IMG/VR virus record: IMGVR_UViG_3300022666_000034
Location: 1 to 44,423 of that record
Source: a virus
Taxonomy: Duplodnaviria; Caudoviricetes
Strand: one strand, 5' to 3'
Length of the DNA: 44,423 bases
The notes beneath the pieces were generated by a model, which saw only the letters and a list, made by a program, of their open reading frames with translations, did no database searches and was not told where the DNA came from. This document shows positions 1 to 44,423 of the stretch, piece after piece (within the stretch, counting starts at the first letter, position 1; each line of letters starts with the position of its first letter). The position numbers and the translations under genes are program-made.

Positions 1-127
1 GAAGTCGATAACAGTGTTATAACAGTGTTAAGCAGTGTTATAACAAACGATAACACCGTTATAACAAACGATAACACACCTATAACCAGTAGCAGTAGCA
101 GTAACAGTAGCAGTAACATAGAATCTA
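1..127. repeat. Terminal direct repeat copy 1 (identical to 44297-44423), likely assembly circularisation overlap
   Basis: Exact 127-bp identity between the two ends; it falls inside a gene. Confidence 0.95.
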
Positions 128-480
128 TTAAAACCTATTCTTCATCTGCCGATGAAGTTTTCTCCGTATTTTGGAACGCATATCCGAAGAAGGTCGGCAA
201 GGATGCAGCACTCAAGGCATGGAAAAAAATCAAGAGTCCATCAGAGACTCTCGGCAAGATACTTATGGCACTGGAATGGCAAGTTAAGTCGGAGGCGTGG
301 ACAAAAGACGGCGGGCAATATATCCCAAATCCAGCGACCTACTTAAACCAAGGGCGATGGAAGGATGAACCGACCACTAGGAATTGGTCAAACCAGTCGT
401 CAAAGGGTGTCCAAGGAACGCTGGCAAGGATAGAGGAGCTAAGGGCAAAAAAGGCGGCGGCAGGAGGTGGTAATGTTTGA
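1..480 (+). CDS. Phage replication initiator (lambda O/DnaD-like), C-terminal part; gene starts at 44072 and crosses the junction (~234 aa in total)
   Basis: FSVFWNAYPKKVGKDAALKAW...YIPNPATYLNQGRWKDE motif typical of phage replisome organisers; in frame with ATG 44072. Confidence 0.85.
   Translation, partial: EVDNSVITVLSSVITNDNTVITNDNTPITSSSSSNSSSNIESIKTYSSSADEVFSVFWNAYPKKVGKDAALKAWKKIKSPSETLGKILMALEWQVKSEAWTKDGGQYIPNPATYLNQGRWKDEPTTRNWSNQSSKGVQGTLARIEELRAKKAAAGGGNV
7..86. promoter_or_regulatory. Probable replication origin: iterons inside the initiator gene
   Basis: Palindromic GTTATAAC at 16, 37 and 58 and a degenerate copy at 79 (21-bp period); GTTATAACAAACGATAACAC exact at 37-56 and 58-77; lambda ori-in-O arrangement. 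Confidence 0.75.
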
Positions 481-1048
481 CCATTCAACAGACGAGCGAT
501 TCCTTTTCGTTATGGCCGCACTCGGAGAGGCCAGCGGGCAGGAAAGCAGCTCGTTTAAGGAAAGGATCTATGCCGAGGCGTTGAAAGATATCCCGATTGA
601 GGCAATCGAGCAAGCGGCATGGCAGATAATCCGCACCCGCACACTTGCCAGTTTCCCGAAGGTGGGCGAGATTCGCGAATACCTGCACGGCGGAAAAATG
701 GAAGATAAGGCGGTGCTGGCCCTCGACCAACTTGAACGCGCCATGTCAAGCGTGGGTAAATACCGGAGTGTGGCGTTTACCGACAAGACCATTATGGCAG
801 TTGTGCACTCAATGGGCGGGTGGGTGAAGCTGTGCAGCATGGAAGCGGAAGAATGGAAATGGGCAAGGAAGGATTTTGAAAAAATTTACCGTGCGTATGC
901 TCAGCTACCAACGGCCCATCTACAGATACCTGAACATCTGTCTGGTATTGCTGAACGGGATAACAGCGTAAGAGGGCTAAAGGATGCATCGGAAAATGTT
1001 ATCATGATTGGCGGTCTGTGCAATGTGCCGCTGTTGAGCGCATCGTGA
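473..1048 (+). CDS. DUF6475-like replication accessory protein (helicase loader/inhibitor-like)
   Basis: FPKVGEIRE and SVAFTDKTIMAVVHSMGGWVKLC motifs; directly follows the initiator; GGAGG RBS before ATG 473. Confidence 0.65.
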   Translation: MFDHSTDERFLFVMAALGEASGQESSSFKERIYAEALKDIPIEAIEQAAWQIIRTRTLASFPKVGEIREYLHGGKMEDKAVLALDQLERAMSSVGKYRSVAFTDKTIMAVVHSMGGWVKLCSMEAEEWKWARKDFEKIYRAYAQLPTAHLQIPEHLSGIAERDNSVRGLKDASENVIMIGGLCNVPLLSAS

Positions 1049-1293
1049 TTTTCGCGAAGATAGTATGATGCATAATGGCGGATGACGGAGGAAGCGAAAA
1101 AGATAATGGGAGGCAATACATAACACAGCAATCTTGCCGCTTCCCTGCCCCCGTGAGCCGTTTTTGCTAGTGCGCGAAGGGGTGAGGTAGGGGTGGTCGC
1201 GAAAATGGAAAGGAGGGGCGAAAATTGGCGAGAGAATAGCGATTGGAATCGGAATGGGCTAATATGTGGAGAGTGGCTAGATATATTTGCGGA

Positions 1294-1405
1294 ATATAAC
1301 GGCTACGCCCTGACCGGCGCGGCGAATAACAGAGAGGAGACATTATGAGCAATGCAGCGGAAACAGCAGAGAGATCCGCGCCCGAGTCCAGGGACGTGGT
1401 TATGC
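1294..1405 (-). repeat. attC-like site A (112 bp; loop contains the RBS and ATG of the next gene)
   Basis: ATATAAC...CCCTGACCGGCGCGG / CCGCGCCCGAGTCCAGGG-ACGTG-GTTATGC. Confidence 0.75.
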
Positions 1406-1662
1406 AAATCGATGTGGCTTTCGGAGACCCGGCGCCAAATCGCATGTTTTCTCCCTGGCAGCACTACATTACGAAATTTCTGACGTTCTCCAAGTCGGTC
1501 CCGTGCGCTCATTGCGGACGGAAAGGGATGCGTCACTGGACACTGTTGAAATTTTTCCGAGTCATGGAGGAGGGTGCATTTACCCTGAAGCCCTCCGAGC
1601 AAGAATATCCGCCTCTAACTCCGGTATGCACGAAGCATATCCTCTCGGAGTCAAAGGCATAA
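1345..1662 (+). CDS. Hypothetical Zn-binding cassette protein
   Basis: GAGGAG RBS; CAHC motif; the TAA stop is part of the GCATAAC box. Confidence 0.75.
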   Translation: MSNAAETAERSAPESRDVVMQIDVAFGDPAPNRMFSPWQHYITKFLTFSKSVPCAHCGRKGMRHWTLLKFFRVMEEGAFTLKPSEQEYPPLTPVCTKHILSESKA

Positions 1663-1709
1663 CGATAGTGAGGCGTCACCAGCTTGTCTGGTGCCGCCGA
1701 TGGTTATAC
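1657..1709 (-). repeat. attC-like site B
   Basis: GCATAAC...GGCGTCACCAG-CTTGT-CTGGTGCCGCC..GTTATAC. Confidence 0.8.
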
Positions 1710-1730
1710 AGCGGTTTTGAATATCCAGCA

Positions 1731-1875
1731 GGCTGTCTCGCTTGCACGGCGGATTAGGGGAGTAGTGGCGAGTGTTCCCGGCTGCTACTCAAATTCGATG
1801 ATGCCCACCGTCTGAAACCAACAGAGGAACCCGGAGAGACAGCCAAAACAACGACACGCCGGGAGGCAGCCCGGC
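1731..1875 (+). ncRNA. Putative structured RNA or leader inside cassette 2
   Basis: GGCTGTCTC (1731-39)/GAGACAGCC (1836-44) enclose a GAGTAG/CTACTC hairpin; a GCCGGG/CCCGGC hairpin follows at 1858-75. Confidence 0.35.
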
Positions 1876-1893
1876 ACATTAAACGGAGGCGGT

Positions 1894-2253
1894 ATGCAGC
1901 TCAGAGACGATCAGCTTGAAGCACTGCGGCACATGCTCGGCATAGATGATCCGAGTGTTAAGGAGCCGAAGTCGTACCGAAACTATTACTGTGCCTGCAA
2001 AAATGACTCGTTGATGAATGGTCTGCGGCATTTGGGATTCGTCCGGCTGTACCGAGTCACAGACGATTATGACTATTTCACGGCCACTGAAACGGGTATT
2101 GCAGCGGCTCACGCCAGCCACAAGAAAATCAGGTGGCCGAAGGCAAAGCGCATGTACCACAAGTTTCTGGACCTGAGTGATTGCTGGCCCGACCTCACAT
2201 TCAGGCAATTTCTCACGGACCCGGAGCTATTGGAAATACGGAGAGCTGTATAA
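1894..2253 (+). CDS. Hypothetical cassette protein
   Basis: GGAGG RBS; QLEALRHMLG...YRNYY motif recalled from phage hypotheticals; stop in the GTATAAC box. Confidence 0.8.
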   Translation: MQLRDDQLEALRHMLGIDDPSVKEPKSYRNYYCACKNDSLMNGLRHLGFVRLYRVTDDYDYFTATETGIAAAHASHKKIRWPKAKRMYHKFLDLSDCWPDLTFRQFLTDPELLEIRRAV

Positions 2254-2302
2254 CGGCCAGGCGTTTGACCAGCTTTCGGGCTGGTCGGAACGCTGGTTAT
2301 GC
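2248..2302 (-). repeat. attC-like site C
   Basis: GTATAAC..GCGTTTGACCAGC-TTTCGG-GCTGGTCGGAACGC.TG.GTTATGC. Confidence 0.85.
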
Positions 2303-2323
2303 CCTTCGATGGGCGGGGAGGAA

Positions 2324-2530
2324 ATGGTGGAGGTAGGTCAAAAGCTCACGAGCCGAGGTTTTATCAACTGCCCTGAGTGCGAGGCTCTAGTAAAACATGT
2401 GCATTCGGCGCAACAAGACAAACTTTTCCTGTCTCGAAAATTACAGGCCATTCGCGCAATCTGCACAACTGACCATGAGGATAAATTACAATTCATTGCC
2501 CGAGTCCTGAAAGTTTTGGACGGGGCGTAA
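2324..2530 (+). CDS. Hypothetical cassette protein (68 aa, CPEC motif)
   Basis: GGAGG RBS before ATG 2324; stop in the GCGTAAC box. Confidence 0.7.
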   Translation: MVEVGQKLTSRGFINCPECEALVKHVHSAQQDKLFLSRKLQAIRAICTTDHEDKLQFIARVLKVLDGA

Positions 2531-2638
2531 CGGCTGGTGGATGACCGCCAAGGGAGGGAAACATGAATAGGCATGAACTGAATGAAGCGGCAAAACCACT
2601 GGGAGAAAGAAAAGGTGCGGTCGATTCGTTGGTTATAA
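2525..2638 (-). repeat. attC-like site D (114 bp; loop contains the RBS and ATG of the Lar-like gene)
   Basis: GCGTAAC-8nt-GATGACCGC ... GCGGTCGATT-CGTTG-GTTATAA. Confidence 0.75.
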
Positions 2639-2835
2639 AGTCTTGTCCGTTCTGTGGGGCAACCGATGATTTTGGCATTGGGCGCGGAACAGAAGACAGC
2701 GAGGGGTTCCCAACCTATCTGTATTGTGCATCATGTGGGGCGCAAGGCCCGTGGGTTTACACGCGAGACAACTCGGTTTTTACTTGTACCGCTATTGCTG
2801 CGGATAAGACCGGCTGGAACCAGAGAGCCTTATAA
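2563..2835 (+). CDS. Lar-family restriction alleviation protein
   Basis: KSCPFCG...YCASCGAQGP...WNQR signature of Lar-like zinc ribbons. Confidence 0.75.
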   Translation: MNRHELNEAAKPLGERKGAVDSLVIKSCPFCGATDDFGIGRGTEDSEGFPTYLYCASCGAQGPWVYTRDNSVFTCTAIAADKTGWNQRAL

Positions 2836-2895
2836 CGCCAAGGGTAACCGGTTGCGCGGCAGTTTGCGCAATCCGCATTGACCCGCTGGTTAGCC
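2830..2895 (-). repeat. attC-like site E (canonical spacing on the minus strand)
   Basis: Minus strand reads GGCTAAC-5nt-GGTCAATG...GGTTACC-6nt-GTTATAA, matching the R''-L''-L'-R' layout with the extra C at L'' position 4. Confidence 0.88.
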
Positions 2896-2913
2896 GATTT
2901 TATTGGAGGATTT

Positions 2914-3345
2914 ATGTCTGAACAGAACGAATGGATAAGCATAGATGACGCTCGTTTCCCGCTGGAAAAATACAAGGGGGACGAGATTGCAATACGGACA
3001 AAAGCCAACAATGGTCGGTGGATATACCAGATTGCCGTTGTTGATGGCGATGGAAAGGTTGCGATTGACCCCTGCGTGATGTGCTCGCAGTGCGGTGGGA
3101 CTCTGCAATGGAAACCGCACGCCTGGAACCCGTTTTCAAAAATGCCGATGGAGTGGAAACCGCTGGGAAAATTTATTGACGCTGACCGCAGGGTAGCCTC
3201 GTTCAAGGCGGAAGCAGAAGCTAACTACAATCGAGCACTGGAAGCTGAGGAATTATTGTACCTATTTTATATCGACCGCGACAAAAAAGCGGAAGAAGCG
3301 ATTATCAACTTTGTGCAAGATGGGCTTGATAAGGAGGGGTTATGA
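2914..3345 (+). CDS. Hypothetical cassette protein (EWISIDD N-terminus, CxxC)
   Basis: GGAGG RBS before ATG 2914; ATGA overlap with the next gene. Confidence 0.75.
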   Translation: MSEQNEWISIDDARFPLEKYKGDEIAIRTKANNGRWIYQIAVVDGDGKVAIDPCVMCSQCGGTLQWKPHAWNPFSKMPMEWKPLGKFIDADRRVASFKAEAEANYNRALEAEELLYLFYIDRDKKAEEAIINFVQDGLDKEGL

Positions 3346-3839
3346 GCTGGGGAGAACTACAGTGTACGCATTACGGAAATTGCAACCATGCGCCAACCAT
3401 GGCGACCTGCAACAAGGAATGCGGTTTCTTTTTGCAAAAATTCAACTTTGAACCAGTGCGGCAACCGATTGGGTTTGAAATACCTGAGAATGGAACTGAC
3501 GACGGCAAAACGCCCTACAATGGAAAGGATTACCCAATTCACAGCTCTGGGCCGTGGGCTGTGACTTCCGGGATTGTGCCTGACCGCAACGGCCGGTTGA
3601 TCATTGAGGACTGCCACGGGAACCCGGTATGCGCAACCTCTGCCAAGGGTGTGCAGGGTCAAGTGCTGATCATGGAGGCCAACGCCAAAATTATTGCCGC
3701 CGCGCCTGAAATGCTGGAGGTGTTGCGATGGCTGGATGCGGAAATGGACTGCCGAGATGATGATTTCGGAGGAGCGCTGTTTTCCAGAGGAGATTTTGGG
3801 AGAGTGCGCCGGGCAATCAAACTGGCAATGGAAGGCTAA
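3342..3839 (+). CDS. Hypothetical mosaic phage protein
   Basis: HSSGPW...EANAKIIAAAPEML motif common in phage early proteins; Cys-rich N-terminus; stop in the GGCTAAC box. Confidence 0.8.
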   Translation: MSWGELQCTHYGNCNHAPTMATCNKECGFFLQKFNFEPVRQPIGFEIPENGTDDGKTPYNGKDYPIHSSGPWAVTSGIVPDRNGRLIIEDCHGNPVCATSAKGVQGQVLIMEANAKIIAAAPEMLEVLRWLDAEMDCRDDDFGGALFSRGDFGRVRRAIKLAMEG

Positions 3840-3886
3840 CGGCTTGAGGCTGACCCGTTCTCAGCGGGTCGAGCCGATGGTTATCT
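3834..3886 (-). repeat. attC-like site F
   Basis: GGCTAAC-8nt-GCTGACCCGT-TCTCA-GCGGGTCGAGC-CGATG-GTTATCT; single extra G in the right arm. Confidence 0.88.
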
Positions 3887-3900
3887 GATTGGAGGTTGAT

Positions 3901-4167
3901 ATGAGGGAAACACTTTGCATCTTTTTCGCAATTTCGCACTGGCTGAAATATCGCGGGTGCCCTGACTCGATTCCGTCTAGTCGCGGGTGGAATCGGTACA
4001 AACGACTGATAGGGTTGTGGGGGTTCTGGCCGGTGTTTCACGACACATGGCTGACCATTCTCCACGCTGTCGGAATCCACCGTTTTTTCGATTGGTCGAA
4101 CGATCAGCAGCGATATGTCGGCTATTGGAAACTCGGGAAACCACAGTTAACTTTTTTATTCAGATAA
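3901..4167 (+). CDS. Hypothetical Trp-rich cassette protein
   Basis: GGAGG RBS before ATG 3901; stop in the AGATAAC box. Confidence 0.7.
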   Translation: MRETLCIFFAISHWLKYRGCPDSIPSSRGWNRYKRLIGLWGFWPVFHDTWLTILHAVGIHRFFDWSNDQQRYVGYWKLGKPQLTFLFR

Positions 4168-4220
4168 CGCTTCAAGGCTTACCCGCCGTCTTTTCGGGCG
4201 GGTGGTGCCGCTGGTTAAAT
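4162..4220 (-). repeat. attC-like site G
   Basis: AGATAAC-8nt-GCTTACCCGCC...GGCGGGTGGTGC-CGCTG-GTTAAAT. Confidence 0.82.
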
Positions 4221-4236
4221 TACAAAGGGAGGATTT

Positions 4237-4653
4237 ATGACACTGGAACAGATACAAGAAAAAGCTGATTCATTTTTCGAGTTTCCGACTGAGAACAAAG
4301 ACCATGTGACTACTACAAGCGCCGTGCTGTTTGCCCGCGAGTGCTGTAAAGAGGCGATTGCAGGCAGGACGTATTTCCACTCAGATGAGGAAGTAGAGAA
4401 AGATCTTGAGTTCGCTTTCAAGAGATCGATGGTGTTGGCTAACATGTTGAAAATTCCGGTTCACGAATCGCCGAAAGTCACGGGAACAATTCTTGGGCTT
4501 GTCCGTGGGGCCGTGGAGCGGTTGCAGTCGAGGATTGCAGAACTTGAAGCCGCTATTCTCAAAACCCTCAACTAGAACGGCCATCTAGCGGACGGGGACG
4601 TATGCACCTTGATTGATTTAAAACGTGCAATGTCAACTTGGGAGCTAGAGTAA
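4237..4653 (+). pseudogene. Hypothetical cassette gene with an internal amber stop (ORF 4237-4575; frame continues to TAA 4653)
   Basis: After TAG 4573-75 the frame reads NGHLADGDVCTLIDLKRAMSTWELE and stops at the next attC-like box. Confidence 0.6.
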
Positions 4654-4716
4654 TCTAACGGCCTGGGCGGTGAACCGCCAGGCTTTATCGGGCGGCTTCG
4701 ACCGTCCTGGTTATAG
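4653..4716 (-). repeat. attC-like site H
   Basis: ATCTAAC..GGGCGGTGAACCGCC...GGCGGCTTCGACCGTCC.TG.GTTATAG. Confidence 0.82.
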
Positions 4717-4730
4717 TGCGAAAGGATACA

Positions 4731-5174
4731 GTGACACATTCTGACCTCGTAAAAATCGCTGAACGGTGGCTGATCGGCTCCCGGAAGTGCGGGGCGGTCA
4801 TTACCGAATTGGTCACGCTTGGCATGGAAACGCCGGACGCTATCGGATTTCGTGATGGATCATCAACGCTGGTCGAGTGCAAGGCAAGCCGTTCTGATTT
4901 TCTGGCCGACGCCAAGAAGCTCTTCCGTCGCAACCCTTGGATGGGGATGGGAACATACAGATTTTACCTCTGCCCTGCTGGCATCATCACCGCCCAAGAC
5001 CTCCCTGAAAAGTGGGGGCTGATATGGGTCAACGAAAAGGGCAAACCTCGGATGCAGATAGGTCCGAAAGGCAACATCTGGAGCGCACAAGAGGCGTTCC
5101 GCTTCGATGAGAAAAACCATCAGGCGGAACAGATGATTTTGGTTAGTGCCCTGCGTCGGCTACAAGGCCGGTAG
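4731..5174 (+). CDS. PD-(D/E)xK nuclease-like protein (MmcB-like)
   Basis: ETPDAIGF...LVECKASRSDFLAD...YRFYLCPAG...LPEKWGL motif. Confidence 0.75.
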   Translation: MTHSDLVKIAERWLIGSRKCGAVITELVTLGMETPDAIGFRDGSSTLVECKASRSDFLADAKKLFRRNPWMGMGTYRFYLCPAGIITAQDLPEKWGLIWVNEKGKPRMQIGPKGNIWSAQEAFRFDEKNHQAEQMILVSALRRLQGR

Positions 5175-5178
5175 AGCA

Positions 5179-5238
5179 CTATAACGGCAAGGGTAAACAG
5201 CGAGCGAAGCGGAGACGGACACCACGCCGTGGTTATGC
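5179..5238 (-). repeat. attC-like site I (arms poorly complementary; degenerate or chimeric)
   Basis: CTATAAC and GTTATGC boxes are present and match the neighbouring cassettes; the internal stem is weak. Confidence 0.6.
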
Positions 5239-5262
5239 GTTTCCGCCACTTCCGGGGGGAAT

Positions 5263-5661
5263 ATGGAAATCAAGAAGTGGGTAATGCACATCATTGGACC
5301 GGATGAAATTCACGAGATGCCGGATGAAATCACGGCTCTCCGCGAGGCCAACAAACTGAACAGGCGGATTGTGAAATGGAGAGAAGAAGACCCGTCGCCG
5401 CATGATCCCTTCATGGTTGCGCTGGTAATAGAGCAGACTGTCAGCCCCCGCAAAGCTCCGTGGTGCGACTTCGCTGGAAACCCCATTTTTGAGGGCAGCA
5501 CCATACAGCATCCCTCCGGTGAGCGCGGCACGGTTGTTTTTCTGGCAGATGAAGAACAGGCAAGCGACCAATGGAGAGTTGATTACGGCGGCGAGGATAA
5601 ATCTCGGCTCTGCCTCCAAATCAACGACAAGGGGCAGGCGGTGGTAGTAGAGACCGCATAA
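5263..5661 (+). CDS. Hypothetical cassette protein (YopX-like C-terminal half)
   Basis: DFAGNPIFEGSTI motif; stop in the GCATAAC box. Confidence 0.75.
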   Translation: MEIKKWVMHIIGPDEIHEMPDEITALREANKLNRRIVKWREEDPSPHDPFMVALVIEQTVSPRKAPWCDFAGNPIFEGSTIQHPSGERGTVVFLADEEQASDQWRVDYGGEDKSRLCLQINDKGQAVVVETA

Positions 5662-5704
5662 CGCTGGAGCGCACCCGCCCGGCGGTGTGCGCGGCGGGTT
5701 AGGC
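5656..5704 (-). repeat. attC-like site J (last of the array)
   Basis: GCATAAC..GCGCACCCGCC/GGCGGTGTGCGC..GTTAGGC. Confidence 0.75.
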
Positions 5705-5714
5705 CATCGCCCGG

Positions 5715-5743
5715 AAAAAGAAAAGCCCCTCAGAAGAGGGGCT
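5715..5743 (-). terminator. Intrinsic terminator for the minus-strand operon
   Basis: AGCCCCTC-AGAA-GAGGGGCT stem preceded by an A-tract (U-tract on the minus strand). Confidence 0.7.
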
Positions 5744-5815
5744 GTGCCGTCACGGGAAGCCAGAAATCCAGCCGGGCGGCGTGTTCCGCCTGGATCTCTT
5801 CAAATTCCTCCCGGA

Positions 5816-6304
5816 TTATGAGTGTAGTCTTTTGAGGCCCGCGACCCAATCTAGGGACGCATCATCAGCGTCCTCGTACTCGGTGTATGCGGGCTCTATC
5901 GGATAGTTGCCGGGTGTGCTCTCCGATGTGTAAATCTTGTACATGCCGCAATTTGCACACACCTCTTTTGAGGTGATTTGTGTTCCGCCAATACCCCATA
6001 CACCGGGATTTTCCTGGCAGCCGCCCAAGAGTTCGTAGGGAGATTGCCAGTCGTGGATTCCTTCTTCGCTGTCGCAATCCGGCTCCACGGTTTCCCTATC
6101 CACCAAAACAGAGAAGCGTTCACCTTCACCGATCTCTTCGTCGTCATCATCGACCTCAACCAGATATACACCGACATAGCAGGATTTGTCGCCGTACTCG
6201 CCGTCTTGTACCCATTCTTCAGCGACCGCACGAGCTTCCTTCATGTCTTCGGCCTCGAAATATTCACTGCCTCCGCACTCTTCGCGCATATAAAACCTTG
6301 CCAT
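5816..6304 (-). CDS. Highly acidic hypothetical protein
   Basis: 162-aa D/E-rich ORF with GGAGG RBS. Confidence 0.8.
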   Translation of the reverse strand: MARFYMREECGGSEYFEAEDMKEARAVAEEWVQDGEYGDKSCYVGVYLVEVDDDDEEIGEGERFSVLVDRETVEPDCDSEEGIHDWQSPYELLGGCQENPGVWGIGGTQITSKEVCANCGMYKIYTSESTPGNYPIEPAYTEYEDADDASLDWVAGLKRLHS

Positions 6305-6308
6305 GATG

Positions 6309-6458
6309 TCAATCCTCCTTTGCTGAGATTTTTTTCTTTCGCGCCAACTCTCTCAACGCCGCCGCGATTACAGCGGAATTGGAGAGAGAGAGGGCGGCGG
6401 CTAGGGTGAGGAGGAGCCGATCGGACTCCTCCGAAAAATATACGTTGCGCGTTGGCAT
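6309..6458 (-). CDS. Small ribbon-helix-helix (CopG/Arc-like) DNA-binding protein
   Basis: MPTRNVYFSEESDRLL...SNSAVIAAALRELARK pattern; GAGGAGG RBS. Confidence 0.65.
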   Translation of the reverse strand: MPTRNVYFSEESDRLLLTLAAALSLSNSAVIAAALRELARKKKISAKED

Positions 6459-6501
6459 GCTAGACCTCCTCGATGTCGCCGGTATTGAGCGACCGGCTGC
6501 G

Positions 6502-6789
6502 TTAAGACCCAAGTATTACACGGCCCACTTCATCCGTGCTCACGAGCTCACTCCATGCCTTCAGAAAATCCCAGTCTGAGCAGGGAGCCAGCTGACTGTG
6601 GAGATGCTCGCGCAACTCATCATCCATAACGGCTCCGTACCTGTCTGCATCGCCCCTGCTAACGTCTTTTTTTGTCAATTCGCCAAGATTGCCAGTCCAA
6701 GGATTTTTTACGATTATAGGGGCATTGTTGTCATACTCGTACTCTTCGCCGTCGATATCGGCAATCGTCCTCCATTCTTCTCTTTTCAT
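6502..6789 (-). CDS. Acidic hypothetical protein
   Basis: MDDELREHLHSQLAPCSDWDFL motif; GGAGG RBS. Confidence 0.75.
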   Translation of the reverse strand: MKREEWRTIADIDGEEYEYDNNAPIIVKNPWTGNLGELTKKDVSRGDADRYGAVMDDELREHLHSQLAPCSDWDFLKAWSELVSTDEVGRVILGS

Positions 6790-6828
6790 TTCCCCACCTC
6801 CAAGCGCCGGCAACCGGCGCGGTTAGTA

Positions 6829-7068
6829 TTATTCGTTTTCGATGCCGACGCCACGACCGCCAACCGTAACAGCTACAAAGTAGCCATCAGCGCGGAGGGA
6901 GCGTATTTTTTCAAGCCCCGCCTTGCTCAGTTTTTGCAGATTCGTGCTGCCAGGGTGGCGCTGAATATGCCCCATTGCCTTAACCCTGAAGTATAAAGTA
7001 TCGTCCATCGGGGTTTCATTTTCCAACCAAGTTTTTGTTGCGTAGCATTCGTACATTTCGGTTTTCAT
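6829..7068 (-). CDS. Hypothetical protein (first gene of the reverse operon)
   Basis: GGAGG RBS; 79-aa ORF. Confidence 0.7.
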   Translation of the reverse strand: MKTEMYECYATKTWLENETPMDDTLYFRVKAMGHIQRHPGSTNLQKLSKAGLEKIRSLRADGYFVAVTVGGRGVGIENE

Positions 7069-7218
7069 TTCCTTCCTCCCTCAAAATGTATTTGCCTTAC
7101 TATATGCGATATGCGTACCAACATGGTCATGTGTATAGACATATGTTGTAACATGCCGAAATAGCAATGAAATAAATAGTTGACACGCTAAAACAGACTG
7201 GCGACTAAAAACAGAAAA

Positions 7219-7332
7219 TACCGCAAATGAGGTGATGTTTTCCGGGCAAATCGGGAAAAATTGCAGATTATGCAATCAGAACGGCATGTTAGAGAGTACC
7301 GCAAATGAGGTTGCAATTACCGCAAATGAGGT
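7219..7332. repeat. Three perfect 15-bp direct repeats TACCGCAAATGAGGT
   Basis: Copies at 7219-7233, 7297-7311 and 7318-7332 in the divergent intergenic region. Confidence 0.9.
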
Positions 7333-7430
7333 GTAGGGTAGAGTACGGCCCTAGGGTAGCTCCCGAAAAGAACGATTCCCTACGTTCCTGGGCCGAAAAC
7401 CTCATTAGGGCCGCACTATGGGAGGTGCAG

Positions 7431-7856
7431 ATGGATAAAGCCTTTTCAGCCGCCTATCGTTCTTACATAAAAAGCGATGCATGGCGAGATAAAAGAGAAT
7501 GGGTATTCAACCGCAAGGGGCGCAAATGTAAGGTATGTAAGTCCACTGAAAACCTACACATCCATCATTGCACCTACGAAATGCTTGGAAAAGAAAGGCT
7601 CCGCGATCTCGTTCCGCTATGCCAGTCATGCCATGACCTGGTTCACAAGATGGGGGGAGGCTATGCAGGGCTTAGGAAACTCACAAACGCGAAGAAGAAA
7701 AACACGGAATATCAGGCCAAAATAGAAAAACGGTGTAAACGGCGGCTCAGGAAGAGAAGGAATAAGGTCATTGAGGATCAGAAACAGAAAACAACAGCAT
7801 TTCGGCCCGTAACCATTATAAGGCGCGGCACAGAAACGATCAGACGGGAGGGCTAG
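7431..7856 (+). CDS. HNH endonuclease
   Basis: CKVCKSTENLHIHHCTY...LVPLCQSCHDLVH; GGAGG RBS; upstream of terminase. Confidence 0.85.
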   Translation: MDKAFSAAYRSYIKSDAWRDKREWVFNRKGRKCKVCKSTENLHIHHCTYEMLGKERLRDLVPLCQSCHDLVHKMGGGYAGLRKLTNAKKKNTEYQAKIEKRCKRRLRKRRNKVIEDQKQKTTAFRPVTIIRRGTETIRREG

Positions 7857-7858
7857 CA

Positions 7859-8197
7859 ATGTCCCTCCCTTATTTCAAGATACACCCACCGGATTACCTC
7901 AACGACTATGCCTACCAACGCCTAACAAATGAGGAGTTCGGCGTACTGATGCGCCTATATATGCTCATGTGGCAATCCAACATGATGTTGCATGATGATG
8001 ATATCAATATAGCCTGGCAACTCAGGCTAGACCCTCAAGCATGGGCCAAAATAAAGGCCAAGATGATTGACTTTGGGATACTGCTCAACGAGCACGGCAG
8101 CTTGATAAACAGCGCCATGAAAACAAAATACCTGGGTGCCGAAAGATATTCCCATCAACAGGCAGAAAAGCGGAAAAAACGCAAGAAATCCACATAG
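7859..8197 (+). CDS. DUF1376/YdaU-like protein (N-terminal domain of replication initiators), apparently truncated
   Basis: LPYFKIHPPDYLND...LTNEEFGVLMRLYMLMW motif. Confidence 0.65.
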   Translation: MSLPYFKIHPPDYLNDYAYQRLTNEEFGVLMRLYMLMWQSNMMLHDDDINIAWQLRLDPQAWAKIKAKMIDFGILLNEHGSLINSAMKTKYLGAERYSHQQAEKRKKRKKST

Positions 8198-8302
8198 TTC
8201 CAACTATGGTTAATCCATGGTTTAACCATGGCCTATACAATAAGCAATAGTCTATAGTCTATAGCCTATAAACAATAAGATTATACGTCGGAGATATCCA
8301 CC

Positions 8303-8740
8303 ATGCCACGCCCCAAAGGTGTCAAAAACGGCGATGGAAGAAAAAAGATCCTGGTCGCCCCAGAAAAACGAGCAAAGAACACACCCATCACCAAATTGCT
8401 CGATCAGGTACACCGTTGCCCAGGTATAACCACAAGAGAGCTGGGAGCCATCAACGGCGTGGACCATTCAGCTATAGTCCGTCTGTTCCAGCGCCACAAT
8501 ATCGACCGAGAAAGGGTAGAGGATTACAAAGGTAATAGAGCGGATTTCCTGGCAGGGCTGCAGGAGAGGATGCTCGCATCGATCACCGAGGCTGATTTGG
8601 AAAAGGCCTCCCTGCGCGATAAAGTCATATCTGCCGGGGTGCTATTCGATAAGGAGCGCCTCGAGCGTGGTCAATCCACGGTCAATCTGGCCTCTATTTT
8701 CGCCCGTGCGATGGAGGGAGGCGAGGGCAACGAGGGGTAG
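8303..8740 (+). CDS. terS: Putative terminase small subunit (HTH)
   Basis: MPRPKG start, HTH, LFDKERLERGQST motif; upstream of terL. Confidence 0.65.
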   Translation: MPRPKGVKNGDGRKKILVAPEKRAKNTPITKLLDQVHRCPGITTRELGAINGVDHSAIVRLFQRHNIDRERVEDYKGNRADFLAGLQERMLASITEADLEKASLRDKVISAGVLFDKERLERGQSTVNLASIFARAMEGGEGNEG

Positions 8741-8942
8741 TTTTGGGGGTATGTGTGATTGTCGCGAAGGTAAAAGCGCATGTACTACAGGTATTTGAGG
8801 GGCTTGTTGGATTCCTTCAACAGCATCCGATCGTCCGTGATGGGGTGCGGGAGGATGAGTCGCCTGGGGGGGGGTAGGATTGGACGGTCACGTATATATG
8901 CCAATGCTCCCCTCCTATCGCATATCAAACAAAAGGGGTTTT

Positions 8943-9236
8943 ATGAGGATACCAAAGCATTTCACGCTTCACGGGCAGCGGGTAGATGTGGTGTTTGACT
9001 CTTCCGTTGATTTTCGGAATGACAATCGTGGGGAGGCTCAGTTCAGGGTAAACCGGATTGCGTTGGCGCCTTCTTCTGAGACGCGTCCGATGCCCGTCAC
9101 TCAGGTTGAGCAGACGTTTTGCCATGAGCTGATGCATTATATATCCCATCATGCCGGGGTGGATTTGGATGAGAGGGATGTTGATTTGATGGGACATCTG
9201 CTGCATCAGGCGTTGGTAACAGCTGAGTATGAATGA
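8943..9236 (+). CDS. Small phage Zn-metallopeptidase-like protein (HExxH)
   Basis: EQTFCHELMH...LDERDVD motif. Confidence 0.7.
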   Translation: MRIPKHFTLHGQRVDVVFDSSVDFRNDNRGEAQFRVNRIALAPSSETRPMPVTQVEQTFCHELMHYISHHAGVDLDERDVDLMGHLLHQALVTAEYE

Positions 9237-9279
9237 TGGTTTGATGTAATTTCAACGCCGTGATGGCGTGGGGTGGGTA

Positions 9280-10809
9280 ATGGAAGATAAGCAGGTTGCA
9301 AGGGCGCGGAAGTTACTGGAGAAGTGGACAAAAGACCCTCTGTCGTGGGTGGCGGATAATTTCCCTACGGTGAAGTTATCGACTCAGCAGAGGGATTTTT
9401 TTGAGTTACTTGGGCGGTATGTGGATGCGAAGGTGCGAGCGGGGAATGGAGAAGAGTTATCGAGTGAGGATGCGGAGCTTGCCGGTAAGGTAGGTTTTTC
9501 GATATCCGCTGGGCAGGGTGTGGGTAAGGATTTTGTTACGGCGTTGGTGATTTATTGGTTTTTGTGGTGCAATCCGAGGGCTGAGAAGCATCCTAAGTAC
9601 AATGTGCAGGACAAGCCCAAGGTGGTAGCAACTGGCGTTGGTGGGAAGCATTTGAGGAATGTCTTGTGGGCTGAGTTGTCCAAGATAGCGATGCTGTCCA
9701 AGCCTTCTGACGCCAAGGGCGAGAGTCCGATATTGAAGGAGCTGTTTGAGTGGCAGACTGAGAAGCTGAGTTTTCGTGATAAGAGGTATGAGAACTGGTT
9801 TGCTGAAGCGGTGACGATAAACGCCAATTCCACAGCGGAGGAACAGGCGAGGACTTTGTATGGTCGTCATGCTCATTCGATGCTGATAGTTGCGGATGAG
9901 GCGGCGGGCATTCCAGATCCTGTTTTCACGACGATGGAAGGGACGATGACGGACCCTATCAACTTTGCCTTGATGATATTCAACCCTATCAAGACGAAGG
10001 GTTACGCCATCAGGAGCCAGGGGGAGGAGCGGGACAAGTGGCTTTGTTTACGGTGGGATGCGGAGGAATCTGAGCTTGTATCAAGGGAGTCGATAGAGAG
10101 AAAGAGGCGATACGGTGAACAATCTTACGAATGGAGGGTTTTGGTTAAAGGAATGCCTCCGCTGGTGGATTGCAACACTCTTATTCCTCCTGATTGGATA
10201 TTGGCGGCAATAGACAGGGATATAGGGGAACAGACAGGGCGCGGGGTGGTTCTTGGCGCGGATATTGGCGGGGGAGGGGATAGGAGCGTGGTTTGTACCC
10301 GCCATGGTGGTGTTGTGGTTGGTTTTGAGCGCAATTCTTCGGCAGACACGACAGTGGTTGAGGATTGGGCGCATTCGCTTTACATGAGGCATTCAGCCGG
10401 GTGCGTGGTGGTCGATAATATTGGTATTGGCGCGGGTGTTTACTTTTCGTTGCGCAAGAAGGTTGGCGTCACGGCCAGGAAGGGCGACGCCAGGGAGACG
10501 GCGCGGGACGATGCGAGATTCTTCAATAAGAGGGCGGAAGCATATTGGAGGTTGCGTGAGGCTTTTGAAGCCGGGGCGATTTCCATCCCGAACGACAAGG
10601 ATCTGATAAACGAGTTGTCTGCTATCACATATGACCCGTCTAACCGCAACAAGATAGCTGACAAGAAGGACATGCGGAAGAAGTTGGGGGGGAAGTCTCC
10701 GGACTCGGCTGATGCGCTGGCACTGACCTTTTATGTTGAAGACAAGCAGTTTGTCGGGGGGAAGAGGAAGACAATGAAGGTAGACATGACCGGCGTATTT
10801 TTGCGGTAA
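9280..10809 (+). CDS. terL: Terminase large subunit
   Basis: Walker A AGQGVGKD, Walker B LIVADEAAG, IFNP motif, nuclease GADIGGGGDRS and KSPDSADAL. Confidence 0.95.
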   Translation: MEDKQVARARKLLEKWTKDPLSWVADNFPTVKLSTQQRDFFELLGRYVDAKVRAGNGEELSSEDAELAGKVGFSISAGQGVGKDFVTALVIYWFLWCNPRAEKHPKYNVQDKPKVVATGVGGKHLRNVLWAELSKIAMLSKPSDAKGESPILKELFEWQTEKLSFRDKRYENWFAEAVTINANSTAEEQARTLYGRHAHSMLIVADEAAGIPDPVFTTMEGTMTDPINFALMIFNPIKTKGYAIRSQGEERDKWLCLRWDAEESELVSRESIERKRRYGEQSYEWRVLVKGMPPLVDCNTLIPPDWILAAIDRDIGEQTGRGVVLGADIGGGGDRSVVCTRHGGVVVGFERNSSADTTVVEDWAHSLYMRHSAGCVVVDNIGIGAGVYFSLRKKVGVTARKGDARETARDDARFFNKRAEAYWRLREAFEAGAISIPNDKDLINELSAITYDPSNRNKIADKKDMRKKLGGKSPDSADALALTFYVEDKQFVGGKRKTMKVDMTGVFLR

Positions 10810-10960
10810 TTATGTATTATTATGCACAATAATGAATAATTGCATAAAATAGCTTTACATTATATTTAACATTGTGATAGTTTAGAATAAAGGCTAAAAG
10901 GTTTTAAGTGGGCCTAATTTTTTTACCATCTTATCAATAATGATTATCAACAAGTAATGG
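10810..10960 (+). promoter_or_regulatory. AT-rich intergenic region, likely promoter for virion genes
   Basis: Sharp AT enrichment; TTATGCA...TGCATAA inverted repeat at ~10820-10848. Confidence 0.4.
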
Positions 10961-10984
10961 TTATTGATAATGAAAGTGGTGGCG

Positions 10985-13021
10985 ATGGAAGACGGGAATC
11001 TGCTCAAAAAAGCGAAGGATTTTGAAGCCTCGTTCAACACTTGGTTTTCATCCGGGCTGCAACAGACGATTGAAGACAATCGCGCAAGATACCGGATGCA
11101 GATGAAGGACAAGGAGGAACGGGAGAGTCTCGGTTTATCCGCGCTTCCGTCAACTAAATCCACTTCTGTTGTTGACCGCGCCGTTGACCGTGCGCTGATG
11201 GATTATCACACTGACGCTGATTCCATCAGTTTCACCTCCCGCGCAGTCAATGACCCGTTTTCCGACCAGCTCGCCAACATCCTCACCAAAGACTTTCAGT
11301 ACCGTTCACAGAACACTTTCCCTTTCTTCACCTGGCACAACGCATCACTTACGGCCTGTTTTGCTGATGGGCTAGAGGCTGCAATGGTGCGGTGGAAGAA
11401 GGAAAGTTACGAAATAGATGGCGGCGTTGAGTACGAGCTTGATGGGGAGATATTCACAGAGGAAGACGTTTCCGGTCTCGGGCCTGAATTGCTATCCCTG
11501 CTCACCCCCCGCAAGGTAAAGAAGGAAAGCGTTGCTTGTGATTCGTGGTGGATAGACCAGCTGAAGCCGGGGGAAAACTTCCTTTGGGACTTCAAAGCGC
11601 CATATCTCGATATCAACATGGGACAGTCCGCAATGGTCAAGATACCCATGACCGTTGACGAAATTATGGGTATGTCGGCCAAGGGCGTATTCAGCAAGCT
11701 GAACCGTGAAGAAGTCGCGGCGAAGGCGACCGCATCCGGCAGTGATTCGCGCTATCAGGACAGCGGGAAGACCGTATCTGATCCTGACGAGATAGATGGT
11801 GGCTTTCTGAACCGTGTTCCGGTGTGGTTTTACTTCCACAAGGAGCGGTTTCAATGGTTTGTGACCTTCTCTCTTGATGGGGAGATGATTCTTTCCGAGA
11901 CGAAGCCCGTCAACGATGTCTTTTTCAACGGTCGTCCCGTCAACCGTCTTCCAGTGGTCCTTGGAACGTCAAAGCTCAAGTTGCTTGAGAATATCGGGCG
12001 TGGGCTGCCTGAGACTATCGCGCCCATTGAAGATGAGTGGACGGACCACAGGAATAACATCAATGACGCGGCGAAGATAACTATCCAAGGGCGTGTGAGG
12101 ATTGAACCGGGCTCAGAGGTGGAAATCAACGATGTTCTGAATGCAAGGGCGTTCTACGCTTCGCAGGGAGACGTGGAGTTTGTGGACCGACAGATGAACC
12201 TCATTGACTCCCTCCGGGCGGCGGATTCGCTCAACGCTGACATGAACGAGTTGGTCCCGGTTGGCCTGGACAATCGACAGTTGGTTCCAAAGGGGACAAA
12301 CAAGACCCTGGGCGCGGTGCAAATGTCCATGGGGGCGCAACAGGAAAAGTTGTCCGTGCAACTGATGGTGCGGAACGAGACCTTTTTTAAGCCTCTTTTG
12401 TGGCTGATAGCGCAACTTACCTTTGCTTTCGAGTCCGATGAAACCATCTTCAAGATCGCATCAGTTCAGGCAGGGGTAGACCCGAATCAACCGCCCTTTT
12501 CCACGTTTATCGACGGCAAGCCGGGGATTGATTTTTCTGTCTTCGACTTTGATGCAAACGTGCAGATAAACGCCGGTCTTGGCAGCGTCCCGCGCCAGCA
12601 GAAGCTATCGAACATGATGATGGTCTATCAGTTGGCGCAGTCGTTGGGCATTGAGCTGGATGGGCTGGATATCGTCAAGCGGGCTAACGTCCTTGCAGGT
12701 TTCGATGCAAATCAGTTCAATCCGCAGCGTAAGCAACCGGCCCCGCCAGCGGTGGATTACAAGCTGGATATCAAGACTTCAATGCTGGAGTTGACGGCTT
12801 TGGATTCGGAGATATCGGCGGCGATCATCCAGAAGCTGAAAGAGGGGCAATTCTCAGTATCGGCAGTGGCTGACGACCAGGCCGCCATTAACGAGATGAT
12901 GCACAACATGATGAGCAATCCGTCGGGGGCGCCGGTAACGGACATGATGAGCAATCCGGCGGCGGCGCAGGGGATGAGCGAAGGCGGGCAGATAGGCGGC
13001 GGAGGCGGATATGGAGAGTAA
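10985..13021 (+). CDS. Portal protein (podovirus-type)
   Basis: ~680 aa directly after terL; GRGLPETIAPIEDEWTDHRNNIND pattern typical of P22/T7-like portals; start codon uncertain (10964, 10970 or 10985). Confidence 0.8.
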   Translation: MEDGNLLKKAKDFEASFNTWFSSGLQQTIEDNRARYRMQMKDKEERESLGLSALPSTKSTSVVDRAVDRALMDYHTDADSISFTSRAVNDPFSDQLANILTKDFQYRSQNTFPFFTWHNASLTACFADGLEAAMVRWKKESYEIDGGVEYELDGEIFTEEDVSGLGPELLSLLTPRKVKKESVACDSWWIDQLKPGENFLWDFKAPYLDINMGQSAMVKIPMTVDEIMGMSAKGVFSKLNREEVAAKATASGSDSRYQDSGKTVSDPDEIDGGFLNRVPVWFYFHKERFQWFVTFSLDGEMILSETKPVNDVFFNGRPVNRLPVVLGTSKLKLLENIGRGLPETIAPIEDEWTDHRNNINDAAKITIQGRVRIEPGSEVEINDVLNARAFYASQGDVEFVDRQMNLIDSLRAADSLNADMNELVPVGLDNRQLVPKGTNKTLGAVQMSMGAQQEKLSVQLMVRNETFFKPLLWLIAQLTFAFESDETIFKIASVQAGVDPNQPPFSTFIDGKPGIDFSVFDFDANVQINAGLGSVPRQQKLSNMMMVYQLAQSLGIELDGLDIVKRANVLAGFDANQFNPQRKQPAPPAVDYKLDIKTSMLELTALDSEISAAIIQKLKEGQFSVSAVADDQAAINEMMHNMMSNPSGAPVTDMMSNPAAAQGMSEGGQIGGGGGYGE

Positions 13022-13295
13022 CGAAAGGTTGCTTTTACACATAGCCGACGGGCTTTACCGCATGTCGCGTGATGCCCAGTCCCGTTATGACACAGCCAAG
13101 ACAGCGGAAGAATGCGCCGAACTGCGTATCATCCGCAAGATTGCCACGTCGAGCATTCCGAGGCTGATTGAAACCTTTGTGAGAGAAGACGACAAGAAGT
13201 GGAACTTCTGGGAGTGGTATCTGAAAAAGACCAAGAAAAACAATACCGTTTTGCCAGCAAGGAGCTGGTGGAGGAGGTTGTTACATATCGGATAG
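13011..13295 (+). CDS. Hypothetical protein between portal and scaffold
   Basis: Overlaps the portal stop; typical position. Confidence 0.7.
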   Translation: MESNERLLLHIADGLYRMSRDAQSRYDTAKTAEECAELRIIRKIATSSIPRLIETFVREDDKKWNFWEWYLKKTKKNNTVLPARSWWRRLLHIG

Positions 13296-13324
13296 CCTAA
13301 CGTCAGGGCAGAAAGAGGCCAAGC

Positions 13325-14296
13325 ATGAACGAAGAGAGCACCGTCGAGACGACAGGGGCGGAAGTAGAAGTATCCACGGAAGAAGCTGAAGCCGCGAGCG
13401 TAAGCGGGGAAGAGGAGGAAACGCAATCCTCCGAAGATAGCGAAGTATCCGAAGAAACCAACAGTCAGGAAGCCGAAGAAGGCGACGAGGACGAAAGGGA
13501 ATCCGGTCAGGGCCACAATCTGACCGCTGAAGAGCGCAAGGCGCAGTTGCAACAGGAGATTCGGGAACTTGCCAATACTAAGCGGGCCTTAAAGGAGACC
13601 CTAGCCGCCGAAGTCGAAGAACAGGTCAAGTCGGTACTCCAAAAGGCTGAAGCGGAAAAGCCGCCTTTCATCGACGTGCCATGGGACCGCATAAATGACC
13701 ATGTGGCGGCGGAGATGGAAGAGATAGAAAACCTCAAGGCGGAAGGCAAGGCCGCTCAAGCCCTTTTCAAACAACGCGCACTGGATAAGCTCTGTGCTGA
13801 AATTGAGGAAAACGAGGCCAAGCGGCAGCAATGGCAGTCCGAGCAGGAAGCCAAGGCGCGGCAGCCACATCAGACGCAATGGACGGAACAGGCCATATCT
13901 GAGGCGTCGGAGATTGTCAGGAAGTCGCGGGGCGTTAAGCCCGACGATTGGAAGTTGGTAGAGCAATGGTTTGACGCAAAGGTGGAGGAAGATCCCCTTA
14001 TTGGTCTTCAATACCGCGAAAAGCTCACTACCCAGGGACCGGCCCACGCGATTATCTGGAAACATGAGTATGTCACGCAGGAAATGGGCAAGAAGGCGAA
14101 AGCGGACAAGGAGCGGAGGGAAGAAGGGAAGGGTAAGCAGTTGTCTGTAAGCCCGGAAAACTCGGGCAAGGGCGTATCTATCAAGACCTTTGCCGAATTC
14201 CGCAAATTGAGCGGCAAGCAGCAGGTGGAGTTTGCTAAGACGCACCCCAAAGCCTTTGAAAAGATAATGGAAAACAAGATGAGTACGGCTTTATAA
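13325..14296 (+). CDS. Capsid scaffolding protein
   Basis: Acidic low-complexity N-terminus and coiled coil, directly before the major capsid protein. Confidence 0.75.
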   Translation: MNEESTVETTGAEVEVSTEEAEAASVSGEEEETQSSEDSEVSEETNSQEAEEGDEDERESGQGHNLTAEERKAQLQQEIRELANTKRALKETLAAEVEEQVKSVLQKAEAEKPPFIDVPWDRINDHVAAEMEEIENLKAEGKAAQALFKQRALDKLCAEIEENEAKRQQWQSEQEAKARQPHQTQWTEQAISEASEIVRKSRGVKPDDWKLVEQWFDAKVEEDPLIGLQYREKLTTQGPAHAIIWKHEYVTQEMGKKAKADKERREEGKGKQLSVSPENSGKGVSIKTFAEFRKLSGKQQVEFAKTHPKAFEKIMENKMSTAL

Positions 14297-14338
14297 ATCT
14301 AGCAAGTTACCGTCGAGATGACGGAAAGGAGTTACCAG

Positions 14339-15325
14339 ATGGCAACAACCAAGATATCCGATATCATTGTCCCTGAAGTATTGGGGAGCATGGTCCCGGC
14401 ACTTCTCACCGAGCACATGGACCTGATGCGGCTTGGGTTCGCAACAGGCGATTACAAGAACGTGAACATCACCGAAGGCGGTTCTTTTGTCAACGTTCCT
14501 TTCTACGGGGAACTGACTGGAGATGATGAGATAATGACTGACGACACTTCCAGCGTTCCCGGCAAACTCTCCACCCTCAAAGACATAGGCGTTGTCTGTC
14601 ACCGTATCAAGTCATGGGGCAGCCGCGACCTTGCAAAAATCCTCTCCGGCTCCGATCCCATGAAAGAAGCGTCGCGCCAACTGGCGGCATACTGGGGATA
14701 TCGCGGCCAGCAGGCTCTTATCAGCGTCCTCAACGGCGTGTTTAACGCCAGCGGCCCGCTTGGAACGGGCGCGACAAACCCGCACGTTACCGACGTTGCT
14801 GTCACCTCTTCCACAGCCGTCACCATGACCGCTACCCAGGCTATTACAACCTTGCAGCTCATGGGGCAGTATTTCACGGGGATTGACGGATGGGTGATGC
14901 ATTCGAAGGTCTTCCTCGATTGCGAAAAAGAAAAGCTTATCACCTATTCCGAGACCAAGAATCCGGATGACCTGGTATCCATGTGGCGTCAACCGATGTT
15001 CCTCGGCAAGCCGGTGGTGATTTCCGATGATGTCCCGGTGGACACCACGACTCCGAGTTACTACAAGTACACCACTTATGGGCTCGGCAAGGGCGCGTTG
15101 TATTTCGGGACACAGAAGAAGATGAACCCCGAAACCGACCGCGATATTCTGGCAAAGGAAGATGTTCTTTCCTGCGACTTCCATTTTGTCCCGCATCTGA
15201 AGCTGGTCAAGTGGGGCGTCTCCACAGAAAACCCGACCAATACGCAGCTGGCCACTTACGGCAACTGGACCCTCATTGCTGAAAACCACAAGTTCGTCAA
15301 GGCAATAGCGATTGTAACCAACTAA
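14339..15325 (+). CDS. Major capsid protein (HK97 fold, SPP1 gp13-like)
   Basis: MATTKISDIIVPEV...GGSFVNVPFYGELTG...MHSKV...FLGKPVVISDDVP...ETDRDILAKED; AAGGAG RBS. Confidence 0.88.
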   Translation: MATTKISDIIVPEVLGSMVPALLTEHMDLMRLGFATGDYKNVNITEGGSFVNVPFYGELTGDDEIMTDDTSSVPGKLSTLKDIGVVCHRIKSWGSRDLAKILSGSDPMKEASRQLAAYWGYRGQQALISVLNGVFNASGPLGTGATNPHVTDVAVTSSTAVTMTATQAITTLQLMGQYFTGIDGWVMHSKVFLDCEKEKLITYSETKNPDDLVSMWRQPMFLGKPVVISDDVPVDTTTPSYYKYTTYGLGKGALYFGTQKKMNPETDRDILAKEDVLSCDFHFVPHLKLVKWGVSTENPTNTQLATYGNWTLIAENHKFVKAIAIVTN

Positions 15326-15365
15326 CCGGAGGGGCGAAATCCCCTCTTGCATAAGGAGAACACAC

Positions 15366-15677
15366 ATGGCGGCAATAGCTCACACTATGAACATCTCTCC
15401 GTCTCAGCCTCTCAAGGTCTATGAAGGGACTCTTGACGCGACGGCGATTCCTTACGCAACGGCGGCAATGGCAGAACAGGACATTACCATTACCGGCATT
15501 GCGGCGGGGGAAAAAGTTGTTTCTTTCTACGCAACTGACCAAGTGACTTTCGGTATCGGCAACGCTCGTGTTTCGGCGGCTAATACCCTTTCCGTTATCT
15601 TCGTTGCCACTGACACAGATACAGAGGTCAACCCGGCGAACACCATTAATTACCGGCTGATTACCATCCCGGCATAA
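15366..15677 (+). CDS. Putative capsid decoration/structural protein
   Basis: Beta-rich, follows the capsid gene; AAGGAG RBS. Confidence 0.6.
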   Translation: MAAIAHTMNISPSQPLKVYEGTLDATAIPYATAAMAEQDITITGIAAGEKVVSFYATDQVTFGIGNARVSAANTLSVIFVATDTDTEVNPANTINYRLITIPA

Positions 15678-15688
15678 GGAGGCTTCAC

Positions 15689-16069
15689 ATGAAGTATTTA
15701 GTTGCTCTTCTGGCGATACTGATGATTGCGGTGATTGCCCAGGCTGAAGGCCCGCTTCCGAAAGATTCATCCGGAAGACACGCCATTCAAGGAATATGCC
15801 CGTCTACCATCAGCTCGGTAAATCCAGGCACCAAGGGGACGGCTACCGTCTCCACTGTTGGCAAGGTGGGCATGTATTACACCTGCACCACGACACCCAC
15901 ATCCACCACAGCAACAACCGTGAAGGTTGGACGTAATGGCAGCGTAACAAACTTCTACCCTTCATCCAGCGGGACGCTGTATTTCGGCAAGGACACCGGA
16001 ACATCATCTATGGCCTTTGGCGCTTACTCATCCGCCAATAACACGACTTGCCATTATGTCACATGGTAA
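15689..16069 (+). CDS. Hypothetical protein with an N-terminal signal peptide
   Basis: MKYLVALLAILMIAVIAQA-E (n/h/c regions, AxA site); Thr/Ser-rich. Confidence 0.7.
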   Translation: MKYLVALLAILMIAVIAQAEGPLPKDSSGRHAIQGICPSTISSVNPGTKGTATVSTVGKVGMYYTCTTTPTSTTATTVKVGRNGSVTNFYPSSSGTLYFGKDTGTSSMAFGAYSSANNTTCHYVTW

Positions 16070-16106
16070 AGCGTTCATATCATGAACGCTCAACGAAAGG
16101 CAGCAG

Positions 16107-16289
16107 ATGGGAGTATCGACTTTCAGGAGAATGATGGGAAGGCGGCGGGCGAAATCGGACGCGGTTCAGGTTCCGCCCGCCCCACCCATAGAGGAAGAAA
16201 TCAACTTGCATGAATGCGCCATATGCGGATTCAAGACGAAGACCGCCCTTGCAATGGGGGCGCACATGCGACGGCATAAAGAAGGGTAA
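16107..16289 (+). CDS. Small C2H2 zinc-finger protein
   Basis: CAIC-x12-HMRRH. Confidence 0.6.
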   Translation: MGVSTFRRMMGRRRAKSDAVQVPPAPPIEEEINLHECAICGFKTKTALAMGAHMRRHKEG

Positions 16290-16291
16290 TC

Positions 16292-16963
16292 ATGGATGTT
16301 CAGGGATTGATAGACGCCTTTGTGAGCGCAACGCGGGACATTTCCGGGCCGGAATACCTTTTTCGTGATGAGGAAATAGTTGATGTGTATGCCAACGCGG
16401 CAAGGGACAAGCTATTCCTCCTGACCCGCAACATGATTATTGATTCCACCACGGCTGAAGACGAAGAAGACCCGGCAAACCCATTGTGCGAGATAGACAT
16501 AGTTGCCGGAACCGGTTCGTATTCCTACAGTCCGAAAATCATCAAGGTCATTGATGTATACCTTGCATCACAGACCGCCCCGCTTCCCCGTGTGTTTGCG
16601 TCGTCCTTGCGTCTCAATACTCAAACTCAACATTGGCGTTCAATGGATGCGGGAACGCCTGTTTGCTGGTGTCCTGACCTTGACAGCGACAAGATAAGGC
16701 TCATCCCGGCCCCTTCCGCCAACGACACGGCATACCTCACTGTGTCCCGGTTCCCACTCACAAGACTTTCGTATCTGGAGCCAACGGCTTCACTTGGCTT
16801 CCGTGAAGAGTATCACGACGACCTGTTGCCGTGGATGCTGCACCTTGCGTTTTCCAAGAAGGACGCGGAGACGGACAAGCCGGAACTGTCAGCGTTCTAC
16901 CGCAGGAAGTTTGAAGACCGATGCAAGGTTATTAAGGTGGAGCTGTGCCGCAGGAGCATTTGA
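16292..16963 (+). CDS. Putative head-tail adaptor protein
   Basis: EYHDDLLPWMLHLAFSKKDAET motif and position after the capsid genes. Confidence 0.7.
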   Translation: MDVQGLIDAFVSATRDISGPEYLFRDEEIVDVYANAARDKLFLLTRNMIIDSTTAEDEEDPANPLCEIDIVAGTGSYSYSPKIIKVIDVYLASQTAPLPRVFASSLRLNTQTQHWRSMDAGTPVCWCPDLDSDKIRLIPAPSANDTAYLTVSRFPLTRLSYLEPTASLGFREEYHDDLLPWMLHLAFSKKDAETDKPELSAFYRRKFEDRCKVIKVELCRRSI

Positions 16964-16964
16964 C

Positions 16965-17852
16965 ATGCCTGAATCCATCGCCATAACCGGCTTTTCCGGG
17001 ATAAACAACGCACAGGACGCGGCCAGGCTGAAAGGGCCGTCTATCGGCTCTCCCGCGCCCGCTGACTGTACGGAGATGGTGAACGTTGACATTACCGACA
17101 CTCTGAGCGTGGCAAGGCGCACGGGGACCACCAAGCGGTACTCAGGGACGCCAAAGGACATTTGGGCGAACGCTGACGGGACGGAAGTCTATTTTACCGA
17201 GGGCGGCTATCTCAAGCGGATGTTGCCCGGTAACACGGCTGTCAACATCCGCGCTCTCACATCCACAGATTCCATGAGCTACACGCAGGTCAACTACTTG
17301 ACCGTATGCAGCAACGGAGTGGATCTCTTTATGGTGCAGAATGGCGTGTCGATGGAGTTTGCCACTACCTCGAAGCGGTTCAAGGAGTCGGTGCAAGCCG
17401 GTCACTGCCTTGCCTACTTCAACAGGCGGCTCTATATCGGCGTTGGCAATGTCCTTTGGTACACTGACGCCGACGACATCCAGCGGCTGGATGAGAGGGA
17501 CGATCCGATGGCCTTCAACGGGCGGATACGGATGATTCTTCCCCTTGAATCCGGAATGTTCGTCATGGCTGACAAGGTGTACTGGCTGGCGGGGCTGTCG
17601 CCTCTGGAGTTCACTCTTCGCACTGCCTACGCCAAGACAGCCGTCACAGGTTCTGGCGTGGTCACTGACGGCTTTCCCTTGGGCGTCAATGGCAAGGTCG
17701 CGCTGTTCTGGGCGGGCGGGATATGCGAGGGGAGGGAAGGCGGGCAGGTAATCAACCATACAGCCGATACCATCACGGCGACGCAGCAGGAGAGGGGCGC
17801 GGCTGTTGTCAGGACCACGGGAACGATGACGCAATACCTTGTGTGGATATAA
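16965..17852 (+). CDS. Putative tail nozzle/stabilisation protein (beta-propeller-like)
   Basis: FSGINN...NVDI...RRTG start typical of this virion protein class. Confidence 0.6.
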   Translation: MPESIAITGFSGINNAQDAARLKGPSIGSPAPADCTEMVNVDITDTLSVARRTGTTKRYSGTPKDIWANADGTEVYFTEGGYLKRMLPGNTAVNIRALTSTDSMSYTQVNYLTVCSNGVDLFMVQNGVSMEFATTSKRFKESVQAGHCLAYFNRRLYIGVGNVLWYTDADDIQRLDERDDPMAFNGRIRMILPLESGMFVMADKVYWLAGLSPLEFTLRTAYAKTAVTGSGVVTDGFPLGVNGKVALFWAGGICEGREGGQVINHTADTITATQQERGAAVVRTTGTMTQYLVWI

Positions 17853-17864
17853 GGAGAAGACGAG

Positions 17865-18659
17865 ATGAATCTTTCGACAGGAATGCAAGCGTGTCTGGCC
17901 GCTCACGGATACCATCAGGCACTTTCCAATGGATGGGCGGAGGCGCGAAGCGGTTCCATGCCCGCGACGGCTGACGCGGCTGATACCGGCACTTTGCTTG
18001 CCGTGGTGACGCTTAACGGTGGCGCATATACCGGGGAGACAAGGGCAAGGTGGAAGATAACCCTTGCCGGATCTTCCGGCAGCGTTGACACCATCAAGAT
18101 TGGCGGGATGCCTGTACTTCCTGCGGCTGTCAATTTTACTTCGACACTTGCGGCAACGGCAACGGCTGTCGCGGCGGCAATCAACGCCAACTCCACCAAT
18201 CCGAAGTTTGACGCCAGCACGGACGACGATGATGTTTATATCACGGCCCCATACGGCAGCGGGACCGATTACAACGCCGTGGTGTGTGCGACTACCGCAA
18301 CCACGATGACGGCGACGGTAGCGGGAGACGGGACGCCGAACGGCTCAGGAGGCACGGCAGGGGTAGCGGCGGTGAACGGGCTGAACTGGCAGTATCCGCC
18401 TGTTGCCGGGGTGCTGTCCAAGGAGTCAACCACATGGCAGGATTCATCGGCCAACGCTTCCGGAACGGTGGGCTATATCCGGCTGAAACTGGACGCTACG
18501 GATGATGGCACATTGTCCACTACCTACCGCCGGATTGACTTTTCCGTTGCCTCGAGCGGGGCGGATATCAACGGGACTTCTCTTGTCACCACGGCGGCGG
18601 CCCCGTTTATCATCTCCGACTTGCCTCTGACCATCCCGAAGGCAGGGAGCGCAACATAG
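17865..18659 (+). CDS. Virion structural protein (Ala/Thr/Gly-rich)
   Basis: SGSMPATADAADTGTLL...GTVGYIRL...RIDFSV; AAGGAG RBS. Confidence 0.65.
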   Translation: MNLSTGMQACLAAHGYHQALSNGWAEARSGSMPATADAADTGTLLAVVTLNGGAYTGETRARWKITLAGSSGSVDTIKIGGMPVLPAAVNFTSTLAATATAVAAAINANSTNPKFDASTDDDDVYITAPYGSGTDYNAVVCATTATTMTATVAGDGTPNGSGGTAGVAAVNGLNWQYPPVAGVLSKESTTWQDSSANASGTVGYIRLKLDATDDGTLSTTYRRIDFSVASSGADINGTSLVTTAAAPFIISDLPLTIPKAGSAT

Positions 18660-18668
18660 GGGAATGAC

Positions 18669-19583
18669 ATGGCCTATCTGAAATACACATACACCTCAAG
18701 CGCGACGGCGGCGCAGATACTGGCTGATGTGGTGCTGTTCCTGACCGGCACCACGGATGTTGCCGACTTTTCCGCCTCATGCGACGACGCGAACAGTGAA
18801 ATTGATGTGTCCGTTGACGCGGCGGGCTGGACGGTCCACGACGCCAGCGCAGGGACGAACGCACAGGTCCTGAAAGCCCTTGTCGCCAGTTCCGCCAGTC
18901 AATACAAGTACCTGAAGATAGACACCAATTCAGCGGGCTATATCAAGCTGTCCGGCTACGAGACATGGGACGCAACGGCGCATACCGGAACGAACCTTTG
19001 CTACAACTCCGACTCAACGAGCTATTGCCAGCGGCTGAACGTGGCGGCGGGCGGGCGTCTGGATATCCGGGCGAACGTCCATTGCGTATGGGCGTTTAGT
19101 TTCCAGGGTGGGGCCTATGGCTCATCGACCGGCAACAGTCCATCCGGGATACTGGAGAGGACTCGCCTTTCCCCGTGGGACACGGCTGACAATGGATACC
19201 CGCCATTCATGTTTGCTTGCGGGGTGACGGCAGCAACCTACACCGAACCGCGCAGCCTGGACGCGGCGGGGGCGGATGTTACCGGCTCATCGGCCACATG
19301 CGCCCCTATCCATGCCTTTGGCGGCGGCGGCACTCTCCCGGCACTGCCTACCACTACGGTTCAGGCTGACGATACCGGCGCGGTGTTCAAGCATGTCATG
19401 GTGCCGTTCGGAGGCAACCGGGTTGCTCACGGGCATTTGGGCGGCGACTTCTCCAGCCTGTGCGATATCTACCTGACCACTTACGCCAACGGTTCAGCGT
19501 TCGACACGGTGACTTATAGCGGTGGAACTTACGTTATCTGGACTTACGGCGCGACACACAGGTTTGCGGTACGCAAGGGGTAA
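18669..19583 (+). CDS. Virion structural protein, function unknown
   Basis: Long ORF in the structural operon. Confidence 0.65.
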   Translation: MAYLKYTYTSSATAAQILADVVLFLTGTTDVADFSASCDDANSEIDVSVDAAGWTVHDASAGTNAQVLKALVASSASQYKYLKIDTNSAGYIKLSGYETWDATAHTGTNLCYNSDSTSYCQRLNVAAGGRLDIRANVHCVWAFSFQGGAYGSSTGNSPSGILERTRLSPWDTADNGYPPFMFACGVTAATYTEPRSLDAAGADVTGSSATCAPIHAFGGGGTLPALPTTTVQADDTGAVFKHVMVPFGGNRVAHGHLGGDFSSLCDIYLTTYANGSAFDTVTYSGGTYVIWTYGATHRFAVRKG

Positions 19584-19586
19584 TCC

Positions 19587-20492
19587 GTGGCTGATTGGGG
19601 CGATGGCATTGTTGTAGCGTTACCGTATACGGATATCGGGCATGGTTCCTATTCGTTCCTTGGCGCACTGTTCAACGACGATGATCCGGCCAGCGTTCCC
19701 ATAACCGTTTCCGGGGCTGTCACTTTTGACATGCCAACAGCGGCGGGGGTGCTGGTAGCGCGTATTCCGGTTGTTTCCGGGGCTGTGACCTTCGATATGC
19801 CGGAGGTGGACGGGACCATCGTTATGGGCGTGGTGCTGTCCGGGGCTGTCACTTTCGATATGCCGGAGGTCGCCGGGCGGCTTGGATACGGCCTTTATGG
19901 GGCTGTGACCTTCGATATGCCTACGGCGGCGGGGGTGGTGGTGGCTACCATTCCCTCTGTTTCCGGGGCTGTTACCTTCGACATGCCGACCGTTGCCGGG
20001 TGGATTGTTCCCGGTCCCGGCTCAATCTTCACTGTCTATGTGATGAACCTGAAAAACAAGGGAGTGACGGAGTACAGACAATTCAATTTCACCTCGGCCT
20101 GCGCGTTGCCCGATGGCCGGGTGCTGATGACCGGCAGCGACGGGATATACGAGCTTACCGGCAGCACTGACGCAGGAACGGCGATAGCAGCGCATATCAT
20201 CACAGGGGCGAACAATTTTGGAGATCCCCGGCACAAGAACATTTCCGACATTTACGCGGAGGTGGAAGGAACTGGAAGTATCCAGGTATCCACCCTGGTT
20301 GACAAGAATACGGAGGGCGGGGCGCAAACACTCACGCTACCGGGCGGGACCGTTACGGACGTGAAGCGGGGCAAGATGCCACTTGGCTCCTACGGTTCCC
20401 GGTGGCAGGTCAAGGTTGTGAACGTCTCCGGCGCGGATTTCGAGCTGCACGGGCTGGAATTGCTGGCGAGCCTGACGGGGAACAGGGTATGA
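19587..20492 (+). CDS. Virion structural protein with five (V/L)xGAVTFDMP repeats
   Basis: Internal repeats at ~19707-19987; C-terminal VMNLKNKGVTEYRQFNFTS tail-protein motif. Confidence 0.7.
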   Translation: MADWGDGIVVALPYTDIGHGSYSFLGALFNDDDPASVPITVSGAVTFDMPTAAGVLVARIPVVSGAVTFDMPEVDGTIVMGVVLSGAVTFDMPEVAGRLGYGLYGAVTFDMPTAAGVVVATIPSVSGAVTFDMPTVAGWIVPGPGSIFTVYVMNLKNKGVTEYRQFNFTSACALPDGRVLMTGSDGIYELTGSTDAGTAIAAHIITGANNFGDPRHKNISDIYAEVEGTGSIQVSTLVDKNTEGGAQTLTLPGGTVTDVKRGKMPLGSYGSRWQVKVVNVSGADFELHGLELLASLTGNRV

Positions 20493-22585
20493 AGCCGGCC
20501 AAAAAGCGCATACTCCACGCTGATGGACATAAGTATTTGGGCGTTTGCCGGTCCAAGCTGGCGGCATTGGAGCAGTTGCGCGACGCTGGCGACGTGCTGA
20601 AGAAGTCCTTCCACCTTCCCGATGACCTGATAGCAACGGTGGTATGTGGCGACGTGGACATGATAACCATCATGAAGATACCCTTCTCCGGATTCCTGTT
20701 TCATCCGCGTGTGGGTGATATCGACTGGATGCCGCATAACTATTGGGCGGGAATGGGATTCAGGACCGTGCGTTTTCCGTATGTCAAGGGAACGGGATGG
20801 GATTTCAACGGGGATGCCTTGCCGGGTACGCCTGTTGAGTATCCGCTTGCCGATGACGACCACGGCACAAGGAGGATAGAGCGTCTCAGTACCGGCAGCA
20901 GGGAATGGAAGTTCTTTCAGCGGACGCCGGAGAATTACGGCAACATCGACTGGAAAGGGCTGAACACGGCAAAGACTGGCGAAGAGCCGAATAATCCTAT
21001 CCTGACATGGCGTGGCCCCCGGTCGCGCTACTTTGCTGAAGCTATGGAGTACCCGGCTACCGGAGAGCCGTACTATTCAGCCAATATCTACCAATCCGGG
21101 AAGGTGCTGACATCCGTTCCGGTGTCTGAGAAACCGGCCACACAGACAGGGGAGATAGTCCCTTACGTGGTCCTTGGCGCGGCGTTGACCACGGACGAAG
21201 ACGGCGAGACGTGGCTTGTCGCGGTGCTGAAAGAGTATTTCTTCGACCTATCGACCGGGGAGAGCCGCAACGGTATGAGGGTGGCGGCGAGGAAATACTC
21301 TCACCTCAAGGACGACTTGAACGGCTGGCATGATGAGGAATCGAATCCGGAAGGCTGGCGGATACTATTCAACGTTGCCAAGTTCCCCGCATCTTCCCCA
21401 TTTCATTTCAACTCATCCGGCACAGAGTCAAGTTCCGTTCACGAATGGGTAATCTACACCGTCACCGTCAACATCAACACGCTATCCGCTGAAATGGCGA
21501 CGGTCGCGGCGGCGGATAACATAACCGGGACCGGACACCAGGAAGGGACCGGGATAATGACCGGGACTTATAGCGGATGGGATGGCGCGGTGTATTCGCC
21601 AAGGGGCGAACTTGTTGATCCGCTGTCTGGTATCTGGCTGGACGGAAGCAATAACTATGTTGGCTCATGCAATTACTATCAAGGCGGGTACGGTTCCAGG
21701 TCAGAGCGCGTTGAGGCTGTTTGTGCTGTCGATTATCAGGGAGATACGAAGGTTGAAGCGCGGCTGTCTTCGGTTGTCTCCTCCAAGAAAGAAACGGCGA
21801 TAGTAACCAACATCAGCGCGACGGCAACGACGCTTCCCGGCACGTCCACACCCACGCGCGGAGCGTATCACGGGACGACCAGAACGGGTACTGTGATCAC
21901 CTATGATTGCAAGGTAACGTTGTCATTTGGTAACATAGAGGAAGATGTTTACACCGAAACAATCATGTCCCATGACGGCACGAAGGGCGAGACGAAATAT
22001 TCCATTATTGAGTGGTCAGGCAACACGCCGGTCAAGCTGTCCGGAGGCGGTTTCAGTATGACACTGGACGATGAGGAACGGGACAGATACGCGGGTGCGG
22101 TGCTGTTCCTCGACCTTCGGCACGATATCGCTGTGCTGGCGCGGCGGCGGCTCTATGGCAAGACTACAGCGCACACGAATCATTACACATGGGATTACGA
22201 AAGCGGGGGGGCGTCTGTCCCGGTAGATGATGAGTCAACGGCAACAACGGCATATGAGACCATCATCAAGATATCAGGCGCGGGGGCTGATGAGGTGTCA
22301 TGGTATGAGCAGTTTGTGTTTACCGACGATGACGACCACATAACCATGCAAGATCCTTCTTATGCCAGCATCACGGACATAACGGCTGATTACGCGGTTC
22401 AGTCAATCCATTTCCGGTATTCCAATCAGCCTGCAGGCTCATGGGCCGTTGACCGGAACGGCAACCACTTCTATTCCATGCTGAAGCTGGACGGGACACA
22501 TAACTATCTGACGGGGGGCGATCCGGTGACGCTGACGGAGACAGTGGGCGACAACCCGGTATTCTTCCCGATTGCTCCAATATGA
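20489..22585 (+). CDS. Large virion/tail protein
   Basis: ATGA-coupled to the previous gene; ~698 aa, beta-rich. Confidence 0.7.
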   Translation: MKPAKKRILHADGHKYLGVCRSKLAALEQLRDAGDVLKKSFHLPDDLIATVVCGDVDMITIMKIPFSGFLFHPRVGDIDWMPHNYWAGMGFRTVRFPYVKGTGWDFNGDALPGTPVEYPLADDDHGTRRIERLSTGSREWKFFQRTPENYGNIDWKGLNTAKTGEEPNNPILTWRGPRSRYFAEAMEYPATGEPYYSANIYQSGKVLTSVPVSEKPATQTGEIVPYVVLGAALTTDEDGETWLVAVLKEYFFDLSTGESRNGMRVAARKYSHLKDDLNGWHDEESNPEGWRILFNVAKFPASSPFHFNSSGTESSSVHEWVIYTVTVNINTLSAEMATVAAADNITGTGHQEGTGIMTGTYSGWDGAVYSPRGELVDPLSGIWLDGSNNYVGSCNYYQGGYGSRSERVEAVCAVDYQGDTKVEARLSSVVSSKKETAIVTNISATATTLPGTSTPTRGAYHGTTRTGTVITYDCKVTLSFGNIEEDVYTETIMSHDGTKGETKYSIIEWSGNTPVKLSGGGFSMTLDDEERDRYAGAVLFLDLRHDIAVLARRRLYGKTTAHTNHYTWDYESGGASVPVDDESTATTAYETIIKISGAGADEVSWYEQFVFTDDDDHITMQDPSYASITDITADYAVQSIHFRYSNQPAGSWAVDRNGNHFYSMLKLDGTHNYLTGGDPVTLTETVGDNPVFFPIAPI

Positions 22586-22593
22586 GGTGAGAG

Positions 22594-23568
22594 ATGGCGG
22601 ATATTGATCCCCAAACAATCCTTGCGGAAAGCAAGGCATATGCCGACAGCCTGAAATCGGAGTTATCCGACGCGCTTTCACGGCTGGAATCCTTTGCGGC
22701 GTTTCCTCTGTCATGGGTGGAGTTCGCGCCATCGGCGGCATTCATTCCGGAGAAGGCGGCAAGGATAGACGCGGGGAATCTCCCGACGCTGGAACGGGCC
22801 GTCATGGGCGCGGAGTTTAGCGACCTGGCCCAAGAGCTGACGGAGTATAAGGGGCATGTGTTCATCGCTCCCTACCTTGACGATATGCAAGATGTGCTGA
22901 TGGGGTGGGTAGAGTCTGGCGGTGTGGGTATCAGCGATGATGTGCAGACCGCCCTATGGGACGACATGCGCGAGAGGGACTTGCAGACCCTTTCCGACGC
23001 CCTAGACCTTGCGGCGGATACTGACGCGAAGAGGGGCTTTGCCTATCCCACGAAGCGGCGTAGGACTTCCGAGATCATCACTAACTACCAGATGACCCGC
23101 GACAACCGCAACCGGGAAATCACGGCGAAGCTGGCGGAACTGGCGCAACAGAACGTGCAGAACGCCATAGCGCAAAACATCAGTATCGAGCAGATTCATT
23201 CCGGCTTCTCCCTCGGACTGTCCGGGGTGTGGAACAATATCAAAAACCGCATCATCGAGAAATTCCGCGTTGAGCAGGAGGCCCGGATCGCGGAGTTCAA
23301 CGGGCTACTCTCTACCATCCAAGCCGGGTATGAGGTGGCGAAGGCCAACGCGGATATTGACAACAGGTATCAGGACTTGCTGGCGAAGGTCTATGAGGTG
23401 GAAAAGACCATCTCCACCAACAGGACCGGGGCATTGATACAGCAGTCTGAACATGCGGCGACACTGAGGCTGCAAGCGGCAGGCGGCTACGTTGACGGGC
23501 TTTCCAAGCAACTCAGCTCGGCACTGCTCCAGGTCAACGGGGTTGCCGTCACCACGTCGAACAAATAG
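22594..23568 (+). CDS. Putative internal virion (DNA ejection) protein
   Basis: Helical, AKRGFAYP motif; position typical of ejection genes. Confidence 0.6.
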   Translation: MADIDPQTILAESKAYADSLKSELSDALSRLESFAAFPLSWVEFAPSAAFIPEKAARIDAGNLPTLERAVMGAEFSDLAQELTEYKGHVFIAPYLDDMQDVLMGWVESGGVGISDDVQTALWDDMRERDLQTLSDALDLAADTDAKRGFAYPTKRRRTSEIITNYQMTRDNRNREITAKLAELAQQNVQNAIAQNISIEQIHSGFSLGLSGVWNNIKNRIIEKFRVEQEARIAEFNGLLSTIQAGYEVAKANADIDNRYQDLLAKVYEVEKTISTNRTGALIQQSEHAATLRLQAAGGYVDGLSKQLSSALLQVNGVAVTTSNK

Positions 23569-23576
23569 GGGGCCAC

Positions 23577-24875
23577 ATGACTAGCCTTTACGACTTATAT
23601 CGGCAGCATAAGGATGCGGCAGGGGCGTTTACCGGAGGGCTTCCCGCTCAGAACACGGTCGGCTACCTCAACATGCCGGAAACGCCGATACCGGCGCAGC
23701 AATCCGCGCTGGCGTCGCTGGCTCCCGGTCAGATGGGTACGCCGGCGCCGGGCGCGGGCTACGCTCAGGTAGGCAACCGGCGCGTCACTCTGGCGGATAT
23801 TGGCGGGCAGAATGACCCCTTCCGAGGCGGCGGGGCGGTAAGCTTTGTCGATTTCGGCGGGCAGAAGACCTACAGCCTGAACCCTGATGTCCAGCGGGCA
23901 GGGGTGGAGATGGAGCAGCAGCGGCAGGCTGACCAGTCCATGATGGCCGGACTTCCCAACGGGATGACGCTGCAAGAGTTCCTGCAAGCCCCTTTCAGCC
24001 GCGGCAAGGACCAGGGCGCGTTGATGCAACTCTATCACCAGATGGAAGGGACGGCGGTGCAGCGGGGGCAGCTGGCGCGGGCATTGTCGCAGCCGGGCCC
24101 TGAATACTTGCAGGACAAGCGGCAAGCCGGGCAGATGGAAATAGAGCGGATGAGGCAGCAGGGGCAGGAATACCGGCAGATGGCACTTGAAGACCTCAGA
24201 CAGCAACGGCAACAGGCGTCCATTGACGCAGCCGACAGACGCCAAGCAAAGTATCTCGAAGCCCAGAACGAACGGTCCAACACGCGCAACACCAAGGAGG
24301 ATCGCCGGTTTGAAACTTCCCTTCGGAAAGAGTTCGAGGGGGCAAAGATAGTCAAGGAATACGATGTAACCAGAAATCAAATGGGGAGGATGGAATCCAG
24401 TTTGAGAGAGATTCAACGCGACCCTAAAAAACCTCAAAATTACATAGCGTTAGACCAAACGCTGATAATGCTATTCAACAAGATGCTCGATACTGATTCT
24501 GTCGTCCGCGAAGGGGAATACGCCCGCACTATCCAGAACTCGCCCATGATGAACAGGATAGCGGGCAAGTTGCAGCAAGTGGCGACTGGCGGAGCGGGGT
24601 TCACCAACTCAGAACGGCAAGCGATTGTCAACATGGCGCGGACATTCGCACAGGAAGCAAAAGGGCTTTACGACAATCACGCCAACGAATATAGGCGGAT
24701 AGCGGGAGAGACTGGGGCGGACCCAAACAGGGTTGTGATCAGCAGGGAACCACGGGGGCAATCTCCGGGAGGCTCCAAGGTTGACACCTCGAAGCCGGTC
24801 AACAATGGCCGGGTTAACGGTTTTATGCAAGCCGATGGCTCTATCGTTGACGCATCAGGACGGAGGCTGAATTAA
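23577..24875 (+). CDS. Putative DNA ejection protein
   Basis: Gln-rich coiled coil; DQTLIMLFNKMLDTDSVVREGE motif recalled from phage DNA-transfer proteins. Confidence 0.65.
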   Translation: MTSLYDLYRQHKDAAGAFTGGLPAQNTVGYLNMPETPIPAQQSALASLAPGQMGTPAPGAGYAQVGNRRVTLADIGGQNDPFRGGGAVSFVDFGGQKTYSLNPDVQRAGVEMEQQRQADQSMMAGLPNGMTLQEFLQAPFSRGKDQGALMQLYHQMEGTAVQRGQLARALSQPGPEYLQDKRQAGQMEIERMRQQGQEYRQMALEDLRQQRQQASIDAADRRQAKYLEAQNERSNTRNTKEDRRFETSLRKEFEGAKIVKEYDVTRNQMGRMESSLREIQRDPKKPQNYIALDQTLIMLFNKMLDTDSVVREGEYARTIQNSPMMNRIAGKLQQVATGGAGFTNSERQAIVNMARTFAQEAKGLYDNHANEYRRIAGETGADPNRVVISREPRGQSPGGSKVDTSKPVNNGRVNGFMQADGSIVDASGRRLN

Positions 24876-27472
24876 TGGCTGGCGAATGGAAGGAAGGGCA
24901 TATCCCACTGAATGACGAATGGAAGGAAGGGCATATTGAAGCCGCTCAGTCCGTGCAACCGGCCACGCCTCCCCGGAAGAAGTCGTCAACTCCCATTGCC
25001 GATTACTTCACGACTCCACCAGACCGGCCAGCGTCATTGAAGGACTTTGTGACGAAGAATGTCCCTCGGAGTGCCGCAAATACGCTCTATGGCATAGCAA
25101 GCGCGTTGCCCATTACGGCCCCATTCGTCCAGGCTCATGACATGGCGACGGGCGGGCCACGGACGCAATCAGCGTTGAGCGACCTGAAAAACCTCAAGCT
25201 GTCAGACATACCGGGGAAGATGTTGGAAAACGCCAAAGGACTGGCAAAGTCTATCGCCGCTCCGTTTGGGCTGGCAGACTCCGGCAAGTTCATTACCAAC
25301 GCGGCCAAGGGCGGGCCTCTCTATGCCGCATATCGCGCAGCGACTCAGCCGGGAGAAACTCCACTAGGAGAAACGGGCGGGGAAGAGTTCGCTGACGCAT
25401 GGACACGGCAGCCGGTACAATCGGCGCTGGCGGTCGCGCCGATGGCGGTAGCAGCGGGCGGGAAGGTGGTGTCAGGTGCAAGGGGGTTAAAAGACATCCG
25501 CAATCTTCCCGAGAATATAATCAAGCGTGGTGCGGCAAACCGTCTGAACGAGTCGATAACCAAGACTGGCCCGGTATCGAAGCAATCAGCGATCAACGCG
25601 GTTGAAACCGAGATATTGAAAAAGAAGATACCGGGATGGGATGTGGGCATGGGGCAAGCGACAGACGACCCACAACTGTTGGCGTTACAACGCAGGATTG
25701 GAATGAATGACGATGCCGCCAAGGCATACACGGACGCTTTGCGAATGGGCAATAACCAGGCGTTGAGGTCTTTCCTTGACAAGTCCCTGCCCGGTGAAGG
25801 CGGCATTGACGATGTGTTGGCAGTGTTGGAAAGGGCGACGAAAGGAGCAAGGGCGGCGACAGTGAGCAGGTCAGGCGCGGCGACAAGGCAACTTGAATCA
25901 CTCCCCGGACAATCCAAAGAAGCAGCGGGTGGAGTCCTCCGAAAATCAGCGGAAACGGTCAGAGACACTTTGCGGGCCAAGTCCGCCAAGCTGTATGAGA
26001 AGGTGCCAGAAAATGCCGAACTGGACAGTACGCCTATCTACAGCGGCATAGAGCGGGAGTTTTCCGCGAACGATCCGGCATTCAGCAAAATCAACACGCA
26101 ACTAAATAGCGTGTTGCGACGGGCGAAGGGCGCGCTTGAGCCTGAACCATCTCTCATTCTTGGCCCTGACGAATTGCCCGCAATCACCACAGAAGGACCG
26201 GCAAGCATCACAGTGGGGCAGGTCAAAAACTTCCGCTCTCAGGTTACAAGCAATTTACGGGCTGCACAGAAAGAAGGAAATGCCGACCTTGCCCGCCGGT
26301 ATCGGAATATACTTGACGACATCGAAAAGACTGAGGATTTGGCAATACAGAACGGCATGGGCGAGGGGATAGACGCATTGCGGGAGGCCCGGAGCTTTTA
26401 CCGTGATGTCTATGTTCCAATAGTGAGGCGCGGCGGGACGGCTGAAGTCTTGGCAAAAGAGGGAACGGGCGGAATGAGGGTTGATCCCGCGATGGTGGGT
26501 AAGTCCTATTTCCAGCCGGGAGACAAGGGCGTTGAAGCCGCAAACTCTTTTGTCAGAACGTTCGGAAACGATGATGTAGCCCGTGGGGCCATAAAGGACT
26601 ATGCGGCCAATGACCTGTTGACCTACGCGCAGAATCCTCTTACCGGAAAGATTGAGGTTGGCAAGGTATCGAGATGGATGGCCCGCCACAAGGATGCGCT
26701 GGACCGGCTCAACCTTGGCGATGAATTTAAGACCGTCAAATCGGCGGCGGAAGCGGCGGAAGCGGCGAGGGCGGCGGAAACGCAACTAGCGCAATCCAGA
26801 TTTGGGAAGGTGTTGGGGACGGACCCGAAAAAGGCTATGCAATATCTGTTTGGCGGGGAGAACGCGAGAAAAACCGCGCTCACCATGAAAGAACTCTTAA
26901 AGATGACCGATGGCGACAATCTCGCCAAGGTAGGACTGAAGAGATCTTTTGCCGATATGCTTATAAAGAACGCGGAGATGCATTCAAAGGATAACGCGGG
27001 TATCCGGAATATAGGACAGGCGAAACTTGAAGGGTCGCTTGACGCATATCAGCCAGCTATGAGGATTCTGTATTCCAAGGAGGAATTGAATGCGCTCCAC
27101 AACGTCCACAGGGCAATAGATATTGCTTCGCGGATAAACCGTTCTGTGTCTGGGGTTGCCGGGTCGCAAAGTGCTGACCTTATCACAGGTAAGGCAATGG
27201 CGGGGGAGATAGTGCGTAACTATCTCCCTCTCAACTCATCCTTCCGTATTCTCCGGGCGGTGTTCAAGGGCTTGAAATCGGGATATGACGCACAGGTGAA
27301 CGAATATATATCAAGGGCCATATATGACCCGCAAGTGGCAAAGGTACTTGTAGACGTGATGAAGTTGGCGAAATCCAAAGGTACGAAAGCGGCGACGGCA
27401 CAGCTTTCGGAGAAAGCGGCAATATCCGCCACAGCATCAGGCGCAATTTCATCACCTCTTGAACCAGAATGA
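24875..27472 (+). CDS. Large putative DNA ejection/internal virion protein
   Basis: 865 aa, Ala/Lys-rich helical; last of three ejection-like genes. Confidence 0.65.
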   Translation: MAGEWKEGHIPLNDEWKEGHIEAAQSVQPATPPRKKSSTPIADYFTTPPDRPASLKDFVTKNVPRSAANTLYGIASALPITAPFVQAHDMATGGPRTQSALSDLKNLKLSDIPGKMLENAKGLAKSIAAPFGLADSGKFITNAAKGGPLYAAYRAATQPGETPLGETGGEEFADAWTRQPVQSALAVAPMAVAAGGKVVSGARGLKDIRNLPENIIKRGAANRLNESITKTGPVSKQSAINAVETEILKKKIPGWDVGMGQATDDPQLLALQRRIGMNDDAAKAYTDALRMGNNQALRSFLDKSLPGEGGIDDVLAVLERATKGARAATVSRSGAATRQLESLPGQSKEAAGGVLRKSAETVRDTLRAKSAKLYEKVPENAELDSTPIYSGIEREFSANDPAFSKINTQLNSVLRRAKGALEPEPSLILGPDELPAITTEGPASITVGQVKNFRSQVTSNLRAAQKEGNADLARRYRNILDDIEKTEDLAIQNGMGEGIDALREARSFYRDVYVPIVRRGGTAEVLAKEGTGGMRVDPAMVGKSYFQPGDKGVEAANSFVRTFGNDDVARGAIKDYAANDLLTYAQNPLTGKIEVGKVSRWMARHKDALDRLNLGDEFKTVKSAAEAAEAARAAETQLAQSRFGKVLGTDPKKAMQYLFGGENARKTALTMKELLKMTDGDNLAKVGLKRSFADMLIKNAEMHSKDNAGIRNIGQAKLEGSLDAYQPAMRILYSKEELNALHNVHRAIDIASRINRSVSGVAGSQSADLITGKAMAGEIVRNYLPLNSSFRILRAVFKGLKSGYDAQVNEYISRAIYDPQVAKVLVDVMKLAKSKGTKAATAQLSEKAAISATASGAISSPLEPE

Positions 27473-27583
27473 ATCGGGGGGCTTCTTGGGGAAAAGCAGT
27501 TCTGCCAACACTCGATCTACGGCCCCTATCAACCAGCAGACAAAGTAAATGCCAAAAAGGACAAGCAGGATTTTCCAGATCAT
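27452..27583 (-). CDS. Small antisense single-TM membrane protein (43 aa)
   Basis: MIWKILLVLFGIYFVCWLIGAV; GAAAGGGGG RBS; convergent with the ejection gene. Confidence 0.5.
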   Translation of the reverse strand: MIWKILLVLFGIYFVCWLIGAVDRVLAELLFPKKPPDSFWFKR

Positions 27584-27647
27584 ACCAGCACCCCCTTTCA
27601 ACGTGACAATATCATAACCGCGCGACAAGTCAACAGGAGCAAACATC

Positions 27648-28085
27648 ATGCCAAATATGAACTTTTTCAACGACTTCAGCGAACAGCTAGGAAGAGGTGT
27701 CCACCAGTTCGGAACGCATACCTTCAAGTTAGCCCTCACCAACTCCGCGCCGATCGCCACAAACACCATCCTTGGAAACATCACGCAGATAGCGGGGGAG
27801 AATGGCTATACCACGGGCGGGGAGACGGTGACGATTGGTATCAGTGAGACCACAGGGACGACGACCGTCACCGGAGACGCCGTTACCTGGACCGCCTCCG
27901 GGGCGGTGGGTCCGTTCCGGTACTATGTCCTATACAACGACTCCGCCACATCGCCCCTTGATGCTCTGGTGGGCTGGTGGGACCACGGCAGCGCGGTTAC
28001 TCTGGCGTCTGGCGACACCTTCACAGCTAGATTTAACAGCAAGGATACAGCGGGTGAAATATTGACTTTGGCTCCGGCGGCATAA
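27648..28085 (+). CDS. Virion structural protein (tail-associated)
   Basis: HTFKLALTN...NGYTTGG...GPFRYYVLYND...LVGWWDHG motif; AGGAG RBS. Confidence 0.75.
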   Translation: MPNMNFFNDFSEQLGRGVHQFGTHTFKLALTNSAPIATNTILGNITQIAGENGYTTGGETVTIGISETTGTTTVTGDAVTWTASGAVGPFRYYVLYNDSATSPLDALVGWWDHGSAVTLASGDTFTARFNSKDTAGEILTLAPAA

Positions 28086-28098
28086 CAGGAGGCTATCA

Positions 28099-29241
28099 AT
28101 GGCTGTCACACATGCTTTCACATTGGCCATAGAGGATGGCGCGGACGATACCGTTGTCCGGTCTTCCGACTGGAATGCATCACACACACTGAGCAACGCG
28201 CTCGGGGCCATTGACGGGCTTACACCAGCGGCCAGCAAGATACCGTACTTTACCGGCGCGGCGGCGGCTACTCTCACCGACATTACCGCGACAGGCATAT
28301 CGCTGATAGGTGCGACGGATGCGGCGGCAGGAAGGGCGGCTCTCGGCCTCGGCAGCATTGCAACGCAGGATGCGGGCAGTATTTCACTGACTGGCGTGTT
28401 GTCACTGGCTGTAGCGTCCGGCGAGCATATCTTCTGCAAGACCAACGACGCGCCGAACAGTAACCAGAGCTGCATCTTTGTCCTACGCCATTATTCGTCA
28501 GCGTCAGAGGAATCAGCTACAGCGTTCAGGCTGGTGTCGGAGTCTGGAGTGAACCAGCTCTACCTTGGTGGCGGTGCGCTGGACCACAACGCCTGTACGA
28601 TGATTAAGTTTTATACCGCTTCGAACAACACTACCAAGACCGGTACGGAGAGGGCGAGATTCAATAACGCCGGGCGGTTCCTGGTCAACACCACGACTGA
28701 CAACGGTGTTGATATCGCGCAGTTCAATGGCTCAATCCTGACATCGGGGATCGCACTTGGAACGACAGCATCGATTTCCACGTCCCAAATCGGGCCAGTG
28801 ACAACGGATGGTTCCGATACAGCATCATACGTGCTCCGTGGCGGCGGGTCCGGAGCAGCAACACGCGGAGCATTCGTTGCTTGCTACGGCAATGAACACG
28901 CCTCATATCCCGGCACACTGAACCTTAATGTTGGTTCGACCGGGACGCTTTGTGTCTACACCAGCACGGGCTTTAAGAGGCTGGAAATACTCGCAGCCGG
29001 TCGCATCCTGGCCGGGCCTACTCCACCTACTGACGACGAAACCAACGCCTTTCAGCTCGGCGGAGACATGACCGTATCCGGTGTGTATAAGGTGGATGGT
29101 ACTCAGGTGGTAAGCAACAGGGTGGTGGATGCGAGGATTGACGACACGGTAAACGAGTCCACATGGGACTCCACAACAGCCGGGGTGCTGGACGCAATCA
29201 GGGATGCAATGATTACACATGGCCTGATGGCGGCGGCGTAA
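28099..29241 (+). CDS. Tail fibre protein
   Basis: KIPYFTGAAAATLTDIT...RAALGLGSIATQ and ERARFNNAGRFLVNTTTDNG fibre motifs. Confidence 0.8.
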   Translation: MAVTHAFTLAIEDGADDTVVRSSDWNASHTLSNALGAIDGLTPAASKIPYFTGAAAATLTDITATGISLIGATDAAAGRAALGLGSIATQDAGSISLTGVLSLAVASGEHIFCKTNDAPNSNQSCIFVLRHYSSASEESATAFRLVSESGVNQLYLGGGALDHNACTMIKFYTASNNTTKTGTERARFNNAGRFLVNTTTDNGVDIAQFNGSILTSGIALGTTASISTSQIGPVTTDGSDTASYVLRGGGSGAATRGAFVACYGNEHASYPGTLNLNVGSTGTLCVYTSTGFKRLEILAAGRILAGPTPPTDDETNAFQLGGDMTVSGVYKVDGTQVVSNRVVDARIDDTVNESTWDSTTAGVLDAIRDAMITHGLMAAA

Positions 29242-29253
29242 AGGAGACGGGAA

Positions 29254-29517
29254 ATGGCGTTATCACAGGCGATAGACTTCAACGGGATAGCGGTCCCATC
29301 AGCATATATCCGAATAGACCGCATCTTCGGCGGGAAAAGGGAAGGGTGGAACGCCGTGGTGTCCGTCTACGCATCCGCTGATGCGGCGGCAACATGCGAA
29401 CCCTTGGAACAATTCAACGCTTCAACCGAGTATTCCGCGATTGAGGAAAACCCCTATGTTCTGCTCTACCGGGCAATCAAGGGGATGGACGAGTACGCGG
29501 AAGCCAAAGACTGCTAG
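29254..29517 (+). CDS. Putative tail fibre assembly protein
   Basis: MAL...GIAVPSAYIRID...YRAIK...AKDC pattern, directly after the fibre gene. Confidence 0.6.
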   Translation: MALSQAIDFNGIAVPSAYIRIDRIFGGKREGWNAVVSVYASADAAATCEPLEQFNASTEYSAIEENPYVLLYRAIKGMDEYAEAKDC

Positions 29518-29529
29518 AAAGGATTGCAA

Positions 29530-29679
29530 ATGTCTGAAATTATTGAGAAAAAAGCGCAAGTGTTTGACCTGTTGAAACGCAGAGAGCTGTTGGTTGGGGA
29601 AGTGAAGGGGATTGAGGCGGAAGTTAATAGACTGGCAACGGAGATAGCGGAACTCGAAACGGAGTGTTCCGAAGGATAG
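29530..29679 (+). CDS. Small coiled-coil protein (49 aa; not in the ORF track)
   Basis: MSEIIEKKAQVFDLLKRRELLVGEVKGIEAEVNRLATEIAELETECSEG; AAAGGA RBS. Confidence 0.65.
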   Translation: MSEIIEKKAQVFDLLKRRELLVGEVKGIEAEVNRLATEIAELETECSEG

Positions 29680-29682
29680 CCA

Positions 29683-30258
29683 ATGGCATCAGCCTTTCAG
29701 TCAAACGCCTTCCAGTCAAATGCCTTCCAGGTCGAGGCAGCGACAGCCGTTGAAAGCATCGCCCTTCCGGGAACGTTCGAGCTTACCGGCATTGCAGCAG
29801 CATCGGCTGTTGCGGTTCTGTCTGTCGCCTCTCCGGGGGCGTTTACTCTCACCGGCAATGCGGCTACGTCCGTTGTGGCGGTCGTATCCGTGGCGGCGAC
29901 AGGGGAATATGCAATCACTGGCATTGCATCGTCGGGCGTCACAGCAAGGACCAGCATTGCCTTGCCGGGGGTATTTACTTTCACCGGCGTATCGGCAACA
30001 TCGTCTTGTGCGTGGCGAAGTGTGGCCCTTCCGGGCGCGTTTACTATCACTGGCATTGCAGCGGTATCGTCCGTCACCACGTCCGGTATCCACACAAGCA
30101 TAGCACTACCAGGGGCGTTCGCTATCACCGGATTTAGCGCAACGTCACGGGTCACAGGGCGGCATGAGTATAATGATTCCGGCATTAGATCACAGTATAC
30201 AGATGCGGGATTGAGAAGCGCATACAATGATTCAGGGCTGAGACACGCCTACTCATAG
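29683..30258 (+). CDS. Repeat-rich virion protein
   Basis: AFQSN repeats, six SxAxxGxF/YxxTG repeats, three C-terminal YxDxGxR repeats. Confidence 0.7.
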   Translation: MASAFQSNAFQSNAFQVEAATAVESIALPGTFELTGIAAASAVAVLSVASPGAFTLTGNAATSVVAVVSVAATGEYAITGIASSGVTARTSIALPGVFTFTGVSATSSCAWRSVALPGAFTITGIAAVSSVTTSGIHTSIALPGAFAITGFSATSRVTGRHEYNDSGIRSQYTDAGLRSAYNDSGLRHAYS

Positions 30259-30270
30259 GAGGCCGGGGAA

Positions 30271-30519
30271 TTGACACGACCAGATTACAGAGGATGGTTG
30301 ACAGATGAAGATGTGGCAAGGATTGTCGCAGCAATGGAGCATTCGCACAGGTGCAGCAGTTTCAACGAAGAGGAACGCCAAATAATTCATGACATGGCGA
30401 CAGGAGGCAAGCTGATGAAAAAGGCAATAATTTATATTATCGTTGCCGTTGCACTTTATGCTATACTCGCGAAGTCAGCACTACTCAAGGTAGGACAAGT
30501 GATAGGATTGATAAAATAA
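30271..30519 (+). CDS. Putative holin/antiholin-like membrane protein
   Basis: C-terminal TM segment AIIYIIVAVALYAILA; start of the lysis region; GGAGG RBS with TTG start. Confidence 0.5.
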   Translation: MTRPDYRGWLTDEDVARIVAAMEHSHRCSSFNEEERQIIHDMATGGKLMKKAIIYIIVAVALYAILAKSALLKVGQVIGLIK

Positions 30520-30680
30520 TGGTGAAGCCTTCGGAAGACTGTCCTGATGATTGCCCCGCACTTGGTAAATCCGCATTGTCTCATGTGCTGAATCCCGGCT
30601 GTGTGTTCAAAGATGCGGCGGGTGTAAAGGTTCAGACTGCAAAAGCCAGCAATGCGGGTAAAAAGGGGCGGATGATATGA
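30519..30680 (+). CDS. Small Cys-containing protein (53 aa)
   Basis: TAATG coupling to the upstream gene, ATGA coupling downstream. Confidence 0.5.
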   Translation: MVKPSEDCPDDCPALGKSALSHVLNPGCVFKDAAGVKVQTAKASNAGKKGRMI

Positions 30681-30853
30681 CTTGTAAACTTCGTTGCCCA
30701 CTGAACGGGCAGATATGCGAGGGATGTATGAACGATGATTCCCCGGTAGATGGTCCCGATCCTGATATGTATGGCGACGGGCACCCTCACGAAGACGATT
30801 GGGATTGCAATTTCAGTATCCTGCCACACAACGCGGGAACATGGGGTATATGA
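30677..30853 (+). CDS. Small Cys/Asp-rich protein (58 aa)
   Basis: MTCKLRCPLNGQICEGC...; ATGA overlaps at both ends. Confidence 0.55.
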   Translation: MTCKLRCPLNGQICEGCMNDDSPVDGPDPDMYGDGHPHEDDWDCNFSILPHNAGTWGI

Positions 30854-30969
30854 CGTGCCGGAATTGCGGAGGGTCTGACTTTTGGGAGTCGGCGCGGGTG
30901 GCCGGTCTGTTCGTTTGCAGGACGTGTCACCCTCCGGCTCCAGGCGCGGAGAAGGTGCATGGAAGATAA
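30850..30969 (+). CDS. Small zinc-ribbon protein (39 aa)
   Basis: MTCRNCGGSDFW...FVCRTCHPPAP. Confidence 0.6.
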   Translation: MTCRNCGGSDFWESARVAGLFVCRTCHPPAPGAEKVHGR

Positions 30970-31084
30970 GCGATGCAGCAACTGCCTCTGGTATCAAATG
31001 CGCTGGCAACAATGCGCGAAAACGAATCTGCCAACCAGCAAGAGCCGGACGTGTCGGGAATGGCAGGATGTAGACGAGGAATAA
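30959..31084 (+). CDS. Small Cys-rich protein (41 aa)
   Basis: MEDKRCSNCLWY...CAK...TCREW; ends 1 nt before the endolysin ATG. Confidence 0.55.
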   Translation: MEDKRCSNCLWYQMRWQQCAKTNLPTSKSRTCREWQDVDEE

Positions 31085-31085
31085 A

Positions 31086-31418
31086 ATGTCACTGAGAGAA
31101 CAGCAGTCGAAATTCGCCGCCATGGTCGCGGACCTCATCAAAAAAGCCGGAGAGATGGGCTACGAAGTGACCCTGGGCGACGCCTACCGCGATCCCCGGC
31201 TCCACGGCAACCCAGGCGTGAAAAAGGGGTACAGTTCCGCCAATTCGTTCCATAAATCGAGACTCGCAATCGACCTCAACCTGTTTCGCGACGGGAAATA
31301 CCTATCCTCCAGCGACGATCACAGGCCCCTCGGTGAATGGTGGGAATCAATCGGAGGGACATGGGGCGGTCGCTGGAAAGACGGCAATCATTATTCCCTT
31401 GGTGAAGGCAAGGGGTAG
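31086..31418 (+). CDS. Endolysin, peptidase M15 family (L-Ala-D-Glu peptidase-like)
   Basis: GDAYRD...SFHKSRLAIDLNLF...WESIGGTWGGRW.DGNHYS. Confidence 0.88.
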   Translation: MSLREQQSKFAAMVADLIKKAGEMGYEVTLGDAYRDPRLHGNPGVKKGYSSANSFHKSRLAIDLNLFRDGKYLSSSDDHRPLGEWWESIGGTWGGRWKDGNHYSLGEGKG

Positions 31419-31510
31419 GTATAGGTTGCCAGATAAAAATCGATTGTAGAGCCTCTCAGAGCTTTGCACACGTAAACCCGCGTGAATAGTGGGTTTACAA
31501 AGGAGACGAT

Positions 31511-31687
31511 ATGAAGAATTGGAAATCTACACTTTTCGGCGGGATAACAGCGGCGGGTATCGGTATGGCGCAGTCTGGCGACGGCATTGTTCAGACCATC
31601 GGACAGGTGCTATCGGTAATCGGCCCGATACTGCTCGGACTATTCGCCAAGGATGCAAACGTTACCGGCGGCACGGTGCAAAAGTAA
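31511..31687 (+). CDS. Holin-like small membrane protein (58 aa; not in the ORF track)
   Basis: MKNWKSTLFGGITAAGI...GPILLGLFAKD; two hydrophobic segments; AAGGAG RBS. Confidence 0.7.
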   Translation: MKNWKSTLFGGITAAGIGMAQSGDGIVQTIGQVLSVIGPILLGLFAKDANVTGGTVQK

Positions 31688-31730
31688 CCCCTCCCCACAT
31701 TCCTTTCACCAGCAGCACTCTCCTTGACTC

Positions 31731-31756
31731 GCCCGGTGCAATGTCGGGCATTTTTT
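31731..31756 (+). terminator. Intrinsic terminator ending the late operon
   Basis: GCCCGG...TCGGGC stem followed by ATTTTTT. Confidence 0.6.
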
Positions 31757-31834
31757 AAAAACAACAGCACCCCTCACGCCGACGCAATGAGGTTGGGGAT
31801 TCCTGGCCAGGCGCACCATGAGGGGTCTTTTTTA

Positions 31835-32055
31835 TGCGCCACAGAAAGTGCGCCAAAGATGCGCCACTGGAAATAAAAAGGGGCTACGGAAATCTACCGT
31901 AACCCCTTGAAATTATGGCGGGCGGTGCCGGACTCGAACCGGCGACCCCAGGCTTCGGAGTTATAGGGCCGATCCCGTGGAGCGTTGCCAGTAGCGGGTT
32001 CACGGCTTCTTTCTCTGGCGCATTGCGCCACTGGATTTGCGCCCGAATTGCGCCA
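31835..32055. repeat. Integrase arm-type binding sites (TGCGCCA triplets) flanking the attP core
   Basis: TGCGCCA at 31835, 31849, 31860 and at 32024, 32038 (TGCGCCC), 32049; identical 14/11-bp spacing on both arms. Confidence 0.75.
31916..31960 (-). other. attP core: 3' half of a tRNA-Arg(CCG) gene
   Basis: Minus strand CTCCGAAGCCTGGGGTCGCCGGTTCGAGTCCGGCACCGCCCGCCA = anticodon loop, T-arm with GTTCGA, acceptor strand and CCA; no 5' half; adjacent to the integrase. Confidence 0.88.
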
Positions 32056-33148
32056 ACTCATCTTGTAGGTGCTGCGGCGTCAACGTCAAATACCGCTCAG
32101 TAGTCTTGATGCTGGCGTGACCGTATGCCAGTTGCAAAGCGCGGAGGCTGATACCGGATTGCAGGGCGTGGACTCCAAACGCATCGCGGAGGATGTGAGG
32201 GTGGAGAAGCGAAGGCGGATATCCGGACCTGGCCGCGCCCCTCTTTACTGGCTTCTTCAAGTCCTGATACGGCAGCTCTGTTTCCTTGTTGATCCATAGA
32301 TAGCCTGGCTTCCATGCCTTCCTGAGCCATGCCCGCATTTTGGGGTGTATTGGCATGGTCCTTGTCCGGTCGCCCTTCCCCTTCACGTATATCCACCCAT
32401 GCACGACATCCACCTGTTCGCCTTGCAATTTCAGAACTTCATTCTTTCGAAACCCCCCATAATATATCACTGCGAAGATGGACCGGTATACCCTGTCCTT
32501 GCCCGACAACGCCCGGAGGAACAGGAGGACAGACCGACGATCCGGAACGACCTTTTGCGGCGGCGCAACTTGCCGGGCGGTAAAGTTGCGGATCTTGAAG
32601 TTCAGCGGTTCCGCTAGACATTGTTCCGGGTCCGTCATCCAGCGGATAATTGCCTTCAGATAATTCAACTCCTTCTGGATCACCCTCTTGCCTATCGGCT
32701 TTCGCGCTTTCGCCTGTTCTGGCGTGTCTTCTCCAGGTAATTGCCCGTGGTGGCCGGGAAGGTACGTGTCGCTCATCCGCTTTGACTTGTACTGCTCTAT
32801 ATATGCAGGGGTGAGGTGAGATGGGCGCATATGGCCGAAAAATGGCTTTAGATGGCGATTCCAGACAATGAGGAAATCGGCGTATGTGGTCTCTGACGTG
32901 CTATGGCGGTAATATTCGCAGAAGTCCGGCCATACCTGTTCTATCGTCGGGGCAAGTTTGGCGGCGGGCTTTTTAGCGGTCTTGAGTAGGTCGGCGTAGT
33001 AGGCAAGTGCTTCGGCGCGGGTGCCGCGAAAATGGAAATATTCCCGTTTATTCGAGGGTTTCCCGGTTTTAGGGTCTTTCTTTCGCCCCTCCGGATACCA
33101 TCGAATAATCCACGCTCCGGGATATTTGGGATGAGGGGTTATTGACAT
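32000..33148 (-). CDS. int: Tyrosine recombinase (phage integrase)
   Basis: Catalytic R (GFRKNE), K (KGKG), HxxR (HILRD), H (YGH), Y (TTERY). Confidence 0.93.
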   Translation of the reverse strand: MSITPHPKYPGAWIIRWYPEGRKKDPKTGKPSNKREYFHFRGTRAEALAYYADLLKTAKKPAAKLAPTIEQVWPDFCEYYRHSTSETTYADFLIVWNRHLKPFFGHMRPSHLTPAYIEQYKSKRMSDTYLPGHHGQLPGEDTPEQAKARKPIGKRVIQKELNYLKAIIRWMTDPEQCLAEPLNFKIRNFTARQVAPPQKVVPDRRSVLLFLRALSGKDRVYRSIFAVIYYGGFRKNEVLKLQGEQVDVVHGWIYVKGKGDRTRTMPIHPKMRAWLRKAWKPGYLWINKETELPYQDLKKPVKRGAARSGYPPSLLHPHILRDAFGVHALQSGISLRALQLAYGHASIKTTERYLTLTPQHLQDELAQFGRKSSGAMRQRKKP

Positions 33149-33194
33149 CTATACCACCTGCACTTATCTCCAAGAGTTACTTCCATTAAAGTTA

Positions 33195-33223
33195 TTGACA
33201 CTTGGTAATGTGGGTTTTATATT
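33195..33223 (+). promoter_or_regulatory. Sigma70-type promoter for the small gene at 33255
   Basis: TTGACA-17bp-TATATT. Confidence 0.65.
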
Positions 33224-33254
33224 CTATCCAAAACTTTTGACGGAGGTAAGGCGA

Positions 33255-33407
33255 ATGAACAAATTGGATAACGAACCTGTTCCGACAAACCGCGCAATCC
33301 AGCCCGATGAACTGCTACTGTTGATCAAAGGAACCCTCAATCTAAAAGACGTTCCACCAGCAAACAAAATCAAAGCTCTCACGTACCTTCTTGACAAAAT
33401 CACTTAA
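33255..33407 (+). CDS. Small hypothetical protein (50 aa) convergent with the repressor
   Basis: GGAGG RBS and its own promoter. Confidence 0.6.
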   Translation: MNKLDNEPVPTNRAIQPDELLLLIKGTLNLKDVPPANKIKALTYLLDKIT

Positions 33408-33690
33408 CCCCTCTCGTTAGCATCAACAGAAATTCCCTTCTAATTTCAGCGGGGAGGCGGTCAATGTTTACGAGCGTCTCCCCAAAATCATACACCTCAG
33501 CCGGGTCTAGTTTGTAGTGAGTCACAATCTGATCTACTGTTTCCGGGTCCGGCGTCGCCGTCCTTCCGGTCATTAGGTTTGACAACGTGCCATGGTTCCC
33601 GCCCATTTGTTCTGCAATCCACCTTAACGACCTGTCGTTATCCAAATCCGCTTGTATTGCCTTCTGTAAAACTTCCTTTTTTACTCTCAT
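33400..33690 (-). CDS. XRE-family HTH repressor (cI-like, no peptidase domain)
   Basis: SLRWIAEQMGGNHGTLSNLMTGRTATPDPETVDQI; divergent from cro, same strand as int. Confidence 0.8.
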   Translation of the reverse strand: MRVKKEVLQKAIQADLDNDRSLRWIAEQMGGNHGTLSNLMTGRTATPDPETVDQIVTHYKLDPAEVYDFGETLVNIDRLPAEIRREFLLMLTRGVK

Positions 33691-33764
33691 TTAACTTAAC
33701 CCCCTAAAATATTGTGTAATTTCGTGCTTACCTTTATTCCATAATTATCTATAAAAAAACTTTT

Positions 33765-33841
33765 TGTCAAACAGATTTTTTTATTGACAGCTTGCCCGTG
33801 GTAAGATATCTTACCGCTCGACTTGGTAAGACAACTTACCA
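33765..33841. promoter_or_regulatory. Genetic switch: divergent promoters and two palindromic operators
   Basis: TTGACA (33784)-17bp-TATCTT rightward; TTGACA leftward at 33765-70; operators GGTAAGATATCTTACC (33800-15) and GGTAAGACAACTTACC (33825-40). Confidence 0.8.
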
Positions 33842-33861
33842 CAATGGATAAGGAGCTATAC

Positions 33862-34089
33862 ATGTGGAACTTTGCGAAAGACAGGATCAAGGCTCTCAGG
33901 GAGATGAAGGGGCTTAAACAGTCCGAATTTGCTGCATCTCTCGGGGTGCCGAAACAAACAATTCATGCGTGGGAGTCGGGGAAGATAAGCCCCTCTATTG
34001 CAAGCCTTATCAAGATTTGCAACGCGCACGAATGCCAGCCGGGATATTTTTTTACCTGCAATGGTAAAGCGTCTATCCAAAATGGATAG
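33862..34089 (+). CDS. Cro-like XRE HTH protein
   Basis: RIKALREMKGLKQSEFAASLGVPKQTIHAWESGKISPS; AAGGAG RBS. Confidence 0.88.
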   Translation: MWNFAKDRIKALREMKGLKQSEFAASLGVPKQTIHAWESGKISPSIASLIKICNAHECQPGYFFTCNGKASIQNG

Positions 34090-34103
34090 CAAAAATCTTC
34101 TGG

Positions 34104-34162
34104 GGAACACGGCGAGGAACGAGGCAAGGCAAGGCAAGGCATAGCAAGGCGAGGCGAGGAAT
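34104..34162 (+). repeat. Non-coding (GGC-NN)n pentamer array 1, candidate guide RNA
   Basis: GGAAC-AC-GGC-GA-GGAAC-GA-(GGC-AA)x3-GGC-AT-AGC-AA-GGC-GA-GGC-GA-GGAAT, between cro and the next gene. Confidence 0.85.
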
Positions 34163-34183
34163 CTAAGACAGAAAGGAATTGTG

Positions 34184-34639
34184 ATGAACTCATCAGGGCG
34201 AGTGTACTTCAAGGGGAACTCAACGAATGTAGATGTTCGCAAGTTGCAAGAAAAATGGCCGGAATCGGCCATGAAGCCAGGCGATATCATCAGATATGAG
34301 GAACTGGCGGAAGTTCTTAGCATGGAACTAGGGACGAACAGATTTAAGACCATCATCAACCGATGGCGGAATCTTATCGAAGCCAGCACGGGCAAGCGTC
34401 TTGCCGCGATTGACGGCAGACTGCAAGTGCTGACGGAACCGGAAAAGCTATTTGCCGTCGAAAGTAAAAGCCGGTCGATCATGCGGCAGTCACGCAAGAA
34501 TCTATTACGGACGACCTACGTTGACCGAAAGGCGTTGAGCGATGATGAAAAAATGCGACTGGATCATGTGACGATGAACGAAAGTCGGATCGTGGCCATA
34601 AGGCAACTACGGGAATGGGTGCCATTGCCGGAGATGTAG
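34184..34639 (+). CDS. Hypothetical protein between the GGC-NN arrays (candidate accessory of the RAMP-like system)
   Basis: AAAGGA RBS; 151 aa; helical with a possible winged-helix N-terminal half. Confidence 0.8.
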   Translation: MNSSGRVYFKGNSTNVDVRKLQEKWPESAMKPGDIIRYEELAEVLSMELGTNRFKTIINRWRNLIEASTGKRLAAIDGRLQVLTEPEKLFAVESKSRSIMRQSRKNLLRTTYVDRKALSDDEKMRLDHVTMNESRIVAIRQLREWVPLPEM

Positions 34640-34830
34640 CGAGGAACGTGGCCTGGCAGGGCAAGCGCGAGGCGAGGCGGGGCAAGGCACGGCTAGGCAA
34701 GCGCGAGGCGAGGAACAGGGCCAGGCGAGGCGTGGCAAGGCATGGCTAGGCAGGGCGCGAGGCGAGGAACACGGCGAGGCGGGGCAAGGCATGGCACGGC
34801 CCGGCGGGCGCGAGGCGAGGAACACGGCAA
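34639..34830 (+). repeat. Non-coding (GGC-NN)n pentamer array 2 with a GCGCGAGGCGAGGAAC delimiter, candidate multi-unit guide RNA
   Basis: Invariant GGC alternating with variable dinucleotides; delimiter at 34701-16, 34755-70 and 34808-23. Confidence 0.9.
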
Positions 34831-34854
34831 TCAAACTTATCAAGGGGAGAATAA

Positions 34855-35517
34855 ATGAAACAATATCAAATCACATTGAACGGGCTGACACCACTACTGA
34901 TGCATAACGACAACCTGAACTTCTCGGAGAAGCTCGCAGAATGGCGCAAGGCCCCAGAAAACAAAGAGGGCAGCAATGCCGGTGACGACCGTTCGCCAGC
35001 TTGGACGTGGATCGGATATCTATACCACGATGGACGCAATCTCGGTATATCCTCAGATAACATCATGACCATGCTTAGAGAGGGCGGAGCAAAAGTCATC
35101 AACAAGGGCAAGGAAACGTATAAAAAACAGACACAATCCGGCGTCATGCTAGACCAGCAGCAGTTCGATATTTATGTGGACGGCAAGCGGATACCCATTG
35201 ACCGGATAAAGCCCCTTATCGGCGTCAACGACTTCGCCCAACACATAGAACTTGCGGAAGAACTAGGCTTTGAACTGCTCGTTAAGCGGGCAGCGGTTGG
35301 CAGGGCGAAACATATCCGCGTTCGCCCGATGTTCAGAACGTGGCAAGCGGTGGGTTCCCTAACTGTACTTGATGAGGATCTTTCTGGGCTGACTCATCAG
35401 GTATTGGAGACAGTATTGCGGCAGTCCGGGGCGTTGTGTGGGCTATGTGACTGGCGACCTTCTTCAAAGAGTTCCGGCACGTTTGGCAAGTTTCAGCCGA
35501 TCATCGAGCCGATATAA
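34855..35517 (+). CDS. Stand-alone RAMP-superfamily (Cas7/Csm3-like) protein
   Basis: N-terminal strand YQITLNGLTPLLMH, LGISSDNIMTMLRE helix, RVRPMF..W, and a C-terminal Gly-rich loop GALCGLCDWRPSSKSSGTFGKF; recognised by eye. Confidence 0.7.
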   Translation: MKQYQITLNGLTPLLMHNDNLNFSEKLAEWRKAPENKEGSNAGDDRSPAWTWIGYLYHDGRNLGISSDNIMTMLREGGAKVINKGKETYKKQTQSGVMLDQQQFDIYVDGKRIPIDRIKPLIGVNDFAQHIELAEELGFELLVKRAAVGRAKHIRVRPMFRTWQAVGSLTVLDEDLSGLTHQVLETVLRQSGALCGLCDWRPSSKSSGTFGKFQPIIEPI

Positions 35518-35629
35518 GGACCAACATTCCGCGCAAAGCCCCGCCAGTGTAGACCTCCCTGCACGGTGCGCGGAACTCCCTTTCCCGGTTGCAGCCGGGG
35601 AGGGGAGAAGGGGGAAAAGGAGAAGTGAC

Positions 35630-35815
35630 ATGAACACGGACGAGAGAATCATCGAACTGTTACAGGAGCAGAACCGTTTGCTGACCATCCTCGTTGCTCC
35701 GATTATCAGCTTGCAATCTAAGCAGTTGGCAAGGGCTACACCTGAAGACCGGAGGAAGGCCAGCAAAGAAGCGGCGGCGGAATCGAGAAGATTATACAAG
35801 GAGCGCAATAAATGA
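35630..35815 (+). CDS. Hypothetical protein
   Basis: AAGGAG RBS; MNTDERIIELLQEQNRLL. Confidence 0.65.
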   Translation: MNTDERIIELLQEQNRLLTILVAPIISLQSKQLARATPEDRRKASKEAAAESRRLYKERNK

Positions 35816-35891
35816 AAATCAAGTGGAAGCGCACATTGAAGCGGTGGGATTCAAGGGGCGTCGGTCGCTGGATGCTCCATAGGGGGTGAAT

Positions 35892-36038
35892 ATGATTGCG
35901 TGGTGGTGGCTGATACTTGCCTTCGTGTGTGGTGGCATTGGCGGCGTGGCGGTTATGTGTCTCTGCTGTGCAGCCAAAGAGGCGGATAGAGAGATTGAAG
36001 AGATGGAACGAAGGATAGCGGAATCGGGGAGGTTCTGA
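35892..36038 (+). CDS. Small membrane protein (48 aa; not in the ORF track)
   Basis: MIAWWWLILAFVCGGIGGVAVMCLCCAAKEAD; AGGGGG RBS. Confidence 0.6.
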   Translation: MIAWWWLILAFVCGGIGGVAVMCLCCAAKEADREIEEMERRIAESGRF

Positions 36039-36039
36039 G

Positions 36040-36282
36040 ATGAAGAGGGGATTCCTGAAAGCGGCATTTCAAATGATGGTCATGTTCGCGCTGATGTACT
36101 CATGCCTGTATCTGCTCATCCAGGCTATCGAGGCTGATACACGGGACGAGATGCTTACCCGCGAACAGAAGGCCGAAATCATGCGGCGGCAGGTGACGCC
36201 ATTCGACAAGGCCCATGATATCGAGTTGGCAAGCGACATATTGAATGCAAGAGCAGAAAAGACATGGGAGGGAATGCGGTGA
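36040..36282 (+). CDS. Hypothetical protein with an N-terminal TM segment
   Basis: GGAGG RBS; hydrophobic N-terminus. Confidence 0.65.
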   Translation: MKRGFLKAAFQMMVMFALMYSCLYLLIQAIEADTRDEMLTREQKAEIMRRQVTPFDKAHDIELASDILNARAEKTWEGMR

Positions 36283-36644
36283 AATGTCCTAAATGCGGGG
36301 CGAACCTGTTCAGTGACACGTGGTATCCAGCGGACATCAGTTGCCCAATATGCGGATTATATATCCCCACTACGAAGGATGTAGCGTTGCCGATGGACAA
36401 GAAAAAGATGATTGGCACGTTCAAGCAAACGGACAGTGCTTCAAAACGTGTGTTGCTCCGGCCATGCCCCGTCAAAGGGTGCAGCGGGACTATCCGGATA
36501 GACAGTACGCAGCCCATGTGCGCTAAGTGCAAGCAAAAAATTGCAGACTGGAAGAAGACGCGGCAACTGACAATGCCCCCTATCATTGAGATGAACGGGG
36601 AATTGATAATGCGGAAAATGGTTAATGTGGAGGTGGCTGAATGA
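36279..36644 (+). CDS. Zinc-finger protein
   Basis: CPKC...CPIC...CPVKGC...CAKC; GTGA overlap. Confidence 0.7.
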   Translation: MKCPKCGANLFSDTWYPADISCPICGLYIPTTKDVALPMDKKKMIGTFKQTDSASKRVLLRPCPVKGCSGTIRIDSTQPMCAKCKQKIADWKKTRQLTMPPIIEMNGELIMRKMVNVEVAE

Positions 36645-36868
36645 ACATCACGATTAACGGAGTGCCGCTTGAGGTCGAATTTGATTACTACCCAGGCTAC
36701 AGGGGCAAACGTGACAGACTCGGCGTACCGGAGGAACCGGACGAGGGGCCGGATGTCGATATAGGGCGGGTGTATATCGGGGACAGCGATGTAACGGACC
36801 TATTGAGTGTGGAGAGCTTTAGGGAAATCGAAAAGAGGGTGCTGGAAAGAATCAAGAAAGGGGTGTGA
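36641..36868 (+). CDS. Hypothetical phage protein
   Basis: LEVEFDYYPG...PEEPDE...DVTDLLS; ATGA coupled. Confidence 0.75.
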   Translation: MNITINGVPLEVEFDYYPGYRGKRDRLGVPEEPDEGPDVDIGRVYIGDSDVTDLLSVESFREIEKRVLERIKKGV

Positions 36869-37101
36869 ACGTGGATATTGAATGGTTTGAAAGGTTGATT
36901 GTCTGGCAACAAGGGAAGGAATCGCGGAGCCTCAAGATAGAAATAGGCGGGCACTTGCCACTGCATGTATTCGCCTATGATACGGCGTTGCTTGACGGAA
37001 TGACAGTGAAATGTCCGGACATGCCGGACATAGAGGGGAAGGTGGAGACAGAGGAACGCAAAAAGTATGACGAACTGAAGGTGAAATATGGCGAGAGATA
37101 G
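36865..37101 (+). CDS. Hypothetical protein
   Basis: GTGA coupled; ERKKYDELKVKYG C-terminus. Confidence 0.7.
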   Translation: MNVDIEWFERLIVWQQGKESRSLKIEIGGHLPLHVFAYDTALLDGMTVKCPDMPDIEGKVETEERKKYDELKVKYGER

Positions 37102-37813
37102 CGAAGGGAGAAGTTACCCGATAGAAGGGTACGGCAAATTTTGGAGCGTGACTACTATTCTCGGTATCCTCGAGAAACCGGCGTTAGTTCAATGGGCGGC
37201 GAACTGTGCAGTCCAGCACATCACGGACAACATCGTTGATTTTCTGACCTCCCCGGAAGAAACAAAACGCATCTTGGACGAAGCAAGAACAGCACACAGG
37301 GCAGTCAAAGACCATGCGGCAGATATCGGAACGCAAGCACATGAGTGGATTGAAAGATGGCTGACAGATAGTTCTATCCCGTTGCCAGATGATGATGTTG
37401 TTCGGGGCGCGGTGACAACATTCATTGAATGGGCTAAATCTGTCAATCTCTCCCCGATTGCATCAGAGGTGAAAGTGTTCCATCCATCATTCAGGTACGC
37501 CGGTCGATTCGATTTGCTGGCTACACTGAAGCAGGGGAAACAACGTAAGTCCAGAACATACCTCATCGATATTAAGACTAGCGGCAGCATATATGATTCG
37601 ATGCTCTATCAGTTGGCGGCGTATGAGGAAGCATACAGAGTATGCGACGGCAAACACAAGATAGACGGAAGGGGCATTATCCGACTGGATAAGACGACCG
37701 GGAAACCGGAGTGGAAGGAGTACACGAACATTGAAGAAATCGCAGGATGGGAAATCTTTAAGCGATTATCCGAAATCTACTACCTCATCAAGGGAACGCC
37801 CAATGGTGGATGA
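37088..37813 (+). CDS. PD-(D/E)xK exonuclease (recombination-associated)
   Basis: SVTTILG..KPALVQWA...GTQAHEWIE...YAGRFDL...IDIKTS...QLAAY. Confidence 0.85.
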   Translation: MARDSEGRSYPIEGYGKFWSVTTILGILEKPALVQWAANCAVQHITDNIVDFLTSPEETKRILDEARTAHRAVKDHAADIGTQAHEWIERWLTDSSIPLPDDDVVRGAVTTFIEWAKSVNLSPIASEVKVFHPSFRYAGRFDLLATLKQGKQRKSRTYLIDIKTSGSIYDSMLYQLAAYEEAYRVCDGKHKIDGRGIIRLDKTTGKPEWKEYTNIEEIAGWEIFKRLSEIYYLIKGTPNGG

Positions 37814-37866
37814 TTGGGACAAGCTCTACCACTGGCGCAACGAACGACGACACAAGAGGGTGATTC

Positions 37867-38559
37867 ATGACTATGAAATGTGACAATGTTTACAGTAGGT
37901 TGCAGGGCGCAAGGGTTGAACTGCAATCCAGACAACTCAAGGAGACTGGGAAGAACTCTTTTGCAGGGTACACATATCTCGAGCTTTCTGACTTCCTCCC
38001 ACACATCAACGAGATATGCGCTCAATACGGGCTGTGTGGGGTAATCAGTTTCGGAGATGTGGCAACGCTGACAATTATCAATACGGAAAAGCCGGATGAG
38101 CAGATAGTTTTCAGCTCTCCGATGTCAACGGCAGAACTGAAAGGCTGTCACCCTATCCAGAACCTGGGCGCGGTGCAATCGTACCTCCGGCGTTACCTCT
38201 GGCTGTCTGCGTTTGAAATAGTCGAGCACGATGCGCTTGACGCTACAACAGGCAATGATAAGACTCCCACACCAAAGAAGCCGGAATCAAAGAATGATCC
38301 CGTAAAGCCCGCCCTATCCACTGACCAAAAGAAATACTTCCCACGCATCAAGACGGCACTGCAAACAATCCAGGGTGACGACCTGCACGGCAAGAAGCAG
38401 ATTGTTAAATCGCTTACCTCGTTCACTGGCACGGACGGAAACGAGGTTGAGGGCATTGAGGATTACCGCAAGCTGGACGGCAAGCGTCTACAGATATTGG
38501 CGCACAAACTTGAGAAAATAGTGAAGAAAAGGGAGGCTGAACAGAATGCCGTATCTTAA
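37867..38559 (+). CDS. erf: ERF-family single-strand annealing protein
   Basis: KETGKNSFAGYTYLELSDFL...QNLGAVQSYLRRY. Confidence 0.85.
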   Translation: MTMKCDNVYSRLQGARVELQSRQLKETGKNSFAGYTYLELSDFLPHINEICAQYGLCGVISFGDVATLTIINTEKPDEQIVFSSPMSTAELKGCHPIQNLGAVQSYLRRYLWLSAFEIVEHDALDATTGNDKTPTPKKPESKNDPVKPALSTDQKKYFPRIKTALQTIQGDDLHGKKQIVKSLTSFTGTDGNEVEGIEDYRKLDGKRLQILAHKLEKIVKKREAEQNAVS

Positions 38560-38950
38560 TCAGGCAACGATAGTGGGACATCTCGCAAAAGACCCGGAAA
38601 CCCGGTTTACAACGGGCGGGATGGCTATTGCAAACTTCTCCGTCTATACCCGGCATGGTGTCAAGAAGGATGGGAAGTGGGAGAAAGAGACCACGTTCCA
38701 TGATTGTATCGCTTTCGGCAAGCAGGCTGAATGGCTCGGAGAGGCCCGCAAGGGGCAACTGGTTATACTCACTGGCCGAATCCAAAAAAGGAAGTGGCAG
38801 GACAAAGAGGGTAAGGACCGCTACAGCGTTGAGATAGTTTGCGACTCCGCGCAGGTGATGAAGGACAGAGAAGAAACGGGCGCGGCGGGGGAGAATCAGG
38901 CCAGCACGGGCGGATCAAGCAACTATGACGACGACGATATCCCATTCTGA
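38546..38950 (+). CDS. ssb: Single-stranded DNA-binding protein
   Basis: LNQATIVGHLAKDPETRFT...RKWQDKEG; acidic DDDDIPF tail. Confidence 0.95.
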   Translation: MPYLNQATIVGHLAKDPETRFTTGGMAIANFSVYTRHGVKKDGKWEKETTFHDCIAFGKQAEWLGEARKGQLVILTGRIQKRKWQDKEGKDRYSVEIVCDSAQVMKDREETGAAGENQASTGGSSNYDDDDIPF

Positions 38951-38960
38951 CGAAAGGACG

Positions 38961-39287
38961 ATGATGGAACTGTATGTAAAGCAGATGCAGGGCAAACGGA
39001 CGCGATACGTCCCTTACGTCCCGCCCAACAATAGCAACATGGCGATACCACAAGAGCAGATGGTAACGCTTTTGACCACGATTACAATGTCGATGCTGAT
39101 GAGCATTGAAGACCAACTGCCCAAAAAGCATAGCCGGTTTTCACGGGAGATCCGCAATATGGAAGCCGCCATTTCCCGGCTTGCGAAGCTGAACGCGAAA
39201 CCGCTTGATCCGGTGCTGGTTAACGCCGGAGTGGTGGGATGGAATGCCGCGATAGAGGGTATCCAGAAAACGTTGATGGGGGTGTGA
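38961..39287 (+). CDS. Hypothetical protein
   Basis: AAAGGA RBS; operon context. Confidence 0.7.
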   Translation: MMELYVKQMQGKRTRYVPYVPPNNSNMAIPQEQMVTLLTTITMSMLMSIEDQLPKKHSRFSREIRNMEAAISRLAKLNAKPLDPVLVNAGVVGWNAAIEGIQKTLMGV

Positions 39288-39288
39288 T

Positions 39289-39735
39289 GTGACAGCAAAA
39301 GAGAAAATAGAGCAGATGAAACAAGCATTCGAAGACTGCGACAAAGTAATCGATGCTATAGATGATGCTGTCGGGATAAGCCCGGAAGCCCCGCTATTTA
39401 GATCCATAAGCAGATTGCAGGACATAACCGTAAGGGCAACAGCGGAAAGCATCGGAATGGAAGAAGAAGTCCTTGACTGGTTTGTCCGTGAAAACAATTT
39501 CGGTGCAACCAGACACGTATGCGAGAAGGATGGTGTCGAGACAGTGATCGACAGTATTGACGCATTCCTGCAGTTCGAGGGGGTGCAATGTGAGTATTAT
39601 GAAATAGGCAAGGCCGAAAATGCCGAAGAAGCCGCCCTTGGTAGAGTTGTAAAGGAGTATCTGGCGGCAACCGGATCATGGCCGTGGAATAATGATTATT
39701 GGTGGGACAAATTTCAAAAAGCAATAAGCAGATAA
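39289..39735 (+). CDS. Hypothetical protein
   Basis: LDWFVRENNFG motif; stop lies in the AGATAAC box of site K. Confidence 0.7.
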   Translation: MTAKEKIEQMKQAFEDCDKVIDAIDDAVGISPEAPLFRSISRLQDITVRATAESIGMEEEVLDWFVRENNFGATRHVCEKDGVETVIDSIDAFLQFEGVQCEYYEIGKAENAEEAALGRVVKEYLAATGSWPWNNDYWWDKFQKAISR

Positions 39736-39782
39736 CATCACAAGGCTGACCGCCTCCGGGCGGTTCGTGCCGCTGGTTGTAT
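39730..39782 (-). repeat. Isolated attC-like site K
   Basis: AGATAAC-8nt-GCTGACCGCC-TCCG-GGCGGTTCGTGC-CGCTG-GTTGTAT; same layout as sites F and G. Confidence 0.7.
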
Positions 39783-39805
39783 CTTTCGGTGGAAGGAGCG
39801 GAGTA

Positions 39806-40258
39806 TTGAATTACATTGGAATTGACCCCGGTCAGAAGGGCGGGTTGGCTTACCTTGCAAACGGGCAAATCACAGAATATACCCTCATGCCTCTGACCGT
39901 CCACGACGTGGTGCTGTGGGTATCCGACCGTCTCCACAACGCAGATGGCCCGGTCTCTCTGGTCGCGGAACTAGCTCAGGCGATGCCAAAGCAGGGCGTC
40001 ACATCGTCGTTCAACTACGGGCGCCATTTCGGCCAGTTTGAAGCTATCGCGGCAGCCCTTGGCATACCGTATCACGAGGTCCGGCCGGCAATCTGGAAGA
40101 AGGCTATGGGGCTGAATGCGGCGAAAGTAGACAGTGTCACCCTCTGTCAACGGCTGTTCCCTGGTGTGGATCTGATCCCGAATGGGTGCCGTGTGGCAAA
40201 GGATGGCATAGCGGAGGCATGCTTGATTGCCGAATGGGCAAGGAGGCAAGGACTGTGA
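39806..40258 (+). CDS. RuvC-like Holliday junction resolvase
   Basis: YIGIDPGQKGGLA...E...PKQGVTSSFNYG...PAIWKK...DGIAEACLIA. Confidence 0.88.
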   Translation: MNYIGIDPGQKGGLAYLANGQITEYTLMPLTVHDVVLWVSDRLHNADGPVSLVAELAQAMPKQGVTSSFNYGRHFGQFEAIAAALGIPYHEVRPAIWKKAMGLNAAKVDSVTLCQRLFPGVDLIPNGCRVAKDGIAEACLIAEWARRQGL

Positions 40259-40488
40259 CATCAAAGGAAAGGCGATATGTTGCGCGGTTGGAGACGCGAA
40301 TTGAAGAGTTGGAACGCCAACACGGGAAGGAAATGGATATATACCGCGACAACATAGAAGAGATTGTTGAGATGCGGACCGCACTACGGAACATCCACGA
40401 CGCGCTCGTTGACGCGGTAAATGAAATCAATAGCGTTATCAGGCCGATAGATCGGATAAGCGACCGGCTAACGGTGGGGGGAGAATAA
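40255..40488 (+). CDS. Coiled-coil hypothetical protein
   Basis: GTGA overlap; GGAGG RBS. Confidence 0.6.
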   Translation: MTSKERRYVARLETRIEELERQHGKEMDIYRDNIEEIVEMRTALRNIHDALVDAVNEINSVIRPIDRISDRLTVGGE

Positions 40489-40506
40489 AAAGGGACTAAG
40501 ACGGGA

Positions 40507-40716
40507 GTGAAAATGCGTAAAGAAAGAATCGACAGAGTATACAGCGAGTGCAAGCGGTTGATGGAGAGGATTGACGAGTTGCGGGATGTGTCGGGGGGGT
40601 CCTGTGACCCATACCCCCGCGAATCTGGCGCGGTGAGACGCGCATCAATGGACCTGACGCGGGCATTGGCGGACATGAGAAAGCCGTGTTTCTGGAAGTT
40701 GCCGGGGGATAAATAA
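40507..40716 (+). CDS. Hypothetical protein
   Basis: RESGAVRRASMDLTRALADMRK motif recalled from phage hypotheticals. Confidence 0.65.
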   Translation: MKMRKERIDRVYSECKRLMERIDELRDVSGGSCDPYPRESGAVRRASMDLTRALADMRKPCFWKLPGDK

Positions 40717-40935
40717 ATGGCCGCACCTTCGTCATCACGCCCCGACAAATGCCACATTTGCGGCAAGATCGCATGTCAAGGAGATTGTCTCAAATGCCCG
40801 AAACGTCCGATCTCTCAATGCGACAGGGGCTTTTTCCACCCCTGCGTCGTCCGGAAAGAGAGCGGGGGGATACTGTGGGGTTGGGTGTGCGGGGATTGCT
40901 ATGGGCGGTTTAACCAAAAAGGAGAAATACAATGA
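40717..40935 (+). CDS. Cys-rich hypothetical protein
   Basis: Multiple CxxC pairs; operon context. Confidence 0.55.
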   Translation: MAAPSSSRPDKCHICGKIACQGDCLKCPKRPISQCDRGFFHPCVVRKESGGILWGWVCGDCYGRFNQKGEIQ

Positions 40936-41204
40936 CACGTAAAGAGATTGCGGCACGAGTAGCTGACAGGCTGGAAATATCCAACAAACTCTCAAATGAC
41001 GTGATAGCCGAAGCACTCAACGAGATACTTGCATCCGTCATGGATGACGGTGAAACGGTGGTATTGCGAGGGTTTGGCACGTTCCGGCGCGTGGAGAGAA
41101 GGGCGCATAAAGGGCGGAACCCGCAGAATGGGGAGTGGGTGGAAGTCCCGGCGAAGGAAATCTTTTATTTCAGACCGGCGAAGGCGACCAGAAACGTGAG
41201 GTAA
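40932..41204 (+). CDS. HU/IHF-family DNA-binding protein
   Basis: MTRKEI...VVLRGFGTF...RAHKGRNPQNGE...FRPAK. Confidence 0.92.
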   Translation: MTRKEIAARVADRLEISNKLSNDVIAEALNEILASVMDDGETVVLRGFGTFRRVERRAHKGRNPQNGEWVEVPAKEIFYFRPAKATRNVR

Positions 41205-41206
41205 GG

Positions 41207-42469
41207 ATGGATTATTGCTCATTCTTGAAATCAAAAGAAATTGTAACGAGACCATCCGGTTTCGATGTTGTCACGTCATATCTTCCGTCAATGCTGTATG
41301 ACTATCAACGTGACCTTGTGTCATGGGGATGTAGACGTGGCAAGGCGGCGTTGTTCACGATGACCGGAACCGGCAAGACGGCAATGCAAGTATCTTGGGC
41401 CGATGCCGTCCGACGCCACACGTCTGGCAAGGTGGTTATTTTGGCACCACTGGCAGTTGCACAGCAGACTGTCAGAGAGGCCGCAAAGTTTGGAATAGAG
41501 GTTAATTACTGCCGTCATGCAGGCGGTGTAAAGGACGGCATAACGATTACAAACTATGAGATGCTACATCACTTTGATGATGTGAAGTTTGATGGGATTG
41601 TACTGGATGAGTCCGGTATCTTGAAGTCCTACGCGGGGAAAATGAGGAACGCAATCATCGACAGATCGCAAAGTATCCCCTTCCGTCTGGCATGTTCGGC
41701 CACTCCCGCGCCAAACGACTTCATGGAAATCGGCAATCACGCGGAGTTTCTAGGCGTGATGAGCTACAACGAAATGCTTGCGACGTTCTTTGTCCATGAT
41801 GGTGGTGACACATCGAAATGGAGACTCAAAGGACACGCTGAGACGAAATTTTGGAAATGGTTAGCATCGTGGGGATGCTTCTTAAATACACCGTCTGACC
41901 TCGGATATTCTGACGAAGGGTTTGTCCTCCCTCCTCTCATAGATCATCAACACATCGTCGAGTCCGGGCCGTCAGATGGCGCATTATTCGCCTTTGAAGC
42001 CAGGGGGCTACTGGAACGTCAATCTGCACGGAAGGAAAGCATCAATAGGCGGGTTGAGAAGTGCGTGGAGATTGTTGAGACAAGCAATAAGCCATTCCTT
42101 GTCTGGTGTAATCTCAACGCTGAAGCCGACGCGCTGAAACGGGCGATTCCTGGATCTGTGGATGTGAGGGGAAGCGATACTCAGGATCACAAAGAACGGT
42201 CAATGTTGGAGTTCGCAGCGGGAAACATACCTGTGATGATCAGTAAACCCACAGTTTGCGGCCACGGCATGAACTGGCAAGTATGCGCTGATACTGCATT
42301 TGTAGGGCTATCGGACTCGTTTGAACAGATATTCCAGGCAACAAGGAGGTTTTACCGCCACGGCCAGTCTCGATCTGTTAACCGGCATCTAATCATCAGC
42401 GAGGCAGAAGGCGCGGTGCTGGCAAACATTCAACGCCAATATCAAGAAGATGGAACGAGAACGGGATGA
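41207..42469 (+). CDS. SNF2-like helicase (C-terminus apparently deleted and frameshifted)
   Basis: TGTGKT Walker A, LDES, SATPAPND, GHGMNWQ, QATRRFYRHGQ. Confidence 0.85.
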   Translation: MDYCSFLKSKEIVTRPSGFDVVTSYLPSMLYDYQRDLVSWGCRRGKAALFTMTGTGKTAMQVSWADAVRRHTSGKVVILAPLAVAQQTVREAAKFGIEVNYCRHAGGVKDGITITNYEMLHHFDDVKFDGIVLDESGILKSYAGKMRNAIIDRSQSIPFRLACSATPAPNDFMEIGNHAEFLGVMSYNEMLATFFVHDGGDTSKWRLKGHAETKFWKWLASWGCFLNTPSDLGYSDEGFVLPPLIDHQHIVESGPSDGALFAFEARGLLERQSARKESINRRVEKCVEIVETSNKPFLVWCNLNAEADALKRAIPGSVDVRGSDTQDHKERSMLEFAAGNIPVMISKPTVCGHGMNWQVCADTAFVGLSDSFEQIFQATRRFYRHGQSRSVNRHLIISEAEGAVLANIQRQYQEDGTRTG

Positions 42470-42522
42470 ATATATCGCAAACAATCCGATATCTATTCCG
42501 TCATGGTTACAGGGAGGCGTCG

Positions 42523-43392
42523 ATGGTCAAAAATCAGCAAGTAACGGATAATTACGCACTCTATAACGGCGATTGTGTTGATGTGGCGAGGGATATTCCA
42601 AGCGACAGTATTCATTTCTCTGTGTCAAGTATCCCATTTGCATCGCTTTACACATATTCAAATCATTGCCGCGATATGGGGAACTGCCGCAATTATGAAG
42701 AGTTTGCGGAACACTTCAGTTTTATGATCTATGAGTGGTTCAGAATCACGATGCCGGGGCGACTTGTGTCAATCCATTGCATGAATCTACCGACCAGCAA
42801 ACAACATCACGGTTATATAGGTATTCAGGACTTCAGGGGCGATATAATACGATGGATGCAGAAAGCCGGATTCATTTATCATTCTGAGGTGTGTATCTGG
42901 AAAGACCCTGTGACCGCCATGCAACGCACTAAGGCACTTGGTTTGCTCCATAAACAGATTAAGAAAGATTCGGCTATGTCACGGCAGGGAATACCTGATT
43001 ACCTATGCACGTTCCGCAAGCCGGGAGACAACACTGAACCGGTCACACACACCAACGAGACGTTCCCTGTTGCATTGTGGCAGAATTACGCATCACCCGT
43101 ATGGATGGATATCAACCCGTCAAAAACATTACAGCGAACATCAGCCAGGGAAAACGCCGATGAACGCCACATTTGCCCTTTGCAGTTGGAGGTAATCGAG
43201 CGGGCTATAGACCTATGGAGTAATCCCGGTGACGTGGTTTACGATCCTTTCGGCGGCATCGGTTCAACCGGATATGTGGCACTACAGAACGGACGCAAGA
43301 CCATCATGAGTGAGCTGAAAGAGAGTTACTACCGGCAAATGGTGTTAAATTGCCAGTCTGCGAAATCACAACATGCTACACTTTTTGATTAA
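42523..43392 (+). CDS. DNA methyltransferase, N4-C/N6-A beta class
   Basis: Motif IV SVSSIPF before motif I DPFGGIGST; HICPLQL; GGAGG RBS. Confidence 0.9.
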   Translation: MVKNQQVTDNYALYNGDCVDVARDIPSDSIHFSVSSIPFASLYTYSNHCRDMGNCRNYEEFAEHFSFMIYEWFRITMPGRLVSIHCMNLPTSKQHHGYIGIQDFRGDIIRWMQKAGFIYHSEVCIWKDPVTAMQRTKALGLLHKQIKKDSAMSRQGIPDYLCTFRKPGDNTEPVTHTNETFPVALWQNYASPVWMDINPSKTLQRTSARENADERHICPLQLEVIERAIDLWSNPGDVVYDPFGGIGSTGYVALQNGRKTIMSELKESYYRQMVLNCQSAKSQHATLFD

Positions 43393-43425
43393 CCTTCAAC
43401 CATCACTTTAACACAAGGGGCGTAA

Positions 43426-43668
43426 ATGACTGAAATTGAAGCAATCACGGAAATGCTACAGGAACTCGAACGCGCCCGGCTGATTCATCCCCGCTGGCCT
43501 ACGGACCCCATCCACCAGGTTGCTATCATGGCGGAAGAGTCCGGGGAGTCGGTGAGGGCAGTGAATAACTTGGTATATGAGGGCGGCAGTATTTATGACT
43601 TGAGAGATGAGCTTATCCAGACTGGCGCGATGGTAATGCGCTGTCTGGTAGAAATGGAGGGGATGTGA
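43426..43668 (+). CDS. MazG-like all-alpha nucleotide pyrophosphohydrolase-like protein
   Basis: AIMAEESGESVRA...LRDELIQTGAM. Confidence 0.6.
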   Translation: MTEIEAITEMLQELERARLIHPRWPTDPIHQVAIMAEESGESVRAVNNLVYEGGSIYDLRDELIQTGAMVMRCLVEMEGM

Positions 43669-43850
43669 CAGACATTGACACACTAGCCGATCAACACTAG
43701 CAGTATATCCGGGCATTGCTGATACAGCACGAAGAGGATTTATGCACAGTGGAGAAGATAGGATTCCATTACAAATCCGCCATGAAACACGGGTGGAAAC
43801 ACGCCGTTGAGAGGATGAGCATATTTCGGACGGAGAGGCTACGGATTTGA
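43665..43850 (+). pseudogene. Small hypothetical gene interrupted by an amber codon at 43698
   Basis: GTGA-coupled start with GGAGG RBS; MTDIDTLADQH*QYIRALL...IGFHYKSAMKHGWKHA. Confidence 0.55.
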
Positions 43851-43884
43851 TATCAAAAAAGACTAAATACAAACAGGCGTTTCG

Positions 43885-44060
43885 TTGCATTGCGCTGTGA
43901 AAAGCGTTATTATGTGGGTGTCCAGACAGTATAGAATTGTAATTTGGAGCAAATATGTTATCCTTCAAAAACCCTCTATGTGAATATCCGGTTGATTCAA
44001 CGCTGTCTGGACAACAGCCTTAATCTCCATTCCGGTTTTCATGTAGGGGGTTTTTGTTTT
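43885..44060 (+). promoter_or_regulatory. Promoter plus structured leader/attenuator upstream of the replication initiator
   Basis: TTGCAT-17bp-TATTAT; 19-bp stem 43966-84/44038-56 with U-tract; TGTCCAGACAG (43919) complementary to CTGTCTGGACA (44003). Confidence 0.6.
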
Positions 44061-44071
44061 TGAGAGACAAG

Positions 44072-44423
44072 ATGAAAAAACCCTTTTTTTTCAGAATTGA
44101 AGCAGGTGCATTGCTTGATTTCGCTACCGACCCCGAAGGTGAAGGGATCACTTTGTTGCGATTCGCCAAGGATTTGCAGAAAGGGGAATCGGACATTCCG
44201 TTCATACAGCAGGTGATTGATGAGGCTAGGGGTTTTATCGAAAAAAAAGCTAATGCTGGCAAAAAAGGTATGAAAAACAGGTGGTTGCCAAAAAATGAAG
44301 TCGATAACAGTGTTATAACAGTGTTAAGCAGTGTTATAACAAACGATAACACCGTTATAACAAACGATAACACACCTATAACCAGTAGCAGTAGCAGTAA
44401 CAGTAGCAGTAACATAGAATCTA
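44072..44423 (+). CDS. Phage replication initiator, N-terminal part (continues at 1-480)
   Basis: MKKPFFFRIEAG...KKANAGKKGMKNRW reads in frame into the iteron-coding segment. Confidence 0.8.
   Translation, partial: MKKPFFFRIEAGALLDFATDPEGEGITLLRFAKDLQKGESDIPFIQQVIDEARGFIEKKANAGKKGMKNRWLPKNEVDNSVITVLSSVITNDNTVITNDNTPITSSSSSNSSSNIES
44297..44423. repeat. Terminal direct repeat copy 2 (identical to 1-127)
   Basis: Exact identity. Confidence 0.95.

Follow-up and report, generated by a model that had tools for sequence, protein, structure and literature searches.

A temperate phage genome contains, at positions 1294-5704, nine gene cassettes with ten attC-type hairpins between and around them. 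Positions refer to the window, i.e. the whole stretch of 44,423 nucleotides that was analysed. The hairpins are very probably attC sites that bound the cassettes, and these have been swapped from phage to phage at the TAAC box, with an IntI likely acting in trans. The coding strand of the cassettes is the attC bottom strand, which carries a 5-nt spacer and an extrahelical G on its 3' arm. Each hairpin therefore precedes its gene, which is the opposite of the arrangement in bacterial integrons. This reversed polarity, which was absent from the first-pass annotation of the sequence, is the unusual part of the array. Phage CALINs as such have already been published (Qi 2023, PMC9892861), and two of the phages reported there are reversed without comment.

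Layout of the cassette array

The sites, the cassettes and the neighbouring elements are as follows.

1294-1405, + strand: site A, long attC-like; loop contains RBS and ATG (1345) of the next ORF; + is bottom strand by context; weak fold; no R1 match
1300-1662, + strand: cassette A, 363 bp, from C to TAA; hairpin A and ORF 1345-1662, 105 aa, no family
1657-1709, + strand: site B, attC; R1 12.4 bits; fold z -3.3
1663-2253, + strand: cassette B, 591 bp; hairpin B, 185-nt leader, ORF 1894-2253, 119 aa, phrog_13561, unknown function
2248-2302, + strand: site C, attC with extrahelical G; R1 match; fold z -4.1
2254-2530, + strand: cassette C, 277 bp; ORF 2324-2530, 68 aa
2525-2638, + strand: site D, long attC; loop contains RBS and ATG (2563); reading frame crosses right box; weak fold; no R1 match
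2531-2835, + strand: cassette D, 305 bp; Lar-like restriction alleviation protein 2563-2835; PF14354 28.9 bits, cut-off 28.6
2830-2895, + strand: site E, attC; R1 match; hairpin type common to many different genes elsewhere
2836-3839, + strand: cassette E, 1004 bp; two ORFs, 2914-3345 and 3342-3839
3834-3886, + strand: site F, attC with extrahelical G; R1 16.2 bits
3840-4167, + strand: cassette F, 328 bp; ORF 3901-4167, 88 aa
4162-4220, + strand: site G, attC; R1 match
4168-4658, + strand: cassette G, 491 bp; ORF 4237-4575, 112 aa, no family
4653-4716, + strand: site H, attC, 6-nt spacer; no R1 match
4659-5184, + strand: cassette H, 526 bp; ORF ending at 5174, 152 aa if counted from first GTG; phrog_631; MmcB-like lead, weak
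5179-5238, + strand: site I, degenerate attC; poor pairing of right arm; R1 11.7 bits; fold z +0.85
5185-5661, + strand: cassette I, 477 bp; ORF 5263-5661, 132 aa, phrog_19209, unknown function
5656-5704, + strand: site J, attC closing the array; R1 17.6 bits; no gene or partner box behind
5724-5743, - strand: terminator-like hairpin immediately past the array, belonging to the convergent minus-strand operon
32000-33148, - strand: phage tyrosine integrase, lysogeny type, not IntI; TIGR02249 46.5 bits, cut-off 265
about 31897-31966: attP-like stretch resembling a tRNA 3' half, beside the integrase, as read from the sequence
39730-39782, + strand: lone attC-like site K; its TAA ends ORF 39289-39735; no partner box in the vicinity

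All ten sites listed by the first-pass annotation are present at its coordinates, each with an NNNTAAC start and a GTTANNN end, and their lengths are indeed 49-114 bp; five are shorter than 57 nt. They lie 257-991 bp apart, all on the + strand, and an eleventh site of like kind (K) stands alone at 39730-39782. The outer R boxes with the conserved AAC/GTT occur in ten of ten sites and also in K. The 5-nt spacer, described as often CGNTG, has this sequence in six of the ten sites; in site H it measures 6 nt. An unpaired G had been attributed to several right arms. It is located 9 nt before the right GTT in six of ten sites (C, D, E, F, G, J) and is missing from A and I. Sites H and B contain a G at position -10 before the right GTT, H together with its longer spacer and B as a mismatch, not a bulge.

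The division into nine accessory units, each ending in or near an NNNTAAC box, was borne out: complementary box pairs delimit true cassettes, and in seven of nine units the next box supplies the stop codon with its TAA. The ORF of unit G stops 80 nt before the next box, that of unit H 7 nt before. Because unit E has two genes, the nine units comprise ten ORFs. A cassette thus starts with the C of a TAAC, comprises the hairpin, a ribosome-binding site and the gene, and ends with the TAA of the following box. For two cargo proteins the atlas provided weak leads, and a single-protein scan of viral_contigs gave no relatives of ORF 5263-5661.

Polarity of the attC sites

The bottom-strand model fits the + strand better in 9 of 11 sites, and the G at position -9 is found in 7 of 11 sites on the + strand versus 2 of 11 on the - strand. 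The covariance model R1, which was built from 16 canonical attC bottom strands, yielded scores of up to 49 bits on relatives, on the coding strand. Polarity was called by a stop-plus-RBS rule; of 48 cassettes, 20 received no call and 2 an ambiguous one. This rule replaced a caller based on the longest ORF, which had miscalled GC-rich controls. The polarity controls R388, P1 class 1 integron, Shewanella M16-3, and TJE1 were all canonical. Among the IntI-bearing viral loci with scorable cassettes, 10 of 17 lean towards the reversed orientation. A literature search yielded no paper that describes reversed polarity.

Complementarity of the boxes

Each right box is complementary to the left box of the site that follows, perfectly in seven of nine pairs and with one mismatch in the other two. 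In these pairs 25 of 27 variable positions match, compared to only 11 of 30 within sites. When the box pairings were permuted, 6 of 362,880 arrangements did as well (p = 1.7e-5). The pairing between the boxes of one cassette extends up to 10 nt. In relatives, 21 of 33 adjacent box pairs are perfect (null mean 2.5, maximum 9 in 20,000), and within-site pairs are perfect in 1 of 60 cases. A rigid bottom-strand scanner applied to positions 1200-5800 detected five sites on the + strand and none on the - strand; 300 shuffles gave a mean of 0.12 and a maximum of 1. The GCCTAAC at 7920 was rejected as a partner of J; it lies inside an ORF, and such a 7-mer is expected by chance.

Folding and covariance

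The imperfect hairpins that the first-pass annotation had assigned to all sites are clear in B, C, F, and H (z -2.5 to -4.1 against shuffles), modest in E, G, J, and K (z -1.2 to -1.8), and no better than shuffles in A (z -0.66), D (z -0.13), and I (z +0.85). In the proposed check with a covariance model, R1, our own 16-sequence model, matched seven of ten sites at their exact coordinates, all on the + strand, with weak scores of 10-18 bits (E-values 0.065-3.3). It missed A, D, H, and K, and its two other matches are one AT-rich repeat. The weak scores suggest that standard scans undercount phage arrays. A free-fold scan of the window for AAC/GTT pairing was discarded; chance long folds dominated, and only A, J, and K were recovered.

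Integrase and host

The phage genome (CheckV about 62% complete despite terminal repeats) contains no intI, only weak matches to a phage integrase. Likewise, none over the cut-off was found in 14 related or comparison virus records. As judged by eye, there is no attI beside the array, which ends with attC J and the terminator-like hairpin. The array is therefore not a complete integron, which has intI, attI, and Pc beside the cassettes. A metagenome contig (L090) has in common with this array the E hairpin and also a gene at 78% identity. The end of the contig consists of an attI-like stretch and an interrupted intI, of which 49 aa match P0073. P0073 scores 443 bits with TIGR02249, and its cluster includes a Desulfuromonadales MAG protein; a single-protein scan gave no relatives of it in viral_contigs. 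All seven viral IntIs that were checked exceeded the cut-off. Six are from reversed-scored loci, and most adjoin phage genes. The search for a host in genome_contigs by attP pattern and by integrase returned nothing.

The cassettes might be genuine and the hairpins nevertheless recombined by a phage tyrosine recombinase other than IntI, namely the integrase at 32000-33148, which is the only recombinase in the genome, or that of a related phage. The long R'-L' spacer (8-9 nt in several sites versus 5-7 in controls) would agree with such an enzyme. We consider this unlikely, because the phage integrase lacks the IntI insert and is found 26 kb away from the array, next to an attP-like tRNA fragment, because the same cassette family adjoins a true intI in L090, and because a reversed phage site, that of H101, has been recombined with IntI1 in print.

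Exchange of cassettes with other genomes

In contigs of three other studies and in one IMG/VR phage, cassettes C+D, E, and F are present again, 99-100% identical and in a different order or beside different neighbours. The contigs compared were those of runs X3, X4, X7, and X8. For example, an 11-kb contig of another study (X7) contains positions 2250-2836 (cassettes C+D) with one difference, and a contig of X8 contains 3837-4169 (cassette F) with none. The X4 contigs match 2832-3079 with no and 3098-3840 with six differences (cassette E). At the right ends of the shared stretches in X8, X7, and X4, another hairpin comes next. The phage locus L069 carries cassette F at 331 of 332 positions with sharp edges, other neighbours and another order, and cassette E at 80-83%. 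Identity to the other contigs begins and ends at the TAAC box that lies to the left of the hairpin, resolved to these four nucleotides only. Among the loose ends listed (16 of 24), nine lie at most 3 nt from a left TAAC box and seven elsewhere. Gains and losses in other genomes thus coincide with the box, as the first-pass annotation had proposed to check, and since no IntI is encoded, its reading of attC-type cassettes that form, in effect, a phage-borne CALIN is supported.

The link between hairpin and gene is not permanent: in L009 the gene and right box of cassette H stand behind a different hairpin, the E hairpin leads at least eight different proteins, and contig X3 departs from the window sequence 6 nt past site E. 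Homologs of cassette genes occur without any attC in L004-L008, L068, and L104. The distant homologs L003 and L009 display 58-69% identity to several sites and do not decide which of the hairpins travels. A blastn search with the array gave no match in cultured phages. L001, the closest relative by replication genes, has no array at the equivalent position and, upstream, a single isolated K-like site only.

An Erf annealing protein and an exonuclease are among the phage proteins. It is accordingly conceivable that the hairpins serve as leaders, in RNA processing or as terminators and that shared boundary sequences let the units swap by homologous or Erf-mediated recombination; the hairpins do lie in 5' leaders, two of them with a start codon, and one hairpin type is common to many genes. 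This explanation is nonetheless very improbable. The hairpin bodies are on average only 55% alike, the breakpoints fall in a 4-nt box 5' of the hairpin, and neither RNA function nor homology accounts for the complementarity of unit ends across 250-1000 bp. Moreover, none of the ten sites is terminator-like, and no Rfam family matches any of them. Just as improbable is a frozen relic, assembled once by IntI and now travelling only as blocks with phage DNA: A, D, and I are degenerate or form weak folds, J and K lack a partner, two box pairs contain one mismatch each and there is no intI in cis, but single cassettes that are 99.7-100% identical and flanked left and right by new neighbours, in one IMG/VR phage and three other studies, indicate recent, box-precise exchange.

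Proposed mechanism and implications

Given attC-bounded cassettes that move between phages, the folded + strand would be cut at AA|C by the IntI of a host, possibly one of the Desulfuromonadales, or of a co-infecting phage. As attI and intI are lacking here, excision and insertion presumably proceed by attC x attC recombination. Due to the complementary cassette ends, an excised circle would possess a fully paired R box. In the reversed build, the cassettes would be read from the early operon of the phage. With a rightward fork, the recombinogenic strand may be on the template of the lagging strand, an orientation that would favour excision; more recombination with the bottom strand on the lagging template is reported in PMC5371416. 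The cargo is probably early accessory and partly directed against host defence, judging from one Lar-like gene here and DNA methyltransferases in relatives.

It is tempting, though speculative, to assume that phages keep their own pool of reversed cassettes, run by host and phage IntIs, in which new genes are placed behind a shared attC-plus-RBS leader. If so, a route of cassette creation would be visible; in Cury 2016, how cassettes arise is called unknown. The occurrence of one hairpin-plus-leader before many genes makes cassette creation testable. Reversed cassettes would also be silent at a bacterial attI behind Pc. Under the main reading, the strand selectivity of attC, described as ensuring expression from Pc, is used the opposite way in phages. 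Part of phage mosaicism then has a site-specific mechanism, in which small early genes move singly at a four-base box. For recombination assays, the array offers short, naturally varied attC sites of known recent mobility.

Comparison with known systems

Qi et al. 2023 reported 17 CALINs in 10,705 genomes, and five of six tested sites, including both of H101, recombined with attI1 by IntI1 (PMC9892861). The phage CALINs TJE1, H101, and Polaribacter phage P12002L are likewise attC clusters without intI and have short TAAC..GTTA sites. In Pseudoalteromonas phage H101 and in P12002L attC1, the bottom strand is on the coding strand, as here, whereas TJE1 is canonical. The 14 supplementary CALINs of that study have 2-4 sites each, compared to ten plus one in this phage, polarity goes unmentioned, and no exchange between genomes is presented. 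Cury 2016 defines a CALIN by at least two attC sites on one strand, less than 4 kb apart, with no neighbouring intI; site number, spacing, strand and the absence of intI in this array agree with that definition.

With the attC sites of class 1 integrons (R388, P1 transconjugant) and Shewanella M16-3 (anatomy according to Bouvier 2009, PMC2727003), the array has in common the R and L boxes, the 5-nt spacer, the extrahelical G, the variable loop, the R-box complementarity within a cassette and a crossover in the bottom-strand R' box, which is predicted here. As in classical attC, a G follows AAC in 10 of 11 sites. In contrast, the classical ORF is on the top strand with attC after it, whereas here the ORF is on the bottom strand with attC before it; the crossover box provides the stop codon of the previous cassette, and two loops contain a start codon. 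Further differences from a classical integron are the absence of intI, attI, and Pc, and the five sites below 57 nt. A seeding route free of attI for the array or the lone K may be the off-site insertion at attG (Loot et al., bioRxiv 10.1101/2022.09.11.507474), which that work demonstrates for bacterial chromosomes, whereas the array described here resides in a phage.

Hairpin sites and cassette signature

All ten attC-like hairpins that the first-pass annotation had placed in 1294-5704 (sites A to J, opening with NNNTAAC and closing with GTTANNN) were present as described. An isolated eleventh site, K, lies at 39730-39782 in a region of recombination genes; the closest relative of the phage, L001, also carries a lone attC-like site (3737-3786), upstream of a replication gene. 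A rigid bottom-strand scanner found five of the ten sites on the plus strand and none on the minus strand (0.12 expected from 300 shuffles). Fold strength was clear in B, C, F and H, modest in E, G and J, and absent in A, D and I, which are degenerate. The loops of A and D contain the RBS and the ATG of the following ORF, and in seven of the nine units the TAAC crossover box provides the stop codon.

In arrays of composite attC sites, both halves of the R box come with their own cassette, and complementarity between the boxes of sites n and n+1 is therefore expected. In the window, the closing 7-mer of a site is the reverse complement of the opening 7-mer of the next site in seven of nine units, and the remaining two units have a single mismatch each. 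Boxes of neighbouring sites match at 25 of 27 variable positions, a value reached by 6 of 362,880 permutations, and those within a site at only 11 of 30. Across 25 related loci there are 33 distinct adjacent box pairs, of which 21 are perfect (null mean 2.5, maximum 9); within sites, 1 of 60 is perfect. Sites J and K are without a partner box.

The leader of cassette B (1710-1893; 185 nt, non-coding, small hairpins) precedes an ORF and could contain a promoter or an RNA element. Directly upstream of site A, a purine-rich stretch (1161-1230) is found that also occurs in the metagenome run X8, there immediately before a GTATAACG box; it may be a conserved leader ahead of such arrays.

Polarity of the cassettes

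Bottom strands of published attC sites carry a 5-nt spacer and an extrahelical G on the 3' arm (Qi 2023 Table S3, PMC9892861; Bouvier 2009, PMC2727003), and crossover takes place in the R' box (Bouvier 2009). In the window sites, the arm with spacer and G belongs to the coding strand. The unpaired G noticed earlier in several right arms was confirmed: it is located at position -9 on the plus strand in 7 of the 11 sites A to K and on the minus strand in 2 of 11. The bottom-strand model fitted the plus strand better in 9 of 11 sites. A covariance model built from 16 canonical attC bottom strands gave nine hits in the window at E up to 5. Seven are sites B, C, E, F, G, I and J at exact coordinates, all on the plus strand, with scores of only 10-18 bits; the remaining two hits come from a single AT-rich repeat present in two copies. 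A covariance-model check had been proposed in the first-pass annotation; the model used here hit seven of the ten sites, weakly, and missed A, D and H. In relatives, the model reached up to 49 bits, on the coding strand, and controls of known canonical build were scored as canonical. The polarity of the array cassettes is reversed: the ORF lies on the attC bottom strand behind the hairpin, whereas canonical cassettes have the ORF on the top strand, followed by attC.

Exchange between genomes

Four of 24 matching metagenome runs were compared in detail, namely X3, which stems from the same study as the possible source, and X4, X7 and X8 from three other studies. X8 contains 3837-4169 with no differences, a different gene ahead and a different hairpin behind. 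On an 11-kb contig, X7 contains 2250-2836 with one difference, a different hairpin behind and, 650 nt upstream, a hairpin resembling E. X4 contains 2832-3079 and 3098-3840 on two contigs, with a different hairpin behind. In the IMG/VR locus L069, cassette F is present with sharp edges (331 of 332 bases identical) and lies ahead of cassette E, opposite to the order in the window. The outer edges of the X8, X7, X4 and L069 matches map to TAAC boxes, in agreement with the earlier expectation that genes are gained and lost at the boxes. A cassette therefore consists of a hairpin and the gene behind it, with the cut placed inside TAAC. Among the 16 of 24 loose match ends that were scored, nine lie at most 3 nt from a left TAAC box; of the other seven, one lies 6 nt beyond site E, four within genes and two upstream of the array.

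At L009, gene H and the right box of cassette H sit behind a different hairpin, and homologs of cargo genes were also found without any attC. Genes therefore enter and leave the cassette state. The exact 33-nt pattern of hairpin E occurs at 23 loci, 3 of them viral and 20 from metagenomes, with some duplicates among them. In 19 cases the same strand continues with an RBS and an open reading frame; the encoded proteins form, by eye, at least eight N-terminus groups, many different boxes lie upstream, and several loci contain terminase, portal or primase genes. The cargo of the window is mostly unnamed, cassette D being Lar-like; L003 and L071 have cassettes for DNA methyltransferases.

Genomic setting

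The record has a 127-bp terminal repeat and a CheckV completeness estimate of 62%. Genes for terminase, portal, capsid, tail fibre, endolysin, tyrosine integrase, Erf, SSB, resolvase and helicase identify a temperate tailed phage. The array lies directly right of the replication genes within a series of small plus-strand ORFs, which closes at a terminator-like hairpin belonging to a convergent operon. A small minus-strand operon with an AcrIC5-like match converges on the array.

Further features of the window
6309-6512, minus strand: short ORF after the AcrIC5-like gene, by eye resembling a ribbon-helix-helix regulator
6502-6813, minus strand: AcrIC5-like anti-CRISPR match (PF22147, 31 bits versus cut-off 27, 26 residues only)
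7213-7332, between divergent operons: 21-nt direct repeat, three copies, core TACCGCAAATGAGGT; possible operator sites
7344-7410, plus strand: int-alpA RNA motif (RF02996, 47.2 bits), ahead of an HNH gene and distant from the integrase
31897-31966: probable attP adjoining the integrase gene, resembling the 3' half of a tRNA; a search of genome_contigs gave no exact match
34100-34830: GGCNAGGC repeats of low complexity that flank ORFs 34181-34639 and 34855-35517

Search for the integrase

The phage integrase scored 46.5 bits versus TIGR02249 (cut-off 265) and is without the IntI insert; the window, at its estimated completeness, contains no other IntI candidate. None of 14 related or comparison virus records contains an IntI above this cut-off. 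Judged by its sequence, the array is a genuine phage-borne CALIN with recent activity, its attC cassettes being reversed in polarity. The CALIN reading of the first-pass annotation is supported by box complementarity in seven of nine units, box-precise exchange and the lack of an IntI candidate besides the phage integrase.

The metagenome contig L090, of viral or chromosomal origin, contains five sites of the array's family and a homolog of ORF 3342-3839 (78% identical). It also has an attI-like stretch and an interrupted intI, arranged as in a usual integron platform except that the ORFs are reversed. At 2370-2719, the attI-like stretch has two direct repeats, and intI is interrupted after about 49 codons, apparently by the end of an insertion sequence. 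The 49 residues of this fragment show no difference from P0073, a full IntI that shares its cluster with a Desulfuromonadales MAG protein, among others. With 27 P0073-type IntIs as queries, 79 viral loci were kept of 110 matches. Scorable cassette pairs were present at 17 of them: 10 lean towards the reversed build, 2 towards the canonical one, and the other 5 are tied or uncalled. The 48 cassettes at these loci comprise 18 reversed, 8 canonical, 2 ambiguous and 20 uncalled ones. All seven viral IntIs checked exceeded the IntI cut-off, and most adjoin phage genes. None of the 79 loci was similar to the window array in blastn, and the actual donor enzyme is therefore inferred.

In four of the viral loci (L133, L130, L118, L142) the last gene or box ends with TAAC 50-90 nt ahead of the intI start, a compact attI-like junction in phage integrons. 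L108 contains an RtcB-like tRNA ligase in a reversed cassette (4619-5908) adjoining a phage IntI. The GenBank phage KX853513 (Virus Rctr41k; L101) has a full IntI-like gene annotated xerD (4680-5678) and, downstream, five long attC sites with the canonical orientation (6641-9434); it is absent from the Qi 2023 tables (PMC9892861) as far as available.

Proposed mechanism

An IntI acting in trans would cut the folded plus strand between AA and C, and circles would be excised and inserted through attC x attC reactions. The array may have been seeded at secondary sites, where cassette insertion is described in the Loot preprint (bioRxiv 10.1101/2022.09.11.507474). Replication probably starts in the repeats at 1-120, and GC skew is positive on the plus strand; the lagging template would then carry the attC bottom strand, an arrangement that increased excision in Loot 2017 (PMC5371416). 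Inserted at a bacterial attI, the window cassette genes would face against Pc.

Comparison with published phage arrays

Qi 2023 (PMC9892861) reports 17 phage CALINs and recombination of five of six phage sites by IntI1, the exception being P12002L attC1. The accessible text of that paper does not address polarity, the accessible part of Ghaly 2021 contains nothing on cassette orientation, and a literature search outside subscription journals found no paper on reversed phage cassettes. In our analysis of the Qi 2023 sites, the bottom strands of H101 attC1 and P12002L attC1 are the coding strand; both are reversed like the window sites, whereas TJE1 is canonical.

Follow-up and report, generated by a model that had tools for sequence, protein, structure and literature searches.

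A probable array of integron-type cassettes with the attC site in front of the gene in a phage genome

Introduction

Clusters of integron-type attC sites are already known in phages. Qi et al. (2023; PMC9892861) describe such clusters (CALINs) in phage genomes and report that IntI1 recombines five of the six sites tested; section 3.4 adds that two sites of phage H101 recombine with this enzyme, the bottom strand better than the top. The passages on the TJE1 and H101 arrays call them typical of bacterial arrays, and a reversed polarity of gene and attC is not stated there. Comparing the published sites, we find the bottom strand to be the coding strand at H101 attC1 and attC2 and at P12002L attC1, while the TJE1 array has, by our computation, canonical polarity.

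The window analysed here is a circular phage genome of 44,423 nt that carries ten attC-type sites within 4.4 kb. These resemble classical sites, as the cited parts of PMC2727003 and PMC5027507 describe them, in the outer boxes (RYYYAAC ... GTTRRRY), in a size of 49-114 nt, in a bulged G with a T or other base some six pairs away, in an R-box pairing extended to 9-11 nt and in a bottom-strand crossover between A and C. Unlike in classical cassettes, the hairpin precedes its gene, which is on the bottom strand; the left spacer is often 7-9 nt, the bulged base is C or absent in 4/10 sites, and the array has no Pc, attI or intI in cis. With the phage CALINs, in the portions of PMC9892861 used here, it shares attC clusters without IntI and small accessory genes; it differs in its ten sites and in two hairpin loops (S0 and S3) that carry the start signals of their genes, and breakpoints are mapped here, not there.

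Layout of the array

A sequence-only reading of this DNA had listed ten sites, nine box pairs and nine unit coordinates, all of which were reproduced as written. TAAC and GTTA outer boxes, with the conserved AAC and GTT, are present in 10/10 sites, and a simple genome-wide motif scan returned the same ten on the + strand and one stray call on the - strand. The sites are as follows, with the positions of left TAAC and right GTT in brackets.

1294..1405, +, S0 (1297, 1399): attC-type hairpin, bottom strand = +; long loop with ribosome-binding site and ATG 1345 of gene 1; bulged C
1657..1709, +, S1 (1660, 1703): hairpin; T/C mismatch, no clean bulge; weak polarity call
2248..2302, +, S2 (2251, 2296): hairpin; bulged G; a match in sample X7 (2250-2836) starts at its left box
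2525..2638, +, S3 (2528, 2632): hairpin; bulged G and T six pairs apart; loop with ribosome-binding site and ATG 2563 of a Lar-like gene
2830..2895, +, S4 (2833, 2889): hairpin; three extra-helical bases (G, C, T); widespread family common to several cassettes
3834..3886, +, S5 (3837, 3880): hairpin; bulged G; opens a unit also present in L014, X8, X9 and X19
4162..4220, +, S6 (4165, 4214): hairpin; bulged G
4653..4716, +, S7 (4656, 4710): hairpin; bulged G 10 nt ahead of GTT
5179..5238, +, S8 (5182, 5232): folds poorly; probably chimeric, left arm of one family and right arm of another (X17 record 13)
5656..5704, +, S9 (5659, 5698): final hairpin with no gene behind it; polarity template tied
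5724..5743, -: terminator-like hairpin just past S9, closing a convergent leftward operon

S1, S8 and S9 are atypical. The sole GCCTAAC downstream of S9 (7920) was considered as its closing box and taken as chance, since it sits inside an ORF. With ten attC on one strand in 4.4 kb and no IntI in the vicinity, the array is a CALIN, a term defined by at least two same-strand attC spaced under 4 kb and lacking a neighbouring IntI. Rfam yielded no match within the array, and a blastn search with the array as query among 50,697 phage records was equally negative.

The nine units delimited by the left boxes are:

1300..1662, +: cassette 1, ORF 1345-1662, no assigned function; an X17 piece (1360-1664) stops at the closing box
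1663..2253, +: cassette 2, leader of 190 nt, then ORF 1894-2253 (phrog_13561, function not assigned)
2254..2530, +: cassette 3, ORF about 2324-2530, no assigned function; with cassette 4 in other order in X7
2531..2835, +: cassette 4, ORF 2563-2835, Lar-like restriction alleviation protein (PF14354, 28.9 bits, cut-off 28.6)
2836..3839, +: cassette 5, two genes, 2914-3345 and 3342-3839 (phrog_1273); relatives in L014, L017, L023, L025 and X4
3840..4167, +: cassette 6, ORF 3901-4167; unit 99.7-100% identical, with other neighbours, in L014/X19 and X8
4168..4658, +: cassette 7, ORF 4237-4575, no assigned function; X8 and X11 pieces stop at the closing box
4659..5184, +: cassette 8, ORF about 4731-5174 (phrog_631; MmcB-like as a lead only)
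5185..5661, +: cassette 9, ORF 5263-5661 (phrog_19209, function not assigned)

A search for sigma-70 promoters upstream of the array gave none above chance, and transcription of the cassette genes likely enters from the replication operon upstream of them. PADLOC matched 0/13 proteins.

Breakpoints and exchange of units

Among the listed pieces of matching samples, all ten gene-bearing right-hand ends stop at most 3 nt from the closing TAA/C, the point at which the crossover had been placed from the sequence, and then give way to unlike sequence; of the six left-hand ends that fall at a site, five begin at the left box. X3, which comes from the same study as the likely source of the window, was left out of this count, and X19 repeats the context of L014. 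Whole units at least 99% identical, with both ends at left boxes, are shared between window 3837-4169 and L014, between L014 and L017, between L018 and L024, and among L019, L030 and L032, and L017 differs from L014 by one additional unit at TAA/C. Near-identical units thus begin and end at the left TAA/C, and the hairpin travels upstream of its gene, as the sequence-only reading had proposed. Units with 0-1 differences stand between different neighbours in several studies, and the flanks of the 24 copies of the S4 family fall into 19 clusters upstream versus 8 downstream. These modules therefore move as cassettes whose ends lie at the AAC/GTT crossover. It counts against this reading that hairpins are sometimes swapped between genes, as some genes keep their right box with a different upstream hairpin (L017 versus L019/L030/L032, 89%; L014 versus L016, 88%; the window versus L007, 73%; X11 record 6, 97%).

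Hairpin anatomy and polarity

The + strand had been proposed as the recombinogenic bottom strand, and the hairpins bear this out. The extra-helical base lies on the right arm in 9/10 sites, and the attI-anchored arrays described below agree. An L box, an unpaired spacer and one arm with extra-helical bases are clear in S0 and S2-S7, weak in S1 and S9, and absent from S8. With bulge registers read by hand, the 'extra G' ascribed to the sites holds for six of the ten (S2-S7, an unpaired G 9-10 nt before GTT) and fails in the others, since S0 has C, S1 a T/C mismatch, S8 scarcely folds and S9 has no bulge at that position. The short right spacer is real: it measures 4-5 nt, with a longer left spacer of 6-9 nt, in all nine folding sites; at 7-9 nt, left spacers are longer than the 5-6 given as usual in the cited part of PMC5027507.

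The bulge lies on the right arm in 42 sites of related loci, is tied in 3 and lies on the left in 2 (n=47, mostly retrieved with the S4 pattern and hence not an unbiased sample), as against the left arm in 30/31 canonical control sites. A G sits at 9 nt in 16/42 of the right-arm calls by an automatic template. The base after AAC is G in 10/10 window sites and 46/47 related ones, and A in 31/31 controls. Folding energy is lower on the + strand in 9/10 sites and G exceeds C in 10/10; both lean towards + as the bottom strand, weakly because the whole coding strand is G-rich. In canonical cassettes the gene is on the top strand and its own attC follows it; in this array the relation is reversed.

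Pairing of boxes across units

The right box of each site had been described as the reverse complement of the left box of the next site, usually more closely than of its own. Scoring only bases outside the invariant TAAC/GTTA, we find 25/27 flanking bases paired with the next site versus 9/27 with the own site at 3 nt, 37/45 versus 12 at 5 nt, and 41/54 versus 13 at 6 nt. The next site is the better partner in 9/9 units at 5 nt and in 8/9, with one tie, at 3 nt. In the permutation test that the earlier reading had called for, performed exactly over 362,880 assignments, 6 (3 nt), 2 (5 nt) and 3 (6 nt) reach the observed value (p=1.7e-5 for 25/27). That reading took the pairing as a sign of inverted polarity. 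The reversed polarity stands, on breakpoints and bulge side, but the argument from pairing does not: it is symmetric, either crossover model rebuilds fully paired boxes, and canonical integron controls pair equally strongly (75/78 with the next site versus 35/78 with the own site). Since canonical integrons pair likewise, the pairing is silent on polarity; it is a sign of a cassette.

Source of the recombinase

A profile search of the phage genome for IntI found none (TIGR02249 score 46.5 bits, cut-off 265), and three attI-like motifs from phage IntI loci, allowing up to 2 mismatches, had no match in the whole genome. The array ends in a hairpin (S9) and not in attI, and it is no complete integron, which would have intI with its insertion and attI. 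The genome's own tyrosine integrase is:

32000..33148, -: ordinary phage integrase without the IntI insertion; not likely the cassette recombinase

In other phage contigs, likewise reversed cassettes are followed downstream by a true IntI and an attI-like site that has no hairpin; these contigs are likely a helper source of integrase. Their integrases pass TIGR02249 in 8/8 cases tested (404-479 bits, cut-off 265). These complete integrons (L059-L072, L080-L159) resemble the window in their reversed cassettes and related hairpins, the site at 5546 of L081 being similar to S4; they differ in keeping intI and the attI-like site downstream of the array, where the window has a terminal hairpin and no IntI. 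The right box of their last cassette corresponds to the hairpin-less attI-like box at 3/3 bases in 9/11 loci. In the units upstream in the IntI loci, PHROG matches, which score phage-type genes only, fall to 24/55 ORFs on the attC bottom strand and 0/56 on the other; they replaced a crude stop-codon orientation test (30 inverted, 15 canonical, 45 ambiguous) because the latter is noisy in high-GC DNA. Like the inverted-integrase integrons of Cury (2016; PMC4889954), the phage-contig integrons have intI and cassette genes on one strand. In the cited part of that paper, however, intI is flipped relative to attC, whereas in the phage arrays intI, attI and attC stand in their usual orientation to one another and the genes alone are turned round.

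IntI-bearing phage arrays share cargo with L001, L016 and L017; the window's own cassette proteins had no tblastn match in 80 IntI loci, which leaves the link to them indirect. IntI above cut-off occurs in 2/121 genomes of the order of G006. The G028 integron sits between phage-tail-like ORFs and is thus not a clean chromosomal control. The IntI tree contains one frameshifted long row and is midpoint rooted, so no direction of transfer is claimed.

Mechanism and alternatives

The most plausible reading, to which we assign a probability of about 0.8, is that this circular and likely temperate phage carries an integrase-less array of nine integron-type cassettes, exchanged at the left TAA/C with the attC in front of the gene, likely by an outside IntI. 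The enzyme is inferred because the genome has neither IntI nor an attI-like motif, and it was likely supplied by the host or by other phages. The coding strand would fold when single-stranded, IntI would cut between A and C, and recombination of two attC sites would release a circle with a fully paired R box, from which the match between neighbouring boxes would follow; another attC, or an attI on a phage, could then take the circle up again. The circular intermediates proposed earlier are postulated by analogy with integron biology; eight contig sets, which drop rare forms, contained no excision or circle joint. Insertion at attG, by which a trans-acting IntI can seed cassettes at short GWT sites (SALINs; bioRxiv 10.1101/2022.09.11.507474), is a possible origin for integrase-less arrays, with L024, L026 and L032 ending at a bare AAC, and, as far as the cited part goes, leaves the reversed gene-attC relation and the gene-less S9 unexplained.

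That reversed cassettes are moved by a tyrosine recombinase other than IntI, either the phage's own integrase or a helper's short Xer-type enzyme, is unlikely. The phage does possess a tyrosine integrase, and its long left spacers depart from IntI1 substrates; yet this integrase is devoid of the IntI insertion, PF00589 matches nothing in the array-bearing relatives G001-G003, one of them 100% complete, and S4-like hairpins and shared cargo are found beside true IntI. We give still less credence to hairpins as mere boundaries for homologous or illegitimate recombination, or to the array as a frozen relic inherited en bloc. The phage encodes Erf and an exonuclease, hairpin families are shared and S8 resembles a loop-to-loop chimera, but unit ends fall at most 3 nt from a 4-nt core between flanking hairpins that are unlike, and units with 0-1 differences have different neighbours across studies. 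Canonical polarity, with crossover at the right-hand G/TT and genes that move, as in bacterial integrons, with the hairpin behind them, would fit the cross-unit pairing equally well, the stop codon inside TAAC in 7/9 units (as in canonical cassettes) and four matches that begin at a right box, but it is already contradicted by the breakpoints, since 0/10 right-hand ends and no whole unit of at least 99% identity continue through the downstream hairpin, and by bulge and spacer asymmetries that mirror 30/31 controls, which makes it very improbable.

Implications

The strand selectivity of integrons is understood, in the cited part of PMC5027507, as a device that places genes in the sense direction behind Pc. 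A phage pool with genes reversed shows that polarity is fixed when the cassette is made, and not by the enzyme. Tentatively, and with somewhat more doubt than confidence, we suggest a mirror-image phage integron economy in which accessory and anti-restriction cassettes are shuffled by IntI of phage or host and join early operons at their promoter-distal end, the reversed polarity acting as a firewall. If so, phage and host would share one recombinase and each pool would be silent in the platform of the other: host anti-phage cassettes would enter phage arrays antisense, and phage cassettes would enter attI-Pc antisense. Phage mosaicism could arise, in a way open to test, by site-specific swapping of single accessory genes, such as the Lar-like gene or the methyltransferases in related arrays. 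Such arrays may also carry wrong annotated unit boundaries, and one published example has been described as typical.

Replication context and minor observations

The array follows a putative origin:

7..86: iteron-like repeats, within the gene of the replication initiator, which spans 44054 to 480 over the circular junction

The GC skew tracks gene direction, and replication direction is not readable from it; the proposal that the + strand is the lagging-strand template is geometrically correct if the fork runs rightward.

The cassette 2 relative in L008 has no hairpins, and in L009 no array lies behind the DUF6475 relative, one site being present elsewhere in that locus. Methyltransferases are among the cargo of related arrays. 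The cassette 8 gene is found in cassette form in L001 and L007 and in hairpin-less form in L002-L006, with a protein identity of 84-86% between the two, and genes that exist in both forms provide a handle on cassette origin or domestication.

Cassette units and box pairing

The array of the window is a CALIN by definition (an attC cluster without an integron integrase, IntI). It works like an integron array. Its cassettes depart from the canonical polarity, and it does not amount to a complete integron. The ten sites (S0–S9) and nine box pairs described from the sequence alone were recovered exactly. Outside the invariant TAAC/GTTA, each right box complements the left box of the next site at 25 of 27 positions and its own left box at 9 of 27, and only 6 of 362,880 assignments reach 25. 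Related loci behave likewise (41 units, 103/123 next-site versus 45/123 own-site, with one unit matching fully at a corrected coordinate). The sequence-only reading took this pairing as a sign of inverted polarity. That step fails, because control arrays are equally strong (75/78 versus 35/78) and both crossover models predict pairing; a fully paired R box is rebuilt under either. The five control arrays were Vibrio, two Shewanella, phage TJE1 and virus Rctr41k (31 sites kept, 10 of 41 automatic calls dropped by eye). R-box pairing extended to 9–11 nt is reported for most cassettes in PMC2727003. Cross-unit pairing, the headline signal, identifies the units as cassettes, says nothing on polarity and is part of ordinary cassette biology. 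The conclusion of reversed polarity was right for other reasons, namely breakpoints, site anatomy and attI-anchored arrays.

Polarity from breakpoints and site anatomy

Eight contig sets from other samples were compared. A piece entered the count if it had 50 nt or more of gene sequence and a loose end lying at a site; set X3, from the same study as the likely source, was excluded. Among the pieces listed (24 of 55 and 23 of 47), all ten right-hand ends fall within 3 nt of the closing TAA|C and five of six left-hand ends start at the left box. Set X7 carries 2250–2836 with one difference and with neighbours different from those in the window, and about 3837–4169 is present with 0–1 differences in X8, X9 and X19, the last a repeat of the context of related locus L014. 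In the fetched loci, units that are at least 99% identical and have both ends at left boxes are shared by window/L014, L014/L017, L018/L024 and L019/L030/L032; a downstream hairpin is carried on none of the right-hand ends, and L017 differs from L014 by one additional unit at TAA|C. The flanks of the S4 hairpin form 19 clusters upstream versus 8 downstream (25 hits, 24 copies with both boxes).

Hairpins appear to be swapped sometimes, since in four genes the right box is retained and the upstream hairpin is a different one (73–97% identity) and S8 looks chimeric; rarer top-strand or homologous events might account for this. The left arm of S8 (5179–5238) resembles the family of S4 and related site L021-1171, and its right half (5203–5235) is identical to an X17 site whose left arm matches. 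The cassette 8 gene (4731–5174) occurs with hairpins in L001 and L007 and without them in L002–L006 (62–86% protein identity), possibly a case of cassette birth or domestication.

With a strand-neutral template, 9 of the 10 window sites have their bulge on the coding strand's right arm, with weak calls for S1 and S8 and a tie for S9 (3.5 versus 3.6). The 47 distinct related sites, from loci mostly fetched with an S4 pattern and after 13 automatic calls had been discarded by eye, divide into 42 right, 3 tied and 2 left; in the controls the bulge is on the left arm in 30/31. The base following AAC is G in 10/10 window and 46/47 related sites and A in 31/31 controls. An "extra G", also claimed earlier, holds as a bulged G in S2–S7; the other four of the ten sites lack it (registers set by hand). 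The published anatomy (PMC5027507) has the attC bottom strand cut in its 5' AAC, and the crossover would therefore lie at TAA|C here.

Integron integrases in phages

The window integrase scores 46.5 bits against the IntI profile TIGR02249 (cut-off 265) and is without the IntI insertion. IntI exceeds the cut-off in 0/9 related records, PF00589 has no match in three of them (one 100% complete), and the window yielded no attI-like motif. Searching viral contigs turned up 246 IntI relatives, of which 80 were kept; all eight phage-contig integrases tested pass the cut-off.

L059–L072 and L080–L159 (e.g. L081 2868–8936, L088 4970–8936, L143 5661–8927): phage contigs with true IntI, an attI-like site that is conserved, and reversed cassettes whose genes point to intI
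L052 4680–9500 (virus Rctr41k, KX853513): IntI-like gene with insertion, then five canonical-polarity attC on the same strand
L050 14200–19071 (genome G028): phage-tail-like ORFs on either side of an integron whose cassettes are canonical (ereA, lnu(F)-like and class A beta-lactamase)

Across 26 loci, ORFs between attC and intI have PHROG matches in 24/55 on the bottom strand and 0/56 on the other (two duplicate ORFs excluded; bacterial-type cargo cannot score), the matched cargo being methyltransferases, PAPS reductases and a Mom-like gene. These arrays terminate at a conserved hairpin-less AAC directly upstream of intI. The flank of this AAC agrees with the right box of the last cassette at 3/3 positions in 9/11 loci; because the terminal site lacks a hairpin, the one in front of the last gene must belong to that gene. 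Related loci L001, L016 and L017 share cargo with IntI-phage arrays (69–72% DNA identity) and the ten window cassette proteins have no match in the IntI loci, so that the window's link to these arrays is one step removed.

The arrays of L059–L072 and L080–L159 often sit just ahead of the phage integrase, with at least two attI motif families. The L050 IntI is 99–100% identical to those of viral contigs L056 and L057, whose cassettes differ, and the class 1-like IntI of L124 groups with IntIs of high-GC phages, at about 58% identity, in a poorly rooted tree. Units ending at a bare AAC without a hairpin occur in four fetched loci:

L024 1532
L026 671
L032 634
L015 8360

The L024 and L026 ends are alike, and both resemble the attI-like sites of L143, L144 and L159.

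Published phage CALINs

According to Qi et al. 2023 (PMC9892861), 17 phage CALINs were reported and 5/6 sites were recombined by IntI1, bottom strand more than top, the single unverified site being P12002L attC1; Rctr41k is absent from the tables seen. The text describes the H101 array as typical; the figures or the Dryad file may show the orientation. Locating the published bottom-strand oligos in the phage records revealed that for H101 attC1 and attC2 and P12002L attC1 the bottom strand is the coding strand, with the sites ahead of the genes. These three sites are reversed like those of the window array, whereas TJE1 is canonical.

L162 25920–27980 (H101): phage attC sites in reversed polarity, published and assayed
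L160 29240–30060 (P12002L): the same

The P12002L methyltransferase cassette closes at a bare AAC where a divergent attC2 is annotated. Our literature search, which covered few subscription papers, found no paper stating reversed gene–attC polarity as a phage trait.

Proposed mechanism

A model can build on the observed unit boundaries, hairpin anatomy, lack of IntI in cis and same-polarity IntI-bearing phage arrays elsewhere. The coding strand would fold and be cut at AA|C by an IntI that the host or a different phage supplies. Recombination of attC with attC, as described for integrons, would release circles that could re-enter at attC or at a phage attI; in IntI phages incoming cassettes would insert promoter-distally, adjoining intI. 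Iteron-like repeats lie at 7–86, and if a fork runs rightward from them the + strand would be the lagging template, a placement of the attC strand that favours excision according to PMC5371416 and PMC13108822.

Genome setting

The window is an entire circular phage genome with a 127-nt terminal repeat, and the 63 ORFs scanned include replication, packaging, head, tail, lysis, repressor and integrase genes. Among named relatives, the one closest to the integrase comes from Oryzomonas japonica (51%), hence our guess of a Desulfobacterota host. Ahead of the array lie the replication initiator and a DUF6475 gene, and it stops before the terminator of a convergent operon.

1703–1893: cassette 2 has a long non-coding leader here, which contains an inverted repeat of 13 nt (1773–1785/1866–1878) and has no match in Rfam
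5656–5743 (also L014 8532–8620, L017 5364–5450): array ending in a gene-less hairpin, then a terminator-like stem
6502–6813, − strand: the convergent operon beyond the array has an AcrIC5-like match (PF22147, 31 bits against a cut-off of 27)
7344–7410: int-alpA RNA (RF02996, 47.2 bits), where the rightward HNH operon begins

A stop codon lies inside the TAAC at the end of 7/9 units, and the loops of S0 and S3 contain a ribosome-binding site and ATG. The purine-rich stretch upstream of the array (1161–1230) is shared with an X8 contig, in which TAAC follows directly.
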